DNA of 64,000 nucleotides, from the IMG/VR virus record IMGVR_UViG_3300035182_001315. The stretch is one strand, 5' to 3'. This document shows positions 1-64,000 of this stretch, piece by piece. This DNA comes from a virus (Duplodnaviria > Caudoviricetes). Position 1 is the stretch's first letter; each line of letters starts with the position of its first letter. The translations under genes and the position numbers were made by a program. The notes beneath the pieces were generated by a model. It saw only the letters and a program-made list of their open reading frames with translations, made no database searches and was not told where the DNA came from.

Positions 1-1
1 T

Positions 2-2305
2 TCAAGAGCTGGAAAAGAAAAGCTTCCGTTTTCGGATGAATCTCAGAAGGTAATGAAAAATTTGGATGCTGAATGCAAGAACTTTAATGACAGAATGATT
101 GACACAACCCATGTTATTCTTTCAATCCTTGCTAATAAAACACCTTCAACAACCTTACTTAGCGAAGTAGGTGTAACTTACAAAACTTTTAAATCAGCTA
201 TGTTAGACATCAACGGAACAAACACAGACCCAAAGAGCGAACATTTCGAAGAAAATGAAGATTTTCCAGAAACCCCAGAACCAGCAAAAAGAAACAAAAA
301 AGTGAAAGAAGCATCAAAAACTCCAGTCCTTGACAACTTCTGTCGTGATATCAGCAAGGCAGTTGAACGTGGCGAAATTGACCCAGTTGTTGGCCGTGCC
401 AAAGAAATCAAAAGAATGGCCCAAATTCTTTCCAGAAGAAAGAAGAATAATCCAGTTCTTATCGGTGAGCCGGGAGTGGGCAAAACAGCTATCGTTGAAG
501 GCTTGGCCCAGATGATTTATGATGGCAACGCCCCAAGACCTCTTATTGGTAAAAGAATCGTTGCTTTGGACCTTGCAGTATTGGTTGCCGGTACCAAATA
601 CCGTGGCCAGTTTGAAGAAAGAATGAAAGCCGTATTACAGGAATGTAAGGCTAACCCAGATGTTGTTCTCTTCATTGATGAACTTCATACAATTATGGGT
701 GCCGGTAACGCATCAGGTTCATTGGACGCATCAAACATCTTCAAGCCACCTTTGGCTCGTGGAGAACTTCAGGTTATCGGTGCAACAACACTTGATGAAT
801 TCAGAGAATCTATTGAAAAAGACGGTGCTCTTAACAGAAGATTCATTCAGGTATTGGTTGAAGAACCAACCGTGGAAGAAACCATCATTGTCCTTAAGAA
901 CATAAAGTCCAAATACGAAGCTCACCACAAGGTGACATATACCGATGAGGCTATCGAAGAGTGCGCAAGACTTGCTCACAGATACATCACGGACAAATTT
1001 TTACCAGACAAGGCCATCGATGTTATGGATGAGGCCGGTGCTGCAACAAACATTGAGTTTGAAAAGCCGCAAATCATAAAGGACCTTCAAGCAAAGAGAG
1101 ATATTATCCTTTCCAAGAAAAAGGATGTTGTCAACAAACAGAAGTACGAAGAAGCCGCTATGCTCAGAGATGAGGAAAGAAAGGTTGAAGAACAATTGAA
1201 GGCCGAGCTGAAGGAACTTAATGCAAAGCTCGACAAAAAAATTACTCCAGTTGGTGTTGAGAATATCGCTGAAATCGTGTCAATGATGACAGGTATTCCA
1301 CTTACAAAGGTTTCAAGCCAAGAAAGCAAGAGACTGAAGAATCTGGATAAAGAACTTCAAGGCAAGGTTATCGGTCAGGACGAAGCGATTACAAAGGTTG
1401 TTAAGGCAATCAGAAGAAATCGTGTTGGTATTACCGACAAGAACAAGCCAATGGGCTCATTTATCTTCCTTGGCCCTACAGGTGTGGGAAAAACAGAACT
1501 TGCAAAGCTTTTGGCAAAGCAAGTGTTCGGTGACGAAGAAGCAATGATTCGTATCGATATGAGTGAATACATGGAGAAGTTCTCCATAAGCAGACTTATC
1601 GGTGCGCCTCCGGGCTACGTGGGTTATGATGAAGGTGGCCAGCTTACCGAAAAGGTAAGAAGAAAGCCTTATTCCTTGGTTCTTTTGGATGAAATCGAAA
1701 AGGCTCATGAAGATGTTTATAACCTTCTGTTGCAAATTTTGGAAGACGGTCACTTAACTGACGGTCTGGGTAGAAAGGTAAACTTCAAGAATACCCTTAT
1801 CATCATGACATCGAACATCGGTACCGCTGAATTGGCTGCAATTGGTAGCTCAGTTGGTTTCCAAACGCTCGTTAGTGGTGCTCAGGACCTTTCAAGAGAA
1901 AAGGCTGTTATCGACAAGGCATTGAAGAAGAAGTTCAGACCAGAATTCTTGAACCGTCTGGATGATGCAATTGCCTTCAACCACTTGACTCAGGAAGACA
2001 TGCACAAGATTATTTACATGGAATTGGATAAGGTTCATGCAAGGCTCAAGGAACAAGGTTACAAGTTGACCATTTCTGAAGATGCCGTTAAGCATTTGGC
2101 CGTGGAAGGATACAGCAACGAATTCGGCGCAAGGCCGCTGAAGCGTGTTCTTCAGAAGCAGATTGAAGACCCTGTGGCTGATAATATCTTGGACGAAAGC
2201 CTTGTAAAGGGTGGAACGATTAAGATAGGATTCGACAAAACAGAGAAAGTCATAACGGTGAAAGTCACCGGCGTTTCGAAAGAAGCGAAAGAAGCGGTAG
2301 AATAA
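2..2305 (+). CDS. clpC: ATP-dependent Clp protease ATPase subunit (ClpC/ClpB family), 5' end lies outside the window
   Basis: Two AAA+ modules ([15 protein letters not shown]; [17 protein letters not shown]), UVR-type coiled coil ([14 protein letters not shown]), GARPLKR. The frame is open from base 2 to the Met at 53. Confidence 0.93.
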
Positions 2306-2308
2306 ATT

Positions 2309-2336
2309 TAAAACCCCACTTTTTGTGGGGTTTTTT
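2309..2336. terminator. Rho-independent (bidirectional) terminator
   Basis: AAAACCCCAC-TTTT-GTGGGGTTTTTT hairpin directly after the clpC stop. Confidence 0.8.
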
Positions 2337-2344
2337 GATATTTA

Positions 2345-2752
2345 TTGGATATGAAAGGGTTAATTAAACATTTACTAAGAGAAGGACTATTTGACGCTGA
2401 TTCAGAAAAGCAAAAGGCTTTATTGGATAAGTTTGTTGAATTTGCATGCGATTTCTTAAAGATTCCTAAATCCAAGGTTATCTTAAGGTTCGACCGTGAT
2501 GGACTTACAACAACCGCTGCTTATGGCAACGGCGAAACTCAAGTCTATGCGAAGGACCGTGCTATTGTTGACATCATGCGCTCCATTGCCCATGAATTAA
2601 CCCATAACAAACAGGATGTTGAAAAGAGACTTCAACAAGATAAACACGAAACTCAAAATGCTGCCGGTTCACCAATCGAAAATGAGGCGAACGCTACTGC
2701 CGGTGTGATAATGAGAAAGTTCGGTGAAATGTATCCAATAATTTATCAATAA
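2345..2752 (+). CDS. Zincin-like HExxH protein
   Basis: RSIAHELTH motif followed by a distal ENEAN. Confidence 0.6.
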   Translation: MDMKGLIKHLLREGLFDADSEKQKALLDKFVEFACDFLKIPKSKVILRFDRDGLTTTAAYGNGETQVYAKDRAIVDIMRSIAHELTHNKQDVEKRLQQDKHETQNAAGSPIENEANATAGVIMRKFGEMYPIIYQ

Positions 2753-3055
2753 ATGAAACTCGAAGAACTTTTAGAAAGAGCCAAGGACCTTATCCTGAAC
2801 GGAACAATCAAAGGCTACACTTCCCAAATGTTTGAGGAAGCTGTAAAGAACGACCCTGTTCTATTCGCAGAATTATTGGATGAAGTCGGCCAGCAAGTAA
2901 AGGATTCAGATAGCCACAAGCAAACCGTAAGCATTTACGGCGAAGAACTCTCCGGCGTGGCCCTTGCATTCCATATGCTGAAGGTCGCAGAAGAACAAGG
3001 GATACAGGAAAATTTTATCAGAAGCCTTGTCTACAAAAAATTAAGAATCCTTTAA
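2753..3055 (+). CDS. hypothetical protein
   Basis: 100-aa ORF abutting the previous gene. Confidence 0.7.
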   Translation: MKLEELLERAKDLILNGTIKGYTSQMFEEAVKNDPVLFAELLDEVGQQVKDSDSHKQTVSIYGEELSGVALAFHMLKVAEEQGIQENFIRSLVYKKLRIL

Positions 3056-3140
3056 CCCAACATATTCATGGCTGAAACAAATCCTTTTGTTGTCAGTGTA
3101 ATGACCATTGTGAATATTCTTGTGAGTAACATCAATTCTA
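3050..3140 (-). pseudogene. Diverged duplicate of the GNAT gene 3' end
   Basis: EFRIDVTHKNIHNGHYTDNKRICFSHEYVG vs KLRTDVTHKNVFNNHYTDNKRLCGSFEYIG, with many synonymous differences. Confidence 0.65.
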
Positions 3141-3614
3141 AATTCTATTTTCGCCGATGTACTCAAAACTACCACATAATCGCTTATTGTCTGTATAGTG
3201 ATTATTAAAAACATTTTTATGGGTAACATCGGTTCTTAATTTCTTATGTTTATTAGTTGGTTTCCATAGTGGGGATTTTTCACGATAATCTATCATGCGT
3301 GGGTGTGCTGTACGTGAGAAGTACCTGTGGCCCTGTTCCAGATGGATTTGCGCCAGTGCATCCGAAAACCTAACACCAATACCCAATCCTTGAAAGTCAG
3401 GCAGGATAACCGTCCTGTGACCTCTCCAGCCATTCTTGAAATACGGGTTCGGCATCGACATGGTTGCACCAAACGCCACAATCTCATCCTGCCAGATTCC
3501 TACATAACATCTGGCGACATTATTGATATCACCACTTAGATAATGATGGTTCTTAAACATGGGCCATATATGATAGCTCGCTCTGTATACTTCAATCCTG
3601 ATTTCTGGGCGGAC
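3138..3614 (-). CDS. GNAT-like acetyltransferase domain, probably expressed as a -1 frameshift fusion to the upstream ABC ATPase
   Basis: RTVILPDFQGLGIG acetyl-CoA motif. The frame stays open upstream of the Met at 3560 (VRPEIRIEVYRASYHIWP) back to a GGG-T9 run. Confidence 0.8.
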   Translation of the reverse strand, partial: VRPEIRIEVYRASYHIWPMFKNHHYLSGDINNVARCYVGIWQDEIVAFGATMSMPNPYFKNGWRGHRTVILPDFQGLGIGVRFSDALAQIHLEQGHRYFSRTAHPRMIDYREKSPLWKPTNKHKKLRTDVTHKNVFNNHYTDNKRLCGSFEYIGENRI

Positions 3615-4213
3615 AAAAAAAAACCCTGATTGAATTCCCCAGAATCGGTATCAATTACCCAATCAGGTTCCAGCCAATCCAAGATATCCCTGTGACATGT
3701 GGCCACAACTACATTGTTTATCTCATTGCTCTTAAGGTATCTCGAAAGGGACACGGATGCAGCCCTTGCAACATTCCTATCCACCACGCTGGTAAACTCA
3801 TCAATAATGCTACCTGACTTAAGCTTTCTGGCAAGGTCAGCCCTGAACTTTTCACCGTTGGAAAGGATGTCATAAGGCTTGTACCATGAGGGAATGCTGT
3901 TTAACCCAACCGCACCCATCTTATTGATGGCTTCATCGGGGTCATTGAAATGAGAAAGTATGGATTTTGTGTTATCCCAAACTGGGGTATCTTCGGTACC
4001 AAACTGGTTAAGCAGTGTTGATTTGCCGGAGCCGGATGAGCCAACAATAACGCCGAGTCTGAATGTTTGAGGAATGGTTGCCGGTACCTGCCATGGCAAG
4101 AAGGTTGATGTGCCGTTGAATGCGCAATCAAAAGCCTTTTCACTGGCTAATATAAACTTATCTTTGGTAACTTGAGCGACCAGTGGCTGGTCAGACCTGA
4201 GCAATTTTTCCAT
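3536..4213 (-). CDS. ABC-type ATPase (phage ABC-GNAT family)
   Basis: Walker A GSSGSGKST, signature LSNGEK, Walker B IIDEF, CHRD H-loop. Confidence 0.88.
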   Translation of the reverse strand: MEKLLRSDQPLVAQVTKDKFILASEKAFDCAFNGTSTFLPWQVPATIPQTFRLGVIVGSSGSGKSTLLNQFGTEDTPVWDNTKSILSHFNDPDEAINKMGAVGLNSIPSWYKPYDILSNGEKFRADLARKLKSGSIIDEFTSVVDRNVARAASVSLSRYLKSNEINNVVVATCHRDILDWLEPDWVIDTDSGEFNQGFFLSAQKSGLKYTERAIIYGPCLRTIII

Positions 4214-4320
4214 CCCTGAGAATATACGGATGGTTGGGAAGATGTCAAGAGATTCATAAAATAGAATAGCTTGTGGATTTTAACACCCACAAGCTGTACT
4301 ATTTATTTGTTGTTTTTAAC

Positions 4321-4524
4321 TTATTTCTTGCCTTCAGTAAGCTTGTTTAGCTTCTCTTCCAAGTTGTTCAACTTTGTTTCCAAAATTGCGTTCTTGTCAC
4401 CCTTAGCAGCTTGTTCAGCTAACCATTCTTTCTTCTTAACGCTAACCGCTTCTGTAACAATTCCATCGATTAAATCTACCAAAGCAGATTCTGTAATTCT
4501 AACGGTTGTTTTTATTTTTGACAT
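4321..4524 (-). CDS. hypothetical coiled-coil protein
   Basis: Plausible start MSKIKTT at 4524. The longer ORF-track start is antisense to the next gene region. Confidence 0.6.
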   Translation of the reverse strand: MSKIKTTVRITESALVDLIDGIVTEAVSVKKKEWLAEQAAKGDKNAILETKLNNLEEKLNKLTEGKK

Positions 4525-4603
4525 AATAATGTGTTTTAGGGATTCTTTATCTCTTAATAAATATGTTTCGTTTCCAAAAAAGATAAAAAAACCTAAAAAA
4601 TTA

Positions 4604-5128
4604 TTAATGTGCATATTTATCCCCGGCGTAGGATGCTGCCCACGCTTCTGGCTTGATTTTGAAGTCGTAACCCATACCCAGAATGTAACCAATAGCAGAG
4701 CTAAGGGCCTTGTGAGACTCCCATCTTGGGTCAGGGTTAATGTCGGCGTGAATTTCAAGCTTGATACCCCACTTGTCCAAAAGAGGTGCGATTTCGTAGG
4801 CAACCTCGATAGACTTGCTAACTTCGGTCATCATACGTTCGTTTACACCTTCCTTGTTCATTTTGTGAACATTCATCTTGAAGCTTCTTTCGATACACTT
4901 TCCACCCAATCCCTTTGTTACACCACCGCCAAGGTCTTCCCTTACGTTGATAAGGATTACAGTCGCAAACTTATAGCCACGACCTTCCCTCTGAGAGTCA
5001 GTACCAACTGAAACCAGCATGATGTGTCCTTTAGCTCTTTCTTCCTGAATCAGGTTTTCAAGATATTCCAAGATTGGAAGTTCAATTAACCGACCTGCTC
5101 TGTACCATGTGTTTGTCTTCTGTGCCAT
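4604..5128 (-). CDS. RNase H-like protein (DUF458/YkuK type)
   Basis: VSVGTDSQ, RMMTEVSKSIEVA and LEIHADIN acidic motifs. Confidence 0.75.
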   Translation of the reverse strand: MAQKTNTWYRAGRLIELPILEYLENLIQEERAKGHIMLVSVGTDSQREGRGYKFATVILINVREDLGGGVTKGLGGKCIERSFKMNVHKMNKEGVNERMMTEVSKSIEVAYEIAPLLDKWGIKLEIHADINPDPRWESHKALSSAIGYILGMGYDFKIKPEAWAASYAGDKYAH

Positions 5129-5195
5129 AAAAATTTTTTTTATCTGTTAAATAAAAAAGTCCCCAGCTAATGAGGACTTATTATCTTATAAGGTG

Positions 5196-6614
5196 TTATA
5201 TCTTTGTTTGTGGTAATAACTCCTTTAATTTCTGATAATTGGCAGTCCCTATTTCATCTTCCTTTACAACGATACGGAATAATGAACCGCCGTTGCTCTT
5301 ATCCAAATATTTAATTTCCTCAGGAATATGCTTTAACCTGTTGCCAAGAAGGTTGAGTAAGTCAACGTTCTTCAGGTTGCCAATTTCCTTTGGAAGTGAT
5401 GTTAGGTTGTTCCCCGGCAAAGACAGCATTTCAAGTGTTGTCAGATTACCAACCGATGGATGCAATTCACAAAGCTTCGCATTCGAAATGATAAGCTGTT
5501 CGATGTTCTTAAACTTTGAGATATCAGGAAGTCTTGGAATTTCTCTGGTGGTGATTTTGATTGATGGAGAATTTGCATCCAGCAATTCAAAAAGACTCTC
5601 AGCAAAACCAAACTTTATCAGATAGTCCAAATATTTGTTCTTATCGATACCAGTTTTGTTGGCCTTCGCCATCGCCATTAATTCTTCATAGAAAAAATTG
5701 GTAAGCCCTTCGCTTTGCCTTAAAACTTTTTCATAGATGCTTACGTTCCCTGAGTTGCTTCTGTCCTTTAACTGGTCAGTCTCAAAGTGAATCTGATAAA
5801 GCTCTTGGGATTCTCCCGTGAAAAACTTATTGTTGATAATGATATACAAATTTGATGTTGGCCCCAGCGGTGTTTTATACGAAGTGTAATTCGTAAACAT
5901 ACCGTTGTTTTTTCTCGCCGTACACCAGTTCGCAAAACCATCAAATACTTCACTCGCATCTGTTGACTTCGGAATATAAAGTGTAAACTTTCTATCCTTA
6001 ACAGGAATGATAGCCTGCCCTATATCAACAAATCTTGTTATCTTCCTTTCAACTGCGCTTGGTTCCCTCTCAATAAATGGGTCAACCGCATCAAACAATT
6101 GAGATAAGGATTTATACTGGTTTATATCCGTAGGGTCTTTGATATCTTTTACAATATATGAACCCTTGCATAATTCCTTGAATCTTTGTTTTCTTTTATT
6201 ACCTTCAAACAGAGTGATATACGCACTCGCCTGTGGCAAATCCTCAACCGCAAATCTCAACGCCATATCCAAAGCAGTACCACCTTTCCAGATATATCTT
6301 GTGAATGTATTAAGCATCCACTGTACATACGACTTGTTCGGTGTTGGGTCGGCAGCAATCATCGCAGTAAAGGTTTTCAGCTCGATGCTGATTTTCTTTA
6401 TCTGCCTGTCCTTAACCTCAGAAGTACTCTTGGTCCATGTTAGGGCAAGCGGTGATTCTTCGGTTCCAATTAACTTAACCTTATAACCATCAGCCTCTAA
6501 CGCTGAGATTTTTTCATCAGTTGCTTTGGTTTTTCCCTTTTCGGATATGCCTTCGAAAACATCGAACTTCTCCGCTAAAAACGAAATTCTATCTTTGGTT
6601 TTTTGCTCTGTCAT
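5196..6614 (-). CDS. Phage protein with C-terminal leucine-rich repeats
   Basis: LPDISKFKNIEQLIIS / LHPSVGNLTTLEMLSL / LPKEIGNLKNVDLLNL / IPEEIKYL repeats; N-terminal DPTPNKSYVQW, DINQYKSL and NWCTA motifs. Confidence 0.75.
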   Translation of the reverse strand: MTEQKTKDRISFLAEKFDVFEGISEKGKTKATDEKISALEADGYKVKLIGTEESPLALTWTKSTSEVKDRQIKKISIELKTFTAMIAADPTPNKSYVQWMLNTFTRYIWKGGTALDMALRFAVEDLPQASAYITLFEGNKRKQRFKELCKGSYIVKDIKDPTDINQYKSLSQLFDAVDPFIEREPSAVERKITRFVDIGQAIIPVKDRKFTLYIPKSTDASEVFDGFANWCTARKNNGMFTNYTSYKTPLGPTSNLYIIINNKFFTGESQELYQIHFETDQLKDRSNSGNVSIYEKVLRQSEGLTNFFYEELMAMAKANKTGIDKNKYLDYLIKFGFAESLFELLDANSPSIKITTREIPRLPDISKFKNIEQLIISNAKLCELHPSVGNLTTLEMLSLPGNNLTSLPKEIGNLKNVDLLNLLGNRLKHIPEEIKYLDKSNGGSLFRIVVKEDEIGTANYQKLKELLPQTKI

Positions 6615-6672
6615 AGTTTTTCTTTGAAATACCCACGAAGATACTCATTATTCTGATGCAGGGCAAGTTTCT

Positions 6673-7056
6673 TTAGAAAAATCTTTTATAGAAATCTTCC
6701 TCGGCATATTCCTCAATCCTTTTCTTCAGAAAAGACACAAAGGCGTTAAGTTCGTCTGGGTTATATCTTGAGAGGATATCCAACAAAACCTCGTTGGCAT
6801 TTTCCTCGTCAGTAACTCTATATTTTATTTCCTGAAAGTAAATGCCGTCATCCAGTTTGAAGAGTTCACTTATCATCAAGTTATATACTTCCCATCTCGC
6901 CTCGTTCTCTTCGTCACAGTTCTGAATGATGCTGTTGATTAGCTGACTGTATTCTTTATCAAGCTTGGTGTTCTTTCCTTTTCCTTTTTTAACAATGAAA
7001 TCATAACGTTCCATAAAATGAATATTGTGGTAAATGTTATATACCATAAATATCAT
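6673..7056 (-). CDS. hypothetical protein
   Basis: ORF within a co-directional operon. Confidence 0.65.
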   Translation of the reverse strand: MIFMVYNIYHNIHFMERYDFIVKKGKGKNTKLDKEYSQLINSIIQNCDEENEARWEVYNLMISELFKLDDGIYFQEIKYRVTDEENANEVLLDILSRYNPDELNAFVSFLKKRIEEYAEEDFYKRFF

Positions 7057-7093
7057 TCAGTTTTTGAATATCGGCCCCATGAGAGGGAAATAA

Positions 7094-7414
7094 TTAAAAA
7101 TTCTTTATCTTATGATAAAGTCTTTCGAGTTCAGGGGATACGCTTTTAATAGGTTGGATTACCTCTATGCAGACACGGTTTGGGTCCGTATTCTCAGTGA
7201 GTTTATATTGAAGTTCTTTTACTCTAAGATGGTCTTTAATCGAATGTTTTAATTCCAGTATAACCTGATTGTACGTTGCCCAAGCTTTCTTGTCTCTCTG
7301 ATTACCGTTCGCAAGATTGGTCGTTACCTTATTCTCGTACTGTTCTTCCAAGAATGTTTCAAAACTACCATACTGTTCTCTTAGCACACTTTTTATCTTG
7401 CTGCGGATATCCAT
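7094..7414 (-). CDS. hypothetical protein
   Basis: ORF within a co-directional operon. Confidence 0.7.
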   Translation of the reverse strand: MDIRSKIKSVLREQYGSFETFLEEQYENKVTTNLANGNQRDKKAWATYNQVILELKHSIKDHLRVKELQYKLTENTDPNRVCIEVIQPIKSVSPELERLYHKIKNF

Positions 7415-7419
7415 ACCGT

Positions 7420-7758
7420 TTAATTTAACGCCACGTTCTTCGAGAGTCTGTTGTCCTTTATATTACCGAACATCCAATCCTTTATGACCTGTTGGGTAAA
7501 CGCATCTCCAAGCTTATACTTTTTCTTAAAATACTCATACAGGTCCTTCGGTGTAATCGTGGATTCGTCAGCCTTTATCATAACCATAGGCTCTTCATGA
7601 TACTCACCACCCTCACGCATGATGCCAAGCATCGGCTCGTAGTTTGTATCCAAATCCTTAACAAGCCTCTCAACCAACGACTCATGAGCATTAACCTCAT
7701 TAAGACGCTTCTGAAGCTCCTTAAGCTGACTTTCCTTTATAATTAACTTAGTTCCCAT
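7420..7758 (-). CDS. hypothetical protein
   Basis: ORF within a co-directional operon. Confidence 0.7.
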   Translation of the reverse strand: MGTKLIIKESQLKELQKRLNEVNAHESLVERLVKDLDTNYEPMLGIMREGGEYHEEPMVMIKADESTITPKDLYEYFKKKYKLGDAFTQQVIKDWMFGNIKDNRLSKNVALN

Positions 7759-7812
7759 ATACCATAAATATCACTTTAAAACAAAAAAGGACCGCTATGC
7801 GGCCCTAATTTT

Positions 7813-8127
7813 TTAGTTCTTTAATTTGTCTACCATCTGCTGTAGAAGGTTCTTGGTTTGAACGCCCTTAAGCTTTTCAACCACCTCACCACCCTTAAAG
7901 AATAAAATCGCCGGAATACCGCTTATACCATACTTTGAAGTAGACACAGAATTCATGTCTACGTTCAACTTCCCAACCTTTACGTCTGGGTTATTCTTAG
8001 CCAATTCTTCGATAACTGGGCCAAGAACTCGACAAGGGCCACACCACGGTGCCCAAAAGTCTACTACTACCAAGTCGCTGCCACCCAAAAGCTCAGGGAG
8101 ATTCTGGTCTGTAATTTCTAATGCCAT
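7813..8127 (-). CDS. trxA: thioredoxin
   Basis: DFWAPWCGPC active site, cis-Pro motif GIPA, 104 aa. Confidence 0.95.
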   Translation of the reverse strand: MALEITDQNLPELLGGSDLVVVDFWAPWCGPCRVLGPVIEELAKNNPDVKVGKLNVDMNSVSTSKYGISGIPAILFFKGGEVVEKLKGVQTKNLLQQMVDKLKN

Positions 8128-8170
8128 CTTTTTTGTTTTAATTTAATCGCTTGTTATATAAAATAAATAC

Positions 8171-8488
8171 TCAGATAACTGAGTTTCGAAAATATATCTT
8201 CATCAACCGAACCGTCTCTTCAAACAATAACCACTTCTCATTTATAAAGAAATCATAAATGTACTCCATCGCCTCACTAAAACTCAAACCGTAAACCTGA
8301 CTTAAGTAGTTCTGTACCTTGATGATAGGTCTCGTTTCCGCCAAGGTCAACTGCTTCAACCGGATTGATGTTTTAATATTCAAACAAAATCCTCTGTAAC
8401 TCATGTGTTTAGGCATCTTTGCACACTCAAATGCCATCAGCGAACGTTCGCAAATATCATAATAAATAAAACTTTGAATGTTGCTCAT
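8171..8488 (-). CDS. hypothetical protein
   Basis: 105-aa ORF. Confidence 0.6.
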   Translation of the reverse strand: MSNIQSFIYYDICERSLMAFECAKMPKHMSYRGFCLNIKTSIRLKQLTLAETRPIIKVQNYLSQVYGLSFSEAMEYIYDFFINEKWLLFEETVRLMKIYFRNSVI

Positions 8489-8520
8489 TTTGCTAAAAAA
8501 TAAGAATATTTATAAATACC

Positions 8521-8796
8521 ATGGAAACACTACAGGAAAAAAAACTGATGGAAAAGTTTTTAAAGCTTAACTACCCAATTTACCGATTGAAGCACCAAAT
8601 GCGCTTCAAACGTACCATCATTTTCGATACCGGCGAATCCTTCTTGCTTAGTGATAAACAACAAGTGAACGCCCTTTATGTAAGACTATTCGACCTGATT
8701 AGTCTGGTTTTTTGCTCTGACCGTCAATTAATCCGCACCGTACTAAGAGATTTTTTAAACCTGCGAGAGTCTTCAAATACCAATATTTTATCTTAG
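8521..8796 (+). CDS. hypothetical protein
   Basis: 91-aa ORF, divergent from the previous gene. Confidence 0.6.
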   Translation: METLQEKKLMEKFLKLNYPIYRLKHQMRFKRTIIFDTGESFLLSDKQQVNALYVRLFDLISLVFCSDRQLIRTVLRDFLNLRESSNTNILS

Positions 8797-8982
8797 TCCA
8801 GAACGCCACTATCACCGGCGTAATCCCTAACATCATAAAGATGTTCCCATGTGCCTCACCACATAGGCCAAAGATATGTCTTAAAAACTCAATCATGTAA
8901 AAAAAAATTTGCAACAAAGATACAATATCCAAACCAAACTGCAAGTGTTTGACTAAAATTTTATTTTCATTATATTACCCAC

Positions 8983-9504
8983 ATGCCTAAGATTAAACTC
9001 ACCGTAGAACTAATTCCAAAAACCTGTCACTACTCTAACGTCAGAACCACAGTAAAGCCCTCAGAATGGAATAAGATTCGTTTCTTGGCCTACGCCGCAG
9101 CTGGAAATAAATGCCAAATTTGCGCCCAGAATGGCCTTGACCAAGGTTATAAACATAGAGTAGAATGCCATGAAATCTGGAGCTACGATGAAGTTAATAA
9201 GATTCAAGTACTAACCGGCCTCATCGCCCTTTGCCCAAATTGTCATTTAACCAAACATTTTGGACGAGCAAGTGCGATTAACAAACAAGCTGTCGTTTTT
9301 AATCAGCTTGAAATAGTTAATGATTGGGACCACAAAGATTGCTTAAATCATATTGTGGAATCATTTGAACTTTACAAAGAACGGTCTAAGCATAGGTGGA
9401 AATTAGATTTATCACTTCTAACCCAACCGCCATACAATTTGAAAATAAAATTACCAAGTACTCGTAAATTTAAAAAACCAAAATTTAAACGCAAGAAGCG
9501 TTAA
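8983..9504 (+). CDS. HNH-like zinc-binding nuclease family protein
   Basis: CQIC, ECHEIW and LCPNCHLTKH motifs; basic tail. Confidence 0.7.
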   Translation: MPKIKLTVELIPKTCHYSNVRTTVKPSEWNKIRFLAYAAAGNKCQICAQNGLDQGYKHRVECHEIWSYDEVNKIQVLTGLIALCPNCHLTKHFGRASAINKQAVVFNQLEIVNDWDHKDCLNHIVESFELYKERSKHRWKLDLSLLTQPPYNLKIKLPSTRKFKKPKFKRKKR

Positions 9505-9803
9505 AGATTTGTTGGAATATATTCTCTATTTAAAGTCCCATCATTATTTAATTTACTATGAATAATATTATGACAACAAGCACATAATACAGTGCATTTA
9601 TTTAATTCAGGAAGCAAGTTCTCCCAAGATTTTTTTCGGGCTATATTCCAATTAAATTCTTTTTCACTTGGATTTATATGATGAAAATCAAATGATGAGT
9701 AATGTCCTGTGTAATTACATCGTGTACATTTTCCGCCCAAATAATCAATTGCTCTTTGTTGAACATGTTGCGGCCAGCTTTGAACAATATAAAGAAAGGT
9801 CAA
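9501..9803 (-). CDS. HNH endonuclease (likely 5'-truncated)
   Basis: AIDYLGGKCTRC, FDFHH, ELNKCTVLCACCH. Confidence 0.75.
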   Translation of the reverse strand: MTFLYIVQSWPQHVQQRAIDYLGGKCTRCNYTGHYSSFDFHHINPSEKEFNWNIARKKSWENLLPELNKCTVLCACCHNIIHSKLNNDGTLNREYIPTNL

Positions 9804-9943
9804 AACACCAATGGAGCCTTGACCTTTCCCTGTTATGTGAAGAACCTTATAATCTTGAAATTGATGCTTCCCTTAAACGTAAGTTCAAAAGGAAAACCTT
9901 TAAGAAGAAACGGAAGCGAGCGAAGAAAAAGAGTTCTTCCTAA
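9760..9943 (+). pseudogene. Orphaned alternative 3' end of the 8983-9504 gene
   Basis: HVAASFEQYKERSKHQWSLDLSLLCEEPYNL vs HIVESFELYKERSKHRWKLDLSLLTQPPYNL. Confidence 0.75.
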
Positions 9944-10143
9944 ACTCAGCATTCAACTCACGACCACAAACAAATAATGCTGCTTTCTTGTACTCAGGAA
10001 ATTTCGGGTCATCCAACTCATGCTCATCGACCTCTTCAAAATAAGCTGGCTCATGCATATCACGAGTTCCATCATTATAATAGAACGCTGGCTTTAAGGC
10101 ATATTCACCGGCCCGTCAATAACAAAGTATTTTAGAAAGTATC

Positions 10144-10416
10144 TCATAATGGTTGTAGTTTGCCGCCAGCATCAAGTACGGCTTTGTCTTCATCAGTTAG
10201 AACTCTGGAGATGTAAGAAACAGTTGTAGCAATATCTTCATCAACCTCCAAACCAGTCTTGCGGTCGAAGGTCCAGCCACAGTCAATGATGTCCTCATCA
10301 ACCTTCTGAACAATGAGATATACAGGAATGCAAAATCCCAGCATACGCTCAATAACATCACCTTCCTTTATCGCCAGAAGGACTTCGGCACTCAGTGGTT
10401 TATATTGCTGTTTCAT
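10144..10416 (-). CDS. hypothetical protein
   Basis: 90-aa ORF. Confidence 0.7.
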   Translation of the reverse strand: MKQQYKPLSAEVLLAIKEGDVIERMLGFCIPVYLIVQKVDEDIIDCGWTFDRKTGLEVDEDIATTVSYISRVLTDEDKAVLDAGGKLQPL

Positions 10417-10423
10417 ATTAATC

Positions 10424-10789
10424 TTATAATGATACTTCTTGTTTTAATATCTCACATAATACACTTTCCAGCTCATACTTCACCTTCATATCCATATTCG
10501 TAACCAGCATGTGAGTTCGAAGAGAATTAAGGCTTATCATCGGGCCATTGCCGCCCGTTTCAGCCTTCTTCTTGATGGTAACAGAACCAACCTTTGGTAC
10601 CTGCACATCATCCAATTCTTCCCCACGTAATTGCTTGTAAAGTTGTTCAATTGAAATTGTAAGAATTCCAGACTTCATTCCCTTCAGCTTGAACTGAATG
10701 GTTTGGTCAGCGGTCAGTGTAACCTGTATCTCACGGTCGTCATGCTTAATCGTTGATTCTCGTGAAAGGTCTCCGTTTAAGATTGTCAT
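10424..10789 (-). CDS. hypothetical protein
   Basis: 121-aa ORF with a promoter motif at ~10806. Confidence 0.7.
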   Translation of the reverse strand: MTILNGDLSRESTIKHDDREIQVTLTADQTIQFKLKGMKSGILTISIEQLYKQLRGEELDDVQVPKVGSVTIKKKAETGGNGPMISLNSLRTHMLVTNMDMKVKYELESVLCEILKQEVSL

Positions 10790-10949
10790 AATGGTAATGT
10801 TTTGACAAAGATAAGGTATTTAAAATTAACTTCCAAATTAATATCTGCGAGACACCGATGGCTTTGACCTTTCAAAGAAATTCAATGCATTGATTATCAA
10901 CTCAGCATTGTCCTTTACATAACATGTTCCAATCCGGCTGTCAGTCAGA

Positions 10950-11057
10950 GTATCAGTAATCAACTCCGATTCCAACATAGAAAGGTTTATTATTAAAGAC
11001 ATGTTCCCTGAACTCTCTGGTCTAAAAAAACGTAAACATAAAATTTTTCATTTCCCA
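10950..11057 (-). pseudogene. GIY-YIG endonuclease N-terminal remnant
   Basis: MGNEKFYVYVFLDQR, then a frameshift to NKPFYVGIG and a stop. Confidence 0.5.
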
Positions 11058-11088
11058 TACATATTTATATGTACAGGAATGTAAATGT

Positions 11089-11997
11089 TTAAAAATTTTT
11101 TTGGCCCTGATTAACATTGAATGTGAAGATTCCTTCCTTGTTCCACATATCCAACACCTGCAACCTGTCATCATAAACACAGATTGGGTTATATGTTCCC
11201 TGAACATAATGATGCAATATCTCACGCTTCACAACCGTATCCTTCCTGCCGTCACCAGCCGGTCTCATAAACATCACATCCGGCTTGAACCCATGAAGCT
11301 CACACCACTCCAACGTTACCGCACGACAAACCTCATCCCTGCCGGTAACAAAAATGATTATTCTTCCAAGGCTTCTATGAAAATCAATATGCTCAACAAC
11401 AATCCTGTTGATGTCGTCACGGTAAACTTCCATCCAGTCAAACGGCCCACGATTGCCCATATGAGCCAACGTTCCGTCTATGTCAAATAGAACAGCCTCA
11501 GGCAACTCAGAATCCCAGTCAGGCTGAACAAGCGGAGCCTTCTGCATCTTCACCGGCTGGAAATCAAACGTACCCGTAAGATACTTGTAATCCTCAACCA
11601 TCTTCTTGATGACACCAGCACCCACCTTAGCATCACGTCCATTGTCACGCTCAATTGCCTTGTCAAGGCTGATATCAAATACACGATAATCAATGTCAGC
11701 TTGGAACCGGAAGTTCTCAATGATATTATCAATGTACCGCTGCTTCAGATTCGTATTATCAACAATCACATTCAGCTTCTTCCCCAGACACTCACCAATG
11801 ACGTTGAATATCATCTTGGTTATCATATCCTCAATCTTGTTCTCACAAAGCTGGGAATTCTTAAGCATCATGCGGAAGTCATCACGATTCACACGAACGT
11901 AATCAGCATGGTTGCGCACAAACTCCTTGGCCCAAGTAGACTTGCCTGACCCCGGAATGCCAATAAGTATCAATATTTTTAAGTTGCTCTTTTTCAT
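11089..11997 (-). CDS. pseT: Polynucleotide 5'-kinase/3'-phosphatase (T4 PseT-like)
   Basis: GIPGSGKST and NRDDFR kinase domain; HAD domain FDIDGTLA, GRKD, YDDR. Likely start MKKSNLK at 11997. Confidence 0.92.
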   Translation of the reverse strand: MKKSNLKILILIGIPGSGKSTWAKEFVRNHADYVRVNRDDFRMMLKNSQLCENKIEDMITKMIFNVIGECLGKKLNVIVDNTNLKQRYIDNIIENFRFQADIDYRVFDISLDKAIERDNGRDAKVGAGVIKKMVEDYKYLTGTFDFQPVKMQKAPLVQPDWDSELPEAVLFDIDGTLAHMGNRGPFDWMEVYRDDINRIVVEHIDFHRSLGRIIIFVTGRDEVCRAVTLEWCELHGFKPDVMFMRPAGDGRKDTVVKREILHHYVQGTYNPICVYDDRLQVLDMWNKEGIFTFNVNQGQKNF

Positions 11998-12142
11998 TTC
12001 TTTTTCTTTTCTTTTTCTTTTGCCAGAACCAACGTCTGCTTCTCGCCCCGCCAAACATGAGGGATAAATAAACGTACCCAATAATCCATAACAGGATTCG
12101 AATACCAATCACTAACATAAATAAGAACCCTATGGTTTCCAT
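11903..12142 (-). CDS. small membrane protein
   Basis: N-terminal hydrophobic helix followed by a basic tail. Confidence 0.5.
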   Translation of the reverse strand: METIGFLFMLVIGIRILLWIIGYVYLSLMFGGARSRRWFWQKKKKRKRNEKEQLKNIDTYWHSGVRQVYLGQGVCAQPC

Positions 12143-12304
12143 AACGTTCCAATGCTATTTTATTTCCATATATTTTAGTTTAAATAAAGTTTGAACATTG
12201 TGTGCAATAACCTGTCAGCTTCAGGAAACTTGTTCCTCGCCGCCAGCCCCTTCGAATACTCATTCAGGTCTGGGAAGTAAAGATACGGTAACCATTGATA
12301 GTTT

Positions 12305-12640
12305 TCACTCTTTGTCATAATTAGGATAAAGCTTTTCAGACTCCATGAACGCCTCAAGATAACTTGAACCAATTATCTTGTACAACGCATCAGGATGATA
12401 CATCGGAATGCAAACACCATCGTACATGTGATATTCCTCACACAACAAATGATGCTCTTCGCAAACCGTAATTCCATTGGCCAACACATAACCGCTGTTG
12501 GGCATCTCATGTCTATCTTTAATGTGATGAACTTGAAGATTCTCCTTTTTGTCACAAAATACGCACTGATACTTATCTCTTAAAAGACATGCTTCATTAA
12601 AATCTTTCCTCCAAAGTTTATGGAATCGTTTCATACTCAT
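12305..12640 (-). CDS. HNH endonuclease family protein
   Basis: RDKYQCVFC, LQVHHI, NGITVCEEHH. Confidence 0.8.
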   Translation of the reverse strand: MSMKRFHKLWRKDFNEACLLRDKYQCVFCDKKENLQVHHIKDRHEMPNSGYVLANGITVCEEHHLLCEEYHMYDGVCIPMYHPDALYKIIGSSYLEAFMESEKLYPNYDKE

Positions 12641-12644
12641 AATT

Positions 12645-13050
12645 TATTTTTATTATATTCTACATGGGGGCAAATCCCACCATTAATCGCCCTCCCCAAA
12701 TTACAATTAAAACATAACACTTGTAAATCGGGTCTTTTATCTTCATTCTTTAATTTTAAATAATATTGATAAGAACTACCCTTCCTCGAATTATATAAAT
12801 CCTGTCGTTCGATATTACCATTGTTATTAACATGGTCAATAGTTAAAAAATTATGTTCATCTTCTCCACAACAAGCACAACAATTACCGTATTTATCAAT
12901 TACTATTTTTTTTTTTTATTTTTTGGCGATAATTTTTTTGTTGTGTTTTATTATCGTGATTTTTAACATATTTTTCTTGTATTGATTTTTTTTAATTAAA
13001 CAATCTGAGCAACCAACAGAATTTTTATTTGCTTTCTTATTAGCATTAAA
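12645..13050 (-). pseudogene. Disrupted HNH endonuclease
   Basis: CCACCGE, LTIDHVNN, LQVLCFNCN; 5' part is broken in A-tracts (in-frame TAA at ~12916). Confidence 0.65.
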
Positions 13051-13359
13051 TTCAGTCAACCCAGCATCAACAATCATCCCAACATACAAGTTGGCATCAA
13101 CCGCCTTCTGGAATATCTCATCCAACTCAGCCTCAGAATCTACACTCAAACAAATCTTGGTGAATGTCCCATTTAACTAACTATCAATTGCATCACCCTT
13201 AAGCATTCGCAAATTTAATTCATTGTGTTTATCATCACCACCACCATCCATCAAATTCAAGATAACCTTCATCGAAGCATGCGCCCCTTGAGCAATCATC
13301 TTGCCCTTCCTCATGTTCAAAGCCTTACGCATCACAATAACCTGTTTGCTTATTTTCAT
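13050..13359 (-). pseudogene. pth2: Peptidyl-tRNA hydrolase 2 (PTH2), disrupted
   Basis: KQVIVMR..MRKGKMIAQGAHAS, then in-frame TAG (13177-13179), LNGTFTKICL..IVDAGLTEF; C-terminus replaced by HNH sequence. Confidence 0.8.
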
Positions 13360-14012
13360 GGCTTTAATTTATTTGGTGTAATAGCAGAATGCATCCAGTG
13401 CTGGTCAGTAGTAACATGCTTTGCCCTCACAAACTTACCAACATTCAAATCATACTCGTCATATCCAAACTCCCCAATATTTCTTGTTACATATCCCTCA
13501 TTCTTCGTTGTGTCAATCGAATCAGCCAGCTTCCTCAACTCAGCTTCATTATATGGCCCAACCTGTAACAACGGAACCGTCTGCAACCCCAACATCTCAC
13601 AAATATCCAACGTATCCACCCACGAAAGACAACGATTCTTGTCGTTCCAAACACTGAACACCATGAAGTATGTAGGAAGCTCTTCGTATAAAAGACTGTG
13701 CTTGGCATAAAGATTTTCACCACATATGCGCCAGCCCTCAGGTATATCATGCCTTATCTGGCCCCATAATCCCTTAACCCAGTTACGGGAATCGTGATAT
13801 TTGGAATCTATCGAACGTGCATGCATCCTGTCAGGATAAAGACTGGTATTTTCCCCATCCATCTTTAGGGTTGTTATGGTCATCATCGGACTGCCGGTAC
13901 CCAGATAATTTTCAAATGAGGTCATATCATGATGAAACTTGTCATCACTGGTTGAACCCAATGACCACTCAAAATGATACGTCCTCGGAAACTTAAAATA
14001 CATCTGTTCCAT
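13356..14012 (-). CDS. ATP-dependent RNA ligase family protein
   Basis: Motif I KMDGEN, GENLY, FMVF, EGYV, KFVR; KFPRTYH N-terminus. Confidence 0.85.
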   Translation of the reverse strand: MEQMYFKFPRTYHFEWSLGSTSDDKFHHDMTSFENYLGTGSPMMTITTLKMDGENTSLYPDRMHARSIDSKYHDSRNWVKGLWGQIRHDIPEGWRICGENLYAKHSLLYEELPTYFMVFSVWNDKNRCLSWVDTLDICEMLGLQTVPLLQVGPYNEAELRKLADSIDTTKNEGYVTRNIGEFGYDEYDLNVGKFVRAKHVTTDQHWMHSAITPNKLKP

Positions 14013-14308
14013 TATTCTGCCGGTTTGTATGTTAAAATATTTACCTTATCAGCCTCAGCACCAGAAAACAGCTCATAAACTGAATTCTCCGTCCTGAACC
14101 TTATAAACCCTTCACGCTCTTCAAGAATCTCCAGAATCACAGTGGTCAACCAATAATCCAAAGGCGGCCTCCCAATAAACAAGCTCCCACCAACCGCAAC
14201 CTCCCTCACAAGTTCCTTCTTAAAGGTATTATCCTCATTCCATAAAAGGGTTGAAACCCTTTCAGATTCGAATTGAAAACCCCAGCCAGCCTTGAATAGT
14301 TTGTACAT
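14012..14308 (-). CDS. hypothetical protein
   Basis: 98-aa ORF translationally coupled to the ligase. Confidence 0.65.
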   Translation of the reverse strand: MYKLFKAGWGFQFESERVSTLLWNEDNTFKKELVREVAVGGSLFIGRPPLDYWLTTVILEILEEREGFIRFRTENSVYELFSGAEADKVNILTYKPAE

Positions 14309-14384
14309 AATCTCCCATTTTCAGCGAAGATACCAGTTTTATTCCTAAGTACCAAATATTTATTTAAACAAATCCAACATTCTT

Positions 14385-15218
14385 ATGAAATTTTTTGACA
14401 GGCCCTACATTTTCGAAAACCTTAACCCGCCAACCATCGTTGACGAAGTTAAAATCATGCATGACACCACCCTGAAAAATATGGAGTCTGAACTCAAAAT
14501 CCCTAAAGACGTATTCCAATCATTCCAAATCAAAGATAACCTGAACCCAGAAATCTGGCATGATGGTAAACTTAATCCTGAAGTACGCATAAAGCTACTC
14601 GACATCGCAACCAACTTCGTCAACGACCTTAAGCTCCCTCAAATAAAAGTGAAAGACGTTCTATTCGTAGGCTCTCTGGCCAACTACAACTGGTCAAAGT
14701 TCTCCGATATCGACCTGCATATCGTCGTTGACTTCGAAGACTATAAAGAAGACCCTGACTTCATAAAGTCATTCTTTGATGCTCAAAAGAACCTCTTCAA
14801 TATGAACCATGACATAGAAATCCATGGCCACCCAGTTGAAACCTACTTCCAAGACAGAAAAGAAAAACTCGCAGCATCAGCCGTATACTCAGTAAAAAAT
14901 GATAAATGGATTCTTAAGCCACAAAAAGAATCATTCAGATTGGACAAAAATGTAATCAGAAGAAAAGTGGAAAAGTTCTTCGATAAACTCAAAGACCTTA
15001 AGGCTGCTTACGACAACGGCCAGTATAAACTCGTTTTCGATGGCGTAACATCAATCATGAAATCCCTTAAGAAAATGAGACAGTCCGGCTTGGAAAAAGG
15101 TGGGGAATTCTCCACAGAAAATATCATCTATAAAACCCTCAGAAGAACTGACGCTATGGAATTCCTTGACTCACTTAAAATGAAATCATACGATAACCTC
15201 ATGGCCGTTACCGAATAA
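14385..15218 (+). CDS. Pol-beta superfamily nucleotidyltransferase
   Basis: GSLANYNWSKFSDIDLHIV (GS...DxD) motif. Confidence 0.85.
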   Translation: MKFFDRPYIFENLNPPTIVDEVKIMHDTTLKNMESELKIPKDVFQSFQIKDNLNPEIWHDGKLNPEVRIKLLDIATNFVNDLKLPQIKVKDVLFVGSLANYNWSKFSDIDLHIVVDFEDYKEDPDFIKSFFDAQKNLFNMNHDIEIHGHPVETYFQDRKEKLAASAVYSVKNDKWILKPQKESFRLDKNVIRRKVEKFFDKLKDLKAAYDNGQYKLVFDGVTSIMKSLKKMRQSGLEKGGEFSTENIIYKTLRRTDAMEFLDSLKMKSYDNLMAVTE

Positions 15219-15301
15219 GCAGCTACTCCGGCGAAGCCAAAAGTCGTATAAATGATTTTTTAATTTCTTGTGTATCAGCTATTTGTGTTTCCTGACCAGT
15301 A

Positions 15302-16879
15302 TCAGCCGTGCTTGCCGTTGCCGAACTCAGCAATAACCCCGTCATGCCATACAGACTGCATGTTGGGATTCAGAAGGCTGGGATGCACATGAACATTCGA
15401 ATAATCGGTTACAGGCTCATATTCGATGTCGTCAATGTTCGTTGCAACAAAGGTGCCGTCAAGAATAATAACGCTATCCTCGTTGCCATTCACCTCGTCA
15501 ATGTCGTTGTTCCAATGGCCAGACTCACACTCAACTACCGCATGTTCCTCATACTCTGACCTGAACTGCCAATTGTCAAATACACTCGCTGGCGCACCAT
15601 CACGGTTAAACGGATTCGGGTCCTCTTCACGGTCCTGATGTTGCTCAACGGCATGCCAACCCGACTTCACTTGCGACTCGTCAGCGCCATCCCAGTATTT
15701 GGACAGAACCTTTACATCCGCATATATCTCCGCATTGAACTCATCAATATGAGCCTGTACCGGCTTGCTTAAGAAATCAGGGGCATTCACATTCTTTAAG
15801 CCCTTGAACTGATTAAGCCTGAGCTTAGGCTCCTTCTCATAAACAGACTCAGCCTTCTCGTAATCATAGGTATATCCAGTCCCAAACCTTATCTCAGCCG
15901 TAAACCCATCCAAATGAAATATAGCACAATCACCATTGTCAACCTTTGACGGATACGTACCCACACAATGCTTCTGCAATAAGCCCTCAATATATAACTC
16001 CTTGTTGGTTTCCAATAACTTATAACCGTATTTGTCACTGAAGTCACGATAGACATTCCTTATCCTCAATTGCTTCAAGTCCTGAACGTCAAATAACGTA
16101 TCGGTTATCTCCTTGGCCCAGTCATCATGCTCTTCCTTTAGCCTTCTCAGGCTCCATGAAGCATTTATCTTCTTGCCAAGAACCACGGCCATCTTACAAG
16201 AATCCATAAACAACCCATCCTTTAACATCTCTGGATAAAGATTCTCTATGTTCACCATTATCTTCCTCATCTCGGCCCAAACCTTAACCAACTTCTCAAT
16301 GTCATGACGGGGACCTGACGCAGCAATAAGAACCTTCACCACCGGCAACGGTGCCTTGAAGAAATGCTTAACAGCCGCATTATACGAATATAACTTGTTC
16401 CTTACAAACGTGTTCAACGCATTGCCCTGCAATATCGGATTCTCTTCAATAAACCGCAACCACGTAAACTTCCCATGAAAATACTGCTTAAGCGTATGCG
16501 TGTTCTGCTTCCTATCAGCATGACTCCATTCTGAATTAAATAGCAACAATGATGCATATGTCAGCTGGACAAACTGCTTTATCCTGCCGTCATTTATCAT
16601 GTAATAAAACATCCCACCCTTGTATATGATTGACTTTATCTTCTTCTCAAAAGAAAACCACTTGTTGGTCGTAGATATACCAAATCGGTTCTGAAACAAG
16701 ATTATCTCAAACGTCCCGTCTGGACGCTCAAAACGTACAAGACGCTTCGTAGTGTACCCACCCTTGTTATTGAAATATACCACCCTCGCCTTATGAGAAT
16801 CAGCCAAATACAACTCCCTTAACTTGTCAACCTTCTTGCTCTTTTCCTCAGCCAATAACTCCCATTTTACTTCACCCAT
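15302..16879 (-). CDS. PcfJ-like domain protein
   Basis: LYIEGLLQKHCVGTY and QFKGLKN motifs. Confidence 0.7.
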   Translation of the reverse strand: MGEVKWELLAEEKSKKVDKLRELYLADSHKARVVYFNNKGGYTTKRLVRFERPDGTFEIILFQNRFGISTTNKWFSFEKKIKSIIYKGGMFYYMINDGRIKQFVQLTYASLLLFNSEWSHADRKQNTHTLKQYFHGKFTWLRFIEENPILQGNALNTFVRNKLYSYNAAVKHFFKAPLPVVKVLIAASGPRHDIEKLVKVWAEMRKIMVNIENLYPEMLKDGLFMDSCKMAVVLGKKINASWSLRRLKEEHDDWAKEITDTLFDVQDLKQLRIRNVYRDFSDKYGYKLLETNKELYIEGLLQKHCVGTYPSKVDNGDCAIFHLDGFTAEIRFGTGYTYDYEKAESVYEKEPKLRLNQFKGLKNVNAPDFLSKPVQAHIDEFNAEIYADVKVLSKYWDGADESQVKSGWHAVEQHQDREEDPNPFNRDGAPASVFDNWQFRSEYEEHAVVECESGHWNNDIDEVNGNEDSVIILDGTFVATNIDDIEYEPVTDYSNVHVHPSLLNPNMQSVWHDGVIAEFGNGKHG

Positions 16880-16896
16880 GTAAAAACGTTTTTATG

Positions 16897-17367
16897 CTAA
16901 GATTTCAAATTTGCGTAATACCTGATATAACTCTTTAAACACTTGCTCTTTATCTTTATCCAATGCTCCATATTCACCTGAATACCCAACTTCTTCGCAA
17001 GCTTCAACCCCTCATCCCAAGCCAAAAACTCTTCCTCAAGCGAAGATACATGATAAACCTTTCTCCTGCTATATTTATTTTCCTTCTTGTACAACTTCAC
17101 CATCTCCGCATGTGCCAATACCGGCAACCTCTTCTTGAACTTGTCCCAATCCTTCCTAAGCTCATGGTGACCCATCTCATGAAGGAAGATATATACAGTT
17201 TCCTCATAGGTCATCCCAGACTGAATGAATATCCCCTGAGGCTCATTCTTCGTCTTCGTATCCTGCTTCATGTATGAGATATCATGGTAGTCAAGACGAA
17301 CCTTGTACCCCTGTTTCTCGGCGTACTCAGTCAACTTAACCAAACCCTTCTTGTAACTGTATCTCAT
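16897..17367 (-). CDS. HExxH metallopeptidase-like protein
   Basis: IFLHEMGHH and EEFLAW. Confidence 0.6.
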   Translation of the reverse strand: MRYSYKKGLVKLTEYAEKQGYKVRLDYHDISYMKQDTKTKNEPQGIFIQSGMTYEETVYIFLHEMGHHELRKDWDKFKKRLPVLAHAEMVKLYKKENKYSRRKVYHVSSLEEEFLAWDEGLKLAKKLGIQVNMEHWIKIKSKCLKSYIRYYANLKS

Positions 17368-17406
17368 GATGGTCCCTTTTTTAATAAATAGACCATAACC
17401 TAACCC

Positions 17407-17787
17407 TTATGCGTTCACCTCAAAGAAATAATTATAAACAACACAGTCTGGATTCAACTTCCTGAAATCAGGAAATAACGTGTCACCTATCGTATTGTCA
17501 TTTATATGACTGATATGCAACTCTTTAAAGAATTCAGCATACTTCTCATACGTCTTCTTCCCACCTATACACCAATCTATCCCCTTCAGGTTCGTCTCAT
17601 ACTTGTCATCCAAGATGATATGACGACCCTTAAGAGGCGGTAGCGTCAAATGGGTGGAATAACCTACCAAAAGGGTGGAAGCCTCTGTAATGGCCTTAAA
17701 ATGCTTGAAGTCGGCACCGGAGCGCCATGGCAATCCACCGTTAAGACCAATGAATCCGAGACAATTTGTTGCAATAATTGCTTTCAT
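17407..17787 (-). CDS. folA: dihydrofolate reductase
   Basis: IGLNGGLPW, DFKHFK, IGG, GDTLFP. Confidence 0.9.
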   Translation of the reverse strand: MKAIIATNCLGFIGLNGGLPWRSGADFKHFKAITEASTLLVGYSTHLTLPPLKGRHIILDDKYETNLKGIDWCIGGKKTYEKYAEFFKELHISHINDNTIGDTLFPDFRKLNPDCVVYNYFFEVNA

Positions 17788-17839
17788 CTTAAATCAAGTT
17801 TTTTAAATATTAAATTATTAAATTTTCTTTCACTCTTTA

Positions 17840-17936
17840 TTAACCTCTGTATGAAGGCGTTATTTTCCCATTAGGATCCCAGATTTTATCTCTTTCGATG
17901 TTGGCTTGGCGCAAGGCGGTCATGAAGGTTGTTTCC
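17840..17936 (-). pseudogene. Possible MazG-like pyrophosphatase N-terminal remnant
   Basis: LRQANIERDKIWDPNGKITPSYRG then stop; resembles the start of phage MazG-like proteins (recalled, not searched). Confidence 0.3.
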
Positions 17937-18026
17937 ATAAGAATTGAATTTGAGGCAAACCTACAAAAAGGTTTTGATATTCGTACAAAAATGTTCGCCG
18001 TGGAACACTCTCCTTTTTCTGAAGCC

Positions 18027-18217
18027 AAAATTTCCCAGAAAAATTTTTTTGAAAAGGGGTCTGATCGGAAAAATTCTGGAAAAATGACGAGTTAGTAGGA
18101 AATAATCGCCAGATGGGACCCATTGGCTTTTTTTAGCAGGAAAATTTCCCAGGAAAAATTTTTAAAAAAAAGGGGTACCCTATGTGTAAACCCAAAAAAT
18201 TTCCCAGAAAAAATTTT
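18027..18217 (+). repeat. Three iteron-like AAAATTTCCCAG(G)AAAAATTTT repeats
   Basis: Copies at 18027, 18141 and 18196 in a non-coding gap. Confidence 0.75.
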
Positions 18218-18223
18218 ACCGTG

Positions 18224-18326
18224 TGGGGTCATGGGGGCCATATAGGGGGCATACGGGGGGGTATATAAGGGGGGTAACGGGGGACGTGGGTACGGGAGGG
18301 GGGTGTACAGGGGGGGGGGGGGGGGG
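18224..18326 (+). other. G-tract cluster ending in G17 (G-quadruplex-forming potential)
   Basis: More than ten runs of G3-G7 plus a 17-G run at 18310-18326 in an AT-rich genome. Confidence 0.75.
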
Positions 18327-18419
18327 TAAACGGGTGGTTAGATATGTCGTTTTGTATTTGAGGTATTTGTGTTTCATGTTGTAAAGATAAGACTATTTTT
18401 CGGATTACCAAATTTATTT

Positions 18420-19259
18420 TTAATCTTCATTTTCCATTACGTAATTGTCTTCAATCACATTATGTGGGCAATGGTTTGGCCTTAGGGTTACGTCCTTTAC
18501 TTCACTCTGAAGATTTGAGTGCAATACTGCCTCCCAGCTTAGAATTCCTTTCCTTTTATATACAGTAAAGGTTAGGCCGCTGAAGACATTAGCCAGCTCT
18601 TCAGCACTATTATTTTTGGTAAATTCGTCCCAATAGGTAATAAAGTCATTTAGGGTGTTTCTGTTTTCCCAATTGTTAGGGAATTTCTTTTCTGCCATCT
18701 TATAGCCGTAACGGTGAAGGTTACGGATTTTTGCAAGGGTTACAGATTGTTTGTATTCCTTAGCGGCTTCGTGTTTTTGTTCACCGTCTGAAAGGGGCGC
18801 AATTGTCCTTTCTTTTGCGTTTTTATAAAGGAGTTCACACTGATATTCAAGTTCGCCGTTATCGGTTGGGCGTTGTGTTGGTACGTTACTTTCAAGGGTA
18901 CGGCCAAAGTTAGTATAACCGCAAGAGATTGCCTCTATTATTTCGTTTTCTGTGGTGCCTCTCATTAGTTCGCCGTTAGAGCGCCAAGAGTTACCCAATG
19001 AGCGCCTAATGTTCATAGTATCAACAAAGTACATGTAAGCGCCCATTGCTGTCATTTCGCCGCCTATGTTCATTGCAGAGTCACCCATAAAATACTTGTG
19101 AGTGTATTCATGCCAGTGTTCAAAAACATCGTGAAATATACCGGTACTGCTCCAAAAAGCGTTAAACGGTGAATTATCGTTATAGGTTTCTTTGTGAGCC
19201 AAACCCCATTCACCGTTAGCGTCATCACAAAAGAAGCGAAGGTTTACAACGTGTTTCAT
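18420..19259 (-). CDS. hypothetical protein
   Basis: 279-aa ORF with its own promoter; HDVFEHWHE motif. Confidence 0.75.
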   Translation of the reverse strand: MKHVVNLRFFCDDANGEWGLAHKETYNDNSPFNAFWSSTGIFHDVFEHWHEYTHKYFMGDSAMNIGGEMTAMGAYMYFVDTMNIRRSLGNSWRSNGELMRGTTENEIIEAISCGYTNFGRTLESNVPTQRPTDNGELEYQCELLYKNAKERTIAPLSDGEQKHEAAKEYKQSVTLAKIRNLHRYGYKMAEKKFPNNWENRNTLNDFITYWDEFTKNNSAEELANVFSGLTFTVYKRKGILSWEAVLHSNLQSEVKDVTLRPNHCPHNVIEDNYVMENED

Positions 19260-19327
19260 AATTGGTTTGTTTTTGATAAATCAAAGATAAGACTATATTT
19301 CGAAACTTCCAAATTTATTACATAAAA

Positions 19328-19352
19328 AAAGCGGGAAATTAATCCCGCTTTT
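19328..19352. terminator. intrinsic terminator
   Basis: AAAAGCGGGA-AATTAA-TCCCGCTTTT. Confidence 0.75.
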
Positions 19353-19373
19353 GTTGACCGTATCCCTTTAAAA

Positions 19374-19901
19374 CTAAGGTTGAATTATTTCGTATATTTC
19401 CCCTTGGAACTTTAGTTGTTTTACGTTCTCCAGATATACTTTACGCCAAAAGATTTCCTTTTCAGTCCCTTGATTTTCTGCTTTTTTACTTACTGGCAGA
19501 AAGGGTTCAAGCTTTGTTTTCGCTATTTCTACGCCGTTGAAAAAGTATCTTGTTTCTGGTTTGCTGTTGGTGTTTGGCCTGTACTGAATCACTGGTTTAC
19601 CTTTAAAATAACCTACAAAGCTGTTATTGTCTCCGTATTCTAAAGGCATGGTATTTTCACCCTTTTCGTATTCGGTCGGGCTTTTGCCTTCACGCTTTAG
19701 CTGGTTAATTACACCGGTTTCGTATTCAGTGTTTAGCATGATTGCCACATCTGACAGTTTTTTTACGCCCATGTACGGGTTATCAGTTTTGCGCATTTTT
19801 GGCTCTGTCATCTGTACAATGTTAGCAAAAATATTTGCGCCTTTAGTAGTTTTGAAGGCGAAAAGGATTGCTTCAAGTTCTTTTACTGTTACGTGTTTCA
19901 T
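19374..19901 (-). CDS. hypothetical protein
   Basis: Start MKHVTVK downstream of the promoter at 19931. Confidence 0.75.
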   Translation of the reverse strand: MKHVTVKELEAILFAFKTTKGANIFANIVQMTEPKMRKTDNPYMGVKKLSDVAIMLNTEYETGVINQLKREGKSPTEYEKGENTMPLEYGDNNSFVGYFKGKPVIQYRPNTNSKPETRYFFNGVEIAKTKLEPFLPVSKKAENQGTEKEIFWRKVYLENVKQLKFQGEIYEIIQP

Positions 19902-19979
19902 TTTAAATAGTTTTTGTTTGAATGATGAAGCAAAGATAAGACTATTTTTCAAACTTCCAAACAATTTACAGAAATATTT

Positions 19980-20251
19980 TAATTAATATTAGGACTATGA
20001 ATCCAGCGGCTAACAGCTTTTTCATTATTTGTTTGTGTAATGGTTAGTAAATACGTTTGTGTAAGAGATTGCGCCGTCTTTATCCACTGATTTGATACGG
20101 CTATAAACCACGCTTGAAGTAGCTGTTAAGCGGCTAATATCAATCTTGCTGGTATAGGTATCGGTTGCCTTGTCGCTGGCATAATCTGGCATTGTGCTAT
20201 TGAAGCAATTGAGATTACAAGGGCTAAAAGGGATACGATAACGTGTTTCAT
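19980..20251 (-). pseudogene. Internally deleted/frameshifted paralog of the 21833-22780 exported protein
   Basis: Signal peptide MKHVIVSLLALVISIASIAQ; the other frame reads YSRIKSVDKDGAISYTNV, matching YFRIQQIDIDGKTTVSDV. Confidence 0.45.
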
Positions 20252-20405
20252 TTTAAATAGTTTTTGTTTGAATGATGAAGCAAAGATAAGACTATTTTTC
20301 AAACTTCCAAACTTTATTCAGGTTATTTTCCGGCTTTAGTAGACCTGCTGTCTACCAACTTGCGTACCTTGTGAGGTAACCGGCTTTTACCCTGTTTTGT
20401 TGCAA

Positions 20406-20678
20406 CTATTTTGAGTTACGGGCTATCTTGTGAAGTCCCTTAACAACATCCTTCAATATGGTGTATCTCATTGAGTGGCTTGTGGGATACTTTTCAGCGT
20501 CATCCATAGCGTGGTTAAGGAGTTGCTTTTGTTGGCCTGCTGAAAGTGTTGGCAGTTGTGAGTTATGCAAACACATTGAAACAAGGGTTTTAAGCATGGC
20601 AAGGGTTAGCTTTGTTTTCCCGTCGATCTGGTAAGCTATATCTTTATCTTGCCAATCGTGAAATATTGCATATAGCAT
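20406..20678 (-). CDS. hypothetical protein
   Basis: 90-aa ORF. Confidence 0.7.
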   Translation of the reverse strand: MLYAIFHDWQDKDIAYQIDGKTKLTLAMLKTLVSMCLHNSQLPTLSAGQQKQLLNHAMDDAEKYPTSHSMRYTILKDVVKGLHKIARNSK

Positions 20679-20680
20679 GA

Positions 20681-20860
20681 TTAATTATTGTGTATGGTTT
20701 GATTAATTTTGTACACTTCCATTGATGTATTGTAGATGTTGATAAATACTTCATTAAATGAAGGGTTACCAGCTGGCATAACAGTTGACTGAATTTTGAT
20801 ACCCGTCTTTACTGGTTCAGCTTGTTTTTTCGGAGCTAAGAGGCTAAGTAATTGTTTCAT
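20681..20860 (-). CDS. hypothetical protein
   Basis: Start MKQLLSLL after the promoter at 20885. Confidence 0.6.
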   Translation of the reverse strand: MKQLLSLLAPKKQAEPVKTGIKIQSTVMPAGNPSFNEVFINIYNTSMEVYKINQTIHNN

Positions 20861-20933
20861 AATTGGTTTGTTTGAATGATGAAGCAAAGATAAGACTATT
20901 TTTCAATAGTCCTAACTTTTTTACAAATTATTT

Positions 20934-21278
20934 TTAAAATTGGTAATTTGTTTGCTTTTCAATGTTTTCGTCGATTACTTTTACAAGCTGGTCAAAATAA
21001 AGGTCTTTAATTTCCTTTACGATTGTACCCATTGTAGAGGTCAAAAGAACGTCATATAAATCCATTCCGTTAACGCTGATATAAACGTGCCCCTTATGCT
21101 TATACCCGTTTGATTTGAAGCGTAAGGCTTTTTTATAGCCCTTTTCCGTTATTACGGTAAACGCAGTTGCGCCCCAGCTCCAAAAGATAGACTGAGAACT
21201 ACGCAATAATTGTAGTGTTTCATTCGGGTTAATATCCCGGCAGGCTTTAAAATGTTCGGCTAAATTAATCTTACTCAT
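20934..21278 (-). CDS. hypothetical protein
   Basis: Start MSKINL after the promoter at 21303. Confidence 0.7.
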   Translation of the reverse strand: MSKINLAEHFKACRDINPNETLQLLRSSQSIFWSWGATAFTVITEKGYKKALRFKSNGYKHKGHVYISVNGMDLYDVLLTSTMGTIVKEIKDLYFDQLVKVIDENIEKQTNYQF

Positions 21279-21342
21279 AATTGGTTTGTTTGAATGATGA
21301 AGCAAAGATAAGACTATATTTCGGTATTTCCAAACTTTATTT

Positions 21343-21603
21343 TTACCAACTTTGTGCCATCCAGATAAGGGTATTTTCTACGTTGGTATTGAACTTATTT
21401 GAAGTGGAAACAGCTTGTTCAAGCAATTCGCTTGCCCCTTCACCCTGAAAAAAGTATTCATCATTGCCGGAATAGATAGCCAGATAGGGCAATCCCCAAT
21501 TAATGTCTATTATTTTTTCACCAGCTGGTTGTGTTTCCTTGAAGTACTTACGGGCTGCTTTAGCCGTCCTGTTTATATCTGCTGCAAATTGTCTTGTAGT
21601 CAT
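21343..21603 (-). CDS. hypothetical protein
   Basis: 86-aa ORF. Confidence 0.65.
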   Translation of the reverse strand: MTTRQFAADINRTAKAARKYFKETQPAGEKIIDINWGLPYLAIYSGNDEYFFQGEGASELLEQAVSTSNKFNTNVENTLIWMAQSW

Positions 21604-21832
21604 TAGTTAACGTTTAAAGTATTGTCAAAAAATAGGATTAGCAGGTCTGTAATTGCTGCACTTGTTTCGTAACTGTGGTAAAATTCGGGATTGATTTTAA
21701 CTGTGTTTTCCATGTATGTTTGATTTAGTACTGTAAAGATAAGACTATATTTCGAATTACCAAACATTTTCTAAAATAAAAAACCCCGACATTTGCCGGG
21801 GCTGTTTTACTATTCAGGGCGAACCTGTTTTA

Positions 21833-22780
21833 TTATCTTACTATCTTTACATCTGATACGGTTGTTTTGCCGTCTATATCAATCTGCTGTATGCGGAAAT
21901 AAGTGTATTTTTCCTTAGCTACAGCAACATCATTGCTTTTTGTGCAAGAGGTAAACCCAATTAGTGAACCCATTACCAGCATCCCGGCAACCATTAACCC
22001 CTTACGATTCTTTACCATCCCGGCGAAGATAAGCAGCAACACAATGCCACCCAATAAGCCAATACCAGCCTTTTCAACGCTTGTAAGTGTATAAATGTAA
22101 TCTGTAGATATTTCGCTTGTACCATCTGCGTAATGAGAAGCAATAAAGCCAATGTTTGAGAAGTTTATACCATCTGTTGAACCCTGAATATTCCAACCCT
22201 TATTAGAATGTTCGCTTGTAGTTGTCCAACGTAAAACTACGCTGCTGTTTACCTTTGAAGCTGTAAAGTTAATCAATATAACCGGCAACCCACCTGAAAT
22301 AGTACATGTGTTTGCGCTTAAAGCAGATTCAGCATAATTGTGATTGTTTGTAATTGTTGAATTACCGCTAATTTTGTAACCTATTGCATTACCTGAATAA
22401 TTGTCATTAGCTGGGTCTGATGGATTATTTCCGTTATTGTTCGCATAAGTACAAGTAAGCTGCGCAGTAAGATTTGGATAAATACCGTTTGTGTTTGCAT
22501 ACTGGTAAACCGTAACTTGAAAGGATTTTGTTAAATCGTTTTCGTTTGAATTTGTTCCGAGTGTTGTTAAATATTTAACGGTTGTTGGGTTTATTGAAGT
22601 ACCAGCCGTAAAGCTAAAACCTGAATTAAGTGTTAACTTGACGTTTTGCGCACCATCAAATAAAGTTCCTTCAAATACAAAGGTGTGAGCCGTCCAGCAT
22701 CTAGACTTAGGTTTAATGTTGTGAGCAAAAGAACTTGCCGTTATAATAAGAGCAAGGGAAAATAAAATAATACGTTTCAT
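21833..22780 (-). CDS. Exported/membrane protein with a Bacteroidota T9SS-cargo-type 'LPVxLxxF' domain
   Basis: Signal peptide; GGLPVILINFTA..VLRWTTTSEHSNKGWNIQGSTDGINFSNIGF; transmembrane hairpin; YFRIQQIDIDG. Confidence 0.7.
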   Translation of the reverse strand: MKRIILFSLALIITASSFAHNIKPKSRCWTAHTFVFEGTLFDGAQNVKLTLNSGFSFTAGTSINPTTVKYLTTLGTNSNENDLTKSFQVTVYQYANTNGIYPNLTAQLTCTYANNNGNNPSDPANDNYSGNAIGYKISGNSTITNNHNYAESALSANTCTISGGLPVILINFTASKVNSSVVLRWTTTSEHSNKGWNIQGSTDGINFSNIGFIASHYADGTSEISTDYIYTLTSVEKAGIGLLGGIVLLLIFAGMVKNRKGLMVAGMLVMGSLIGFTSCTKSNDVAVAKEKYTYFRIQQIDIDGKTTVSDVKIVR

Positions 22781-22904
22781 GTTTTAAATTTTAGTTTTAA
22801 ATGATAAGAACATTGCAAAGATACTATTATTTTCCATAACTCCAAATCTATTTTAAGGAAAAAGAATTTTAAAAATACTTGCTAAAAAGTTTGCAGTTTC
22901 AAAA

Positions 22905-23012
22905 GATAGTCTTATCTTTACACTGTCGTTACTGTTGAACGTCAGGACAGGAGGAAGTTTCTTTATATACAGGAACTTGAGGTATACTCCAACCTACACG
23001 CTACTTTTTTTA
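22905..23012 (+). ncRNA. Promoter-driven small RNA candidate A
   Basis: Plus-strand promoter GATAGTCTTATCTTTA, then GTCGTT...GAGGTATACTCC...ACGCTACTTTTTTT; no ORF. Confidence 0.45.
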
Positions 23013-23085
23013 AGAGTTTTAAACACGAAAAAAACCCCGTAGGGTTTTCCTCTATTGTATAACCGTCCACTGTTATATCATTTCA

Positions 23086-23327
23086 AAATCGTCTTCAGGG
23101 TAATCTTCATCTCAGTACTCCAAAGCCATATCAAAATCCGGTTCAAAATCTTCATCTATTGGGTTATCATCCTGTAGTTCTTCAGGAGAAATATACAGGT
23201 CGAAATCGTCTTCAGGGTAATCTTCATCTGAGTACTCCAAAGCCATATCAAAATCCGGTTCAAAATCTTCATCTATTGGGTTATCATCCTGTAGTTCTTC
23301 AGGAGAAATATACAGGTCGAAATCGTC
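23086..23327. repeat. 117-bp tandem duplication (2 units + 8 nt)
   Basis: AAATCGTC recurs at 23086, 23203 and 23320; the units differ at one base (TCA/TGA codon). Confidence 0.9.
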
Positions 23328-23351
23328 AAATTGTGCGTTTTTGTCTTGCAT
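23112..23351 (-). CDS. Extremely acidic small protein (possible DNA mimic)
   Basis: 79 aa, Asp/Glu-dominated, almost no basic residues; own promoter at 23384. Confidence 0.65.
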   Translation of the reverse strand: MQDKNAQFDDFDLYISPEELQDDNPIDEDFEPDFDMALEYSDEDYPEDDFDLYISPEELQDDNPIDEDFEPDFDMALEY

Positions 23352-23888
23352 AATTGTAGAGTTTTAATGTTTGAATGATGAACCAAAGATAAGACTAAAT
23401 TTGGTTATCTCCAAACTTTTGTACAACTATTTTTAAATTAATTTTCGTAATACCATGCCATTTTATTTTTGGCTGTATCGCTGAGCATATCACTTGCAAT
23501 CTCCTTTACCTTATTGTCAGGTGTTTGTTCGGTAATTTCACAATCTACCATTTCGCTATACTGCCAAGGCTTTTGGCGGCATTCTACCATAGTTTCGTTA
23601 AACAGGTCTAACTTTTCTTTTAAAGCTACGCTAATAGGCTAGTTCATATTATAGTGTGGTTTGATGAATGTAATCAGCGGCCATACATTCAAGCAGTTCC
23701 ATTGATTCGCCGCCTAATAAACCGTAATCCAATATTTCAGCAGGTGTTAACGGGGCAAGCTTTGCCTTCGCTATCAATCCGTTAAAGATTGCTATTGATT
23801 CCGTTTGTGTGCGTACTATTTTCATGGTGTAAAGATAAGACTATTTTTCAATAAAACAAATTTGTTTCTATGAAATATTAAACTATCT

Positions 23889-24311
23889 TTGCAGTTCATC
23901 AAATCAATTAATATGCAAATTATTTTAAGCAATGAAGAAAAAGAACAGGTTCTTCATACAATATTATGTGACGGGTTGAGTCCGTTAAATGGTTGCGGAT
24001 TAGATATCAAATATAGTGATAAATCCTATGCAGCGGCCAAAAAAACTTGGCTTGAAGCTAATCCGGCTAAATCACCATGCCAGGAGGATATTTGGTTACA
24101 GATTATCAAGGATGGTAATTTTACGATTGTTGATTTGGAAGGTGAAGGCGAACATACCAAAAAACTAACCTTGGATATGCTTGATTCCATCAAATCCGAA
24201 AGGGTTGTAGGATTGATTAAGAATATCCTCGATGAGGATGGTGATTACGATGCATGGGATGCGTTTGATATCCTTCAATACATTCTGTACGGTGAATTGG
24301 TGTTCGGTTAA
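23889..24311 (+). CDS. hypothetical protein
   Basis: Plus-strand TATCTTTG promoter at ~23885 and a terminator after the stop; real start may be 23913. Confidence 0.75.
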   Translation: MQFIKSINMQIILSNEEKEQVLHTILCDGLSPLNGCGLDIKYSDKSYAAAKKTWLEANPAKSPCQEDIWLQIIKDGNFTIVDLEGEGEHTKKLTLDMLDSIKSERVVGLIKNILDEDGDYDAWDAFDILQYILYGELVFG

Positions 24312-24317
24312 CTTACA

Positions 24318-24340
24318 AGGCCCTTAGGGGCCTTTTTTTG
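24318..24340 (+). terminator. intrinsic terminator
   Basis: AAGGCCC-TTAG-GGGCCTTTTTTT. Confidence 0.75.
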
Positions 24341-24357
24341 GCTCTATTCGTTTCCAT

Positions 24358-24373
24358 GTACACAAATGTGTAC
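24358..24373. repeat. GTACAC-AAAW-GTGTAC palindrome, copy 1 of 5
   Basis: Other copies at 28481, 37410, 38001 and 38304. Confidence 0.85.
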
Positions 24374-24424
24374 CTATAGCAAAAGGCCCCGTTAAGGGCC
24401 TTTAAAATGCGTTAGATTGAAGGG

Positions 24425-24649
24425 TTAAAGACTAGTATCATTCATTAGGAACTCATCTGTCAGACACTTAGGGCATCCCCAAAACTCTTTATTGTATTGC
24501 CTGCTAATATCGGTTATGTATTTCAGTGACGGCATTGTCCCGTCAATAACGGGTATCTTTTGGGAGTTTTCGTTGGGGTTTGGGTTGATATACAAGTTCC
24601 AACACATATTACAACGGCAAACGTATTGGGGTGTGGCATGTATTAGCAT
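24425..24649 (-). CDS. small Cys-rich hypothetical protein
   Basis: CNMC and GCPKCLTDEFL zinc-ribbon-like motifs. Confidence 0.6.
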   Translation of the reverse strand: MLIHATPQYVCRCNMCWNLYINPNPNENSQKIPVIDGTMPSLKYITDISRQYNKEFWGCPKCLTDEFLMNDTSL

Positions 24650-24877
24650 GGTTAGGGGTTTAGAATATAAATATAAGACTATTTAACCAAACTTACAAAT
24701 TATTATGAAGAAAATCTTCAGTGAATAGATATTCCTTCATGGCATTGGTTAGCCGTTCCAGAACATCATTAGCCATGGCAGGGGATACGTTAAAGGTGTA
24801 TTGCTTATGCACCTCTACAATATCCTCTATTGCCTTCTTTATCTTGTATTAAGAATGTTGTGTAACATCGTTGTAAA

Positions 24878-25444
24878 TTAAAGGGTTATCAAATCTTCAG
24901 CCTTTGCGCCTGCTTGTTCAAGTATTCCGTTTTCCAGTATATCACTACCGTAAAAACCCCAACAAGAATCTTGCTCTTCACCGGCATCCTTAGCCTCTTC
25001 ATTGGCGTAGGTTTTAAAGCCAAATGTTTCACCAGTAAGAAACTGGTTATACGTGGTAACTTCAGCCAGTAGGTTAAGCCTTGCCTTCTCAATGATTTTT
25101 TTTGTCACACGCTTAACGCTGTATTCTTCACGTAGCTTTGCCTTTGTTATGTAGATAAACCCAATTTGACCAGAATCCCAAGGGCAAGAGAATGGAGTAG
25201 TACGGATTGTAATACCTGAATGGTCATACATGTACATTGGAAGAAGTAAACCGATACCCTGTTTTTTAACAGCGGCCATTGCCTCATCGGGAGAATCGTA
25301 TTTGTGCTTGTCGCCAAGTGTATAACGTCTATGGAAACAAATCATTGTACCAAAGTTATCCCACTCTTCACGGGGGTTTTGTGCATCGTTATCCTGAATT
25401 ACTTCAATGATACGGCCATCTTTTAAGTTGTAAGTGTTACGCAT
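24878..25444 (-). CDS. conserved phage hypothetical protein
   Basis: NPREEWDNFGTM, MYDHSG and DSCWGFYG motifs; own promoter. Confidence 0.75.
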   Translation of the reverse strand: MRNTYNLKDGRIIEVIQDNDAQNPREEWDNFGTMICFHRRYTLGDKHKYDSPDEAMAAVKKQGIGLLLPMYMYDHSGITIRTTPFSCPWDSGQIGFIYITKAKLREEYSVKRVTKKIIEKARLNLLAEVTTYNQFLTGETFGFKTYANEEAKDAGEEQDSCWGFYGSDILENGILEQAGAKAEDLITL

Positions 25445-25562
25445 AGTTGTATGTTTGTTTTATGATGAATCAAAGATAAAACTATATTTCGGTATTACCA
25501 AATGTTTTTAAAAATAAAATGCCCCAATTAAGGGGCATCTTATAGGCGTATCAATAGCCCTT

Positions 25563-25826
25563 TTATTTCAAACCAACTATGCTCTTTAATTCTGCTTTAA
25601 TCTGCCTTGCGTCCTCACCACGCCATGTAGTGGCATTGCTTAGGAAATAGAGTACCAAAGATTCGGCAGTATCAGCGCCGTACATATCTCCCTTCTTTTC
25701 CACTGATAACATTGCATTGGCGTAGGGAACAGCGCCGAAATACATCTTGCCTTTGCCTTGTCCAACCGGCCAATACTGAAAAATTTCCTGTGCGATAACG
25801 TTGATAGGTCTGTGTGTGTTTGTCAT
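25563..25826 (-). CDS. hypothetical protein
   Basis: Own promoter and terminator. Confidence 0.75.
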   Translation of the reverse strand: MTNTHRPINVIAQEIFQYWPVGQGKGKMYFGAVPYANAMLSVEKKGDMYGADTAESLVLYFLSNATTWRGEDARQIKAELKSIVGLK

Positions 25827-25880
25827 ATATCGTATTGTTTAGAATACAAAGATAAGACTATTTTTGACACTTCCAAACTT

Positions 25881-26105
25881 TTATTCCACTTCTTCTTCAA
25901 TTTCCTCAACCTTTCCATCGTAGTCAAGATTTTCCATATCAGCAACAAACATAAGGAACAACTCAAAGGTATCAGTTGAATGCAACCGGCCAATACCATA
26001 GATACCATTACCCTTATAACCAGCCTGACTTTCAAAAGTCTTACGGTAACGCTTATCCATTGATTCGGTAACTTGTGGCTCCAATTGGGCTATTATCTTG
26101 CTCAT
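25881..26105 (-). CDS. hypothetical protein
   Basis: 74-aa ORF. Confidence 0.65.
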   Translation of the reverse strand: MSKIIAQLEPQVTESMDKRYRKTFESQAGYKGNGIYGIGRLHSTDTFELFLMFVADMENLDYDGKVEEIEEEVE

Positions 26106-26551
26106 ATAGAAAAGGCTTTAATAGAATCTTTTAAGATATGCAGGTTAGACAGTATCCGGCTGTTATAGCAGAATCTGTCACCCATGAATTCCTGTAGGGT
26201 TACGGCTTCAAGGCAATAGTTTTGCAGGATTGAAACAAGTGTAACCTTCATGCGTACAGATGGAATCATTTCCTGACTTATGGTTTGCCCTTCGTCGTTC
26301 TTTGTGTATTTGTAAACATCAAAGTTTACAGAATCACTTTCCAGAATTTCGTGTACGGCTTCATTATCCAATAGCAACTTTGTGCCGCCAATGTACCCAC
26401 GTATATCCAGCGTTTGATAAAATTCGTTTGGAGCTTTGTCGTGCCAAAGGCTATGATTGATAGCGGCATCGATTTTTTCCTTGTCGAAGGGAATGACGTA
26501 AGTGTCTTTGTATTCGTTTGTGTAGAGGTCGATGTACTTTTGCTGTACCAT
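26102..26551 (-). CDS. hypothetical protein
   Basis: Start MVQQKY after the promoter at 26570. Confidence 0.7.
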   Translation of the reverse strand: MVQQKYIDLYTNEYKDTYVIPFDKEKIDAAINHSLWHDKAPNEFYQTLDIRGYIGGTKLLLDNEAVHEILESDSVNFDVYKYTKNDEGQTISQEMIPSVRMKVTLVSILQNYCLEAVTLQEFMGDRFCYNSRILSNLHILKDSIKAFSI

Positions 26552-26614
26552 AGTTGTTGATTTAGAATACAAAGATAAGACTATTTTTGATATTTCCAAA
26601 TCTTTTTTAAAATA

Positions 26615-26945
26615 AAAAAAGGGCCGATGTAGAAACATAGCCCTGTCTAAATCCAATATCCTATGAAAAACCGACTTTGAAATTCGGTGGAAGCGAAACG
26701 GTTACCCGTCCCTTTATATTTAGCTCATTCACTTTTACACGTGCTATTATGTGAACCCCTTCATACATTGAGCTTTCGCAACTCCCCGAATTTCTTAATG
26801 TTGTTTAGGCTCCGCCTGTTAAAACAATTGGATTACCTAATACTTTTAGAAAAACCGCCCCTACACTGGTGTAACCTTTCCAGCAAAGTTTTGATAATAG
26901 CCCTGCATATTAAGCAGGATGATGAGGCGTGTTTTACCTAATATT
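26615..26945 (-). ncRNA. Structured non-coding RNA candidate
   Basis: No convincing ORF; hairpins CCTGC-N7-GCAGG, GAG(TT)GC-GAAA-GCTC, ACGG-GTAA-CCGT, CCGA-N9-TCGG; ends in a terminator. Confidence 0.45.
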
Positions 26946-26946
26946 T

Positions 26947-27060
26947 TTAACGATGTCCGTACCCAACATATCCACGGGTAGCCTGACAACCATTCTGAGT
27001 TCTGCATGATGTTGCAAACAATGCTGCAATTACCAATACTGCTAAGATTATACGTTTCAT
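26947..27060 (-). CDS. small lipoprotein
   Basis: MKRIILAVLVIAALFATSC lipobox. Confidence 0.65.
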   Translation of the reverse strand: MKRIILAVLVIAALFATSCRTQNGCQATRGYVGYGHR

Positions 27061-27130
27061 AAATTTCGTTTGTTTTTTAATGTGATACAAAGATAATTCT
27101 TTTTTCGTAACTTCCAAACTTTTCACCAAA

Positions 27131-27406
27131 TTATTTCATCTTTATTATTTTCTCTATTTCCGCCTCACTAACTTTCCCCTCTGCTATTACCTTAACCGTA
27201 ATCAGTCCAGCCGTTGGGTGTTTCCTGTGTCTGAATTCATGTATGGTTATATCCTTTTGCCTGTAGCTACCCATATACTGCCATGATTCGCCGTCATTGG
27301 TGGCAATTGAAGGGGCTTCAAGTCCTTCGTTAATTGGGTGTGTTTCCAGCCAGCTCCACATAGAGTGCCATTCAGAGCTGTTTTCTTTAATCAGTATCAT
27401 TTCCAT
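27131..27406 (-). CDS. hypothetical protein
   Basis: 91-aa ORF. Confidence 0.7.
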   Translation of the reverse strand: MEMILIKENSSEWHSMWSWLETHPINEGLEAPSIATNDGESWQYMGSYRQKDITIHEFRHRKHPTAGLITVKVIAEGKVSEAEIEKIIKMK

Positions 27407-27437
27407 ACCGATTAATATAACATCATTCCCTAAAATG

Positions 27438-27740
27438 TCAACACTGTCTTAATACCAGCGTAGCATTGGCCAGCAACTTTTTGAAGTCTTCCGCTGCACC
27501 GTCTTTAAATACCCTTTCAGCAGGAACAAAAGAACAGATACCCTTCAAGGCCACCAAAGCCTTTCTTAGGTCTTCGTAGTTATTCAGTATCTTGGCAACC
27601 ATTTCAGCATGTTCAAGGTCTTCTTTTTTGGTGTACTGAGAATCTACGCTGAAATTCGCAATGATGTTTTCTGTATAATCCCGTAAAACAATATCGTTAT
27701 TGTCCGAATGTTTTGAGATTGTAACTTTTCCTTTTATCAT
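27438..27740 (-). CDS. hypothetical protein
   Basis: 100-aa ORF. Confidence 0.7.
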   Translation of the reverse strand: MIKGKVTISKHSDNNDIVLRDYTENIIANFSVDSQYTKKEDLEHAEMVAKILNNYEDLRKALVALKGICSFVPAERVFKDGAAEDFKKLLANATLVLRQC

Positions 27741-27934
27741 TTTAATAACGTCTTTAGTATTGGCAATATTGCCGGTATCCTGAAATTCTTTTGCTTCGCC
27801 AAATATTCAGCAAGGTATTGAAGGGCATGTTTGTTGCCTTTAGCCATATCCCTCATAGCTTCTGGGGCTTTATCAAAAGCGTCCTTAACTTCATAATTGA
27901 ACCAGCTATCAATTTGCTCTACTGTTTTTTCCAT
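27737..27934 (-). CDS. hypothetical protein
   Basis: 65-aa ORF after the promoter at 27955. Confidence 0.7.
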   Translation of the reverse strand: MEKTVEQIDSWFNYEVKDAFDKAPEAMRDMAKGNKHALQYLAEYLAKQKNFRIPAILPILKTLLK

Positions 27935-28081
27935 GTGGTTTGCTTTAGTAATACAAAGATAAGACTATTTTTGATACTTCCAAACTTATTTATAAATATT
28001 TTATTTTGTGTATCTTGTAACTAAATCTCATGAAATATTTGGTAATCTTATTATTCTCATTAGTTTTGCTGCTCAGATGCA

Positions 28082-28474
28082 ATCAATCTACTTCCCTAAA
28101 TTCATATGTTCGACTGATTCGCCCTACAAGGGGTGTACCACTGGTATTAGGTTATATCAGGGGCAAGCCATAGCATACTTGACCTTGACCAACTCCTAAG
28201 GTATGGCATGTATACTGATACGGTATCATTGGGTGAATTCATTGGTATCGGCGGCAAGTCAAATATCTACATACCTGCCGGTTTAACCGACTTCCAATTG
28301 GGAGAAAAATTCTATACAGTTCCATTCACATCTACAGATTTATCCGGGGCGATTACTAACCTTCAAACCTTCCAAGGTATTCGTGTGTTCGGCATATTGG
28401 GTTCCGATTTCATTAACAAATACGGTTGCTCAATCAATTACCGGCTCAACGTGCTCACACTCACCAGACAGTAA
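28082..28474 (+). pseudogene. Retropepsin-like aspartic protease, disrupted
   Basis: C-terminal GILGSDF motif; upstream in frame WY*VISGASHSILD (degenerate DSGAS) with several stops. Confidence 0.55.
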
Positions 28475-28713
28475 GCGCATGTACACAAAAGTGTACAATG
28501 GGTATAAAATAACCCACCTTTTGAGTGGGTTATCGTTATTCTTAATTAACAATACTTACTTGAATGCGTGTACAATTGAGTACCCAACAAAGATAACAAT
28601 CGAAATGGTTATGGTGTAAATGGTAATCCAAGTAATCCGCCTAACATTAATATCCTTAATGTGGTTTGCTTTAGTAATACAAAGTTACGACTTTCGCAAG
28701 CATTTTGCCAAAT

Positions 28714-29568
28714 TTATTTTGTTATTAACATATCCATTTTCATATCAACCTTTTTCCCTGTCTTTAATTCCTTCATCTTAGGGAACATAACCCGCAACTC
28801 ATCAATGGTTAACAAGCCAAATCCTTTGAACTTCTTAGATTGTTTCAGGTTCAATTTGGTGTTATGAGATACAATGAAGTTCTTACCAGCATCAATCTTT
28901 GCTTGCTTATCTTCGCCGGTGTAATCTTTAAGCTTTTCTTCCACTTTTTCAAGGTAATACGGGTTGGTTGTTTCCAGTGATTCGCCACGGTAAGCCTTAA
29001 CATACGTATGAGCGTCAACGGGGGTAAGGTAAGGCAAGTCACTTGCACTGTAATGCAGTGTGCCATTTTCATTTGGCGTACTTTCATAGATGTTCATGAA
29101 GCAATACTTGCTTTCAACCATATCCACAATGTGTATGCCATCGTTATTGTCTCCAATGGTAAAGTCATGATTCGTTTGGCCTTTCTCATAAAATGATGAG
29201 TTGAAACCAGCGTCAAGCCATTCGGTAGTAACCGGATTGAAGTTCATTACATAGCCAATAGCAGTGGCAATGTCGTTAACACTGGTAAAGGTGTTACGGA
29301 ATGCAGCGGGGCAAATTGGTGAGTTATAACCACCCCAGCAATCCTTATCAGTTTTCAGTTTGCGGCTGAATTGCTTGCTGAAATTAAGCAAGCGTAAGCA
29401 ATGGTCTAAGGCAGAACGTGCGTAAAGCCATTGGTTATGGTATCCTAAGATAGCATATTCACCCTTGCCAAATTCTTTTACCAGATTCTTTTTTTGGGCT
29501 TCACTCAATGAAGGTAAACTGTGAAGCGGATTTGCGATTTTTACGAAGATTTGATGTCTTTGTCCCAT
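28714..29568 (-). CDS. hypothetical protein
   Basis: 284 aa, MGQRHQIF start and GDNNDG motif; own promoter. Confidence 0.75.
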   Translation of the reverse strand: MGQRHQIFVKIANPLHSLPSLSEAQKKNLVKEFGKGEYAILGYHNQWLYARSALDHCLRLLNFSKQFSRKLKTDKDCWGGYNSPICPAAFRNTFTSVNDIATAIGYVMNFNPVTTEWLDAGFNSSFYEKGQTNHDFTIGDNNDGIHIVDMVESKYCFMNIYESTPNENGTLHYSASDLPYLTPVDAHTYVKAYRGESLETTNPYYLEKVEEKLKDYTGEDKQAKIDAGKNFIVSHNTKLNLKQSKKFKGFGLLTIDELRVMFPKMKELKTGKKVDMKMDMLITK

Positions 29569-29721
29569 GATTGTTTTTGTTTAGAATGTAAAGATAAGAC
29601 TATTTTTCATACTTCCAAATTTATTTTCAATTAATCTTCGTCCTTTATCAACCCCTCAACAAACTTCACAGCTTTGTACTTTGAACACAAATTACCGTTC
29701 ATATCATTATTGAAAACAAGG

Positions 29722-29821
29722 TCAATCCCGGCACACCTGTTCTTCCTTGAAGTAGGCAAGCACTTCTAAAAGTGTCTTGAATTTCTGTAGATTAACCATA
29801 ACGATTTTTGCCAACAATGCC
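29722..29821 (-). mobile_element. Possible IS1595-family left-end remnant
   Basis: GGCATTGTTGGCAAAAAT end-like sequence followed by MVNLQKFKTLLEVLAYFKEEQVCRD*, resembling IS1595 transposase N-termini (recalled, not searched). Confidence 0.35.
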
Positions 29822-29882
29822 CCGACACATTTTACCGTGCCGAGGCCGTTGACCTGTCTGACTTAGCAGAACAGGCAGGCTC

Positions 29883-30263
29883 TTAATCTTCCACATCTAA
29901 TGCCTCATATACTTCATACTCCTTAGCATTAACACATGCGCTAAATAATGATAGGTAGCCTTCTGACTTAAGTTCATCATCTTCACAATCATTATAATTG
30001 TCAATTGCTTCAGCATTTGTAGTAGTGTGTGTTAAAACCAATTTCTTTTTATTTTTACCAAAATTCAATTCCAATTCAACAGTTACCTTCCAGTGCCCAT
30101 AACCCGAAATTAACGCTCGTACATCCCAGAGTGATACTGATACTTCCAAATCTTCTTTAACGAATTTTCCGTAAAAAGGGTCGTTCAAGCCTTCCATTAC
30201 TTCAACGATCTGCTGATTAGTGATGTAGCTTTCCAATGTGTTTACAAATGTTGTTGCTTTCAT
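29883..30263 (-). CDS. hypothetical protein
   Basis: Likely start MKATTF. Confidence 0.7.
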   Translation of the reverse strand: MKATTFVNTLESYITNQQIVEVMEGLNDPFYGKFVKEDLEVSVSLWDVRALISGYGHWKVTVELELNFGKNKKKLVLTHTTTNAEAIDNYNDCEDDELKSEGYLSLFSACVNAKEYEVYEALDVED

Positions 30264-30390
30264 TTTGCTAAGTTTTGTGAGGGCTGACCCCTCGGTTAAT
30301 TGATATAACAAAGATAAATTCATTTCAATTTAAAACCAAATAAATTTGCAATTATTTTCAGGTTAAATAGGTATGTAGTTACCATTTGTT

Positions 30391-30762
30391 TTAAATTGTT
30401 TCCCTGTAGATCATTAAGATTCCACCGCTTGTCCACTGCACATCCTTTTCAAGGAAAGGACTTACATCTCCCTTTACCAGCTGTGTGTAGTACTCATACG
30501 CCTCTTTCAAGCATTCAGCATCGGAGCCGTTTGAAGTATAGAAGGCGAATAGGTTGCGCTTAGGTACACCAACGTAAACGATTTTACGTGTACGGCTACC
30601 AGAATACTTGTGAACGCTTGCACGATTCTTAAAGAAGTTGTATGATATCGGACCATTGTCATTAAAGCCAACCATGCCCAATACAACCAAATTGGTCATA
30701 ACATCCAGCAGTTGTTTATCTTCACTTGCTGTTCTATTGATTTTTACTACGTCTGTGTTCAT
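30391..30762 (-). CDS. hypothetical protein
   Basis: 123 aa, own promoter. Confidence 0.7.
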   Translation of the reverse strand: MNTDVVKINRTASEDKQLLDVMTNLVVLGMVGFNDNGPISYNFFKNRASVHKYSGSRTRKIVYVGVPKRNLFAFYTSNGSDAECLKEAYEYYTQLVKGDVSPFLEKDVQWTSGGILMIYRETI

Positions 30763-30813
30763 GTTGTTGTTTTTATTAGTGTAAAGATAGGGTTATTTTT
30801 GTAAAGTACCAAA

Positions 30814-31326
30814 TTATTTTTCGTGTATATTTCGTTCGTTGAACTGAATGATAGGGTTTTCAGTGCTGGTATATTTCGCCTTGATTTGTTTCAACCTGTC
30901 AGGCCAATAGATATATTTCCCAATGGTCCCGGCAAACAGCGTATTAGACTCTTCAATCATTGGCTGGTTTACATGGTAGATAGCAAACATGATTGCTTCA
31001 TCCCAGTCGGAGATTATCATGCCGGTGTAAAGTCCCTTGAGTCGATGAGCCCTAATAAATACATCTGCGTTACACCATATGAAAACACATTCCTTTGTTC
31101 TCAGGTGGTAAGCATTTTCCTTATTGATAACGTATTGGTCATGGCCAAACAAACCACGTTCATCGCCGTGCCCCATCATTATTATACGGTCATGCGCCTT
31201 TATGAGGTTCTTCATTTCTTTCCGGCTCTTATGGTCGGAGACAATGGTCCATTCCTTACAGTCATAGATAACAGACAGGAACTCAGTTGAGCGGTCGAGG
31301 GGGTGAATTACAAGTGTTCGTTTCAT
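30814..31326 (-). CDS. hypothetical protein
   Basis: 170 aa; MMGHG and FIWCNAD motifs. Confidence 0.7.
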   Translation of the reverse strand: MKRTLVIHPLDRSTEFLSVIYDCKEWTIVSDHKSRKEMKNLIKAHDRIIMMGHGDERGLFGHDQYVINKENAYHLRTKECVFIWCNADVFIRAHRLKGLYTGMIISDWDEAIMFAIYHVNQPMIEESNTLFAGTIGKYIYWPDRLKQIKAKYTSTENPIIQFNERNIHEK

Positions 31327-31538
31327 TTTACGGAGTTGATTATCTTAGCAACAAGCTTTACCAATTCTGCCAATTCATCGGGCTTTATCCAATTAGTCTC
31401 AGGGAAATATATTTGGCCGTTGTTACCATCGATGTCCGCCATGTGTCTGATATCAGATGAACGGAAAACTTGAAAGTAATTATCACAACCGGCTATGTGA
31501 GTCGGTATCAGCTTTGTATAAAATAGCTTTGTTTTCAT
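31323..31538 (-). CDS. hypothetical protein
   Basis: 71 aa, overlapping stop/start. Confidence 0.65.
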   Translation of the reverse strand: MKTKLFYTKLIPTHIAGCDNYFQVFRSSDIRHMADIDGNNGQIYFPETNWIKPDELAELVKLVAKIINSVK

Positions 31539-31643
31539 GTAGTAAAGATAAGCTTATATTTCGAAAGTACCAAATAAAAAAATGGATATTCTTTCAAATA
31601 TCCATTTTGACAGGTGTCACCAATTTGATATCGCTATCAAATA

Positions 31644-32528
31644 TTATGAATGCGCTTCGCAGAAATCCAGCGCAATGATGTTCTTTTTGTAGCTGTTACC
31701 TACAAGCATGCTTTCGATTCCGCCGTTGTCACGCTTAGGCTTTGCTGTGTGGTGAGTAGTAAACCGTGTAACACCATTGAATGCAGCCAGCATATTGTTA
31801 CCCAGTGCCTCAACCTCAGTTTCAATGTTGCCATAAAGGGTATCCATCATGTCTACACTACGGGGCTTCATCTTAGCCAAATCATCCTTAGACATGCTAC
31901 GGTCGTATCCCAATACTGCGTTAACCAGTTGGTTAGCCAAAGCCTTTGTAAGCTCAGTGCTTTCGAACTTTTTGTACTGCTGTATTTGTCTCATTGACTC
32001 AATCAATGCGGTTTCAATCAGCTTAGGGATTGATTTTATTTTCTCCTGTATGGTTGCAGTGTGACGGAATTTCGCATCACCTGCTGCGTAGAATTTATAG
32101 AACTGATTCTCACAATGCATCCACTCATCACCAATACCAACGCTCAATGAGGTAGAACCATCATTGGAATCAATGATAGTTACAAAACGCTGTATTGTAT
32201 CACCGGCAACCTTAGACAGGCCATTGATACCCATCTGCATGAAAACCCTACGGCCACCATGAATAGAACCGGCTTTTGTTACTTTCAATTCAGTTGAAAA
32301 GCTTTCGGCTCCACGCAATATCATTTCAACCAGCTCATCATTCTGAGATACGCCATAACCAGCTTTCACGGTGTTGATTGCTTCATTCGTCTTAGAATTG
32401 ATAAGAGCGAAATACGGTGTTATCACTTCGTTACCAGCTGCTGTAATTGCACGTAACGGGGCCTTTTCAATTGAGAAGTCTAAACCGTACCGTGTGAGAA
32501 TGTCGTTTACTTTTGATTTGTAATCCAT
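31644..32528 (-). CDS. DUF932/DUF945 family protein
   Basis: YGVSQND, GGRRVFM, DSNDGSTS, CENQF, FRHT, AFNGVTRFTTH. Confidence 0.8.
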   Translation of the reverse strand: MDYKSKVNDILTRYGLDFSIEKAPLRAITAAGNEVITPYFALINSKTNEAINTVKAGYGVSQNDELVEMILRGAESFSTELKVTKAGSIHGGRRVFMQMGINGLSKVAGDTIQRFVTIIDSNDGSTSLSVGIGDEWMHCENQFYKFYAAGDAKFRHTATIQEKIKSIPKLIETALIESMRQIQQYKKFESTELTKALANQLVNAVLGYDRSMSKDDLAKMKPRSVDMMDTLYGNIETEVEALGNNMLAAFNGVTRFTTHHTAKPKRDNGGIESMLVGNSYKKNIIALDFCEAHS

Positions 32529-32590
32529 TTAAATGTGTTTTTGTTGTTAAGAATACAGCAAAGATAAGACTATATTTCGAATAACCAAAT

Positions 32591-33115
32591 TTATTCCTTG
32601 ATTTTTTTCAATCTTTCCGGTTCAATGTCAAAACAATCTCCGTCACCATCCTGTACAGTCATATACTCGCCCCTGAATGCAATGATAGTACCCCGAAATT
32701 CATTGCTGTGCGCATCGTCTGTTCCATTGGGTTCAGGTACATCTACCGTATCACCTTCATACAATGGATTACCAAACAAATCCAAAAACTTATCTTCAGT
32801 CATGAATGATAAATCCATACCCTTGAATGGGTCAGCTTTAACAAATAATTCAGCATATTCATCATAATCATCTGAGGCTGGTTCAACCATCATTATACAT
32901 TGGTATTCGTTATTGGATATGGTAACCCAATACACCTTATTGAGGCTTGTATCAAAACCCTTGAATAAATCCTTATCAAACCAGCGGCCTTCATGGTTAA
33001 ACTTTTCCTTATCAGTTTCTTCCATATTTGTTCTTAGAAACAATTGAACAAAGCCGGGGCTAACATGCTCATCGGTCTGCACATCAATGATGTAACCTAT
33101 CATTACTGTTTTCAT
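32591..33115 (-). CDS. hypothetical protein
   Basis: 174 aa with an SH3-like C-terminus. Confidence 0.7.
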   Translation of the reverse strand: MKTVMIGYIIDVQTDEHVSPGFVQLFLRTNMEETDKEKFNHEGRWFDKDLFKGFDTSLNKVYWVTISNNEYQCIMMVEPASDDYDEYAELFVKADPFKGMDLSFMTEDKFLDLFGNPLYEGDTVDVPEPNGTDDAHSNEFRGTIIAFRGEYMTVQDGDGDCFDIEPERLKKIKE

Positions 33116-33306
33116 TATGGTTTAGTTTTAGGTATTACAAAATGAGCATCGTAATCCGCTGACTTTTCACTATATTCATAATCACCAGCAACACCCAACG
33201 CAGCTTCTTCAGCCCTTTCTTGCATCAAATCACCTTCAGGTATTTCAACCTCAATATCTGTAAAAGCGTATGATGTTCTACACATCGTTACTATAAATTT
33301 TGCCAT
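33115..33306 (-). CDS. hypothetical protein
   Basis: 63 aa, translationally coupled. Confidence 0.65.
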   Translation of the reverse strand: MAKFIVTMCRTSYAFTDIEVEIPEGDLMQERAEEAALGVAGDYEYSEKSADYDAHFVIPKTKP

Positions 33307-33456
33307 TAGAGTTCAGTTATTTCGGTGAACAATGTCTCATCCTCAAATGTTAACTTGCTTTCGTTGGTAACATCGATTAGAGAAATTTGGAGGGCTTTAA
33401 GTGCTTCAATGATTTGCTCAATTGTGCCTTCGCCGGTAATTTTAATTTTGTACATA
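33306..33456 (-). CDS. hypothetical protein
   Basis: Likely start MYKIKITGEG after the promoter at 33474. Confidence 0.55.
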
Positions 33457-33613
33457 TTTGTATGTTTAGAGTGTAAAGATAAGACTATATTTCGAATTAA
33501 CCAAATAAAAAAAGACCACGGGAAAAAGATATTTAAGAATCTCCACCGTGGCCTTTTAGACATTACCATTGCCTTTAAAGACAAAGGTATGCAATTATCT
33601 CCACACTTCCAAA

Positions 33614-33934
33614 TTAATCCTCATCAATCTCATCCCTGCCATTAGGGTAATCGTATTCCTCATTCAGCTCAGGGCAAACCTCTTCAATGTTCTCAATCTG
33701 AGCCTCAAACCCTGAATCACTCCTATCCCAATCGTCGGCTATTGCCATTTGGGAATCGTAACGAATCTGGTTCAATGTCCCAACAATTGGCTGAAGAACG
33801 GGATACAATGCTTTCTCAATGTCCTTCTTTTTAAAGGAACTAAAGTCAATTTTGAACTTCTTAATAAGAGCATCAATGATTTGTGCGCTTACTGCGTTAC
33901 TTGCTTCAGTAACTACATTTCTTTCTTTTGGCAT
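33614..33934 (-). CDS. hypothetical protein
   Basis: 106 aa, own promoter. Confidence 0.7.
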   Translation of the reverse strand: MPKERNVVTEASNAVSAQIIDALIKKFKIDFSSFKKKDIEKALYPVLQPIVGTLNQIRYDSQMAIADDWDRSDSGFEAQIENIEEVCPELNEEYDYPNGRDEIDED

Positions 33935-34032
33935 ATGTTTTAAGTTTAGAATGCAAAGATAAGACTATATTTCGAATTACCAAAGAAAATAAATAAAAAG
34001 ATTCTTGAAGAAAAGTTTGGAGGTCTCAGAAG

Positions 34033-34112
34033 ATAGTCTTATCTTTACATTGTCGTTAAGGAGCAATGGCGAAGGGACGTGGGTCTAATCAACCATCGGG
34101 AGGTATACTCCG
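34033..34112 (+). ncRNA. Promoter-driven small RNA candidate B (5' part)
   Basis: Same promoter, GTCGTT and GAGGTATACTCC as at 22905-23012; its ACGCTACTTTTTTT tail lies after the GIY-YIG ORF at 34739-34752. Confidence 0.45.
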
Positions 34113-34154
34113 CAATTCTTGTAACTTTTTCGTATTTTTGTCATATTTATTATT

Positions 34155-34739
34155 ATGACATACATTTACACCTTAAGCCATCCAATTACAAAAGAAGTTC
34201 GTTACGTAGGTAAAACAATAAACATCAAACGTAGATATTATGACCATTTATATAGGGATGGAAATACCCATAAACATCATTGGGTTAAAAGTTTGTTAGC
34301 TGAAGGGCTTAAGCCTATAATGACTATTATTGAAGAATGTCCAGATAATTGGGAAGAACGGGAAATATTTTGGATAACTCAATTTGATAATCTTACAAAT
34401 TTAACTAAGGGTGGTGAAAAATATGAAGTAACTGAGGAACTTAGAGAGAAATTCAGGCTTTTAAACACTGGTAACAAAAATCCAAATTTTGGTAAAAAAG
34501 CCAGTAAGGAAACCAAAGATAAATTATCCACTGTACATAAAGGTAAGTCAATTGGCAATGAGCAAAAGAATAAGGTTAGAAATTCATTAGCTGGTACTAA
34601 AAATGAATGTAAACCTTGTATGGTGAACAGTATTACTTATTGCTCCGCTACCGATGCCGGTAGGCAATTGAATATACCAAGCAGTACCATATATTCAAGA
34701 ATTAAAAGCTCTACATATCCAATGTATCAATGGATTTAA
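34155..34739 (+). CDS. GIY-YIG homing endonuclease with NUMOD3-type C-terminus
   Basis: YIYTLSHP..VRYVGKT, EREIFWI, NLTKGG, NPNFGKK. Confidence 0.88.
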   Translation: MTYIYTLSHPITKEVRYVGKTINIKRRYYDHLYRDGNTHKHHWVKSLLAEGLKPIMTIIEECPDNWEEREIFWITQFDNLTNLTKGGEKYEVTEELREKFRLLNTGNKNPNFGKKASKETKDKLSTVHKGKSIGNEQKNKVRNSLAGTKNECKPCMVNSITYCSATDAGRQLNIPSSTIYSRIKSSTYPMYQWI

Positions 34740-34824
34740 CGCTACTTTTTTTGCCTCTTCAGGACCAGACACACAAAAGCCACCCTATTAAAGGATGGCC
34801 CCGTGCCTAAACCATATGAGAATC

Positions 34825-35265
34825 TTAAGCGGTAACTTCCGTATACTTGTCAACAAAAGCCTGCGGAGTACCTTCGAAAATTAATTTATTACCTTCCTTA
34901 CACCTGATTACAATGGGCTCAGACGCTTCACCCTTATACCACGGGCTCAATACAACAATCTCATAATTGTATTGTTCAGGGCCATCACTCACCGGCACAA
35001 TGTAAACACCACCGGGGCCGTTCTTTACCTCTTTAATCAATGCAGCTGCCAAACATCCAATACCGTTGAATTGAATCTTTTCAGCATCTATGCCAATACC
35101 GTTAACCAGTTCGCCATCATTCAGGAAATTGGCTAAATCCAATCCGTGCCCCTCAGGATAGCCGTCCGATTGACGATAAAACTTAACCAGCTTTGTTTTC
35201 TTTACCTTGCCGGTTTTGTAATCATTACCCTTTTCAATAAAGAGTGTTGTTGAACGTGTGCTCAT
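34825..35265 (-). CDS. hypothetical protein
   Basis: MSTRS..YRQSDGYPEGHG..FNGIGCLAA conserved-looking motifs. Confidence 0.75.
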   Translation of the reverse strand: MSTRSTTLFIEKGNDYKTGKVKKTKLVKFYRQSDGYPEGHGLDLANFLNDGELVNGIGIDAEKIQFNGIGCLAAALIKEVKNGPGGVYIVPVSDGPEQYNYEIVVLSPWYKGEASEPIVIRCKEGNKLIFEGTPQAFVDKYTEVTA

Positions 35266-35507
35266 AATTAAAATATTTTAGTGGTTAATTTGATAAATCA
35301 AAGATAAGACTATATTTCCAAACTTCCAAATTTATTTTTTGCGGAAAAATGTGGTGCAATCAAATACCCGTCCCAGCTCCATCTCCTTGGCCGCTTTCCT
35401 TGCCGCCAACTTGTTCATACGGTCGAACAATTTAACATCGTAATATCCCCGCTCCTTGTTCCACATGGTTACCAAATGGTAATCGATTATTTTTGTCCAG
35501 TCTCCCA

Positions 35508-35945
35508 TTACATTAAACTTTTTGGCCTGTCAATATCAACCAGCAGGAAATAATCGTAGTCATACATTACATTTATCAATTCGGTTAACTGGTTCTTAAC
35601 CTTTACCGATAAATTGGTATTTTCAGCTAAGATGGCCTCAAATACGGTAGCATAATAAAACACCTCACCATTGGCTTTGCCAGCCGTTTCCTTGCCCTTC
35701 AATAAATTCTCAATTGGAAATATAAGGTTCATTTCGCTAAGCATAGCAACCTTTAAATCTTGTACAAGGAATGTAGACTTAACCGGCTCAATCTTGCCGC
35801 CAAAAGCATTGGCCTTCTTTATTGCCTCGCCACGGGTATAATGAGATATTAACCCATTATTAAATGAATTACCCAAATACCCCTCAACATTATTGTTCTT
35901 GTGAACCTTGGTATTGGCCAGCTTCACCCTGAATAATTTTTTCAT
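35508..35945 (-). CDS. hypothetical protein
   Basis: 145 aa, own promoter. Confidence 0.7.
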   Translation of the reverse strand: MKKLFRVKLANTKVHKNNNVEGYLGNSFNNGLISHYTRGEAIKKANAFGGKIEPVKSTFLVQDLKVAMLSEMNLIFPIENLLKGKETAGKANGEVFYYATVFEAILAENTNLSVKVKNQLTELINVMYDYDYFLLVDIDRPKSLM

Positions 35946-36031
35946 ATCTGTTTAGTTTAGAATTCAAAGATAAGACTATTTTTGATATAAACAAATAAAA
36001 GTAGGGGTATTTTTCAACCCCTTACCTTCGT

Positions 36032-36757
36032 TTAAATGGTAACAGCAAAGCCTGTAGTAAACGCTATTTTATTATCAGCACCTTTGCCAGTACTATTTTT
36101 GTACTTTAATCCTACAATAACACCTTGCTCATCCAAAAATCTTAAATCTGTCTCATCCCCAATAACAACCTTATACCCTTCATATTCAGCAGGAACTTTG
36201 TTAAACACCATTGCCACGTTCACACCACTTGCCAATAATGCCATTGCCTTATCGTGGTTCACTTCGCTACGGCTAAATGTTAAATGATAATTCGCCGGTA
36301 ACGTACCCTTAAACCTAAGATAGTTTTTGGTATAGTCATAAAACTGAATGTCAGGGTAAAGCTCAAATAAATTTTTGCCGTCCCTTACCTTAAACTTTTC
36401 CCAACTTATATCACTTGTACCATTTAAACGAATAACAGGTATCTCATTAGTCCCTGCGTTCTTACGTACAATATTACCTATTTCAGTATCCAATGTTTCC
36501 AAAAATTCCTTACGATTCTCCAAAAACCATTCGGTTTTATTAATCCTGCCAGCCCTAACAGCTGCAAAACGATTGTTTCCTGAATTAAAGAGACATGCAC
36601 CTGCGCAACCCTTAGATGCCATAGGGCAAATGTTCGTACCCTTAGAATTCTGATTGAAGGGTGCCAAATACATAATGTAGGTCTTATAACCGTACTTTTC
36701 CCCTTTAATCGTTTTGACGTTGTTAGCTGTCAATAAAGTTGTTTTCCTGTATTCCAT
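36032..36757 (-). CDS. Gp88-like Cys-cluster phage protein
   Basis: CPMASKGCAGACL, IRLNGTSD, QFYDYTK, YHLTFS, DETDLRFLD. Confidence 0.75.
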   Translation of the reverse strand: MEYRKTTLLTANNVKTIKGEKYGYKTYIMYLAPFNQNSKGTNICPMASKGCAGACLFNSGNNRFAAVRAGRINKTEWFLENRKEFLETLDTEIGNIVRKNAGTNEIPVIRLNGTSDISWEKFKVRDGKNLFELYPDIQFYDYTKNYLRFKGTLPANYHLTFSRSEVNHDKAMALLASGVNVAMVFNKVPAEYEGYKVVIGDETDLRFLDEQGVIVGLKYKNSTGKGADNKIAFTTGFAVTI

Positions 36758-37094
36758 ATGTGAACGTTTTGTTTAGAATGCAAAGATAAGACTATTTTTC
36801 AAACTTCCAAATCTATTTTTACCAATTCCTAACTATTTTGCCAGTTACTATAAAACGCATCGGTTTCCCTGTAATGTTTAGAATGCAAAGATAAGACTAT
36901 ATTTGATATAAACAAATCTTTTTTAAATTAAATTTGGTAATCCCAAATTCCCAACATATATTTGCACCCTCAAGAGATACACCATCCCAAAACCTTCCCA
37001 ATATGGGATTCAGTCCAAGGGTTGGAAGCTATCCCAAATCCAGAAATCCTACGTAGAATTACCATCGGAAAATTACCTATAGCTTGTTAACTGA

Positions 37095-37316
37095 ATGAAC
37101 ACCTACACCTCACACGTTCCCAACTTCACAGGCCAATGCACTGACGTTTGGTTAAACACTAACCAAATAGACCTAAGGACAAACTCAGTCCCCGAATTCA
37201 CTGGCTTCTTTAGACTTACCAAAAAAAATTGGCTCGGTAGACTTAAACCCTACGGAAAAGAATTTCATGGATACCTCGGTGACGATAATATCGTAAGAAC
37301 CACCGAAGGTAGATAA
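37095..37316 (+). CDS. hypothetical protein
   Basis: 73 aa downstream of a plus-strand TATATTTG promoter (~36957). Confidence 0.55.
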   Translation: MNTYTSHVPNFTGQCTDVWLNTNQIDLRTNSVPEFTGFFRLTKKNWLGRLKPYGKEFHGYLGDDNIVRTTEGR

Positions 37317-37483
37317 CTTCCAATATTTGGGAATCATCTCCCACATCTGGATGACATTCCCATTACAAGATTGTCAGCCCAGCTCTGGAACCCCTCACGA
37401 CCACCCGATGTACACAAATGTGTACAATATGGAAACTCATTGTGTTCTTTTAATATATATAAGATATTTATTACTAAAGCACC

Positions 37484-37999
37484 ATGCCATACAATAAAAC
37501 AACCAGAGAGAAATACTTAGAAGCAAATAAGGTAAAGATTGCGAGTCAAAAGAAAGCTTACTATGAGGCTAATAGATTAAAACTAATTGCCGACCAAAAG
37601 AATTACCAAAAAGAGAATAAGTCCAAGATTAGGGCATATCAAAAGAATAAAATGGCTACCGATATCCTCTATAAAATGAAAAATAATATTAAGAATTATA
37701 TCAAAAATTCAATAAAAAATCTTAACTTTAATAAATCAAAAGGAACCATCGATATAATAGGCTGCTCCTTTCAAGAACTTAAATCTAACTTAGAATCAAA
37801 GTTTGAACCATGGATGAATTGGGAAAATTACGGTAATCCAAAAGATGGTATACTCGAACCAAATAAAACATGGGATATTGACCACATAAAACCATTAGCC
37901 ACCGCTAAAGACATATGTGAATTAATCAACCTAAACCACTACACAAACCTTCAACCCCTTTGCAGCTACGTTAACAGAATCGTAAAAAGGGCAAACTGA
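37484..37999 (+). CDS. HNH-type endonuclease (WMNWENYG..WDIDHIKP..HYTNLQPL family)
   Basis: Motifs as named; basic repetitive N-terminus. Confidence 0.8.
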   Translation: MPYNKTTREKYLEANKVKIASQKKAYYEANRLKLIADQKNYQKENKSKIRAYQKNKMATDILYKMKNNIKNYIKNSIKNLNFNKSKGTIDIIGCSFQELKSNLESKFEPWMNWENYGNPKDGILEPNKTWDIDHIKPLATAKDICELINLNHYTNLQPLCSYVNRIVKRAN

Positions 38000-38029
38000 T
38001 GTACACAAATGTGTACGTGGTACCCTATA

Positions 38030-38330
38030 TCACCCACTACTGGGCCCTACCTACATAATTTTTAATAAGGGTGAACCGGCCCATGGCCCCCGCAGGCTGG
38101 CGCTTTTTTTTGGGCGGCGACACTTTTCGCTTAAGGGTTCATCCGAAAAATGGCTTTTGGGTGTATTGCCAGAGGGGCTTCCGGCTTTCGGGGTGGCATT
38201 TTCTACCACAAATCTACACTTCTACCCATTTTTTCCCACAAAACGTAAAAAAAGGCTCAGAAATCCAAGCGGGAGAGCTGAGGGTACCGAAGGTAGTCTC
38301 GATGTACACAAAAGTGTACAATATGGATAT
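38030..38330. other. GC-rich non-coding island at a local GC-skew switch
   Basis: No credible ORF; C-rich to the left and G/T-rich to the right; flanked by palindrome copies at 38001 and 38304. Confidence 0.5.
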
Positions 38331-38331
38331 G

Positions 38332-38931
38332 TTATATAGGGTCTGAGGGAACGTTTCTTTTTACATACCGATTAACCTTAGAGCACAGGGGCTGAAGGTT
38401 TGTATGGTGATTTAACCTGATGATATCCTCTTTTGTTTGAGCTGTATCCAATGGTATGTGGTCGAGGTGCCAACCGAAGTTCTCTGTTCCATTGTAGGGT
38501 CCACGGTTTTCCCAGTTCATCCAAGGCTCGAACTTGTCCTCGATGTATTGTTTTAGCTGGTTAAATGAGCAACTGAGAATGTTTTCAGTCTTCTAATTTT
38601 TACGATAACCAAGGTCAGAAAAAGAGAGTCCGATAAGGTTTATCATGTTACGTTTAAGCCGGTAGAGAGGGTCCTTGTGGTAGCGTTCTTTCTGTTTGGC
38701 TGCGAGTGTTGACCTATTGGTATTACGCCAAGATTTGGTTTGGTTTGTCCTTATTGGATTCGAAGCTTTCTTCTGCTGGGCAATCTTATCTTTATTGTCT
38801 TGGAAGTAGAGTTTCCTTTCAGCTTTCTTTCCTGCTCTGTATGCCTTATCATAGGCTTTCTTGTCGAGTTTGGATTGCTGTTTTTCTCTTACTTTCTTGA
38901 GACGGGCTTTATGGTTTTCGTAATAGGTCAC
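38332..38931 (-). pseudogene. Paralogous HNH-type endonuclease split by one in-frame TAG
   Basis: RKN*KTENILSCSFNQLKQYIEDKFEPWMNWENRG reads through in frame (TAG at 38593-38595). Confidence 0.8.
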
Positions 38932-39161
38932 TTCAAGGCAAAGATACGTCTTTTTCTGTAACGAGGCCCAGTTCGTATTCGAACAGGTGAGGGAAGGATG
39001 TTGGTAGCTAACCCATCATGCAACAGGTTGTACCGCAGGAGTTTCTTATTTCAAGCATGTTGAGTGAGCGGGGCGTTCCTTCTCCATTTCCAGAACAGTT
39101 TCGAGATGAACTTCAAGGAAGTGTGCGGCGTTTTCTCTTACGATAGCTTTTTGTTTTTGGG

Positions 39162-39461
39162 TCATGGGGTTCTTAAGTTTTTTATGTGTTGTCTCAGGTA
39201 GCTGAGTTGTTGTTGGATGTATACGATATTGCTTTCGATGGATTCGGCGATGTTTATCAGGGTTACGACCTTAGGGTCTTCCCAAGTGTAGGAGTCTGAG
39301 GTGAAGCCTTTTGAGAACTCATAGGCTTCGTTTTCGGTTTCAAAGTCTCTATCGCCCAGTACGACTGAGTGTGAGGGGTTAATTTCGGAGAGTTCTACGA
39401 AGGCCCAGCGTTTTGTTGTTGGGTGTTGAAGAACGGTACGATGCATATTCATGTCTAACAT
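39162..39461 (-). CDS. hypothetical protein
   Basis: 99-aa ORF. Confidence 0.65.
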   Translation of the reverse strand: MLDMNMHRTVLQHPTTKRWAFVELSEINPSHSVVLGDRDFETENEAYEFSKGFTSDSYTWEDPKVVTLINIAESIESNIVYIQQQLSYLRQHIKNLRTP

Positions 39462-39482
39462 ATTGGAGGTTATTTAAAAGGG

Positions 39483-39818
39483 TTATTCAAAAAGTTGTTT
39501 GAGTTGGTCGGCCACGGTTTTCAGGGGCTTGGTTGTTGTTTTCTTTTGCGGTTCCACTTCCAAGTCAGCCATGAGGTCGATTGATGCGTTTAGGACGGCT
39601 TGGTCGGTTTTCAGGTTGGTGATGTTTTTCCAGAACCTGTCGTCAATGAAAGCTTCAACCTTATGGGTAAAAACGTCATAGTTAAAGTCATCATGGGTGA
39701 TGGCGTTGGTATCTACGTTAATGTTTTTGTTTGCGTTAAAGGTAGCGACTACTTCGCCGGTGAATGTTCCTTCTGGGCCGGTGGCTGTGAAGGATTTGGT
39801 CATTTTGGATTGTTTCAT
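39483..39818 (-). CDS. hypothetical protein
   Basis: 111-aa ORF. Confidence 0.7.
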   Translation of the reverse strand: MKQSKMTKSFTATGPEGTFTGEVVATFNANKNINVDTNAITHDDFNYDVFTHKVEAFIDDRFWKNITNLKTDQAVLNASIDLMADLEVEPQKKTTTKPLKTVADQLKQLFE

Positions 39819-40027
39819 GCTTCTAGTATAAGGGTTCTTTGTTCAATGAGTTCATCGATGGCTGCATCGTAAACCTTTATTTGGATTTCGAGCAGGGTAT
39901 CGATGATTGTGCTATCCATCCATTTCCTTTCAACCAGTTCTTGCTTGATGGCTTCACGTTTGGCTATTTCAACGGCCATGTGGGAGTTGAGGGTTTTAAG
40001 GAAGATTTCTGTATCGTATGATGTCAT
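39815..40027 (-). CDS. hypothetical protein
   Basis: Coupled ORF. Confidence 0.65.
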   Translation of the reverse strand: MTSYDTEIFLKTLNSHMAVEIAKREAIKQELVERKWMDSTIIDTLLEIQIKVYDAAIDELIEQRTLILEA

Positions 40028-40230
40028 ATGTTGTATTTTAGTACCTGCATATATTGTTCTCTAAGGAGTTCAACTTCCATGGTATTGATATCAATATTGA
40101 CAATGAGTTTTATTCTCATGGCATCCATTGCTGGGGTTGTTCCGTTGAGGGATGCTATGTAATCAATACGTTCTTTGGCTACATTTAGCAGCGTGGCTTT
40201 CTTTTCAGCAATACGCTTACGGAAAGACAC
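40024..40230 (-). CDS. hypothetical protein
   Basis: Coupled ORF. Confidence 0.6.
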   Translation of the reverse strand: MSFRKRIAEKKATLLNVAKERIDYIASLNGTTPAMDAMRIKLIVNIDINTMEVELLREQYMQVLKYNI

Positions 40231-40265
40231 ATCGAGTTATAGTGCATTGAAGCTATGGTCTGTCA

Positions 40266-40508
40266 TTACTGATATTTTTCGAGTTCAAGGGTTAGGGTTT
40301 CAACGAGGGTGGTTGCGATGGCGTACTTCAGGCCCAAGTCTTTATGATGAGCGTTGTAATGGTCAGGCAGTTCACCTTTCTTATGTTTTTCATCAAGGTT
40401 TTCGAATGCTCGTTTATAGATAGCGGCTTTGATTCGTTCCTTATTGAGTTCGAATTCCAGAAGGTTTACGGTTACGGCGTTAACGATTAGAATGCTTTCT
40501 TTGTCCAT
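40266..40508 (-). CDS. hypothetical protein
   Basis: Promoter motif at ~40526. Confidence 0.7.
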   Translation of the reverse strand: MDKESILIVNAVTVNLLEFELNKERIKAAIYKRAFENLDEKHKKGELPDHYNAHHKDLGLKYAIATTLVETLTLELEKYQ

Positions 40509-40562
40509 AATTTTAGATTATGGGTAAAGATACGATGTCAAATTAATATAAACAAATATATC

Positions 40563-41015
40563 TTAATCTATTTTTGTAACTATGCAGCGGTAGGTTCTAT
40601 TGCATTCGAGGATGCCTGTGGTGATGGCATGGAAGAGGGGTGATTGGTCGTCGTTCATTGCATCGAGAGCAAAGAATCGGTTGCCTCTTTCGGTTACGAA
40701 GTCCTTGTCTGGGCTTCCATGTCCATCTCGCAGGCCGACCTTATCGAATACAAGAGCTAAGGTACCAGTTGCGCAAGACATGCCCTTTACAGTCAGACTG
40801 CCATTCACATCCCATTCACAAAGGCCAGCGATAAGGCCGAGTTGTCCGAGGCAGCATAAACCGATAATTTCATTACCGCTCTTTATACCCAGTTGTCCTT
40901 TTGTCTGAAGTTCAGGATGTTCCCTGAGTGCTTTTATCCAAGCTTTTTGTATAGGGCCAAGTATCATGTTGTGTTGTTTTGATTTGTTTTGCGTATTCGT
41001 AGAGTTCAATACCAA
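40563..41015 (-). CDS. hypothetical protein
   Basis: WIKALR, LCCLG and MNDD motifs; real start probably MILGP. Confidence 0.6.
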   Translation of the reverse strand: MVLNSTNTQNKSKQHNMILGPIQKAWIKALREHPELQTKGQLGIKSGNEIIGLCCLGQLGLIAGLCEWDVNGSLTVKGMSCATGTLALVFDKVGLRDGHGSPDKDFVTERGNRFFALDAMNDDQSPLFHAITTGILECNRTYRCIVTKID

Positions 41016-41370
41016 TCATGGTGTTGGGTGTGTTTTTAAGAACTTGACTCAACACATACCAATTGCTTGCTTCAACAGCCAGTTGGAATGTATTGATTCG
41101 TTTCTTGTTATGGTCAACTGGAACCTTAGATATACTAACCGTTGAGAACTTTAGTTCGACTGATTTTTTCTTTTCGTAGTTTAAGAACCTAACGTCACCA
41201 GTTGAGGTTAGTTCAACCCCAGTATAATTCGAAGTCTGCTTCGTTCAACATCTTCAAGATGTTCTTTGGCGTAGCGTGAAACTTGATGCCATGGCTAAGC
41301 ATTTCATCTTCTTTAAGTGGCTTTGTTTCTGTCATGGTGGTAATGTTTCAACAAAGATAGGAACTCTTTT

Positions 41371-41583
41371 TTAGAGTTCCAAATATTCTTTTTTGGCTTG
41401 GTTAAGCCTTTCGATGGTTGCTGTAAGTTTCTCTTGCCATTTGGCCTTGGCATCATCGTTCTTGCAATTGTCGAAGATGAAGGTTTGTTTGTATATCAAT
41501 GCCTTTAGTCCGAGGGTTTTACCTCTGAGTGTTTTGGCTTTTTCCCAGCGTTCTTTGAGCTGGTCATACTCTTGGTCAGTCAT
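41371..41583 (-). CDS. hypothetical protein
   Basis: Start MTDQEYDQL. Confidence 0.6.
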   Translation of the reverse strand: MTDQEYDQLKERWEKAKTLRGKTLGLKALIYKQTFIFDNCKNDDAKAKWQEKLTATIERLNQAKKEYLEL

Positions 41584-41842
41584 CGTTGTCTTGGTTTTCG
41601 TATTGTTCAGGTGTGCAGAAGTGAGTACTGTTATATGAGTCTTCAATTCCCACCAGTGTTATGTTGGTATGCCATGAGTGGATATCCATTGATTCCAGTT
41701 CATAGGTCTCACCAATCTCAAGCAACTTGCGTGGGTCACGCCGTTCCACACGGTGAGAACCCCAGTTAACTTGGTCATCGCTTGCGCCGGTAAAGATAAT
41801 CTTATCTCCCAGTTGGATTGTGTTGATGTCAATGCAGTTCAT
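41576..41842 (-). CDS. hypothetical protein
   Basis: Real start MNCIDIN at 41842; the ORF-track extension is translated CRISPR repeat. Confidence 0.65.
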   Translation of the reverse strand: MNCIDINTIQLGDKIIFTGASDDQVNWGSHRVERRDPRKLLEIGETYELESMDIHSWHTNITLVGIEDSYNSTHFCTPEQYENQDNDD

Positions 41843-41869
41843 CGGTAGTATACTTTTCTTTCCAGTTGT

Positions 41870-42093
41870 GTTGTAAATAGCTTTCAAATTGTGGCCTTTT
41901 ACAATAGCATGTAAGACAGGTACAAGTTGTAAATAGCTTTCAAATTGTGGCCTTTTACAATCTTGATGGTTTTTGGGACGATGCATTTTTTGTTGTAAAT
42001 AGCTTTCAAATTGTGGCCTTTTACAATGGTATACCCTAAAACAATATAAGATGTTAGGTTGTAAATAGCTTTCAAATTGTGGCCTTTTACAAT
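41870..42093. CRISPR. CRISPR mini-array, 4 identical 36-bp repeats GTTGTAAATAGCTTTCAAATTGTGGCCTTTTACAAT
   Basis: Repeats at 41870-41905, 41926-41961, 41992-42027 and 42058-42093; unique spacers of 20, 30 and 30 nt; a further 27-nt unit ends at the partial repeat GTTGTAAAT (42121). Confidence 0.93.
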
Positions 42094-42120
42094 ACATAGA
42101 TATCTCTGTTTACTTCAAGA

Positions 42121-42231
42121 GTTGTAAATGGTTATTAACCAATTAATTTGAAAGAACTATTTTCTATCACAACGCATGATTTATTAATCTACGTTAACAT
42201 GATATAGCGATACACTTCGCATTTTATATTT
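42121..42231 (-). ncRNA. Anti-repeat / omega-RNA-like scaffold candidate
   Basis: 42145-42173 is complementary to the repeat (AATTTGAAAG..CTATTT..ACAAC); hairpins at 42207-42220 and 42130-42140. Confidence 0.65.
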
Positions 42232-43506
42232 CTAAGTTAAATCTAATTTTTGTAAACAATGTTTCTTTAGATTATTGGCAGCGTTCAAATCCCTCTCATT
42301 AATTACGCCACATTCACACACCCAGTTTCTATTCGCTAAGGTTAAATCTGTTTTCTTTTTACCACAAGCGCATGTCTTACTTGAAGCAAAAAACCTATCA
42401 GCTTTTAGAATATTTTTTCCTTGCCATTCAGCTTTATATGTGAGCATATTCATGAATGTTGCCGGTGCGGTATCTAAGATTGACTTGTTCAATCCTGATT
42501 TTTGCTTAATCATTTTTCCCGGCTTATCAACAGTACCACTTGCCGAGACGGTCATTCCTTTTATATTTAGGTCTTCAATACAAATGGTATTATAATCATT
42601 AATCAGTTTAGCGGATACGTTACTAAGGTAATCTTTTCTAATGTTGGCTATCTTCTCATGAATCTTAGCAACAACTAATTTTTGTTTCTTATATCCATTT
42701 GATTGCTTTTCTGCTCCGTTTACATACTTACGTTGAAGCTTTCTCTGCTCCTTAGCAAGGATTCTTTCCCAATCTTTAGTAATTGTTTGCCTCTCGATTT
42801 CGATACCATTTGAGAGTGTAGCAAAGGTTTTAAGCCCCCAATCCAGCCCAACGGTTGTTTCATCAATAATTTCTTTCTTTACTGGTAATTCAATTCCATT
42901 GTCTACAAGAATTGAAATGAAGAATTTCCCAGAAGATTCGACGCTTACAGTACACGTCTTTATTTTTCCATTAAATGGTCTATGAAGAATAATATTAACT
43001 GCTCCAATCTTAGGTATAATAACCAATTGCTTTTCAAAGTCAACTCTTACACCTTGCGAAAATTGGCAGGACTTTCTTGAAAATGTTTTGCTCTTGAATC
43101 TGGGAAATCCCGGCTTTTTACCTTGTTTTACATTGGTAAAGAAGTTTTTATAGGCTCTATCTAAATTTCCTAATGCGTCAATAATACTTTTTGCGGCAAT
43201 TTCTTTTAACCAAACCTTTTCTTTTTTAAGCGTTGGTACCAAATATGATAAATCGAACCCTGATAAATGTTTGGTACTTTTAATTAGTGAAATATTTTCC
43301 GATTGTATAACGCTTGTTGTTTTTTCAGCAACGCTTTGAGCTGTTACTTTTTTATATATAAAACCTCTGATATTATTTCCTTCATACAATTGCTTATTAA
43401 GGGATAACCCCCAATTGTAAATAAATCTTACAGACCCAAAAGACTTGAGGAAAAAGTCTACTTGTCCTTGTGTTGGTAAAATTCGATATTTAAAAGCTTT
43501 AATCAT
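42232..43506 (-). CDS. tnpB: TnpB / Cas12f-like RNA-guided RuvC endonuclease, CRISPR-associated
   Basis: KAFKYRILPT OrfB HTH start, GFPRFKSK, RuvC-I VGLDWGL, RuvC-II ICIEDL, zinc finger SSKTCACG..WVCECG, RuvC-III RDLNAA. Confidence 0.92.
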   Translation of the reverse strand: MIKAFKYRILPTQGQVDFFLKSFGSVRFIYNWGLSLNKQLYEGNNIRGFIYKKVTAQSVAEKTTSVIQSENISLIKSTKHLSGFDLSYLVPTLKKEKVWLKEIAAKSIIDALGNLDRAYKNFFTNVKQGKKPGFPRFKSKTFSRKSCQFSQGVRVDFEKQLVIIPKIGAVNIILHRPFNGKIKTCTVSVESSGKFFISILVDNGIELPVKKEIIDETTVGLDWGLKTFATLSNGIEIERQTITKDWERILAKEQRKLQRKYVNGAEKQSNGYKKQKLVVAKIHEKIANIRKDYLSNVSAKLINDYNTICIEDLNIKGMTVSASGTVDKPGKMIKQKSGLNKSILDTAPATFMNMLTYKAEWQGKNILKADRFFASSKTCACGKKKTDLTLANRNWVCECGVINERDLNAANNLKKHCLQKLDLT

Positions 43507-43513
43507 TTTATTT

Positions 43514-43526
43514 AGGCAAATATACT
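43514..43526 (-). promoter_or_regulatory. Bacteroidota-type -7 element upstream of tnpB
   Basis: TAGTATATTTG on the minus strand ~10 nt before the ATG. Confidence 0.55.
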
Positions 43527-43535
43527 AAAAATTTT

Positions 43536-43766
43536 TTATTTAAGTTTAAATCTTGATAATCTGAAAATTGGTCCAAACTTCTCTTTCCATTCTGTTACAC
43601 ATTCAATACACAGGAAGCTTTTTACATCAGCTCGCCCTTTAACGCTTTCCTTTCCGCTTTCACCCATGGCTATGGGTCTCTTGCAACATAGGCAGGTGCC
43701 ATCTCGTTTGAATGCTTCAACGTCTTTCCAGCGTTCGTGTCCTTCTTTCGGTGTGTGAAATGCCAT
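43536..43766 (-). CDS. small zinc-finger-like protein
   Basis: CLCC and CIEC. Confidence 0.65.
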   Translation of the reverse strand: MAFHTPKEGHERWKDVEAFKRDGTCLCCKRPIAMGESGKESVKGRADVKSFLCIECVTEWKEKFGPIFRLSRFKLK

Positions 43767-44285
43767 TTAGTTGTATATTTTATTTATCCGGTGAATCAAA
43801 AATTCTTCAAGTTCTGGCTCTCGGCCCACCTCATTGATAACCCTATCTACTATTCGGTCCCAGTAGATTTCCTGAATTCTCCACTCTGGTGTGCCTTTGT
43901 AATGGTCACCGCCTGAGTTGATGTAGTGGTCCAGCCAACTATGCATTCCCTCTAATATCTGTTCGTCTGTGAGTGCTAAGTTATATCTTTCTATGAAGAC
44001 TTCAAAATCTGTTTCCTCATTTAGATAATATACTTCGGTTGACCAAGCTGCTTCAGGCCCATCAATAAGCATATTTCTTCTTGGTAAAACCGTTACCGTT
44101 TCATTAAAATAATTCGTATAAAGGCTTTCTGAAAAGAAATAAAAGAAGAGTGTTTCAACATCACCACGTTTAAAGGTAAGTTGAATTGAACTGTTATATG
44201 ATGCATCATATAAAAATTTAAAACCGATTGCTTTAGCCCGTTCCTGAACACCATTAATGATTCTCATTTGGAACGAATTGAACAA
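43767..44285 (-). CDS. hypothetical protein
   Basis: 172-aa ORF. Confidence 0.65.
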   Translation of the reverse strand: MFNSFQMRIINGVQERAKAIGFKFLYDASYNSSIQLTFKRGDVETLFFYFFSESLYTNYFNETVTVLPRRNMLIDGPEAAWSTEVYYLNEETDFEVFIERYNLALTDEQILEGMHSWLDHYINSGGDHYKGTPEWRIQEIYWDRIVDRVINEVGREPELEEFLIHRINKIYN

Positions 44286-44417
44286 CTTATATATGCTTTC
44301 AGATATTATATTATAACTCCCATGCCTTTGAATTCTTGTTTCTTACATTCTGTGCATTCATGTAATTCTGAATAAGCTACCGAACCACCTTCTGGTGGGT
44401 TAGGAGTTGGATTTGTA

Positions 44418-44822
44418 TCAATGTTCTTCCACATATGGAATCCGAAATGACACTTGATTGCTTGGAAAATTAATTTTATCATATTCTGATAGATTCATTG
44501 CTTGCCCATACATTGCTTGCCCATACATTGCTTGCCCATACATTGGGCTTATGTATTCAAGAGAAAAGTAATCCTTAAGTATCCCCCGAATGAAGTCTCT
44601 TGCTTCATTCGCAGTTAAACCGAAATTATCCCTGATGAAAGCCCAGAGAGTCATGTTAACTACAAGTTTTCGTTCGACTCTCTCAAGGACGAATATCGGC
44701 ATTTTATTTGAATAAAAGAACAATCTATTCACAGCCTCTTCTGACAATTGCCTAACCTCAAAATTACCATACTGTCTAAAGAAATGCTTTCGTATTATAT
44801 CGGTGTATTCCTTATCAATCAT
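44418..44822 (-). CDS. hypothetical protein containing an in-frame 15-bp x3 repeat
   Basis: MYGQA x3. Confidence 0.65.
   Translation of the reverse strand: MIDKEYTDIIRKHFFRQYGNFEVRQLSEEAVNRLFFYSNKMPIFVLERVERKLVVNMTLWAFIRDNFGLTANEARDFIRGILKDYFSLEYISPMYGQAMYGQAMYGQAMNLSEYDKINFPSNQVSFRIPYVEEH
44496..44545. repeat. 15-bp tandem repeat x3
   Basis: CATTGCTTGCCCATA x3 plus CATTG. Confidence 0.9.
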
Positions 44823-45286
44823 TTATACTGGAAGGTTATATCATTGTATTCCTTAGCTTCGTATCTTACCCAGCCTTCCTTGCGCCACAGGTGAAAGTAA
44901 GCGATACCAACATCCAGTGCCATCTTTGAACAGATAGAGCAATACGGTTCACCGCTGTGCTTCGGTTGGTCGTTGTCATCAAGCCGGATGAAGTACAGTG
45001 AGCTACCAGTCAGGTCCTCATGGTTCTTCAATGCATCGGTAATAGCCCGTTGTTCGGCATGTATGCAGCAGGTCTTATCAGACTTGAAGGTTGGTGCCAA
45101 GCCATCCTTGAAGCATTCAGTTTGCAAGTCACATGGCATTGAGTTATAACCTTGTCCTATGCAGAACTTCTTATCGTTCATGATGATGCTACCACACTTT
45201 GAACGAGAGCATTTGGCTTTGGATGCTACCATGACCAACTTGGCCATTACGTAATCCAGTTCTGATGAGTTGGGGAGTATTATCAT
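44819..45286 (-). CDS. dCMP/cytidine deaminase family protein
   Basis: GQGYNS, HAEQRAI, PYCSIC zinc motifs. Confidence 0.85.
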   Translation of the reverse strand: MIILPNSSELDYVMAKLVMVASKAKCSRSKCGSIIMNDKKFCIGQGYNSMPCDLQTECFKDGLAPTFKSDKTCCIHAEQRAITDALKNHEDLTGSSLYFIRLDDNDQPKHSGEPYCSICSKMALDVGIAYFHLWRKEGWVRYEAKEYNDITFQYK

Positions 45287-45699
45287 TCTCCGTATTTTTT
45301 AGAGTAATATAAAAGTATTCCCAGCGCCGGTATCCAAGACCACCATAACGTGGAAAAGCCCCTTATTATTAAATCCAATTGTATTTTTATTTCTTCAATT
45401 GCTTGTTCAATGGTTGTTACCCGCTCAGGATAAGCCTCACCCCAATTAGACTTAACAACATCCATATGCCTCTCAAAATCCCTTGCTGGTGAAATAACAC
45501 CCTGAGAAATTGTCAACCTTACAACCAGATGATTAGCACCATACTTATAGGTTACGAATGTCGCCACATCATCAAATACCTTATCAATGTCTGCCTCTGT
45601 ATCATACAAGTGAATGGTTGTGGTATAGCAGGTGTTATCCCTTTTATCAAAGTAACCCACTATCTGGTTGTTGTGTATGATAGCCAATGCGTATTTCAT
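45283..45699 (-). CDS. hypothetical protein with C-terminal TM
   Basis: Coupled ORF. Confidence 0.65.
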   Translation of the reverse strand: MKYALAIIHNNQIVGYFDKRDNTCYTTTIHLYDTEADIDKVFDDVATFVTYKYGANHLVVRLTISQGVISPARDFERHMDVVKSNWGEAYPERVTTIEQAIEEIKIQLDLIIRGFSTLWWSWIPALGILLYYSKKYGE

Positions 45700-46046
45700 T
45701 ATCTTGTCTTTTGTAAGGTTCTGAGAATATCAATCATTTCCTGACGGTCATTAGCACACCTTTGACAGCTGGGATAATGAATCCAATGACGACCAACCAT
45801 GTAATCATGACCATCACTTCCCCGATATACCTTCTCTTCCGAGCCATATATCATGAGTTTCTTAACCACGCTGTCTTGAGGGATTGTTGATTGATTAACG
45901 AGGGGAGCCTTAAATCGTGTGTTGTGGCGTTTACAAGTGAACGGTGCAACGATACTAATAGCTCCGAGGGTACATACCAAGATGAAAGGGAATGTTTGTT
46001 TAGTTATTCCGTTACCGAATCTCATAATTGTAAATTTATAGAACAA
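45699..46046 (-). CDS. hypothetical membrane-anchored protein
   Basis: N-terminal hydrophobic segment; HYPSCQRC. Confidence 0.6.
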   Translation of the reverse strand: MFYKFTIMRFGNGITKQTFPFILVCTLGAISIVAPFTCKRHNTRFKAPLVNQSTIPQDSVVKKLMIYGSEEKVYRGSDGHDYMVGRHWIHYPSCQRCANDRQEMIDILRTLQKTR

Positions 46047-46077
46047 AGATACAAAGACACAACGAGATAATCAAATA

Positions 46078-46632
46078 TTATTTGACATTTCTGAAAGAAG
46101 TTTTGGTGTCGAAGCCAGCTGAGATAATCTTGTTTTCATTGCTTTGTGGTGCCGGTGCGTCATCCTTTGGTGATAACCATTCGGTAAGCTTCATGTAAAT
46201 GCTGAAGGCCGGTAGTATGCGATTGATACCAATATCCTGAAGTATTGGGTACTTGCAGAAACCAGTATACATACCTATCAGGCAGTTTTCTTTTTTGTTA
46301 TACTCGTCCTTGTCAATCTCACCATCCAACGGAAGGTAACCCTTTTCGGTATGAACCTCACGTTCTCTGGGCTTCTTTGCCCAGTACTTTTGTCTCCATG
46401 TGGCCATTGGTTCCGGGGTTGTCTCAACCTCTCTGAGTTGTTCACCGAAGTAATAGTTTCCATCCTTAAACACCCCAGTATATTTCCATCCACAGAAATA
46501 AACGTAAATGATTTGCGTTTCGAACAACTCATGCTTATCGTGGCTACGCCTGTCCAAAACGACTTTAGGGTCCTCACCATAGAGACCCACAAGGTAGTCA
46601 TAGTAATCTTTCTACTTGGATATGATTTTCAT
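46078..46632 (-). pseudogene. Conserved phage protein with an early in-frame TAG
   Basis: MKIISK*KDYYDYLVGLYGEDP (TAG at 46612-46614). Confidence 0.65.
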
Positions 46633-46820
46633 TAATTGCGTTTGAAGAAGAATACGTATATCAGGAAGGCAATGGTTGGTAGACCAGAACCCATTCCGAA
46701 TAGTATTATAATCTTATCAACCTTTGATAGTTTCCCATCATGTTCTTTTACAATCTGTTGCATAGCCTTACTATTTAAGATGTAAAGCTAAACAAAAAAG
46801 ATGAGAAATGCAAGGGCTAT

Positions 46821-47135
46821 TTAAAATGGTTGGTCATCCAGTTCGACGATAGCATCCGCCAATACTGCTTTTGGTTCCACTGGTTCCTTGCATGCTATCA
46901 AACCATTAACCACTTCATCAATGGTATTGCCGCTGACATAATTGAAGGTATGGATATAACCAACCAGCTTAATCTTTCTGGTGTAGTCCATTTCAATTTT
47001 GACTGTTACATAGTATTGGCCGTACCTTTTAGCAACCTCTAATACTGCGTCATATAATTGAACAAGTGTTACCACTTTCCTTTTTGGACCAACGAGCTTG
47101 CGCTGGGCTTTGATGTGACGGAAATTCTTTTCCAT
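46821..47135 (-). CDS. hypothetical protein
   Basis: 104-aa ORF. Confidence 0.65.
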   Translation of the reverse strand: MEKNFRHIKAQRKLVGPKRKVVTLVQLYDAVLEVAKRYGQYYVTVKIEMDYTRKIKLVGYIHTFNYVSGNTIDEVVNGLIACKEPVEPKAVLADAIVELDDQPF

Positions 47136-47490
47136 ATTATTGTTCGTATTTTTTCTTTCTCCACCTTACTTATTTTCCTCTGTGCCTTCTTTTTAGCGGC
47201 AGCAATAAGTTTGGCTTTTCTTTCTGCCATAGACTCATCTGATTCCCAATAGAACCCTTCCAATGAGACATCGCAATAATCGTCATCAAAAGCATTCTCA
47301 ATTTCAAGTCGATGAAAAACGCAGTTTTCATGGTGCGGGTATATTCCTCGGCAACCCTACGATGAAGGTCAAGCAAACGCTTGGCAACCTCAATAACATC
47401 ACCATTTAATAATTCGTGGCAATCTATGTTTAACATAATAGTCTCAGAAAATTCTAACCTTTCAACTACTATTCTGTATTCGTTGCTCAT
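47069..47490 (-). pseudogene. hypothetical gene with an apparent frameshift at a T5 run (~47325)
   Basis: After MKTAF the coding-like frame switches to HRLEIENAFDDDYCDVSLEGFYWESDE. Confidence 0.45.
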
Positions 47491-47894
47491 GATATTCTTG
47501 CTTTGTATAGCCAGATTGTTTCAGGCATTCTGACCCGTATGTTATCCAGAACACGTTCAAATGAAAGGTAACGCATTCTGATGATTTCTGTTGGTTGATT
47601 GGTATCTGCGTATTCGCTACCCATGTACTTGTACCATCTGAATGGTCTTAATGGGTTGGCTGAAGAATCAGCGGCGATGAGGAATGAATCCAAGAGTTCA
47701 GTTGGAACAGAATGGCTGGAGCCGGTGTAGAGTTCTTGAAGCTCCATACCTGAACCAATGGAATATAGTTTGGCTCTGGTAACCAAAATCATTTCCTTGT
47801 CGCAGGTGATGTACATGGCTTTCTCGCCGTTCATGTGGCCAACGCTTACGTCCAGTCCACCTTCAATGATAAAAACTCCTTCTGATAGTATCAT
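47487..47894 (-). CDS. hypothetical protein
   Basis: Coupled ORF. Confidence 0.65.
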   Translation of the reverse strand: MILSEGVFIIEGGLDVSVGHMNGEKAMYITCDKEMILVTRAKLYSIGSGMELQELYTGSSHSVPTELLDSFLIAADSSANPLRPFRWYKYMGSEYADTNQPTEIIRMRYLSFERVLDNIRVRMPETIWLYKARIS

Positions 47895-48091
47895 TTTAGT
47901 TTATTGTTTTTGAACTTAGAACCTTCAGGTTTACAAGGGAAGATGAAGTCCCTTACGATAGTAGTATCTCTTACCACCTTTATTGTCTCAACCGGCTTGC
48001 ATTCTTTCAATGCCGTGGTATAACCAATAAACCAGCATCCCATGCATAACCCAATCAATAAGCCAGTGTAAACAAATATACCCTTATCCAT
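47891..48091 (-). CDS. small membrane protein
   Basis: N-terminal TM. Confidence 0.6.
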   Translation of the reverse strand: MDKGIFVYTGLLIGLCMGCWFIGYTTALKECKPVETIKVVRDTTIVRDFIFPCKPEGSKFKNNKLK

Positions 48092-48113
48092 AAAGCGAAG
48101 ATACTAAAACTTT

Positions 48114-48323
48114 TTAATAGTTGGCATCGCCAACAGTAAGGTCAGTGGTACAAAGGAACATGGCTACCTTGTTATAGATGCCATCAGTTATCCATTCGTT
48201 CATTATCTTCTTCTGTTCAGCGTCCCTGATTCTCCATGGCTGGCCGGTTTTACCCTGTTGGATAAGGTCACCCACTTCACAAAGTCCTTCAATTATACGA
48301 TATTTTACAAAATACTGTTTCAT
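48114..48323 (-). CDS. hypothetical protein
   Basis: 69-aa ORF. Confidence 0.6.
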   Translation of the reverse strand: MKQYFVKYRIIEGLCEVGDLIQQGKTGQPWRIRDAEQKKIMNEWITDGIYNKVAMFLCTTDLTVGDANY

Positions 48324-48589
48324 TGTTTAAATTTGATGTAAACGATATTACCAAGCTCAATCTTCAAGCCGTCCTTATAGGCAGTCTTGATGGTTGTTGA
48401 ATCGCTGGTATGACAATCGCATACGGGTTTCTCTACGATGGAGTCAGCGTCCATCTGGTAACGGTTACCATCGGCGGCGATGGATACCTCAATTGGATAA
48501 TACTTCTTGCTTACATGGAACTGGGTCCAGTAGATGAAGGCAATCAAGGTGAAGATTATGGCCATTAGCCATTTGTTGTTGGGTTGCAT
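48320..48589 (-). CDS. small membrane-anchored protein
   Basis: N-terminal TM. Confidence 0.6.
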   Translation of the reverse strand: MQPNNKWLMAIIFTLIAFIYWTQFHVSKKYYPIEVSIAADGNRYQMDADSIVEKPVCDCHTSDSTTIKTAYKDGLKIELGNIVYIKFKQ

Positions 48590-48590
48590 A

Positions 48591-48950
48591 TTAAAATCGG
48601 TTTGCTATTTTGTTTATCAGCTCTTCCTCTTCAGCGGTCAGCCGGTTCCAATTGCCATGTAGCTTTTGTAGCGACTGCTCATAGAATTCTTCATCATAAG
48701 CTCTTACATTGCTAAGGTCATGATGTTCCTGAAGATATTCCTCTTCCTCGAAGATTTCAATCATCTTATGAATATCATCGGTATCCATGAGTTCATAGAT
48801 TTCGTTGATATCAATGATACCGTCTTGGTATCCAAAAATTTCATCACGCTTACTTAAAGACCGAATCAGATTATGCATCTCATCTTTGGTCAATGAATCG
48901 AGGAATTCATCTACTGAGATATCTAATGAATCCACATGAAAAATCGGCAT
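48591..48950 (-). CDS. acidic hypothetical protein
   Basis: 119 aa, D/E-rich. Confidence 0.7.
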   Translation of the reverse strand: MPIFHVDSLDISVDEFLDSLTKDEMHNLIRSLSKRDEIFGYQDGIIDINEIYELMDTDDIHKMIEIFEEEEYLQEHHDLSNVRAYDEEFYEQSLQKLHGNWNRLTAEEEELINKIANRF

Positions 48951-48953
48951 AGG

Positions 48954-49169
48954 TTATTGTTTATCGTCGTTCCTATCTTGTCTTTCAAAGTTAGGATTAT
49001 GTTTAAAAATCATGTAAAAAGCATAGAATGTTATAAGTGCCCAGCTTATCAGGGTTACCAAAGCAAGGAATCGAGTTACCTGACAGTTGTATACTATCCA
49101 AGCCAAAAGACAAACCCAGTGCCCGACCATTGCTATTCTGAAGGTTTTGAGAAATGCTTTTCGTTCCAT
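48954..49169 (-). CDS. small membrane protein
   Basis: Two TM segments. Confidence 0.6.
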   Translation of the reverse strand: MERKAFLKTFRIAMVGHWVCLLAWIVYNCQVTRFLALVTLISWALITFYAFYMIFKHNPNFERQDRNDDKQ

Positions 49170-49369
49170 TATTTTTCTTCCTTTAATCTTTTTAAACCGG
49201 CTCTGAATTCAATCTCGGCTTCATTTCTTTTTATATCAGCAAGAAGGGTTGCATACAAACCACTTTCACTTAAATGTTTGTATTGTTCCTTTAGGGCCAG
49301 TAGTCTGTCAAGTTCCTTCTGAATGGTTGCTGTTCTTTTTTTCTTAAATTCGTCACTCATACATTCCAA
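49169..49369 (-). CDS. hypothetical protein
   Basis: Coupled ORF. Confidence 0.6.
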   Translation of the reverse strand: MECMSDEFKKKRTATIQKELDRLLALKEQYKHLSESGLYATLLADIKRNEAEIEFRAGLKRLKEEK

Positions 49370-49709
49370 CTGGTTTTTGGTTCATAATATCCAATATCTT
49401 ATGTATCTCACCTTCCCATCTCCGTTTGATGTAATCAACTTGCTTGATGCTGGTGATATTGTTCGACTCTCTGCCGATATGGTAACCCCTTTGAAAGGAT
49501 TCCCACATTAAACTCACAACTTCTTCATCACTGTACCTGTCAATCATGATTTCGTACTTATCAAGGAGTTCTTCGTCCTTAAGAGAAGACAGAACCATGT
49601 GTGCTGCTTGGCCGGTGGCAAATGAACCGTCTTCGTGCCTTATTTCAAAGGGTGACTCGCATTCAATTTCCCAGCCATTGCTTTCCAGTATTGATTCATC
49701 GCTTCTCAT
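49353..49709 (-). CDS. hypothetical protein
   Basis: LESNGWEIECESPFEIRHEDGSFATG motif; likely start MRSDE. Confidence 0.65.
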   Translation of the reverse strand: MRSDESILESNGWEIECESPFEIRHEDGSFATGQAAHMVLSSLKDEELLDKYEIMIDRYSDEEVVSLMWESFQRGYHIGRESNNITSIKQVDYIKRRWEGEIHKILDIMNQKPVGMYE

Positions 49710-49856
49710 GTTCGTTAATCGTTGACAGCATCTTGTCAATCTCCTTTTGAAGGAGAAGGCGCTCTGGATGCTCAGGTGGATATATTAGTGCGAGGTCCTT
49801 AGCCTTCTTGAAATGCTCCCAGTAACTAAACTTCAGTATTTCAAGTTGAATAGGTG

Positions 49857-50096
49857 TCATGCTTTTCTTATATTTAATTTCAATTTGTGGTGATAGGCCA
49901 ACATCACATTAAGTGATATCAATGCCTCATTAAATGCGTCCTCTTGGCTTTCACCAGATACTACTATCTTCAGGATGTTGTTAACGGCCAGCCATTGTTG
50001 TTTACCGTCTCCGATATCATAGGGCCCTTCGAATTCAAACTCCAACTTGTTCAAGAGGATTGATTGGTCTGTCATTTGTTTTGATATTAGTTTCAA
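49857..50096 (-). CDS. hypothetical protein
   Basis: 79-aa ORF. Confidence 0.55.
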   Translation of the reverse strand: MKLISKQMTDQSILLNKLEFEFEGPYDIGDGKQQWLAVNNILKIVVSGESQEDAFNEALISLNVMLAYHHKLKLNIRKA

Positions 50097-50436
50097 TCAT
50101 TCGTCTTATCTGCTTGAAATGTTTCGGCTCATCAAGGTCAAGGTATTGTCCCTGACTGTTAAGGTAAGCGAGGCTTTCGGTTAGTAGGTAAGCGAGGTTA
50201 GTTTTATCATGAACCAAATCCAAATACCCTTGTATCGCTGTGTTATAGCCAGATGTTGTTACAGGGAAGGCTTCACGTCTCATCGGCGATTCAAGGATTA
50301 TTGAAGGTTCGCTTCTCATGCCGGGGCTGATGAATATCTTAACGGTGCCCATCCAGTCATCACGCTCACGCTTGTAAGCATGGCTGATGGTCATCCCACC
50401 CATTAATAATTCTTTTATCTGCTCAGCTTTGGTCAT
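50035..50436 (-). CDS. hypothetical protein
   Basis: 133 aa after a promoter motif. Confidence 0.65.
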   Translation of the reverse strand: MTKAEQIKELLMGGMTISHAYKRERDDWMGTVKIFISPGMRSEPSIILESPMRREAFPVTTSGYNTAIQGYLDLVHDKTNLAYLLTESLAYLNSQGQYLDLDEPKHFKQIRRMIETNIKTNDRPINPLEQVGV

Positions 50437-50459
50437 GGTGCGAAGATACTAAAAGTTTT

Positions 50460-50679
50460 ATTAATAGATTTCGTTTTTCTTCCTGATAGGACAAAACTTG
50501 GGTATCGGAACATCACGCTCTTCGTTCCAACCAATCATGGTACCAATGGATTTATCAGCTTTCTTACAAAACCAATCACTTACTCGGTCGAAGCCGTCTG
50601 TAGAGTAATCACGAGCCACCTTAAAGAAGGGGCATTCCTTTTATGTACTGATTTCCAGTACGATTGTTGTTTTATCCAT
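50460..50679 (-). pseudogene. Small Cys-rich gene with an in-frame TAA
   Basis: MDKTTIVLEIST*KECPFF..DWFC..IPKFCP. Confidence 0.55.
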
Positions 50680-50682
50680 CGA

Positions 50683-51006
50683 TTACATTTTATCTATAAA
50701 TCCAACGACTATAGAAATGGTTGAATTGGAAACCCTCATCAAGAATTCTTCCTTCGTTATCAGCTCTTCATTGAAGGAGTAATCGAAGTTGGTTCTGTCC
50801 CAGCCATCCGCATCAAGTATCTTAAGTTTGGCTTCCGGTGGTACCAGCTTCTCCCATTCCTTTGAAGTCTTCAATTCCGCTTCTTCTTCCTCACGTTCTG
50901 CGAGTATCATTTCCTGTGCTCTGCATGGCCTACAGCAAAATTTTGTTCTTGGTAGGTTATTCTCAATCTGATGCAGACACATGCAAAAATAATTATGCTT
51001 GCTCAT
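50683..51006 (-). CDS. hypothetical protein
   Basis: KILDADGWDR motif. Confidence 0.65.
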   Translation of the reverse strand: MSKHNYFCMCLHQIENNLPRTKFCCRPCRAQEMILAEREEEEAELKTSKEWEKLVPPEAKLKILDADGWDRTNFDYSFNEELITKEEFLMRVSNSTISIVVGFIDKM

Positions 51007-51259
51007 TTAGTTTTCTTTCTTTCGCCTTTACTCTCGCTGCCTTAGCGTTTGTTAATTCATCGGGCCAACCCAATGCTTTCTTTACGAAGTTGCCGCCTTG
51101 TGCCGCTTGGTCACATTGTTCAAGGGTTGTACCCCATGTGGTTACATGCTGGGTACCTGTTACATTATCGAATGCAACGATGACTACTTGTGAATAGCCA
51201 TGGGCTACACCAATGCGCTTGGCATCAGAAATTGGAATACGTTTACCTGTTTTTCTCAT
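50993..51259 (-). CDS. hypothetical protein
   Basis: IPISDAKRI..QHVTTWG motif. Confidence 0.7.
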   Translation of the reverse strand: MRKTGKRIPISDAKRIGVAHGYSQVVIVAFDNVTGTQHVTTWGTTLEQCDQAAQGGNFVKKALGWPDELTNAKAARVKAKERKLNEQA

Positions 51260-51582
51260 ACAATATTTTTTTCATACCATTCCGGCATTTTTAATTTATT
51301 AACCTCAGTTGTATAAAGGTTGAAATGCTCTTTGGCCATTCTTTTAAGGAAAATCTCAGTTTCATCAAGAGAGATATCAAAAGTTTCTGTTATTATTAAC
51401 CATATATGTTGATAATTTATGGCTAAACATTCACTTAATATATTATACTCAAAGAGACATGTATCTTCTTCATTAAAATAGAACACACTATTAGGAAAAT
51501 TCCTGTTAAGAACCTTTCTGACATTCCCACATAATCGAAGAAAACACTTTTTCATTATCTCATCCAAATCTCCGAAACACAT
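51256..51582 (-). CDS. hypothetical protein
   Basis: 108-aa ORF. Confidence 0.6.
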   Translation of the reverse strand: MCFGDLDEIMKKCFLRLCGNVRKVLNRNFPNSVFYFNEEDTCLFEYNILSECLAINYQHIWLIITETFDISLDETEIFLKRMAKEHFNLYTTEVNKLKMPEWYEKNIV

Positions 51583-51589
51583 ATCTTAA

Positions 51590-52183
51590 TTATTTCTTAT
51601 TCATTGCTGATTTAGAAGCTTCCAATAACTTCTTAGCTTCATCGGTATCAATGATAGCCAGCTTGGTTACCGCTGTTGCAAAATGCAGGGGAACCGTTGA
51701 AGTAATGTACTTCATGTTGGTTTCGATATAGATGTCTTCTGGTGTGAAGCCAAATACACCATTACCGTTTGTTCCGTAGCTACCATCTTCCGCTGGGCTT
51801 GGCATAACGAAATCCCCAGAGTACTGGCCGACATCACCCCTAACCAACTGCTCAGTATTTGTAAGCTGAGAGTTAACAGATGATACCTTGTTTACCTGAT
51901 AGTAACCTATCGGTTGCGCAACACCTTCAATGAAGACATACATAAAGAACGTAACCGCACGGTCATTCTGTAATTTAGACCTCTTGATAAGGTTGTCCCT
52001 TTCAAGGCTCCAGTTGATGGTTGGCGGTGGCTGAACCTTGTTCAGGTTCTGCTGGTTGTTTTCAGTGTGTACTTGTTCATCCTTGGCAGATGTGTTGGCT
52101 GGACGTTCGTCATTTACACAACTTTCTGATGTCAGAATGGTAAATAGTGAGACTATTAATAGAACTGCAAATAGCTTTTTCAT
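51590..52183 (-). CDS. lipoprotein
   Basis: Signal peptide ending SESC; WSLERDNL and EDGSYGTNG motifs. Confidence 0.75.
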   Translation of the reverse strand: MKKLFAVLLIVSLFTILTSESCVNDERPANTSAKDEQVHTENNQQNLNKVQPPPTINWSLERDNLIKRSKLQNDRAVTFFMYVFIEGVAQPIGYYQVNKVSSVNSQLTNTEQLVRGDVGQYSGDFVMPSPAEDGSYGTNGNGVFGFTPEDIYIETNMKYITSTVPLHFATAVTKLAIIDTDEAKKLLEASKSAMNKK

Positions 52184-52185
52184 GT

Positions 52186-52578
52186 TTACTTTGGGTTATA
52201 GTTTGAATAATTGTTTACATCAAGACGATAAGGCAGCTTGCCACTCTTCCACAATTTCTTATCAATGTGTTCACTCTTCGCATTGTACTCAGTTACCCAA
52301 CGATTCAAGTTCGCTTTGATGGCGAAGACACGTTGAGACTTTGTAATCTGGTCGAACTGTTTATCAGTTTCTGGAATTGACTGAAGGTTGCCCAAGTCAG
52401 TGTTGAGCTGGTCGCAGGTGTTGTAGATGTTCTGATATTCATCATAACTTACCACAGCGTTCTTCATGCTTTCCTCAACATGGTTTTGAGCGATGTTGCA
52501 AGTGTTGCAGGTGAATGCCAAGACTGATATCGCAACCATGGCTAAAAGAACCAAAACGATTGTACCGAATGTTTTCAT
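52186..52578 (-). CDS. membrane-anchored coiled-coil protein
   Basis: N-terminal TM, helical body. Confidence 0.7.
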   Translation of the reverse strand: MKTFGTIVLVLLAMVAISVLAFTCNTCNIAQNHVEESMKNAVVSYDEYQNIYNTCDQLNTDLGNLQSIPETDKQFDQITKSQRVFAIKANLNRWVTEYNAKSEHIDKKLWKSGKLPYRLDVNNYSNYNPK

Positions 52579-52612
52579 TTTTATGTGTTTTTTGTTTTAG
52601 AATACAAAGTTA

Positions 52613-52924
52613 CTAAACTTCTTTTGATTCGGTTGAAGAATTTTCGAATTCTTCCTTCAACTTCAAATAATTCTGCCGTCTTCTCTCCTTCGCTTCGAAC
52701 CTCTGTTTTTGATTGTGCTTCTGACGTTCGGTATATTCCTCGTCAGTCTCCGGCACCATTCTGGTTACCTGAACGTAGTAGTGACCTTTCCAGTCAGTGC
52801 TTTCATCACCGGCCTCAAACCCCATTAAAATGACATCATTGTCATGGAATTCGAAGTCCTTGATGTCGGACCACTTGAATGCCTCGTTGCCGTATTTATG
52901 CAGCACAATTTCCTCAAGCATCAA
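52613..52924 (-). CDS. hypothetical protein
   Basis: 103-aa ORF. Confidence 0.65.
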   Translation of the reverse strand: MMLEEIVLHKYGNEAFKWSDIKDFEFHDNDVILMGFEAGDESTDWKGHYYVQVTRMVPETDEEYTERQKHNQKQRFEAKERRRQNYLKLKEEFENSSTESKEV

Positions 52925-53062
52925 TCGCTCTAATTCAATGGATTAAAGACAGAGTTGCCATGGGTACAAAGCATTCCGATTCTATCGTATGCCTGTATGG
53001 TCGGTTCCTTGAACCCAAGGAACTTCAAAGCTACAGCTTCGTCATGTAGTAAAACGTTCTTG

Positions 53063-53470
53063 TTACTGGGCATCTCCGGCTATCATTATAAGTGACCTTA
53101 TGCATTCAGTGTTTGCTTGATGAATGTCTCTCCACTCGCCTTTCTCCATAACCTTCTTCCATTGTCCTTTGGGTCCCAGCTTCCATATCTCAAAACTGAA
53201 AACACCCTCAATGCTAATACACACAAAGCCATGCATCCTTCTGGCTGTTGTAAACCAAAGGAAGGCATCGCTGAAGGTCGGTGCTGTTATACGAGAATTT
53301 GAAGCATTCCAGTTTTCTGGGAACTTGTACCACTTGGTTGGGTTGTTGCTGTGCTTCCCATCCGGCAATGAAATATAAAAATAATCGCTTGGTACATCAT
53401 AATACATTTGTTTTAATTCAAGTGCTTCTGAGTAGTTAAGGATTGTTTTTGTTACGTTCTCTAAGGGCAT
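53063..53470 (-). CDS. hypothetical protein
   Basis: APTFSDAFLWF motif. Confidence 0.65.
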   Translation of the reverse strand: MPLENVTKTILNYSEALELKQMYYDVPSDYFYISLPDGKHSNNPTKWYKFPENWNASNSRITAPTFSDAFLWFTTARRMHGFVCISIEGVFSFEIWKLGPKGQWKKVMEKGEWRDIHQANTECIRSLIMIAGDAQ

Positions 53471-53567
53471 GGATTAATTGAATTTATACGTCCAAGCCGT
53501 ATCACCAACAGCCTTTACGTTAACGGTTTTGCCTTTCATTAGGTCAAGAATATTCATAGATTTAGGT

Positions 53568-53780
53568 TTAATTCATTTCTTCAACTACCAATTCAATACT
53601 ATCTTTGATAAGGCTCTGGTAGACGTTATCAATTGCATGTGCAATCTGGATTGGGTCAAGGCCATCAGTCTCAAACTTTATTTCCTGACTGATGATGATT
53701 CCCAGCCCTTGTCCCCAATCGGGCAGGTCTGTTGGGTTTTTGGCTTTTATCTTAGCCTTTATCTTAAGTATTTTTTTCAT
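53568..53780 (-). CDS. hypothetical protein
   Basis: 70-aa ORF. Confidence 0.6.
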   Translation of the reverse strand: MKKILKIKAKIKAKNPTDLPDWGQGLGIIISQEIKFETDGLDPIQIAHAIDNVYQSLIKDSIELVVEEMN

Positions 53781-54069
53781 ATCTTACAATTTTTACACCG
53801 ATAGGAAATACCTCATTGAGATGGTCCACTGCATGTCTTACATCTTCATCTGAAAGCTTATGATGTAATAACCCCTCAATTATTTTCTTCCACGTTGATT
53901 CTGGTAGAACGATTGGTGGTGGGACATTTTCTTCCCTGCCAGCATCTTTCAGAAGCTTCATAAATCTATCCGCTTTCTCTTGCGTGTTTATTATTTGATG
54001 TAGACTACTGCTACTGTTTTCGCCTTGACTCATTCGTAGTTCTTTTAAACCACTTTTCAAAGTCATCAA
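53764..54069 (-). CDS. hypothetical protein
   Basis: Real start probably internal (MSQG). Confidence 0.5.
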   Translation of the reverse strand: MMTLKSGLKELRMSQGENSSSSLHQIINTQEKADRFMKLLKDAGREENVPPPIVLPESTWKKIIEGLLHHKLSDEDVRHAVDHLNEVFPIGVKIVRYEKNT

Positions 54070-54490
54070 GTGATTCGTGTAATGTTATATCAAATCTGTC
54101 GCAAACGATTTGAACGTTTCCTTTTCTCCAGAATCCATCAGGACAAACTACCGTCAGCTTTCCGCTGGCAGCATAGAGGCCCAGCTCCAATAAAGAGATT
54201 GGTGATTTGGTTTCTGGTTCGAAGTACATGAAGATAAGGTCAGCGGCATCCAGCGCATCCAGTTCCCAGTTAACCTGTTCAACGAATGTCTTGTTGCTTA
54301 TGTCCTGCTTCAAATCAGCATCCCACTTATCTCTGCGTGGATTAAAAATATCGAATTCACCTTCGAAGAGCTTGGTGATTCTTTTGGCCCAGTCTGATGC
54401 TGTACCTTGCTCAATGCTTCCAGCCAAGAATACTGAAGTTTCTTTCTCCAGCTTCTTTTTGTCTATTTGGGTGGGTGGTTTGAATATCAT
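54011..54490 (-). CDS. Nucleoside 2-deoxyribosyltransferase-like protein
   Basis: SVFLAGSI, IFNPRR, QVNWE, SPISLLELG, FWRKGNV. Confidence 0.85.
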   Translation of the reverse strand: MIFKPPTQIDKKKLEKETSVFLAGSIEQGTASDWAKRITKLFEGEFDIFNPRRDKWDADLKQDISNKTFVEQVNWELDALDAADLIFMYFEPETKSPISLLELGLYAASGKLTVVCPDGFWRKGNVQIVCDRFDITLHESLDDFEKWFKRTTNESRRKQ

Positions 54491-54813
54491 GATTGTTTGT
54501 ATAAGTAACGTTCCTCAATGGGAATATTGTTAGCTGTTGCGAAGGCTTTGCCGTATTCCATTCCACGGCTCATACCATGGTCAAGATAGAAGACATGCTT
54601 CTCAGCAACGTTCTTCCAAGCCAAACCTGCATCAATACCCCAATCACGTTCTTCTTTAATGTCATCGTTAAGAATGCCTTCTTGGGTATAAAGCAAATGA
54701 GAAGCAATGGGTGCCTCACCAATGGAAAGGCTGTGTCTTACGCATGCTCTTGCATACGCAATGTTACGCTGTACATCCCCAGCGAAAGGGCTTTCTAAGA
54801 TTACTCTTACCAT
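54487..54813 (-). CDS. NDT-like-fold small protein (DUF4406-like)
   Basis: VILESPFAGD, APIASHLLY, GMSRGM. Confidence 0.65.
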   Translation of the reverse strand: MVRVILESPFAGDVQRNIAYARACVRHSLSIGEAPIASHLLYTQEGILNDDIKEERDWGIDAGLAWKNVAEKHVFYLDHGMSRGMEYGKAFATANNIPIEERYLYKQS

Positions 54814-54846
54814 TTCAAATGGTTTTAAAAGGATATTGTTATTAGC

Positions 54847-55053
54847 TTATTTGCCGGTGTAAACGTACACAGAGTCCAGTTTGTTCTTGTGTATCGAATA
54901 CTTAACCGTAGGTATAAGCAATACCTTTGATTTAATTTTGGGGTTCTGAAAAGCCTTCCAGCCTTCATACAATCCCATACAGAGAAGTAGTATGATAGCA
55001 ATTAATCCTACTATCATAAAATTGGCTATGCCATTAAAAATGCTTCCATCCAT
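54847..55053 (-). CDS. small membrane protein
   Basis: N-terminal TM. Confidence 0.6.
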   Translation of the reverse strand: MDGSIFNGIANFMIVGLIAIILLLCMGLYEGWKAFQNPKIKSKVLLIPTVKYSIHKNKLDSVYVYTGK

Positions 55054-55056
55054 AGT

Positions 55057-55338
55057 TTACCATTTTTTATTGTCTTCGAACCACAAGATAACATAGTTAC
55101 CTGTTGTCTGATTATCTACCCATTCGAAATCCTTCCAGCCAGCGGCCATATAAAGGGCTTTTAATGCCTTCTCAAGGTCTTTGTTTATCTTCTCAGATAA
55201 ATCAACCCTTACATTCTCAGCATATCTGGATGGGTTCATATTCTCCAGCTTCTTGTCGATTTCCTTTTCGTACTTATCGACCAGCAAGTTGAATGCAGTT
55301 ACCCTTTTGTCATCCAGCGTCTTCATCTTTACTGCCAT
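55057..55338 (-). CDS. hypothetical protein
   Basis: LYMAAGW motif. Confidence 0.65.
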   Translation of the reverse strand: MAVKMKTLDDKRVTAFNLLVDKYEKEIDKKLENMNPSRYAENVRVDLSEKINKDLEKALKALYMAAGWKDFEWVDNQTTGNYVILWFEDNKKW

Positions 55339-55341
55339 GTC

Positions 55342-57039
55342 TTACAGTTTGGCCAACCTCTCCCTGATAGCAGTGAGCGTTGTTTGGTTATAGAATACAC
55401 TGTCTCTGAAGATTACCTTCAATTCATTGGCATCAGAGTTAACCTCAGCCCATGTTGAACGGTCTTTGATTACGTAATCACCGGCAGCATCCTTTACCAC
55501 CATGATAAGGCCACGGGCACTCTTCTTCACACCGCTATCAGTAATAGGGTCTTTGAAGATTTCGATACCTTCAGTTACACCGTTAACTTCAATCTCGATG
55601 TAAGTCGCCTTCTGTGCGAAGCCGTGTGTGTCACGGGTAACAAACTGCAATGAGTAGCTACCAACACCCAACACGATGTTTGTTGAAGCAAAGCCTTTCG
55701 CAGCCAGCCTTTCAAACATTTGTTCCGCACGGCTGTATGTAATAGAATCACCATAAATGGCACCGATGTGAGAATTCAATCTCTTGTAGCCGGTTGATGA
55801 TGTATCACCGCCGAAGATGTCCCACAGCAATTCAATAACACCTTTCTTCTCAGCGTCACTGACATATATTTTGGTAAAATATTCAGAAGCCTGATATACA
55901 TCATTTTCACCATATTCTTCCAATGTAGATTGGAAACCATCACCGTCAAACTCATATACGTCACCATTGTACAATACACGTTTTGTCTTGGTTTGAAGAC
56001 AATCCTGAATGTCAAGTTCTGCTACTGGTTTGATACCACATATGATATCAACTGGGTCTCCAGAATCAGGACGTATAACCAACTTACCATCACGAGCAAG
56101 GATTTCATCCTTCAGGATACGACAGTAGTCAACGATAACTCTCCACAAGTCCCATGTATCGCTCACCAACGACAGGATGCCGGTTGGAAATTTCCTTAAC
56201 AGATAACGGAAGGTTTCAACCTCAACCTCACCAATCTTGTCCCAGCTACCTTCTTTGGTTTTGACAAAGAAGCCAGTCAGAGAACACATGATGGCATGCT
56301 CAGAGGCGATAACTGAATTGATACATACTTCCTTTTCGAAGTAGAACTTACGAGCTGCTGGTATAACCGGCAGGGTATCGCTACCACGGGAAGTTGTTGC
56401 GAAGCCCAAGCCACTGTTCACGATTGAAGACATACCATCCATACCTCTCATTGAGAAATTGTGGAACTGGTAATCAACAAACCATGCATTCTCAGGGTCA
56501 GTCTTAGCAATCCATTTGTTACCTAGTCTGCGTAGAGCCAAGCCAAGTGTTGCACTGGTAGGTGCATTCCATGCTTCAGCGGACAGGATTGTTTCAAGGT
56601 AGTTTACTATCCAGTCGAACACACCACCATCCAATGGCTTAGTGTTTACAATGGTATAGAATGGAACCTTGTATTTGATTTCGGTACCTTCCTGAATCGA
56701 ACGGATTTCGATTGGTAGGTAACCCAGTGTGTGTAGTTGTTTGAAGTGAGTTACGTCAATTGGTTCTTTGAACATCAACAGGTCACCCATGTCTTTTGCG
56801 AAGTCATCAATTTCTACGATTGGTCGGTTGAAGAAGTTGTTCTTCCAATCTTCCTGAATCTTCATAACCAACATCTGCTGGCCGAAGGATACAATCTTAC
56901 CGTTGTTTGGGCAGTTTGAATTCTTGCCGCTACGTGGCGTAAAGTTTGACTGCATCAGTGTGCTACCTACTGGAAGCATTGGCTTGTGTCCAACTTTGTA
57001 AGTATCGACGTTGTAAATAGATAACCAATTGAAATTCAT
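55342..57039 (-). CDS. nadV: Nicotinamide phosphoribosyltransferase-like enzyme (NAMPT; Namat if NARP1)
   Basis: DTYKVGH, HNFSMRG, ASEHAIMC, VSDTWD, IRPDSGDP, IYGDSIT. Confidence 0.92.
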   Translation of the reverse strand: MNFNWLSIYNVDTYKVGHKPMLPVGSTLMQSNFTPRSGKNSNCPNNGKIVSFGQQMLVMKIQEDWKNNFFNRPIVEIDDFAKDMGDLLMFKEPIDVTHFKQLHTLGYLPIEIRSIQEGTEIKYKVPFYTIVNTKPLDGGVFDWIVNYLETILSAEAWNAPTSATLGLALRRLGNKWIAKTDPENAWFVDYQFHNFSMRGMDGMSSIVNSGLGFATTSRGSDTLPVIPAARKFYFEKEVCINSVIASEHAIMCSLTGFFVKTKEGSWDKIGEVEVETFRYLLRKFPTGILSLVSDTWDLWRVIVDYCRILKDEILARDGKLVIRPDSGDPVDIICGIKPVAELDIQDCLQTKTKRVLYNGDVYEFDGDGFQSTLEEYGENDVYQASEYFTKIYVSDAEKKGVIELLWDIFGGDTSSTGYKRLNSHIGAIYGDSITYSRAEQMFERLAAKGFASTNIVLGVGSYSLQFVTRDTHGFAQKATYIEIEVNGVTEGIEIFKDPITDSGVKKSARGLIMVVKDAAGDYVIKDRSTWAEVNSDANELKVIFRDSVFYNQTTLTAIRERLAKL

Positions 57040-57043
57040 TTTT

Positions 57044-57457
57044 TTATTTTTTATACTTTAATAAATACTTTACAGCTTTTTTGACAATATCAACACTATC
57101 CTTCATTAACCCCAAAGCTCGATTACTATTGGAGCATAATAATCCCCTGATTTTATTGGAATCATGACAATGGTCAACACATAAAAAAGATAGCCTACTA
57201 CTTGGTTCTGGTTGGTTACAGACGGCACAAACACCGTTCTGTTCCTCGAACATTTTGTTATAATCCTCAAGTGTTAAATTAAACATTCGCTTTAAGTGTG
57301 CTCTACGTGAAGATTCAACACCAAGTTCGCTCTGATAAAATGCTTGCCTTTTCGCCTTGTTATTAAGATTCCTTTCAGTTATTTTATCTTTGTTATCTTT
57401 TCTCCATTGTCTATCAATTATTAACCGACAAGCCTTACAACCGAACCCATAACCCAA
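57044..57457 (-). CDS. Endonuclease VII-type HNH protein (5' region frameshifted)
   Basis: QNGVCAVC, LCVDHCH, IRGLLCSN; upstream in-frame ICTKC lacks a proper start. Confidence 0.75.
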   Translation of the reverse strand: MGYGFGCKACRLIIDRQWRKDNKDKITERNLNNKAKRQAFYQSELGVESSRRAHLKRMFNLTLEDYNKMFEEQNGVCAVCNQPEPSSRLSFLCVDHCHDSNKIRGLLCSNSNRALGLMKDSVDIVKKAVKYLLKYKK

Positions 57458-57639
57458 GGACTGACTCTTATCTTTGGGAAATTCATTAATTGGTTTTTCA
57501 ACGTTACATTTAGTACAAATTCTTTTTTCATAATCTGCTTTAATATAAAAAAGCAGAAATATGAAAATGTTTATAAATTTATTGTTTGTAAACGTCTGTG
57601 TTATAGATTGATAACCAATTAAAGTTCATGATTGTATTT

Positions 57640-57948
57640 TTAAATTAAATATTTATTTATCAGTATTTCAAGTTTAACATAGGGTATTCCATCGCCCCAA
57701 GTTTCGGCACTGACCCATGTGTCTCTGTCCTTTAGATACCAGTAGAAATAATCTGATTTACTCAAGTATTGAAGGTTTCCCGTTGGGGAAACCATATTCA
57801 TAATAGCTTCCATCCACCTTGTCTTATCAGGGTCAAACTTAATGTAAGCAAAGATACGAACTTCCCCGTTATAAATATCAGCTAATCTTGCTTTTTTAAG
57901 CTCAACAGCAGTACTATTATTCATTGTTCTTTCTTTTCTACTGGCCAT
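57640..57948 (-). CDS. hypothetical protein
   Basis: 102-aa ORF. Confidence 0.6.
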   Translation of the reverse strand: MASRKERTMNNSTAVELKKARLADIYNGEVRIFAYIKFDPDKTRWMEAIMNMVSPTGNLQYLSKSDYFYWYLKDRDTWVSAETWGDGIPYVKLEILINKYLI

Positions 57949-58205
57949 TAAGGAGTATCTTCGTAAATAATTGTTACATGATGTGTTGCTGGTGTAGTCC
58001 CATATACCATATTCTGAGGTGACTGGCTGTGGAGTATTTCAATCTCAGAATATGAAGAATGATTCACAATCTTGATATTCGTCTTCTTACCCTCAAGCCA
58101 ATCGTTTACATTACCCCTTAATACAGAAGGGCTTTTGGAATTAAAATTTATGAATTTATACATATTTTTATTTATAAAGAAATGAAATAAACACATAATT
58201 CCCAA
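57948..58205 (-). CDS. hypothetical protein
   Basis: 85-aa ORF. Confidence 0.5.
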   Translation of the reverse strand: MGIMCLFHFFINKNMYKFINFNSKSPSVLRGNVNDWLEGKKTNIKIVNHSSYSEIEILHSQSPQNMVYGTTPATHHVTIIYEDTP

Positions 58206-58306
58206 TTATTTTAATTTCATGCCGGATGATTTCAATCTCTCCGACCGTTTTTAACTATTCATTAACCGTCTCGCCCAATGCAGCTGGATAAGAACTACTA
58301 AAAGAT

Positions 58307-59101
58307 TTAAAAGAATACATATTTTTTGTATTTAAAGATTGTAAGATTGGTCAGCGAATATGTTTCATACTTGCTGTCCGTTGTGTAAATTCTTGAGTAA
58401 GCTTCATCCAGCAACGCATTTGGATTCGGAACCGTAATGTGACTTACAGCCAGATAAATCTTTCCAACGTTTCTGGTCTTCAACATCTCAGCCAAACCAA
58501 CAAAGGTTCCACCGAATACGCACAAATCATCGCATATCAGGATATCCCGGCCCTCGAAATCATGACGGTCAATCTGCTGTACCAGCTTATGGGTAACCGC
58601 ATCACGAGCCTTGCTTGCGCCGTAAACATCACCCTTAAAGTCGATTTTATCAGCCAGCTTGTGTACCCATTTGAATGAACCGCCATCTGTTGAAAGCAGG
58701 ATTGGTGGTTGGTCGGTTACCTTTGCTATGTCAGCAAGTACGTCTGAAATGAAACCGGCATTGCTGATAACCTGAGAATTGTTTACCAAGCCGGGGCCTA
58801 CATCGCTATGTGGGTGAAATATCTTTACTCTGCTAAAGTTGCAAGAGTTAATAAAGTCGGCTACGTTCTTAACCTCAAACGATTCGTTCTCGTTGAAGCG
58901 TCTGTCATGCTGTTGCTGGAACATACATGGGATGATGAGTTCAACATCCTTGATACGGTTGTAATCACACGCATCCTTTAATGATTTTATAAAGAACAAG
59001 TCTTCATATGTGTTGATGCGTTCAACGATTACTGGGTTGAGGAAAGATGTTACTTTGGCGTAGATTCCGCCGTCTGGGTATTTTTCCCTTGTATATGTCA
59101 T
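58307..59101 (-). CDS. prs: Ribose-phosphate pyrophosphokinase-like enzyme (PRPS; Adps if NARP1)
   Basis: YPDG, QQHDRRF, FHPHS, STDGG, ASKARD, PRPP-binding loop ICDDLCVFGGTF, AVSH. Confidence 0.88.
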   Translation of the reverse strand: MTYTREKYPDGGIYAKVTSFLNPVIVERINTYEDLFFIKSLKDACDYNRIKDVELIIPCMFQQQHDRRFNENESFEVKNVADFINSCNFSRVKIFHPHSDVGPGLVNNSQVISNAGFISDVLADIAKVTDQPPILLSTDGGSFKWVHKLADKIDFKGDVYGASKARDAVTHKLVQQIDRHDFEGRDILICDDLCVFGGTFVGLAEMLKTRNVGKIYLAVSHITVPNPNALLDEAYSRIYTTDSKYETYSLTNLTIFKYKKYVFF

Positions 59102-59151
59102 TTTGTTATTTTGTAGATTACAAAGATACAAAAAATTTCCAAACCTCCAAC

Positions 59152-59526
59152 TTATTTGTTGTAATGTTCGTCAACTCCTATCAATTCTTCGTTGACCTCA
59201 GCCTTTAAATCAACCTTTGTGTTGATAAAATCAGCCAATATTGTATAGAACTTCTGGTTTGCAACATCATAAGCTTCATTGGTACCATTTTCAAAATACT
59301 CTTCAAATGCATGCTCGATAACCAGTGCTTCACCATACTTATCACCCATGATTTCAGTGATTTCTTCGGTTAACTCTGGGAATCTTTCGATACAAAATGG
59401 TCCAAACTCCTGAATAGGAATGCCGCCGAATTGGTCAACGAAATCTTCACCCGCATCGTGATGATAGTTTGAAAAACGTTCGAAGGTTATATCAAGGGCT
59501 TTTTCTTCTGGGGTAAGTTCTCTCAT
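59152..59526 (-). CDS. acidic hypothetical protein
   Basis: 124-aa ORF. Confidence 0.7.
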   Translation of the reverse strand: MRELTPEEKALDITFERFSNYHHDAGEDFVDQFGGIPIQEFGPFCIERFPELTEEITEIMGDKYGEALVIEHAFEEYFENGTNEAYDVANQKFYTILADFINTKVDLKAEVNEELIGVDEHYNK

Positions 59527-59942
59527 ATTTTTTTGGTTTTTTTCTTTTTATAGACTCCGTAGTTCCACTCACCATCACCGACATTATGAAACTTGTCAGT
59601 CATGTCACGGAAGGTCACGCTGGGTTCTCCATTACTATCGGAGAATTTCAGGGACCAGTAATGAGCTTTTTCCTTCTTACCATCGCCTGTCTTTCTGGAA
59701 TAGGATTCTTTTTTGAAGACAACATCGCTTATACCAATGGTATCACAACGGTAGCGGCCATCATGCCAGCAGTAGGACATTAGGTTAGCCAGCTCTGCCT
59801 TGGGCGTGTCCTTGAGTTCCTGAAAGGTTAGGGGAGTCCAATCCTTGAGGTCTTGAAGTACCTGAATCCTATCCTCGAATACATCCTCGGCACCCATTTC
59901 CTTAGCCAGCTTACGCAGGGCTTCAATTTGAGATTTAGTCAT
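59523..59942 (-). CDS. hypothetical protein
   Basis: Coupled ORF. Confidence 0.7.
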   Translation of the reverse strand: MTKSQIEALRKLAKEMGAEDVFEDRIQVLQDLKDWTPLTFQELKDTPKAELANLMSYCWHDGRYRCDTIGISDVVFKKESYSRKTGDGKKEKAHYWSLKFSDSNGEPSVTFRDMTDKFHNVGDGEWNYGVYKKKKTKKI

Positions 59943-60232
59943 TACTGTTTTTTATTGTTTTCATTGGTCGGAATGAATAGAGGTTTTTGGGTTGAATCCA
60001 GCCATGGTGATTTTGTCCAATGCCAAGTTGAATCAGCACCGAACTGGATACGAACATCGCCTTGCAATGCGTCCCTTTGACCATAGAAGTAAGACTTCTC
60101 AACCAATTCGGTTGTTATTTCCCTGATTTTTTCGTTCTTTCTATCGATGTAATAGTTATCGATTGAACAATAGATTGCATATCCACTTAGAACGATTGCA
60201 AGGAGTGCTAAATATAAATAGAAATTTCTCAT
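59942..60232 (-). CDS. membrane-anchored hypothetical protein
   Basis: N-terminal TM; YFYGQRDAL..WTKSPW. Confidence 0.7.
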   Translation of the reverse strand: MRNFYLYLALLAIVLSGYAIYCSIDNYYIDRKNEKIREITTELVEKSYFYGQRDALQGDVRIQFGADSTWHWTKSPWLDSTQKPLFIPTNENNKKQ

Positions 60233-60242
60233 AGTTGTAGTT

Positions 60243-60527
60243 TTAACCAGAAATCATAAAGCCGTCAAGATACTTTGTGCTAACCGCATCGATAAGCATT
60301 TGAATATCCCGGCCCTGACATCTTCCGCTTCTTAGCGTTTCAAGAAAATGTTCAATACCAGTTGAATCAACTGCTGCATAAACATTTTGATGCTCATTAA
60401 CGTATTTTTCAACCTCTGAAGATACGGTTGAATTAAACGCACCGTTATCGGCACAGGAATGCATGGTATTAGAACCAATATATTCCTCAAGTTTAGTGTC
60501 CATTAATTTACTTACGTAGAAGCCCAT
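60243..60527 (-). CDS. hypothetical protein
   Basis: 94-aa ORF. Confidence 0.65.
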   Translation of the reverse strand: MGFYVSKLMDTKLEEYIGSNTMHSCADNGAFNSTVSSEVEKYVNEHQNVYAAVDSTGIEHFLETLRSGRCQGRDIQMLIDAVSTKYLDGFMISG

Positions 60528-60532
60528 AGTAT

Positions 60533-61075
60533 TTATTTAGCAAGCTTTTTAACCTCTTTCAATTTAGTTTCAAGAACCTTGATAAGGGCTAAGTGAGTGT
60601 CGGTTAATTTACGGGTCTTCACCGCCTTCAGAATTTCCTTGGTTTCGGCGGCATACTTCTTGATGAACTCTTTGGTCATCTTCTTGGTGTCACAGATGTT
60701 GTTGTATCTGTCAGCCAGCTTCAACGCCAATGCGTAGTTGCTCATGGCCAAAACTTCCTGACACAAGTACTTTGTCTTGCCGATGGTTTCGTACTTCTCC
60801 TTATCCAGAGTAAGCTCTTTCACCAACGAAGCAACCTCTGGGCCAAATTTCTTGAAGATGGTCTTCAGGCTTACACCACAGTCTTCCACCACATCATGCA
60901 GTAAAGAAGCACAACCCAGCAAAAGCATGTTCTTGCTTTCCTTAAATTCATAGATTGTTAACAAAACCGCCATTGGATGCAGGATATAAGGGCGACCATC
61001 GCCTTTTCTCTTCTGGTTCCTATGTTTCTTTACGGCGAATATTATCGCTTTGTTGAATGTTTTTACGCTTATCAT
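60533..61075 (-). CDS. Stand-alone HD-domain (p)ppGpp hydrolase-like protein (SpoT/Mesh1 type)
   Basis: HRNQKRKGDGRPYILHP, LLHDVVED, LKLADRYNN. Confidence 0.88.
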   Translation of the reverse strand: MISVKTFNKAIIFAVKKHRNQKRKGDGRPYILHPMAVLLTIYEFKESKNMLLLGCASLLHDVVEDCGVSLKTIFKKFGPEVASLVKELTLDKEKYETIGKTKYLCQEVLAMSNYALALKLADRYNNICDTKKMTKEFIKKYAAETKEILKAVKTRKLTDTHLALIKVLETKLKEVKKLAK

Positions 61076-61626
61076 GAGTAAGTTTTTATTGAATTTTTAA
61101 TGTCGTCCAAATTCTTCAGCAGGATATCGTCATGGTATCCAACCCAAGCAATGGTATGTGCCTTAAGCACTGCCAGAAACTTTTTGTTTATATCTTGTTT
61201 GAATTTGAGTAACTTTTTCCACGCTGCTTTTGAAGTCCGTAATGTTTCAGAATCATAGGCTTTCCTTAGTTCCTTTGGTGCTATACTGCTGGTGGTTTCA
61301 TTGTAAAACTTCAGAAGGTCCTCGGTCAAACAGTCATGCATTATCTTGATGACGAACTTCTTTTTCTTTAACAAAAACAAAAGCTCAGTCATCAACTCCA
61401 AGAACATAAAGTCTTCCATTACCGTTTCACAAATAATGAACTGACCAACTGGCAGGTTAGAGAAGAATTGAAAGGTGTCGATTCTGTTCTCAGGATAGAA
61501 GCTTCCACGCATATCGAAATATTCCCATTCAGTATTGGTACGTTCAAGGTATCTCAATACTTTTTTCGGTATAAAGTCTATGCTATCCTCTTCAAGAATA
61601 ATAGCCTTTCCGGTTGTTGGTATCAT
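61072..61626 (-). CDS. hypothetical protein
   Basis: 184-aa ORF. Confidence 0.7.
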   Translation of the reverse strand: MIPTTGKAIILEEDSIDFIPKKVLRYLERTNTEWEYFDMRGSFYPENRIDTFQFFSNLPVGQFIICETVMEDFMFLELMTELLFLLKKKKFVIKIMHDCLTEDLLKFYNETTSSIAPKELRKAYDSETLRTSKAAWKKLLKFKQDINKKFLAVLKAHTIAWVGYHDDILLKNLDDIKNSIKTYS

Positions 61627-61637
61627 TTTTTCATAAC

Positions 61638-61919
61638 TTAAAATATTGAGTCATCGCTATGACCGTGATTGAATGTTTTCAGAAATTCTTTATGAAATTC
61701 AAATCCAGCTTGAAACAATCTCAACGCATAATCCCATTGACCTTCGTATCTTTCTTGTGGATTGTTCTGTACCCAATCTTCATACGCAAGTTTTACTGTA
61801 TGGTCAACTATCAATGGATAATAGTAAACCCAGCAATGGTCACAACTGTGAGCACATTCTGATTCACCTTCTATCTGGCGCTGGCAATATACTGGTGGGT
61901 CTAATGGACTTAAACTCAT
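61638..61919 (-). CDS. hypothetical protein
   Basis: YCQRQ..CAHSCDHC. Confidence 0.6.
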   Translation of the reverse strand: MSLSPLDPPVYCQRQIEGESECAHSCDHCWVYYYPLIVDHTVKLAYEDWVQNNPQERYEGQWDYALRLFQAGFEFHKEFLKTFNHGHSDDSIF

Positions 61920-62869
61920 AGTCTGATTGATTGTACGTACTCGATGTGTTCCTTGCTCATCGGTGTGCCGGTAAAGTTCAGCGTCAGAAATGTTGTAATG
62001 ATATCCGCATCCGTAGCTGTTTCCTGTAGCTCACCTACTGCAAGGTTATTGTATTCTAAGAACTTGTGCTGCGCATTTGCAGACAAGTCTTTGTAATAGT
62101 TTCCGAATTCATCTGGGAACTTGTTCTGAACAAATTCCAACAGGGCATTATAACGTTGCTTTCCATCAATACAATCCCTGTCATAGCCATGGCCGATTCT
62201 TTTGATTTGGTCAACGATGCTGGCCCATGAATTATACTTGAAGATGAACTTTCCAATTTCGATTCCGTTATAGATGCTGTGAATAAGCAATTGCTTTTGT
62301 TCAAGCGTCCAAACATGCCCACGCTGATAGAACACTCTTTTTCCAGTGGCATCAACCACTGATGGGTCGAAGTTTAATCCACCATAGGTCTTACCAAGAA
62401 GCTCCTTGTCACCGGGAGACTTGCCATCAATAATCTTGGTTGATACCAAGTCGTATGTATCATCCAAACGGCCATATCCGCCGCTGAAGAACAACGATTC
62501 AACCATTGAGGAAATGAAGGTTACCCTTAGTTTCGTTTTGAAAGGGTCAGCACCGCATTCACGGGTTGAATGCTTTACGTTTACCGGCATGTAAAACCCA
62601 TCAGTATCAACAAACTTTATCTCACTGGGCTGGCTCCTGTAAAATGTTTTAACACCAACAATTTCACCATGCTTTGGGTGGTTGAATAATGCAACAACCT
62701 CGCCGCTCTCGTGAAACACCTTAGGTTCATCGGTATATACCCATTCAGCCTTCTTACCCTTAACCATAAGTTCAGACTTTCTGGCTGTGTATTCTACCCT
62801 TACCTCAACTGCATTACCCACCTTTAATGGGGTGGCAAGTTTTGCGCTTATGGCTTCTTGTTTGGTCAT
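61916..62869 (-). CDS. DUF262 (ParB/Srx-like) domain protein
   Basis: YQRGHVW, LIHSIYNGIEIG, IDGKQR, FLTLN. Confidence 0.8.
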   Translation of the reverse strand: MTKQEAISAKLATPLKVGNAVEVRVEYTARKSELMVKGKKAEWVYTDEPKVFHESGEVVALFNHPKHGEIVGVKTFYRSQPSEIKFVDTDGFYMPVNVKHSTRECGADPFKTKLRVTFISSMVESLFFSGGYGRLDDTYDLVSTKIIDGKSPGDKELLGKTYGGLNFDPSVVDATGKRVFYQRGHVWTLEQKQLLIHSIYNGIEIGKFIFKYNSWASIVDQIKRIGHGYDRDCIDGKQRYNALLEFVQNKFPDEFGNYYKDLSANAQHKFLEYNNLAVGELQETATDADIITTFLTLNFTGTPMSKEHIEYVQSIRL

Positions 62870-62887
62870 GACGTAAAATTACATAAT

Positions 62888-63325
62888 TTAATCCAGACTT
62901 CCAATTATTTCTAAAAATTCATATACCTCAACGCAAATCTTATATGCCAAGTCAATCCAGCCATGCAATAAAAATGTGTTGTATTCATCCCAGTAAACCC
63001 TACCAGTCATTATGCACATACGCCACTTAACCGGCAATTCATTTAACAACCTCTCAAGCTTATACCATACAGGCATGAGCCATGCAAAGTTGACGTTAAA
63101 CACCTTGTCATTTATCTCAATGGATTTTATCACCCTGCCGTAAACTTCCAACGACAAGTCATGTGGTATGGAATATGTAAAGGTGTTAAACGACCCCATA
63201 GAATTTCTTCGTTCATCAATATCATCGCAATATCTATTTGCTTCTGATAACGGACTCATATCCATTAATTTGGCAAACTTGACGTTGGCCTTTATGATTT
63301 GTGGGACAGACATGTACCTTATCAT
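62888..63325 (-). CDS. hypothetical protein
   Basis: WLMPVWYK motif. Confidence 0.65.
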   Translation of the reverse strand: MIRYMSVPQIIKANVKFAKLMDMSPLSEANRYCDDIDERRNSMGSFNTFTYSIPHDLSLEVYGRVIKSIEINDKVFNVNFAWLMPVWYKLERLLNELPVKWRMCIMTGRVYWDEYNTFLLHGWIDLAYKICVEVYEFLEIIGSLD

Positions 63326-63646
63326 ACTTCTGTAACAAGTTCTTGTTTGTAAATACTATAGGTGAATTTGTTTGGGTTGACATTTTCAACCTCAGCCATT
63401 TCCATAAGTATTCTCATTTCACTGAATCGTGCGTAGTCGATGCTTTTCATCTTCTCATTGAATACAAGGTCATTCCCAGTATCAGTGAGCTTAAGCATAA
63501 GCTTACCCTTGGTATGTTCTGTCCAGATGCCATTGTTTGATGCGAAGAGGCTGAAAACTCTTTCATCGTTTATATACTCAACGGTGATATTATATTATAT
63601 TATATTCATGGGCACCGTTCTCACTCATTACAACAAAGTTTTTCAT
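63322..63646 (-). pseudogene. Gene frameshifted by an (AATAT)4 microsatellite
   Basis: Removing two of the four units (63587-63606) restores a 104-aa ORF MKNFVVMSENGAHEYNITVEY...QELVTEV. Confidence 0.65.
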
Positions 63647-63648
63647 AG

Positions 63649-64000
63649 TTAGATTTTCCAGTAATTGTTATGCTTCTTTAGCAGTCGCTGGCATTTCTGT
63701 TTCCACATGCCAGAATTCACCTGTATACCGATGGTCTTTAATTGTTTGTTATCTCTGATTTCATTGAGTTCAATGTTGTCATCATCCAGATGCCAGATGA
63801 CCTTGGTGTTGATAAGGAACATGCTTTTGGATACCATGTTGGTAAATCTAATCTTATCTCTGGTTATTCCCAGCTTGTCCGCAACCCTGAACAGGTCATT
63901 ATTACCATACTCCAACCCCTGCCATTGTAAATGCACATGAAGGTCATCAAAGCGGCTTGTAACTATCCAAACGTTAACGCCCTCGGCTATCAGCTGTGCA
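63649..64000 (-). CDS. HAD-like hydrolase fold protein (5' end outside the window)
   Basis: VWIVTSR and WHLDDD motifs; the frame is open to the window edge. Confidence 0.6.
   Translation of the reverse strand, partial: AQLIAEGVNVWIVTSRFDDLHVHLQWQGLEYGNNDLFRVADKLGITRDKIRFTNMVSKSMFLINTKVIWHLDDDNIELNEIRDNKQLKTIGIQVNSGMWKQKCQRLLKKHNNYWKI

Follow-up and report, generated by a model that had tools for sequence, protein, structure and literature searches.

A gene for a TnpB-type RNA-guided nuclease lies beside a short array of CRISPR-like repeats at positions 41,870 to 43,506 of the Caudoviricetes DNA analysed here (the window, a stretch of 64,000 nucleotides), and the question that this locus raises is whether the nuclease uses the array. 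A sequence-only reading had proposed a compact phage system intermediate between TnpB and Cas12. Our analysis supports that proposal through an array coupled to the omega-RNA scaffold, turnover of its spacers and the presence of an array in the relative P0122, and we put the probability that the locus is a domesticated phage-borne TnpB working as a minimal type V-like (TranC-type) CRISPR effector at roughly three in four.

The tnpB gene and its product

The following features were assigned to the gene and its upstream region:

42232..43506, minus strand: tnpB-type RNA-guided nuclease gene encoding P0001 (424 aa), from ORF and domain profiles
43276..43374, minus strand: codons of a lineage-specific insert of 33 residues (45–77), in the REC-like region between helices 1 and 2
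43517..43524, minus strand: TAtaTTTG box, a putative Bacteroidota-type -7 promoter element, just 5′ of the tnpB ATG

P0001 carries the Pfam domains HTH_OrfB_IS605, OrfB_IS605 and Cas12f1-like_TNB, all above cut-off, in the order HTH, OrfB_IS605 (RuvC), zinc ribbon that the TnpB family requires, and scored 274 bits with the NCBIfam guided_TnpB profile (cut-off 100). Its RuvC triad D222/E311/D406 is intact and occupies invariant columns in alignments of 12 and 52 sequences, which bears out the initial description of a 424-aa OrfB-type ORF with three intact RuvC acidic residues. An AF2 model of the protein (mean pLDDT 86.6) had its best structural matches in ISFba1 and ISDra2 TnpB (TM 0.79–0.86). 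Judged by sequence and by model, P0001 is an intact canonical TnpB. The insert of about 35 aa previously noted after the first helix proved to be 33 residues long; it is missing from 11 of 11 and from 51 of 51 aligned homologues, and was modelled with a pLDDT below 50.

The TAtaTTTG box is the single occurrence of TAnnTTTG on the minus strand of 41800–43700 (starting at 43524) and lies directly upstream of the ATG, in agreement with the promoter element originally ascribed to this ORF; it may act as the tnpB promoter. Scans for sigma-70 promoters and terminators performed no better than on shuffled sequences. Domains of a Y1 transposase or of cas1, cas2 or cas4 were absent from the 20 window ORFs scanned (ten flanking ORFs and ten of at least 230 aa), so the impression that tnpA and these cas genes are missing nearby held. 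An IS200/IS605 element would be recognised by a Y1 TnpA and/or end hairpins: the ten flanking ORFs had no Y1_Tnp domain, and the upstream gene lies just 30 nt from the tnpB start codon, which leaves no space for an IS left end. The adaptation module that a complete type V system has in its locus was likewise not found among the 20 ORFs. The G+C content of the cassette is 32–35%, against 40–42% in its flanks.

A structured scaffold between the gene and the array

Downstream of tnpB, the transcribed strand presents the features listed below in order. L028 is a related locus, and L026 is the same phage in another metagenome, with a protein identical to P0001.

42121..42243, minus strand: putative omega-RNA or tracr-like scaffold, 5′ limit uncertain, alignable with both L028 copies
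42145..42173, minus strand: candidate anti-repeat segment GUUGUGA..AUAG..CUUUCAAAUU, inside the scaffold
42121..42133, minus strand: cis guide-adjacent handle AACCATTTACAAC, its final 9 nt the same as those of every repeat
42094..42120, minus strand: S0, 27 nt that occupy the place of the native omega-RNA guide, between scaffold end and repeat 1
42058..42093, minus strand: repeat 1 (gene-proximal), 36 nt
42028..42057, minus strand: spacer S1, 30 nt, replaced in L026
41992..42027, minus strand: repeat 2, 36 nt
41962..41991, minus strand: spacer S2, 30 nt, absent in L026
41926..41961, minus strand: repeat 3, 36 nt
41906..41925, minus strand: spacer S3, 20 nt, also in L026 apart from one SNP
41870..41905, minus strand: repeat 4 (distal), 36 nt, with the ATG of the next gene 27 nt further

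We recovered the coordinates of the array as it had first been described, with four identical 36-nt repeats, spacers of 20, 30 and 30 nt when read along the plus strand, and repeat 1 beginning on the transcribed strand 138 nt past the tnpB stop. An RNAalifold consensus of the scaffold with both L028 scaffold copies contained 20 pairs, 7 of which show compensatory changes, and on this comparative evidence the 138-nt gap represents an omega-RNA scaffold with a conserved structure. Folding of the tnpB 3′ region as a single sequence was uninformative (z = −0.6), and an Rfam scan of 41000–44500 returned nothing meaningful. TnpB genes characteristically carry, at their 3′ end, a structured scaffold RNA and then a guide, and the handle is conserved in an array-less relative (L029), where CATTTACAAG lies at an equal distance from its stop.

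The scaffold and the repeat end identically over 9 of 9 nt (ATTTACAAC), in both cases exactly where a guide or spacer begins; by our own arithmetic, a specified 9-mer would occupy a set position by chance with a probability of ~4e-6. A 10-bp tandem duplication of the handle was present in L026 and in run X2, one of four public runs (X1–X4) in which the locus occurs. The suggestion that the array occupies the site of the omega-RNA guide was correct in that the array directly follows a conserved scaffold that has its final 9 nt in common with the repeat, but the guide has not been replaced: a complete cis scaffold and its 27-nt guide precede the array.

The candidate anti-repeat is complementary to the 3′ two-thirds of the repeat in a collinear series of 7, 4–6 and 10 bp, the last a perfect complement (10/10) accompanied by the flanking pairs. 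The predicted duplex between scaffold and repeat reached −22 kcal/mol, a value that 2 of 1000 shuffled sequences and 4 of 659 genomic windows also attained; with the 3′ strand of the scaffold removed the duplex was weak and not significant (−12.2 kcal/mol), and the equivalent duplex of the related locus L043 was no better than shuffles (121/1000). The covarying RNAalifold stem occupies GUGAUA, which is part of the proposed anti-repeat, and the pairing scheme is therefore provisional. A terminal stem GUUGUGA/UUACAAC, our first model, clashes with the covarying stem and was kept only as an alternative or pseudoknot pairing.

Related loci and their arrays

Searching genome contigs with P0001 as a single protein returned only four distant relatives. 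Homologues from Arachidicoccus soli (43% identity) are multi-copy and lie beside a Y1 TnpA. In a quick tree of 74 TnpBs, which has long branches, P0001, P0003, P0122 and P0004 formed one split (SH-aLRT 99), and these four proteins have the motif ADRFFASSK in common. A CxC zinc motif was rejected as a signature of the clade, being present in other TnpBs too. Related cassettes occur in unrelated phage contexts.

The gene for P0122 (43% identity; locus L043) is followed at the same position by its own array of three 36-nt repeats with 30-nt spacers, which starts ~150 nt past the stop and has a degenerate distal repeat. The L043 repeat is completely different in sequence from that of the window, the layout of gene, scaffold and array being the same, and its 24-mer had no match in IMG/VR. 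P0003 (52% identity; L028) is associated with a one-unit proto-repeat, in which the handle is duplicated 42 nt downstream, and with an additional stand-alone scaffold copy whose 17-nt guide stops exactly at a tRNA-Met gene. The clade member L029 is array-less, with a plain scaffold and handle. At other TnpB loci no downstream array was found (0 of ~105 examined). The sequence-only reading had pointed to close homologues as the place to look for further arrays, and the three-repeat array of P0122 and the proto-repeat and second scaffold of P0003 were found there; the adjacency of a TnpB-grade effector and an array that marks TranC systems is kept among these relatives.

Spacer turnover and spacer matches

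The array of L026 has three repeats and the spacers S1′–S3, of which the gene-proximal S1′ is a different 30-nt spacer and the distal S3 is the same as in the window apart from the SNP. The array of L027 reads S1-S2-S3, as in the window. Spacer content differs between strains with polarity (window and L027 against L026), as is typical of an array that is active. Invariant spacers across related phages had been named at the outset as an outcome that would speak against the system, and the spacers are not invariant, L026 differing at the gene-proximal end.

S1 and S2 each matched one 151-nt record with non-repeat flanks, in runs X2 and X1, respectively, each a single low-depth record of read length. 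Both matches are preceded, in spacer orientation, by TCTTTTT; read on the opposite strand, this shared flank would just as well be a motif AAAAAGA on the 3′ side, as in a type II system. The S1 target is flanked on one side by DNA of ~60% G+C, unlike this phage. Exact 20–22-mers of S1, S2, S1′, S3 and S0 had no match in IMG/VR, the spacers and S0 had none in the 64-kb window itself, and no spacer match to phage or viral contigs was obtained in the collections searched. A blastn comparison of the locus and array with 50,697 phage records gave either nothing or chance-level matches.

These data bear on the view that slippage or duplication at the omega-RNA 3′ end left the array behind as an inert by-product, with TnpB acting on the cis guide S0 only or decaying, and with random deletion or recombination accounting for the differences between contigs. 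Such an origin would fit the 10-bp handle duplication that segregates in the population, the single duplication of the handle in L028 and the length of S3, which is just 20 nt. We nevertheless consider it unlikely, given that the four repeats are 100% identical, that a strict spacer length of 30 nt is found in L043 too, that L026 has a novel 30-nt spacer, which is more than deletion, that the matches of S1 and S2 in foreign DNA share a flank, and that the nuclease is intact.

Origin of the repeat

The exact repeat was found neither in IMG/VR nor in any of 185,579 species-representative genomes, and at up to 3 mismatches it was found in none of 401 evenly sampled Bacteroidota genomes. Its 24-mer was not in metagenome contigs, a collection evidently without the source samples. 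Contigs of 246–281 nt with a variant repeat were found.

The genome searches argue against a phage mini-array borrowed from a host CRISPR-Cas system (e.g. Bacteroidota type II-C or VI-B), to be used by the host effector and Cas1-Cas2 with TnpB as a mere neighbour working on its cis omega-RNA. There is a superficial resemblance to the repeats of such systems in the 36-nt repeat, the 30-nt spacers and the GTTG...CAAT ends on the plus strand; the flank shared by the protospacers is readable as a 3′ AAAAAGA PAM on that strand, and with no adaptation genes near the array spacer acquisition must come from elsewhere. Yet the repeat ends as the adjacent scaffold does, with a handle that is ancestral in the clade, and L043 keeps the same layout with a wholly different repeat, all of which makes borrowing from a host very unlikely.

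TnpB has an established role in homing at the empty donor site and in transposon retention. Least probable of all is that the cassette serves chiefly for selfish homing and not as a weapon of defence or attack, its guides cutting cassette-free alleles of sibling phages in co-infection so that repair copies the cassette in, much as phage homing endonucleases do: this known role, the low G+C content of the cassette, the unrelated phage contexts of its relatives and the spacer matches to low-abundance DNA of the same samples would suit it, but no spacer, S0 included, matches the window or the related phage contigs compared, the S1 target flank is unlike this phage in G+C, and homing at a single site needs no set of several changing spacers.

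Proposed working of the system

For a TranC-type effector at this locus we propose the following scheme. Transcription probably starts at the putative promoter in front of tnpB and runs in one direction through gene, scaffold and array. In a cis mode, the scaffold would serve as a normal omega-RNA with the 27-nt S0 as its guide. In a trans mode, it would serve as a tracr-like RNA whose anti-repeat may pair with the repeat in vivo; the repeat end ATTTACAAC would then substitute for the scaffold handle and present a 20–30-nt spacer to the RuvC nuclease. The predicted targets are double-stranded DNA with a T-rich motif 5′ of the protospacer, for which TCTTTTT is the candidate TAM, and the array itself would be spared from cutting because its spacers are preceded by ...TTTACAAC rather than TCTTTTT. 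We envisage that the repeat was formed locally when the omega-RNA handle was duplicated, and not taken from a host CRISPR, and that turnover of gene-proximal spacers may be due to a mechanism acting in trans. The likely use of the system is the cutting of co-occurring DNA, such as that of rival phages or other mobile elements.

Comparison with known systems

TnpB–CRISPR intermediates are not new: the class has been published as TranC, a phage-borne member included, and the locus leaves that picture unchanged. This transposon–CRISPR intermediate class has been known since 2025, has arrays of 3–20 repeats of 32–38 nt and an omega/reRNA whose functions are divided between a tracr-like part and a crRNA, and includes CauTranC9, a protein of ~414 aa without expanded domains from a Caudoviricetes genome, with phage-matching spacers (bioRxiv 10.64898/2026.03.27.714800; PMC13565253). 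The window locus resembles TranC in having a TnpB-like effector by a short array and no adaptation genes among the 20 ORFs scanned. It differs in that LaTranC (PDB 9jfo, 9jfq), the sole TranC compared, is remote from P0001 (E = 2.5e-9, TM 0.56–0.59), whereas ISDra2 TnpB is much nearer (E ~1e-42, TM 0.79–0.86); in that the cis omega-RNA is retained in full, together with its guide, ahead of the array; and in its 36-nt repeats, against a reported 38 nt in TranC clade 9.

With the IS200/IS605 TnpBs of ISDra2 and ISFba1 (PDB 8bf8, 8h1j, 8exa, 8iaz) the locus shares the fold, domain order, catalytic triad and zinc ribbon of the protein, as well as the succession of a structured scaffold RNA and a guide at the 3′ end of the gene. 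In contrast to these elements it has neither TnpA nor room for a left end, and it has an array after the guide position and the 33-residue insert.

Cas12f (V-F) and Cas12n (V-U4) are similar as miniature effectors derived from TnpB, the tracrRNA being encoded between their gene and their array. The PADLOC Cas12u4 profile and one Cas12f profile scored ~257 bits on P0001, no higher than TnpB profiles, and RdCas12n (9j09) aligns with the RuvC half of P0001, including the insert GTVxxPGKxxxQKSGLN. Unlike these effectors, P0001 is without expanded REC/WED domains; its structural similarity to Cas12f (TM ~0.65) is below that to TnpB, and sequences of solved Cas12f proteins gave E ~0.05. The structural match to CasLambda was weak (TM 0.29–0.34). 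Virus-borne mini-CRISPR arrays without cas genes, CasPhi (Cas12j) of huge phages and CasLambda likewise combine short arrays, no adaptation module and a presumed part in conflict between mobile elements; the array in the window differs from them in being coupled, physically and by sequence, to its own small effector and scaffold.

Possible steps in the birth of an array

Tentatively, and with the odds somewhat against it, the four-member clade, carried on phage-like or mobile DNA throughout, may keep successive steps by which an omega-RNA gave rise to a CRISPR array, in the order L029, L028, window, L043. L029, with a plain scaffold and handle, would stand for the first step. L028 would represent the second, its handle doubled once and a second scaffold added, at which RNase P could set the guide length at tRNA-Met. 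The window would follow with a cis omega-RNA and a four-repeat array, the repeat being a shortened copy of the terminal part of the scaffold and the 10-bp handle duplication still segregating in the population, and L043 would come last with an array and no recognisable cis handle. If this is true, phages would be a place where TnpB repeatedly becomes a CRISPR effector, and repeats would originate from the guide-adjacent handle, not from captured host arrays.

Significance

The locus in the window is a well-documented natural example of the TranC type with an essentially unmodified TnpB as its effector. Its useful features are the coexistence of a cis omega-RNA and an array, a repeat probably traceable to the omega-RNA handle, natural spacer turnover and a candidate T-rich TAM readable from matches in the same metagenomes. 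It offers a candidate programmable nuclease of 424 aa and a convenient test case both for the passage from a transposon guide RNA to a CRISPR repeat and for spacer gain in arrays without cas1 and cas2.

An intact tnpB gene and its relatives

The TnpB of the window (P0001) and the unit at its cis guide position (S0) were located as follows:

42232-43506, minus strand: tnpB ORF, 424 aa, complete TnpB (Pfam and NCBIfam domains)
42094-42120, minus strand: S0, 27-nt unit in the native guide position, between the omega-RNA scaffold and repeat 1

Pfam identified HTH_OrfB_IS605, OrfB_IS605 and Cas12f1-like TNB zinc ribbon domains, the NCBIfam guided_TnpB model scored 274 bits (cut-off 100), and the columns of D222, E311 and D406 were invariant in a 52-sequence alignment, confirming the intact TnpB proposed in the sequence-only reading. 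Among sequences of solved structures the top match was an AI-designed RNA-guided nuclease (9yyg, 8e-46), RdCas12n (9j09, 6e-45) aligned to the RuvC half, and ISDra2-type TnpBs matched at an E of about 1e-42; LaTranC (2.5e-9), Cas12m (5e-7) and Cas12f (about 0.05) were all far weaker sequence matches. A confident AlphaFold model (mean pLDDT 86.6) superposed best on ISFba1 and ISDra2 TnpB (TM 0.79–0.86), with lower values for Cas12f (about 0.65) and LaTranC (0.56–0.59). The insert reported in the same reading was also found, as 33 residues (45–77) that are missing in all aligned homologues and modelled with low confidence.

A search of 5.8 billion protein clusters returned one identical copy of P0001 and no other protein above 52% identity. 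In a quick maximum-likelihood search of 74 TnpBs, P0001 formed one split (SH-aLRT 99) with P0003, P0122 and P0004, related TnpBs on contigs L028, L043 and L029, respectively, and the motif ADRFFASSK was common to these four proteins alone. P0122 (423 aa, 43% identity), which lies amid small ORFs, one matching a PHROG family, carries its own array at the same position: three 36-nt repeats of unrelated sequence, the distal one degenerate, with two 30-nt spacers, approximately 150 nt past the stop. Downstream of P0003, the handle (the guide-adjacent 3′ end of the omega-RNA scaffold) is duplicated once, 42 nt further on, and a second scaffold copy is present. For more distant TnpBs, 25 viral loci and 80 metagenomic ones were examined and none had an array downstream of the gene; homologues from Arachidicoccus soli (43% identity) belonged to IS605 elements of the ordinary kind, present in multiple copies and accompanied by a Y1 TnpA. 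The window shares no genes with L028 or L043 besides the cassette, which therefore sits in different genetic backgrounds. A homing role for the cassette is possible but improbable.

The second P0003 scaffold copy stands alone (L028:2982-3184), 1.6 kb downstream of tnpB, and the 17-nt guide-position segment that follows it ends exactly at the start of a tRNA-Met (3110), one of seven clustered tRNA genes; if RNase P cleaves this tRNA, it could set the 3′ end of the guide. A probable frameshift has split P0004 (L029:4889-6137), which sits among glycosyltransferase and methyltransferase genes, into an HTH ORF of 51 aa and a second ORF of 378 aa. On a 2.7 kb metagenome contig, an unrelated CRISPR array of eight approximately 37-nt repeats (L069:314-880) ends 35 nt upstream of a TnpB gene from outside the clade (39% identity); this is a further case of a TnpB paired with an array, or else an IS that inserted next to one.

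Origin of the array repeat

The array consists, as first described, of four identical 36-nt repeats with spacers of 30, 30 and 20 nt on the transcribed strand, starting 138 nt past the tnpB stop; 27 nt separate the final repeat from the ATG of the next gene. The claim that it occupies the omega-RNA guide site stood in so far as the array lies directly downstream of the scaffold, but it is S0 that holds the native guide position, ahead of repeat 1.

Alignment identifies the gap between tnpB and the array as a predicted omega-RNA scaffold. The 111 nt past the stop could be aligned with the region downstream of the P0003 gene (52% identity) and with the stand-alone copy 1.6 kb further on L028, and RNAalifold on the aligned scaffolds gave 20 pairs, seven of which are maintained by compensatory changes. 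At its end the scaffold reads AACCATTTACAAC, the final 9 nt of which are identical to the final 9 nt of every repeat, and the next base begins the guide in the scaffold or the spacer in the repeat. The handle is ancestral to the clade, since array-less P0004 has a near-equivalent, CATTTACAAG, ending 115 nt past its stop (111 nt in the window). At the sequence level the repeat mimics this handle, and would most simply be its derivative. This tie to the adjoining scaffold argues against a mini-array served by a borrowed host CRISPR-Cas system, a reading also disfavoured by the lack of the exact repeat in 185,579 species-representative genomes and of the repeat at up to three mismatches in 401 evenly sampled Bacteroidota genomes. 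The host may help in spacer acquisition.

The 3′ two-thirds of the repeat has its complement, with a perfect 10-mer, in scaffold segment 42145-42173. The scaffold-repeat duplex is −22 kcal/mol, a value that 2 of 1000 shuffled repeats also reached, as did 4 of 659 other phage windows. Its support for tracr pairing is weaker than first appears: the duplex reached only −12.2 kcal/mol once the 3′ strand of the scaffold itself was removed, the equivalent test on L043 was not significant, and the covarying RNAalifold stem uses part of the proposed anti-repeat. For these reasons we go no further than to infer exact tracr-type pairing. A 10-bp tandem handle duplication at 42120/42121, CATTTACAAC on the transcribed strand, occurs in contig L026 (5607-5739) and metagenome run X2, and segregates in the phage population.

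Spacer turnover and candidate targets

A contig of a different JGI metagenome, L026, encodes an identical protein with identical flanks and has three repeats; its gene-adjacent 30-nt spacer differs from that of the window, as asked of a variable array, and its distal 20-nt spacer is the same but for one SNP. The array of a further contig with the locus (L027) equals that of the window. A trailer spacer in common and leader-proximal spacers that diverge are the typical signature of polarised acquisition, and judged by its spacer content the array behaves like a live one with natural turnover. When contigs of four public runs carrying the locus (X1–X4) were aligned to it, two 151-nt records contained a spacer in non-repeat flanks: the gene-proximal spacer S1 in X2 and the next, S2, in X1, with one low-depth record each. 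These foreign matches and the novel L026 spacer, along with the perfect identity of the repeats and the strict 30-nt spacer length, speak against an inert slippage product.

Both matches are preceded, in spacer orientation, by TCTTTTT (the other strand would read 3′ AAAAAGA), whereas within the array ...TTTACAAC precedes the spacers. TnpB and Cas12 recognise a motif that lies 5′ on the non-target strand, and the T-rich TCTTTTT is a candidate TAM (the motif beside the target). Separately, contigs of 246–281 nt from X1, X2 and X4 contain a repeat-like 35-mer with two mismatches that aligns on window 41870-41904 / 42058-42092; their unrelated flanks were found neither in the window nor in any locus compared. 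In the three samples they are as deep as the phage (15.4, 6.9 and 7.2, versus 14–17, 6–7 and 5–6 for the phage), and they may mark where a second array ends in another part of this phage's genome.

Genomic context

With genes for a polynucleotide kinase, a nicotinamide phosphoribosyltransferase, a ClpB-like ATPase and a dCMP deaminase, and with many small ORFs, the window resembles a large phage's accessory region; the four runs are sediment and microbial-mat metagenomes. The tnpB cassette has a G+C content of 32–35% (flanks 40–42%) and starts only 30 nt from the upstream gene. Consistent with the reported lack of tnpA, cas1, cas2 and cas4, no Y1 transposase or cas1/2/4 domains were detected among the ten ORFs that flank the cassette and ten window ORFs of at least 230 aa. 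Immediately 5′ of tnpB is a Bacteroidota-type TAnnTTTG box, the only one on the minus strand in 41800-43700, which is consistent with a Bacteroidota host and with transcription of gene and array as a single unit.

Elsewhere in the window are a 317-aa ORF with a GmrSD N-terminal (DUF262-type) domain (61916-62869), GmrSD being a family of restriction enzymes dependent on DNA modification; a 117-nt tandem duplication (23086-23327; 2.1 copies, 99% identical); and a perfect 15-nt tandem repeat (44496-44545; 3.3 copies) encoding a repeated MYGQA motif within a 134-aa ORF (44418-44822, minus strand).

Relationship to TranC systems

TranC systems (transposon-CRISPR intermediates) are a published class of nucleases that derive from TnpB and have CRISPR arrays; their right-end RNA is divided by function into a tracrRNA and a crRNA (bioRxiv 10.64898/2026.03.27.714800; PMC13565253). 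CauTranC9, of about 414 aa and without expanded domains, is found in a Caudoviricetes genome with an array of five 38-bp repeats whose spacers match phages, and it lacks associated adaptation genes (2026 preprint, bioRxiv 10.64898/2026.03.27.714800). By that description the window locus follows the same logic, with repeats of 36 nt instead of 38 bp. The scaffold, the handle-repeat identity, spacer turnover and arrays within the clade support the proposed TnpB-to-Cas12 intermediate, and we put the probability that the locus is a functional TranC-type system at roughly three in four. TnpB with a CRISPR array is already a published class, to which this locus adds one member and no new kind. The locus is valuable in particular for a complete cis omega-RNA coexisting with an array, a traceable origin of the repeat, and natural spacer turnover together with a candidate TAM.

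Follow-up and report, generated by a model that had tools for sequence, protein, structure and literature searches.

How did TnpB, the presumed starting point of the TnpB-to-Cas12 transition, come to be guided by a CRISPR array? The arrays may have arisen by duplication of the omega-RNA, or a tnpB gene may have landed beside an existing array and captured it. Altae-Tran et al. (2023), who listed 40 V-U groups in which TnpB-like proteins are followed by arrays, leave the origin of the arrays, duplication versus capture, undecided (PMC10691335). A viral genome fragment (Caudoviricetes; IMG/VR record IMGVR_UViG_3300035182_001315) raises the question in concrete form, since a tnpB-like gene, an omega-RNA-like scaffold and a mini-array follow one another on its minus strand. 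The whole stretch of 64,000 nucleotides that we analyzed is called the window here, and its gene content indicates a large phage of a Bacteroidota host. We asked whether the scaffold serves as a tracrRNA for the array, and where the repeat of this array comes from.

The tnpB-like gene (42232-43506, minus strand, with the stop codon at 42232-42234) encodes P0001, a 424-aa protein that has a zinc ribbon and whose RuvC triad (D222/E311/D406) is intact. Its Pfam domains are HTH_OrfB_IS605, OrfB_IS605 and Cas12f1-like_TNB, the NCBIfam model guided_TnpB scores 274 bits, and ISDra2 TnpB matches with an E-value of 6e-42 and aligned catalytic residues. The PADLOC Cas12u4 and Cas12f models cover P0001 over its full length (E ~1e-77). 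RdCas12n (9j09) aligns with the RuvC half only (residues 180-417, E 6e-38), and the alignment shows an insertion after RuvC-II that is common to both proteins. In the AF2 model of P0001 (pLDDT 89), the nearest structures are ISFba1 and ISDra2 TnpB, with the LaTranC and Cas12f structures far behind. P0001 does not have the full-length Cas12n architecture, and its fold is nearest to that of a plain TnpB. An insert at residues 46-78, predicted to be disordered, is specific to P0001.

No Y1_Tnp domain (tnpA) was found in the ORFs neighboring tnpB, and the tnpB gene and the scaffold are each present in one copy in the 64-kb window. There is no room for a left end, because the 29-nt gap between tnpB and the preceding ORF is occupied by a Bacteroidota-type -7 promoter box, TATATTTG (43517-43524, minus strand), 11 nt upstream of the start codon. 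The locus lacks the hallmarks of an IS200/IS605 mobile element, namely tnpA, LE/RE ends and multiple copies, and P0001 is a domesticated TnpB. Downstream of this promoter box, the next TAnnTTTG box on the minus strand lies at 41352-41359; thus, the tnpB promoter probably drives the scaffold and the array as well. No terminator-like site was found on the minus strand at the locus. Cas1/Cas2 domains were detected neither in the ORFs around tnpB nor in the ten largest ORFs of the window; cas1/cas2 are also missing from many V-U and TranC loci (PMC10691335).

The array (41870-42093, minus strand) begins 138 nt past the tnpB stop codon, in the same orientation as tnpB. It consists of four identical 36-nt repeats (42058-42093, 41992-42027, 41926-41961 and 41870-41905) and three spacers, S1 (30 nt, 42028-42057), S2 (30 nt, 41962-41991) and S3 (20 nt, 41906-41925). 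For the 21-nt repeat core, 0.01 occurrences would be expected by chance, and four are found. Such a composition, at least three near-identical repeats of 23-55 nt with unique spacers of similar size, identifies it as a CRISPR array. The next gene starts at 41842; a longer ORF overlapping the array (41576-42097) is artefactual in its 5' part.

To interpret the stretch between tnpB and the array, we compared it with related loci. Their TnpB proteins are 52% (L001, P0003), 51% (L002, P0004), 43% (L050, P0123, which is 50% identical to P0003) and 42% (L036, P0006) identical to P0001. Following the minus strand from the stop codon, an A-rich tract precedes hairpin 1 (GCGA-AGTGTA-TCGC, 42207-42220), which carries the compensatory change GCGG...CCGC in L001. 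Next comes an internal helix, P2 (42165-42204), in which TATCATG (42198-42204) pairs with TGTGATA (42165-42171). Inside P2 lies a hairpin kept in the relatives, AACGTAG...CATGCGTT (42171-42195), and a conserved element, CATGTTAACGTAG...CATGCGTT, thus stands between hairpin 1 and the 29-nt stretch first described as the anti-repeat (42145-42173). The core of this anti-repeat, AAAATAG-TT-CTTTCAAATT (42145-42163), is single-stranded in the scaffold's own fold. It is followed by a retained cis terminal hairpin, AATTGGTTAATAACCATT (42127-42144, from a single-sequence fold), and directly thereafter by the tail TACAAC (42121-42126); hairpin and tail are the native 3' end of the omega-RNA. In this region GGTTAATAACC is followed by ATTTACAAC, which ends at 42121; ATTTACAAC, 9 nt in all, is common to the cis omega-RNA end and the 3' end of the repeat. 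A 27-nt unit (42094-42120) then leads to the first repeat. The initial annotation of this DNA had reported the tnpB stop codon, hairpin 1, the anti-repeat, the 27-nt unit and the first repeat in this arrangement on the minus strand, as well as a copy of the last 9 nt of the repeat in front of the 27-nt unit, and all of these are found where it placed them.

The same annotation viewed the region as an omega-RNA remnant and suggested a covariation analysis with homologous loci. RNAalifold on the window, L001, L002 and L036 reveals compensatory changes in 9 of the 16 predicted pairs, in a sample of three or four independent lineages only, and the same helices appear in single-sequence folds of the window scaffold and of the second L001 copy. 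Hairpin 1, P2 and the ACGUAG hairpin are conserved with compensatory changes, as expected of an omega-RNA, and the scaffold is homologous to those of the relatives. By this homology, positions 42121-42231 represent the 3' portion of a TnpB omega-RNA scaffold, encoded like tnpB on the minus strand, in agreement with the original proposal. An Rfam scan of 40000-45000 on both strands (E up to 1) returned no omega-RNA or tracrRNA family and one chance snoRNA match; a scan of IMG/VR with the scaffold motif gave two matches, both by chance and in coding DNA.

We then examined the pairing between scaffold and repeat. RNAduplex, applied to the 101 nt after the stop codon and the repeat, predicts a duplex with three paired segments (10, 4 and 7 bp, in this order), separated by bulges of 2 and 6 nt, and with an energy of -19.6 kcal/mol, which is reached by 2 of 500 dinucleotide shuffles (mean -10.6, sd 2.4). 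In a tile scan across the 64-kb window, this energy is beaten by a few chance duplexes that are GC-driven. Duplex energy alone was dropped as a ranking criterion since these GC-rich duplexes outrank the anti-repeat, and because the energy is not unique in the window, the case for the anti-repeat rests on its position and on the relatives. The anti-repeat core forms 6 + 10 bp with the repeat segment AATTTGAAAGCTATTT. A pairing of 10 + 6 + 5 bp with two bulges had been described initially; the 6 + 10 bp core at 42145-42163 stands, whereas the 5-bp helix GTTGT:ACAAC conflicts with P2. Indeed, the segment GTTGTGATA doubles as the 3' strand of P2, which covaries in the relatives. This renders the third helix and the '6-nt bulge' doubtful: GTTGT:ACAAC and P2 are unlikely to form together, and the '6-nt bulge' is P2 itself. 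The 6 + 10 bp core is unaffected by this conflict.

The related loci place the core in context. L001 has a second, stand-alone copy of the scaffold (L001:2983-3093), in which P2 is followed by GAA (3 nt), a perfect hairpin (ATTCCT-TAT-AGGAAT), the tail ATACAGC and a new guide, and which we take as the canonical cis form. Compared with this copy, the window scaffold is longer by ~19 unstructured nucleotides (42145-42163), which separate P2 from the terminal hairpin and are exactly the ones that pair with the repeat. At the tnpB gene of L001, one extra partial repeat unit follows the first guide and is the complement of the scaffold copy next to tnpB. Two substitutions distinguish this copy from the stand-alone one, and they improve its pairing with the partial unit. 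L050 carries three 36-nt repeats, unlike those of the window in sequence, with 30-nt spacers, and is surrounded by small ORFs as in the window. Its anti-repeat begins ~10 nt past a conserved GCGTT, which is where the window has its own. The 5' half of the repeat is paired by a further complementary segment, and no cis unit stands in front of the array. The L050 duplex (-17.4 kcal/mol) is marginal against shuffles, 26 of 500 reaching that value. When the scaffolds and repeats of the three lineages are combined, each scaffold prefers the repeat of its own lineage, with own-repeat energies of -14.0 (window), -14.4 (L001) and -17.4 kcal/mol (L050, with its marginal shuffle result) versus cross-lineage energies of -4.9 to -7.2, -3.9 to -8.0 and -6.6 to -12.6 kcal/mol, respectively. 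Lineage-specific counterparts at the same scaffold position suggest that 42145-42163 probably functions as a tracr-type anti-repeat for TnpB.

Repeat units are found in only part of the family. No arrays were found at 25 IMG/VR relatives (28-42% identity), nor at the tnpA-linked copies of Arachidicoccus soli, whose relatives have tnpA and defined ends. A locus search of species genomes with a single protein yielded distant relatives only. Therefore, the association with repeat units is a property of a small subclade, in a comparison whose sample is small and consistent. As in TranC and V-U systems, P0001 combines an intact RuvC site with a co-oriented downstream array, and the association with repeats is kept in L050 as an array and in L001 as a partial unit. 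In L036, the last 17 nt of the scaffold recur exactly 66 nt downstream. Duplications of the scaffold end do occur in this subclade (L036, L001).

The array itself is variable. One metagenome variant, L004, is identical to the window. Another, L003, encodes the same protein sequence, yet its array has three repeats; the spacer nearest to tnpB is another one, and the distal spacer S3 carries one change. The spacer differences between the window and L003 are thus polar, the tnpB-proximal end varying and the distal spacer being shared, and contigs from four DNA runs of sediment and microbial-mat metagenomes break at the repeats. No RNA run was among the sequencing runs found to contain the locus, and a second locus bearing the repeat was seen at a depth like that of the phage. 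The array is actively changing, with spacer turnover at its tnpB-proximal end. The 27-nt unit is identical in the window, L003 and L004, and no target for it was found in the window or in the retrieved related loci; it is either a relic cis guide or an array leader. Just before it, the 10-nt cis end CATTTACAAC is tandemly duplicated in L003 and in one of the runs (X2).

S1 and S2 each have an exact match in one 151-nt non-array contig, with unrelated sequence on both sides. Directly 5' of both matches, in the crRNA sense, stands TCTTTTT, and nothing is shared on the 3' side, in a sample of two short contigs without assigned origin. A motif directly 5' of the protospacer is typical of type V and TnpB, not of Cas9. 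The shared flank fits such a T-rich 5' motif; read on the other strand, it would equally be a Cas9-type 3' motif, AAAAAGA. In the IS605 relatives of Arachidicoccus soli, the LE is likewise flanked by T-rich sequence, (G/T)TTTTAT. Scans of IMG/VR with 22-mers gave no protospacer matches, searches of a cultured-phage collection gave chance-level matches only (E of 1 or more), and no self-target was found within the 64-kb window.

Where does the repeat come from? The exact repeat was not found in IMG/VR or in species genomes, and three of four metagenome repeat matches were chance single matches. A metagenome scan for the repeat core identified L005, where an array of ~48 heterogeneous 36-nt repeats directly follows a gene for a 521-aa protein (P0122) and is oriented like it. 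The best PDB match of P0122 is a nuclease-deactivated Cas12f (9n9c, E 1e-57), and BLASTP detects no similarity between P0122 and P0001. The window repeat is identical to distal L005 repeats at 31 of 36 positions, including the 5' half, which has no counterpart in the scaffold. It is also identical to the CRISPR-2 repeat of Flavobacterium columnare at 26 of 36 positions and similar to the cas9-linked repeat of F. psychrophilum (sequences from PMC5395568), and in both cases none of 2000 shuffles reaches the score. The similarity to L005 and Flavobacterium suggests that the window repeat is a host-type repeat. A copy of the window tracr region from an L005-type locus was considered and rejected, since the anti-repeat of L005 itself pairs with other segments of the repeat and the proteins are unrelated by BLASTP.

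The initial annotation had attributed the repeats to duplication of the omega-RNA 3' end. This part of it is not supported at this locus: only 9 nt are shared, while the repeat as a whole is 31/36 identical to L005 and Flavobacterium-like. The scaffold end ...TTTACAAC is present in TnpB relatives of ~35% identity in three different insertion contexts. Such a distribution indicates that this end is native to the TnpB RNA and that it coincides by chance with the end of the repeat family. In both the repeat and the scaffold, ...ACAAC precedes the variable part, the spacer in one and the guide in the other, in the same orientation. The most economical account is the capture of a host-type repeat or array behind a compatible omega-RNA end, after which the scaffold would have gained its complementarity. 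It is tempting to go further and speculate that the phage scaffold evolved its anti-repeat against a host-type repeat, so that TnpB uses the host Cas1-Cas2 and may load host crRNAs of the same repeat family; we regard this extension as rather unlikely. If it were true, type V-like immunity would have emerged by taking up an existing repeat and not by omega-RNA duplication, and graded intermediates would be visible in a stand-alone scaffold and a partial unit (L001), a scaffold-end duplication (L036) and mini-arrays (the window and L050).

Together, the covarying scaffold, the lineage-matched anti-repeats, the variation of the array and the TCTTTTT-flanked matches support the reading, put forward initially, of a guide split into tracrRNA and crRNA, which also fits the TranC scheme. 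From the anatomy of the locus, we infer a scheme of transcription, processing, crRNA loading into TnpB, cleavage and adaptation. tnpB, scaffold and array would share one minus-strand transcript that starts at the Bacteroidota-type promoter upstream of tnpB. The scaffold retains hairpin 1 and P2 around the ACGUAG hairpin and has gained the ~19-nt single strand in front of its old terminal hairpin. This strand would pair with the 3' half of each 36-nt repeat, and the intermolecular duplex would replace the cis terminal stem of a normal omega-RNA, placing the ...ACAAC tail of the repeat and the next spacer at the usual guide position. The transposase-less, catalytically intact TnpB would then cut spacer-matching DNA beside a T-rich 5' motif (TCTTTTT, in two cases), most plausibly the DNA of competing mobile elements or phages. 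New spacers would be added at the tnpB-proximal repeat. Because the repeat belongs to a Bacteroidota family and no cas1/cas2 was seen nearby, acquisition probably proceeds through host Cas1-Cas2 in trans. The retained cis hairpin, the ACAAC tail and the 27-nt unit would represent the ancestral single-guide end, serving perhaps still as one fixed guide or as a leader. Taken as a whole, this scheme, in which 42121-42231 is an omega-RNA scaffold now working as a tracrRNA for a split-guided TnpB, is the one we hold to be the likeliest, with moderate confidence.

One alternative is that a host effector is the real user of the array, since the repeat family is also found beside other effector types. 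The mini-array would then feed crRNAs to a host Cas12f-like protein, Cas13b or Cas9, and its adjacency and complementarity to the tnpB locus would be secondary or incidental. The resemblance of the repeat to those of L005, beside a Cas12f-like gene, and to those of F. columnare and, linked to cas9, F. psychrophilum speaks for this explanation, and so does the format of 36-nt repeats and 30-nt spacers, which is that of the arrays in L005 and Flavobacterium. The window yielded no cas genes (ORFs around tnpB and the ten largest), and the common protospacer flank is compatible with a 3' motif as well. However, the TnpBs of L050 and L001 carry different repeats, each matched by its own anti-repeat at the same scaffold position, for which chance adjacency is an inadequate account; the anti-repeat of L005 pairs with other parts of the repeat; and a motif abutting the protospacer on the 5' side speaks for type V or TnpB over Cas9. 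Use by a host effector is therefore improbable in our view. Of a similarly low probability is the idea that the complementarity is a recombination scar or an inverted partial copy of the repeat, with TnpB acting in cis only through a fixed 27-nt guide, for example in homing or retention in phage genomes, beside an independent array. The matched pair of anti-repeat and repeat recurs in L050, where no cis unit precedes the array, and the 27-nt unit has no target in the window or the retrieved loci. The tandem duplication of the 10-nt cis end in L003 and X2 also suggests relaxed constraint there. On the other side of the balance stand the cis terminal hairpin, tail and 27-nt unit, intact and identical in the window, L003 and L004, the cis scaffolds used by the relatives, stand-alone copies included, and the modest energy of the duplex.

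Reading the locus on the plus strand would turn the array and the complement of 42145-42173 into a Cas9-type crRNA and tracrRNA, and the complement of hairpin 1 with its T-rich tail into a terminator. On that strand the repeat begins with GTTGTAAATAGCTTTCAA, like the type II-C repeats of Flavobacterium (PMC5395568, Table 4), and the anti-repeat is followed by hairpins and then by a hairpin with a T-rich run. These hairpins, however, are conserved omega-RNA elements in relatives without an array, so that the resemblance to a tracrRNA would have to be a coincidence. All neighboring genes have the minus-strand orientation, the plus strand contains no TAnnTTTG box across 40576-46385, and Rfam recognized no tracrRNA or other such family on either strand. 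We consider this reading highly improbable, and return to the split guide of TnpB on the minus strand.

The splitting of an omega-RNA (reRNA) into tracrRNA and crRNA has already been described for TranC intermediates, with biochemistry and structures, by Jin et al. (Cell 2025, doi 10.1016/j.cell.2025.09.004, as reported in PMC13565253 and bioRxiv 10.64898/2026.03.27.714800). Because the TranC concept is already published, the locus adds an informative case but establishes no new principle: with its tnpB, scaffold and mini-array, it is a natural example of TnpB-to-CRISPR intermediates and no new type of system. Its useful particulars are the retained cis end, the host-family repeat, the turnover, the candidate motif and relatives that resemble earlier steps. 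The locus and its few relatives form a natural series, from a canonical cis scaffold through a scaffold with a partial unit to an anti-repeat scaffold with a cis end and a turning-over array. For the choice between duplication and capture, the repeat itself points to capture from the host repeat pool. The split-guide model is directly testable because the components are small (424 aa, a ~110-nt scaffold and a 36-nt repeat) and a candidate T-rich motif is at hand.

How does the locus compare with known systems? Like TranC, it combines a TnpB-sized, RuvC-intact protein with a short downstream array, adaptation genes were not seen in the ORFs examined, and the guide would consist of a scaffold-derived tracrRNA and a crRNA, here predicted from sequence. 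CauTranC9, of ~414 aa, likewise comes from a Caudoviricetes genome, with five repeats and without expanded REC/WED domains (bioRxiv 10.64898/2026.03.27.714800). The repeat of TranC clade 9 is 38 nt long (same source), unlike the 36-nt repeat here, and P0001 is far from LaTranC in both sequence (E 2.5e-9) and structure (TM 0.58-0.64). Peculiar to our locus, compared with TranC, are the complete cis omega-type end and 27-nt unit before the array, and a repeat from a host repeat family.

The TnpBs of the IS200/IS605 elements ISDra2 and ISFba1 are the best sequence and structure matches of P0001 (TM up to 0.81-0.84 relative to the target), and as in IS200/IS605 loci the scaffold follows tnpB on its strand and has the guide position at its own 3' side. 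The locus differs from them in that tnpA is absent from the neighboring ORFs, a left end is missing, the window contains one copy only, and the scaffold has gained an anti-repeat, with guides that would come from a CRISPR array. With Cas12n (V-U4) and Cas12f it shares the full-length PADLOC matches, the alignment of the RuvC half to 9j09 and the RuvC-II insertion. A bulged repeat:anti-repeat duplex and a T-rich 5' motif are typical of type V. Unlike Cas12n and Cas12f, P0001 lacks their expansions in its N-terminal half, and Foldseek against 9j09 gives a TMq of 0.36. Finally, virus-borne mini-CRISPR arrays that rely on host Cas proteins resemble our locus in being short viral arrays with host-type repeats and no adaptation genes nearby; here, in contrast to such mini-arrays, the gene for an RNA-guided nuclease and a matching anti-repeat lie immediately upstream.

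In a related TnpB locus, L036, the omega-RNA scaffold ends in 17 nt (GGTGCGAATACCGGCAA) of which a second copy follows at a distance of exactly 66 nt downstream (L036:2779-2861), and L037 has the same arrangement. This spacing equals a CRISPR period of 36 + 30 nt. The recurrence could be a one-unit proto-array, with only partial likeness upstream of the 17 nt. A shorter duplication is found in a variant of the window locus, L003, in which the 10-nt omega-RNA end CATTTACAAC stands in tandem (L003:5720-5740); the same tandem copy is present in the metagenome run X2 at window position 42120. The variant carrying it also has a different array.

Another related locus, L001, holds two copies of the omega-RNA scaffold, one linked to tnpB and a second, stand-alone one (L001:2983-3093) some 1.65 kb further downstream. 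The stand-alone copy starts about 12 nt ahead of the tnpB stop codon position, ends in a perfect terminal hairpin and has a guide that differs from that of the tnpB-linked copy; a tRNA-like sequence lies on its 3' side. In the metagenome locus L005 (718-3850 and 4230-5795), a gene for a Cas12f-like protein of 521 aa, which matches a nuclease-deactivated Cas12f structure best, is followed downstream by an array. Its 36-nt repeats, about 48 in number, are unusually heterogeneous and fall into at least two subtypes; beyond the array is a phage-integrase-like ORF.

The first scaffold hairpin after the tnpB stop is preceded on its 5' side by an A-rich tract in all four lineages compared: the window (42207-42231), L001 (1340-1365), L002 (6138-6195) and L036 (2719-2745). 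The opposite strand therefore reads as an intrinsic terminator, a hairpin followed by a T run, which may halt antisense transcription into tnpB.

Contigs of 246-281 nt from three runs carry a copy of the repeat with two differences from those at window 41870-41904 and 42058-42092, in which the sequence on either side is another one. In each run these contigs have nearly the same depth as the phage, and the same genome may thus hold a second repeat-bearing locus outside this window. The 173-aa ORF listed at window 41576-42097 spans the array and has a spurious 5' end; the true gene downstream of the array most likely begins at the ATG at 41842. Elsewhere in the window, the genes for a ClpB-like double AAA+ ATPase (2-2305), a polynucleotide kinase/phosphatase (11089-12108), a NAPRTase-family protein (55342-57039) and a protein that carries a GmrSD N-terminal domain (61916-62869) fit the auxiliary gene content of large phages.

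In the window's TnpB, P0001, the N-terminal lobe contains an insert of about 30 aa that is specific to its lineage (residues 46-78; window 43276-43371) and is predicted to be disordered. The insert of its relative P0123 is a different one and follows RuvC-I. The two inserts are modest accretions, as in array-associated TnpB relatives.
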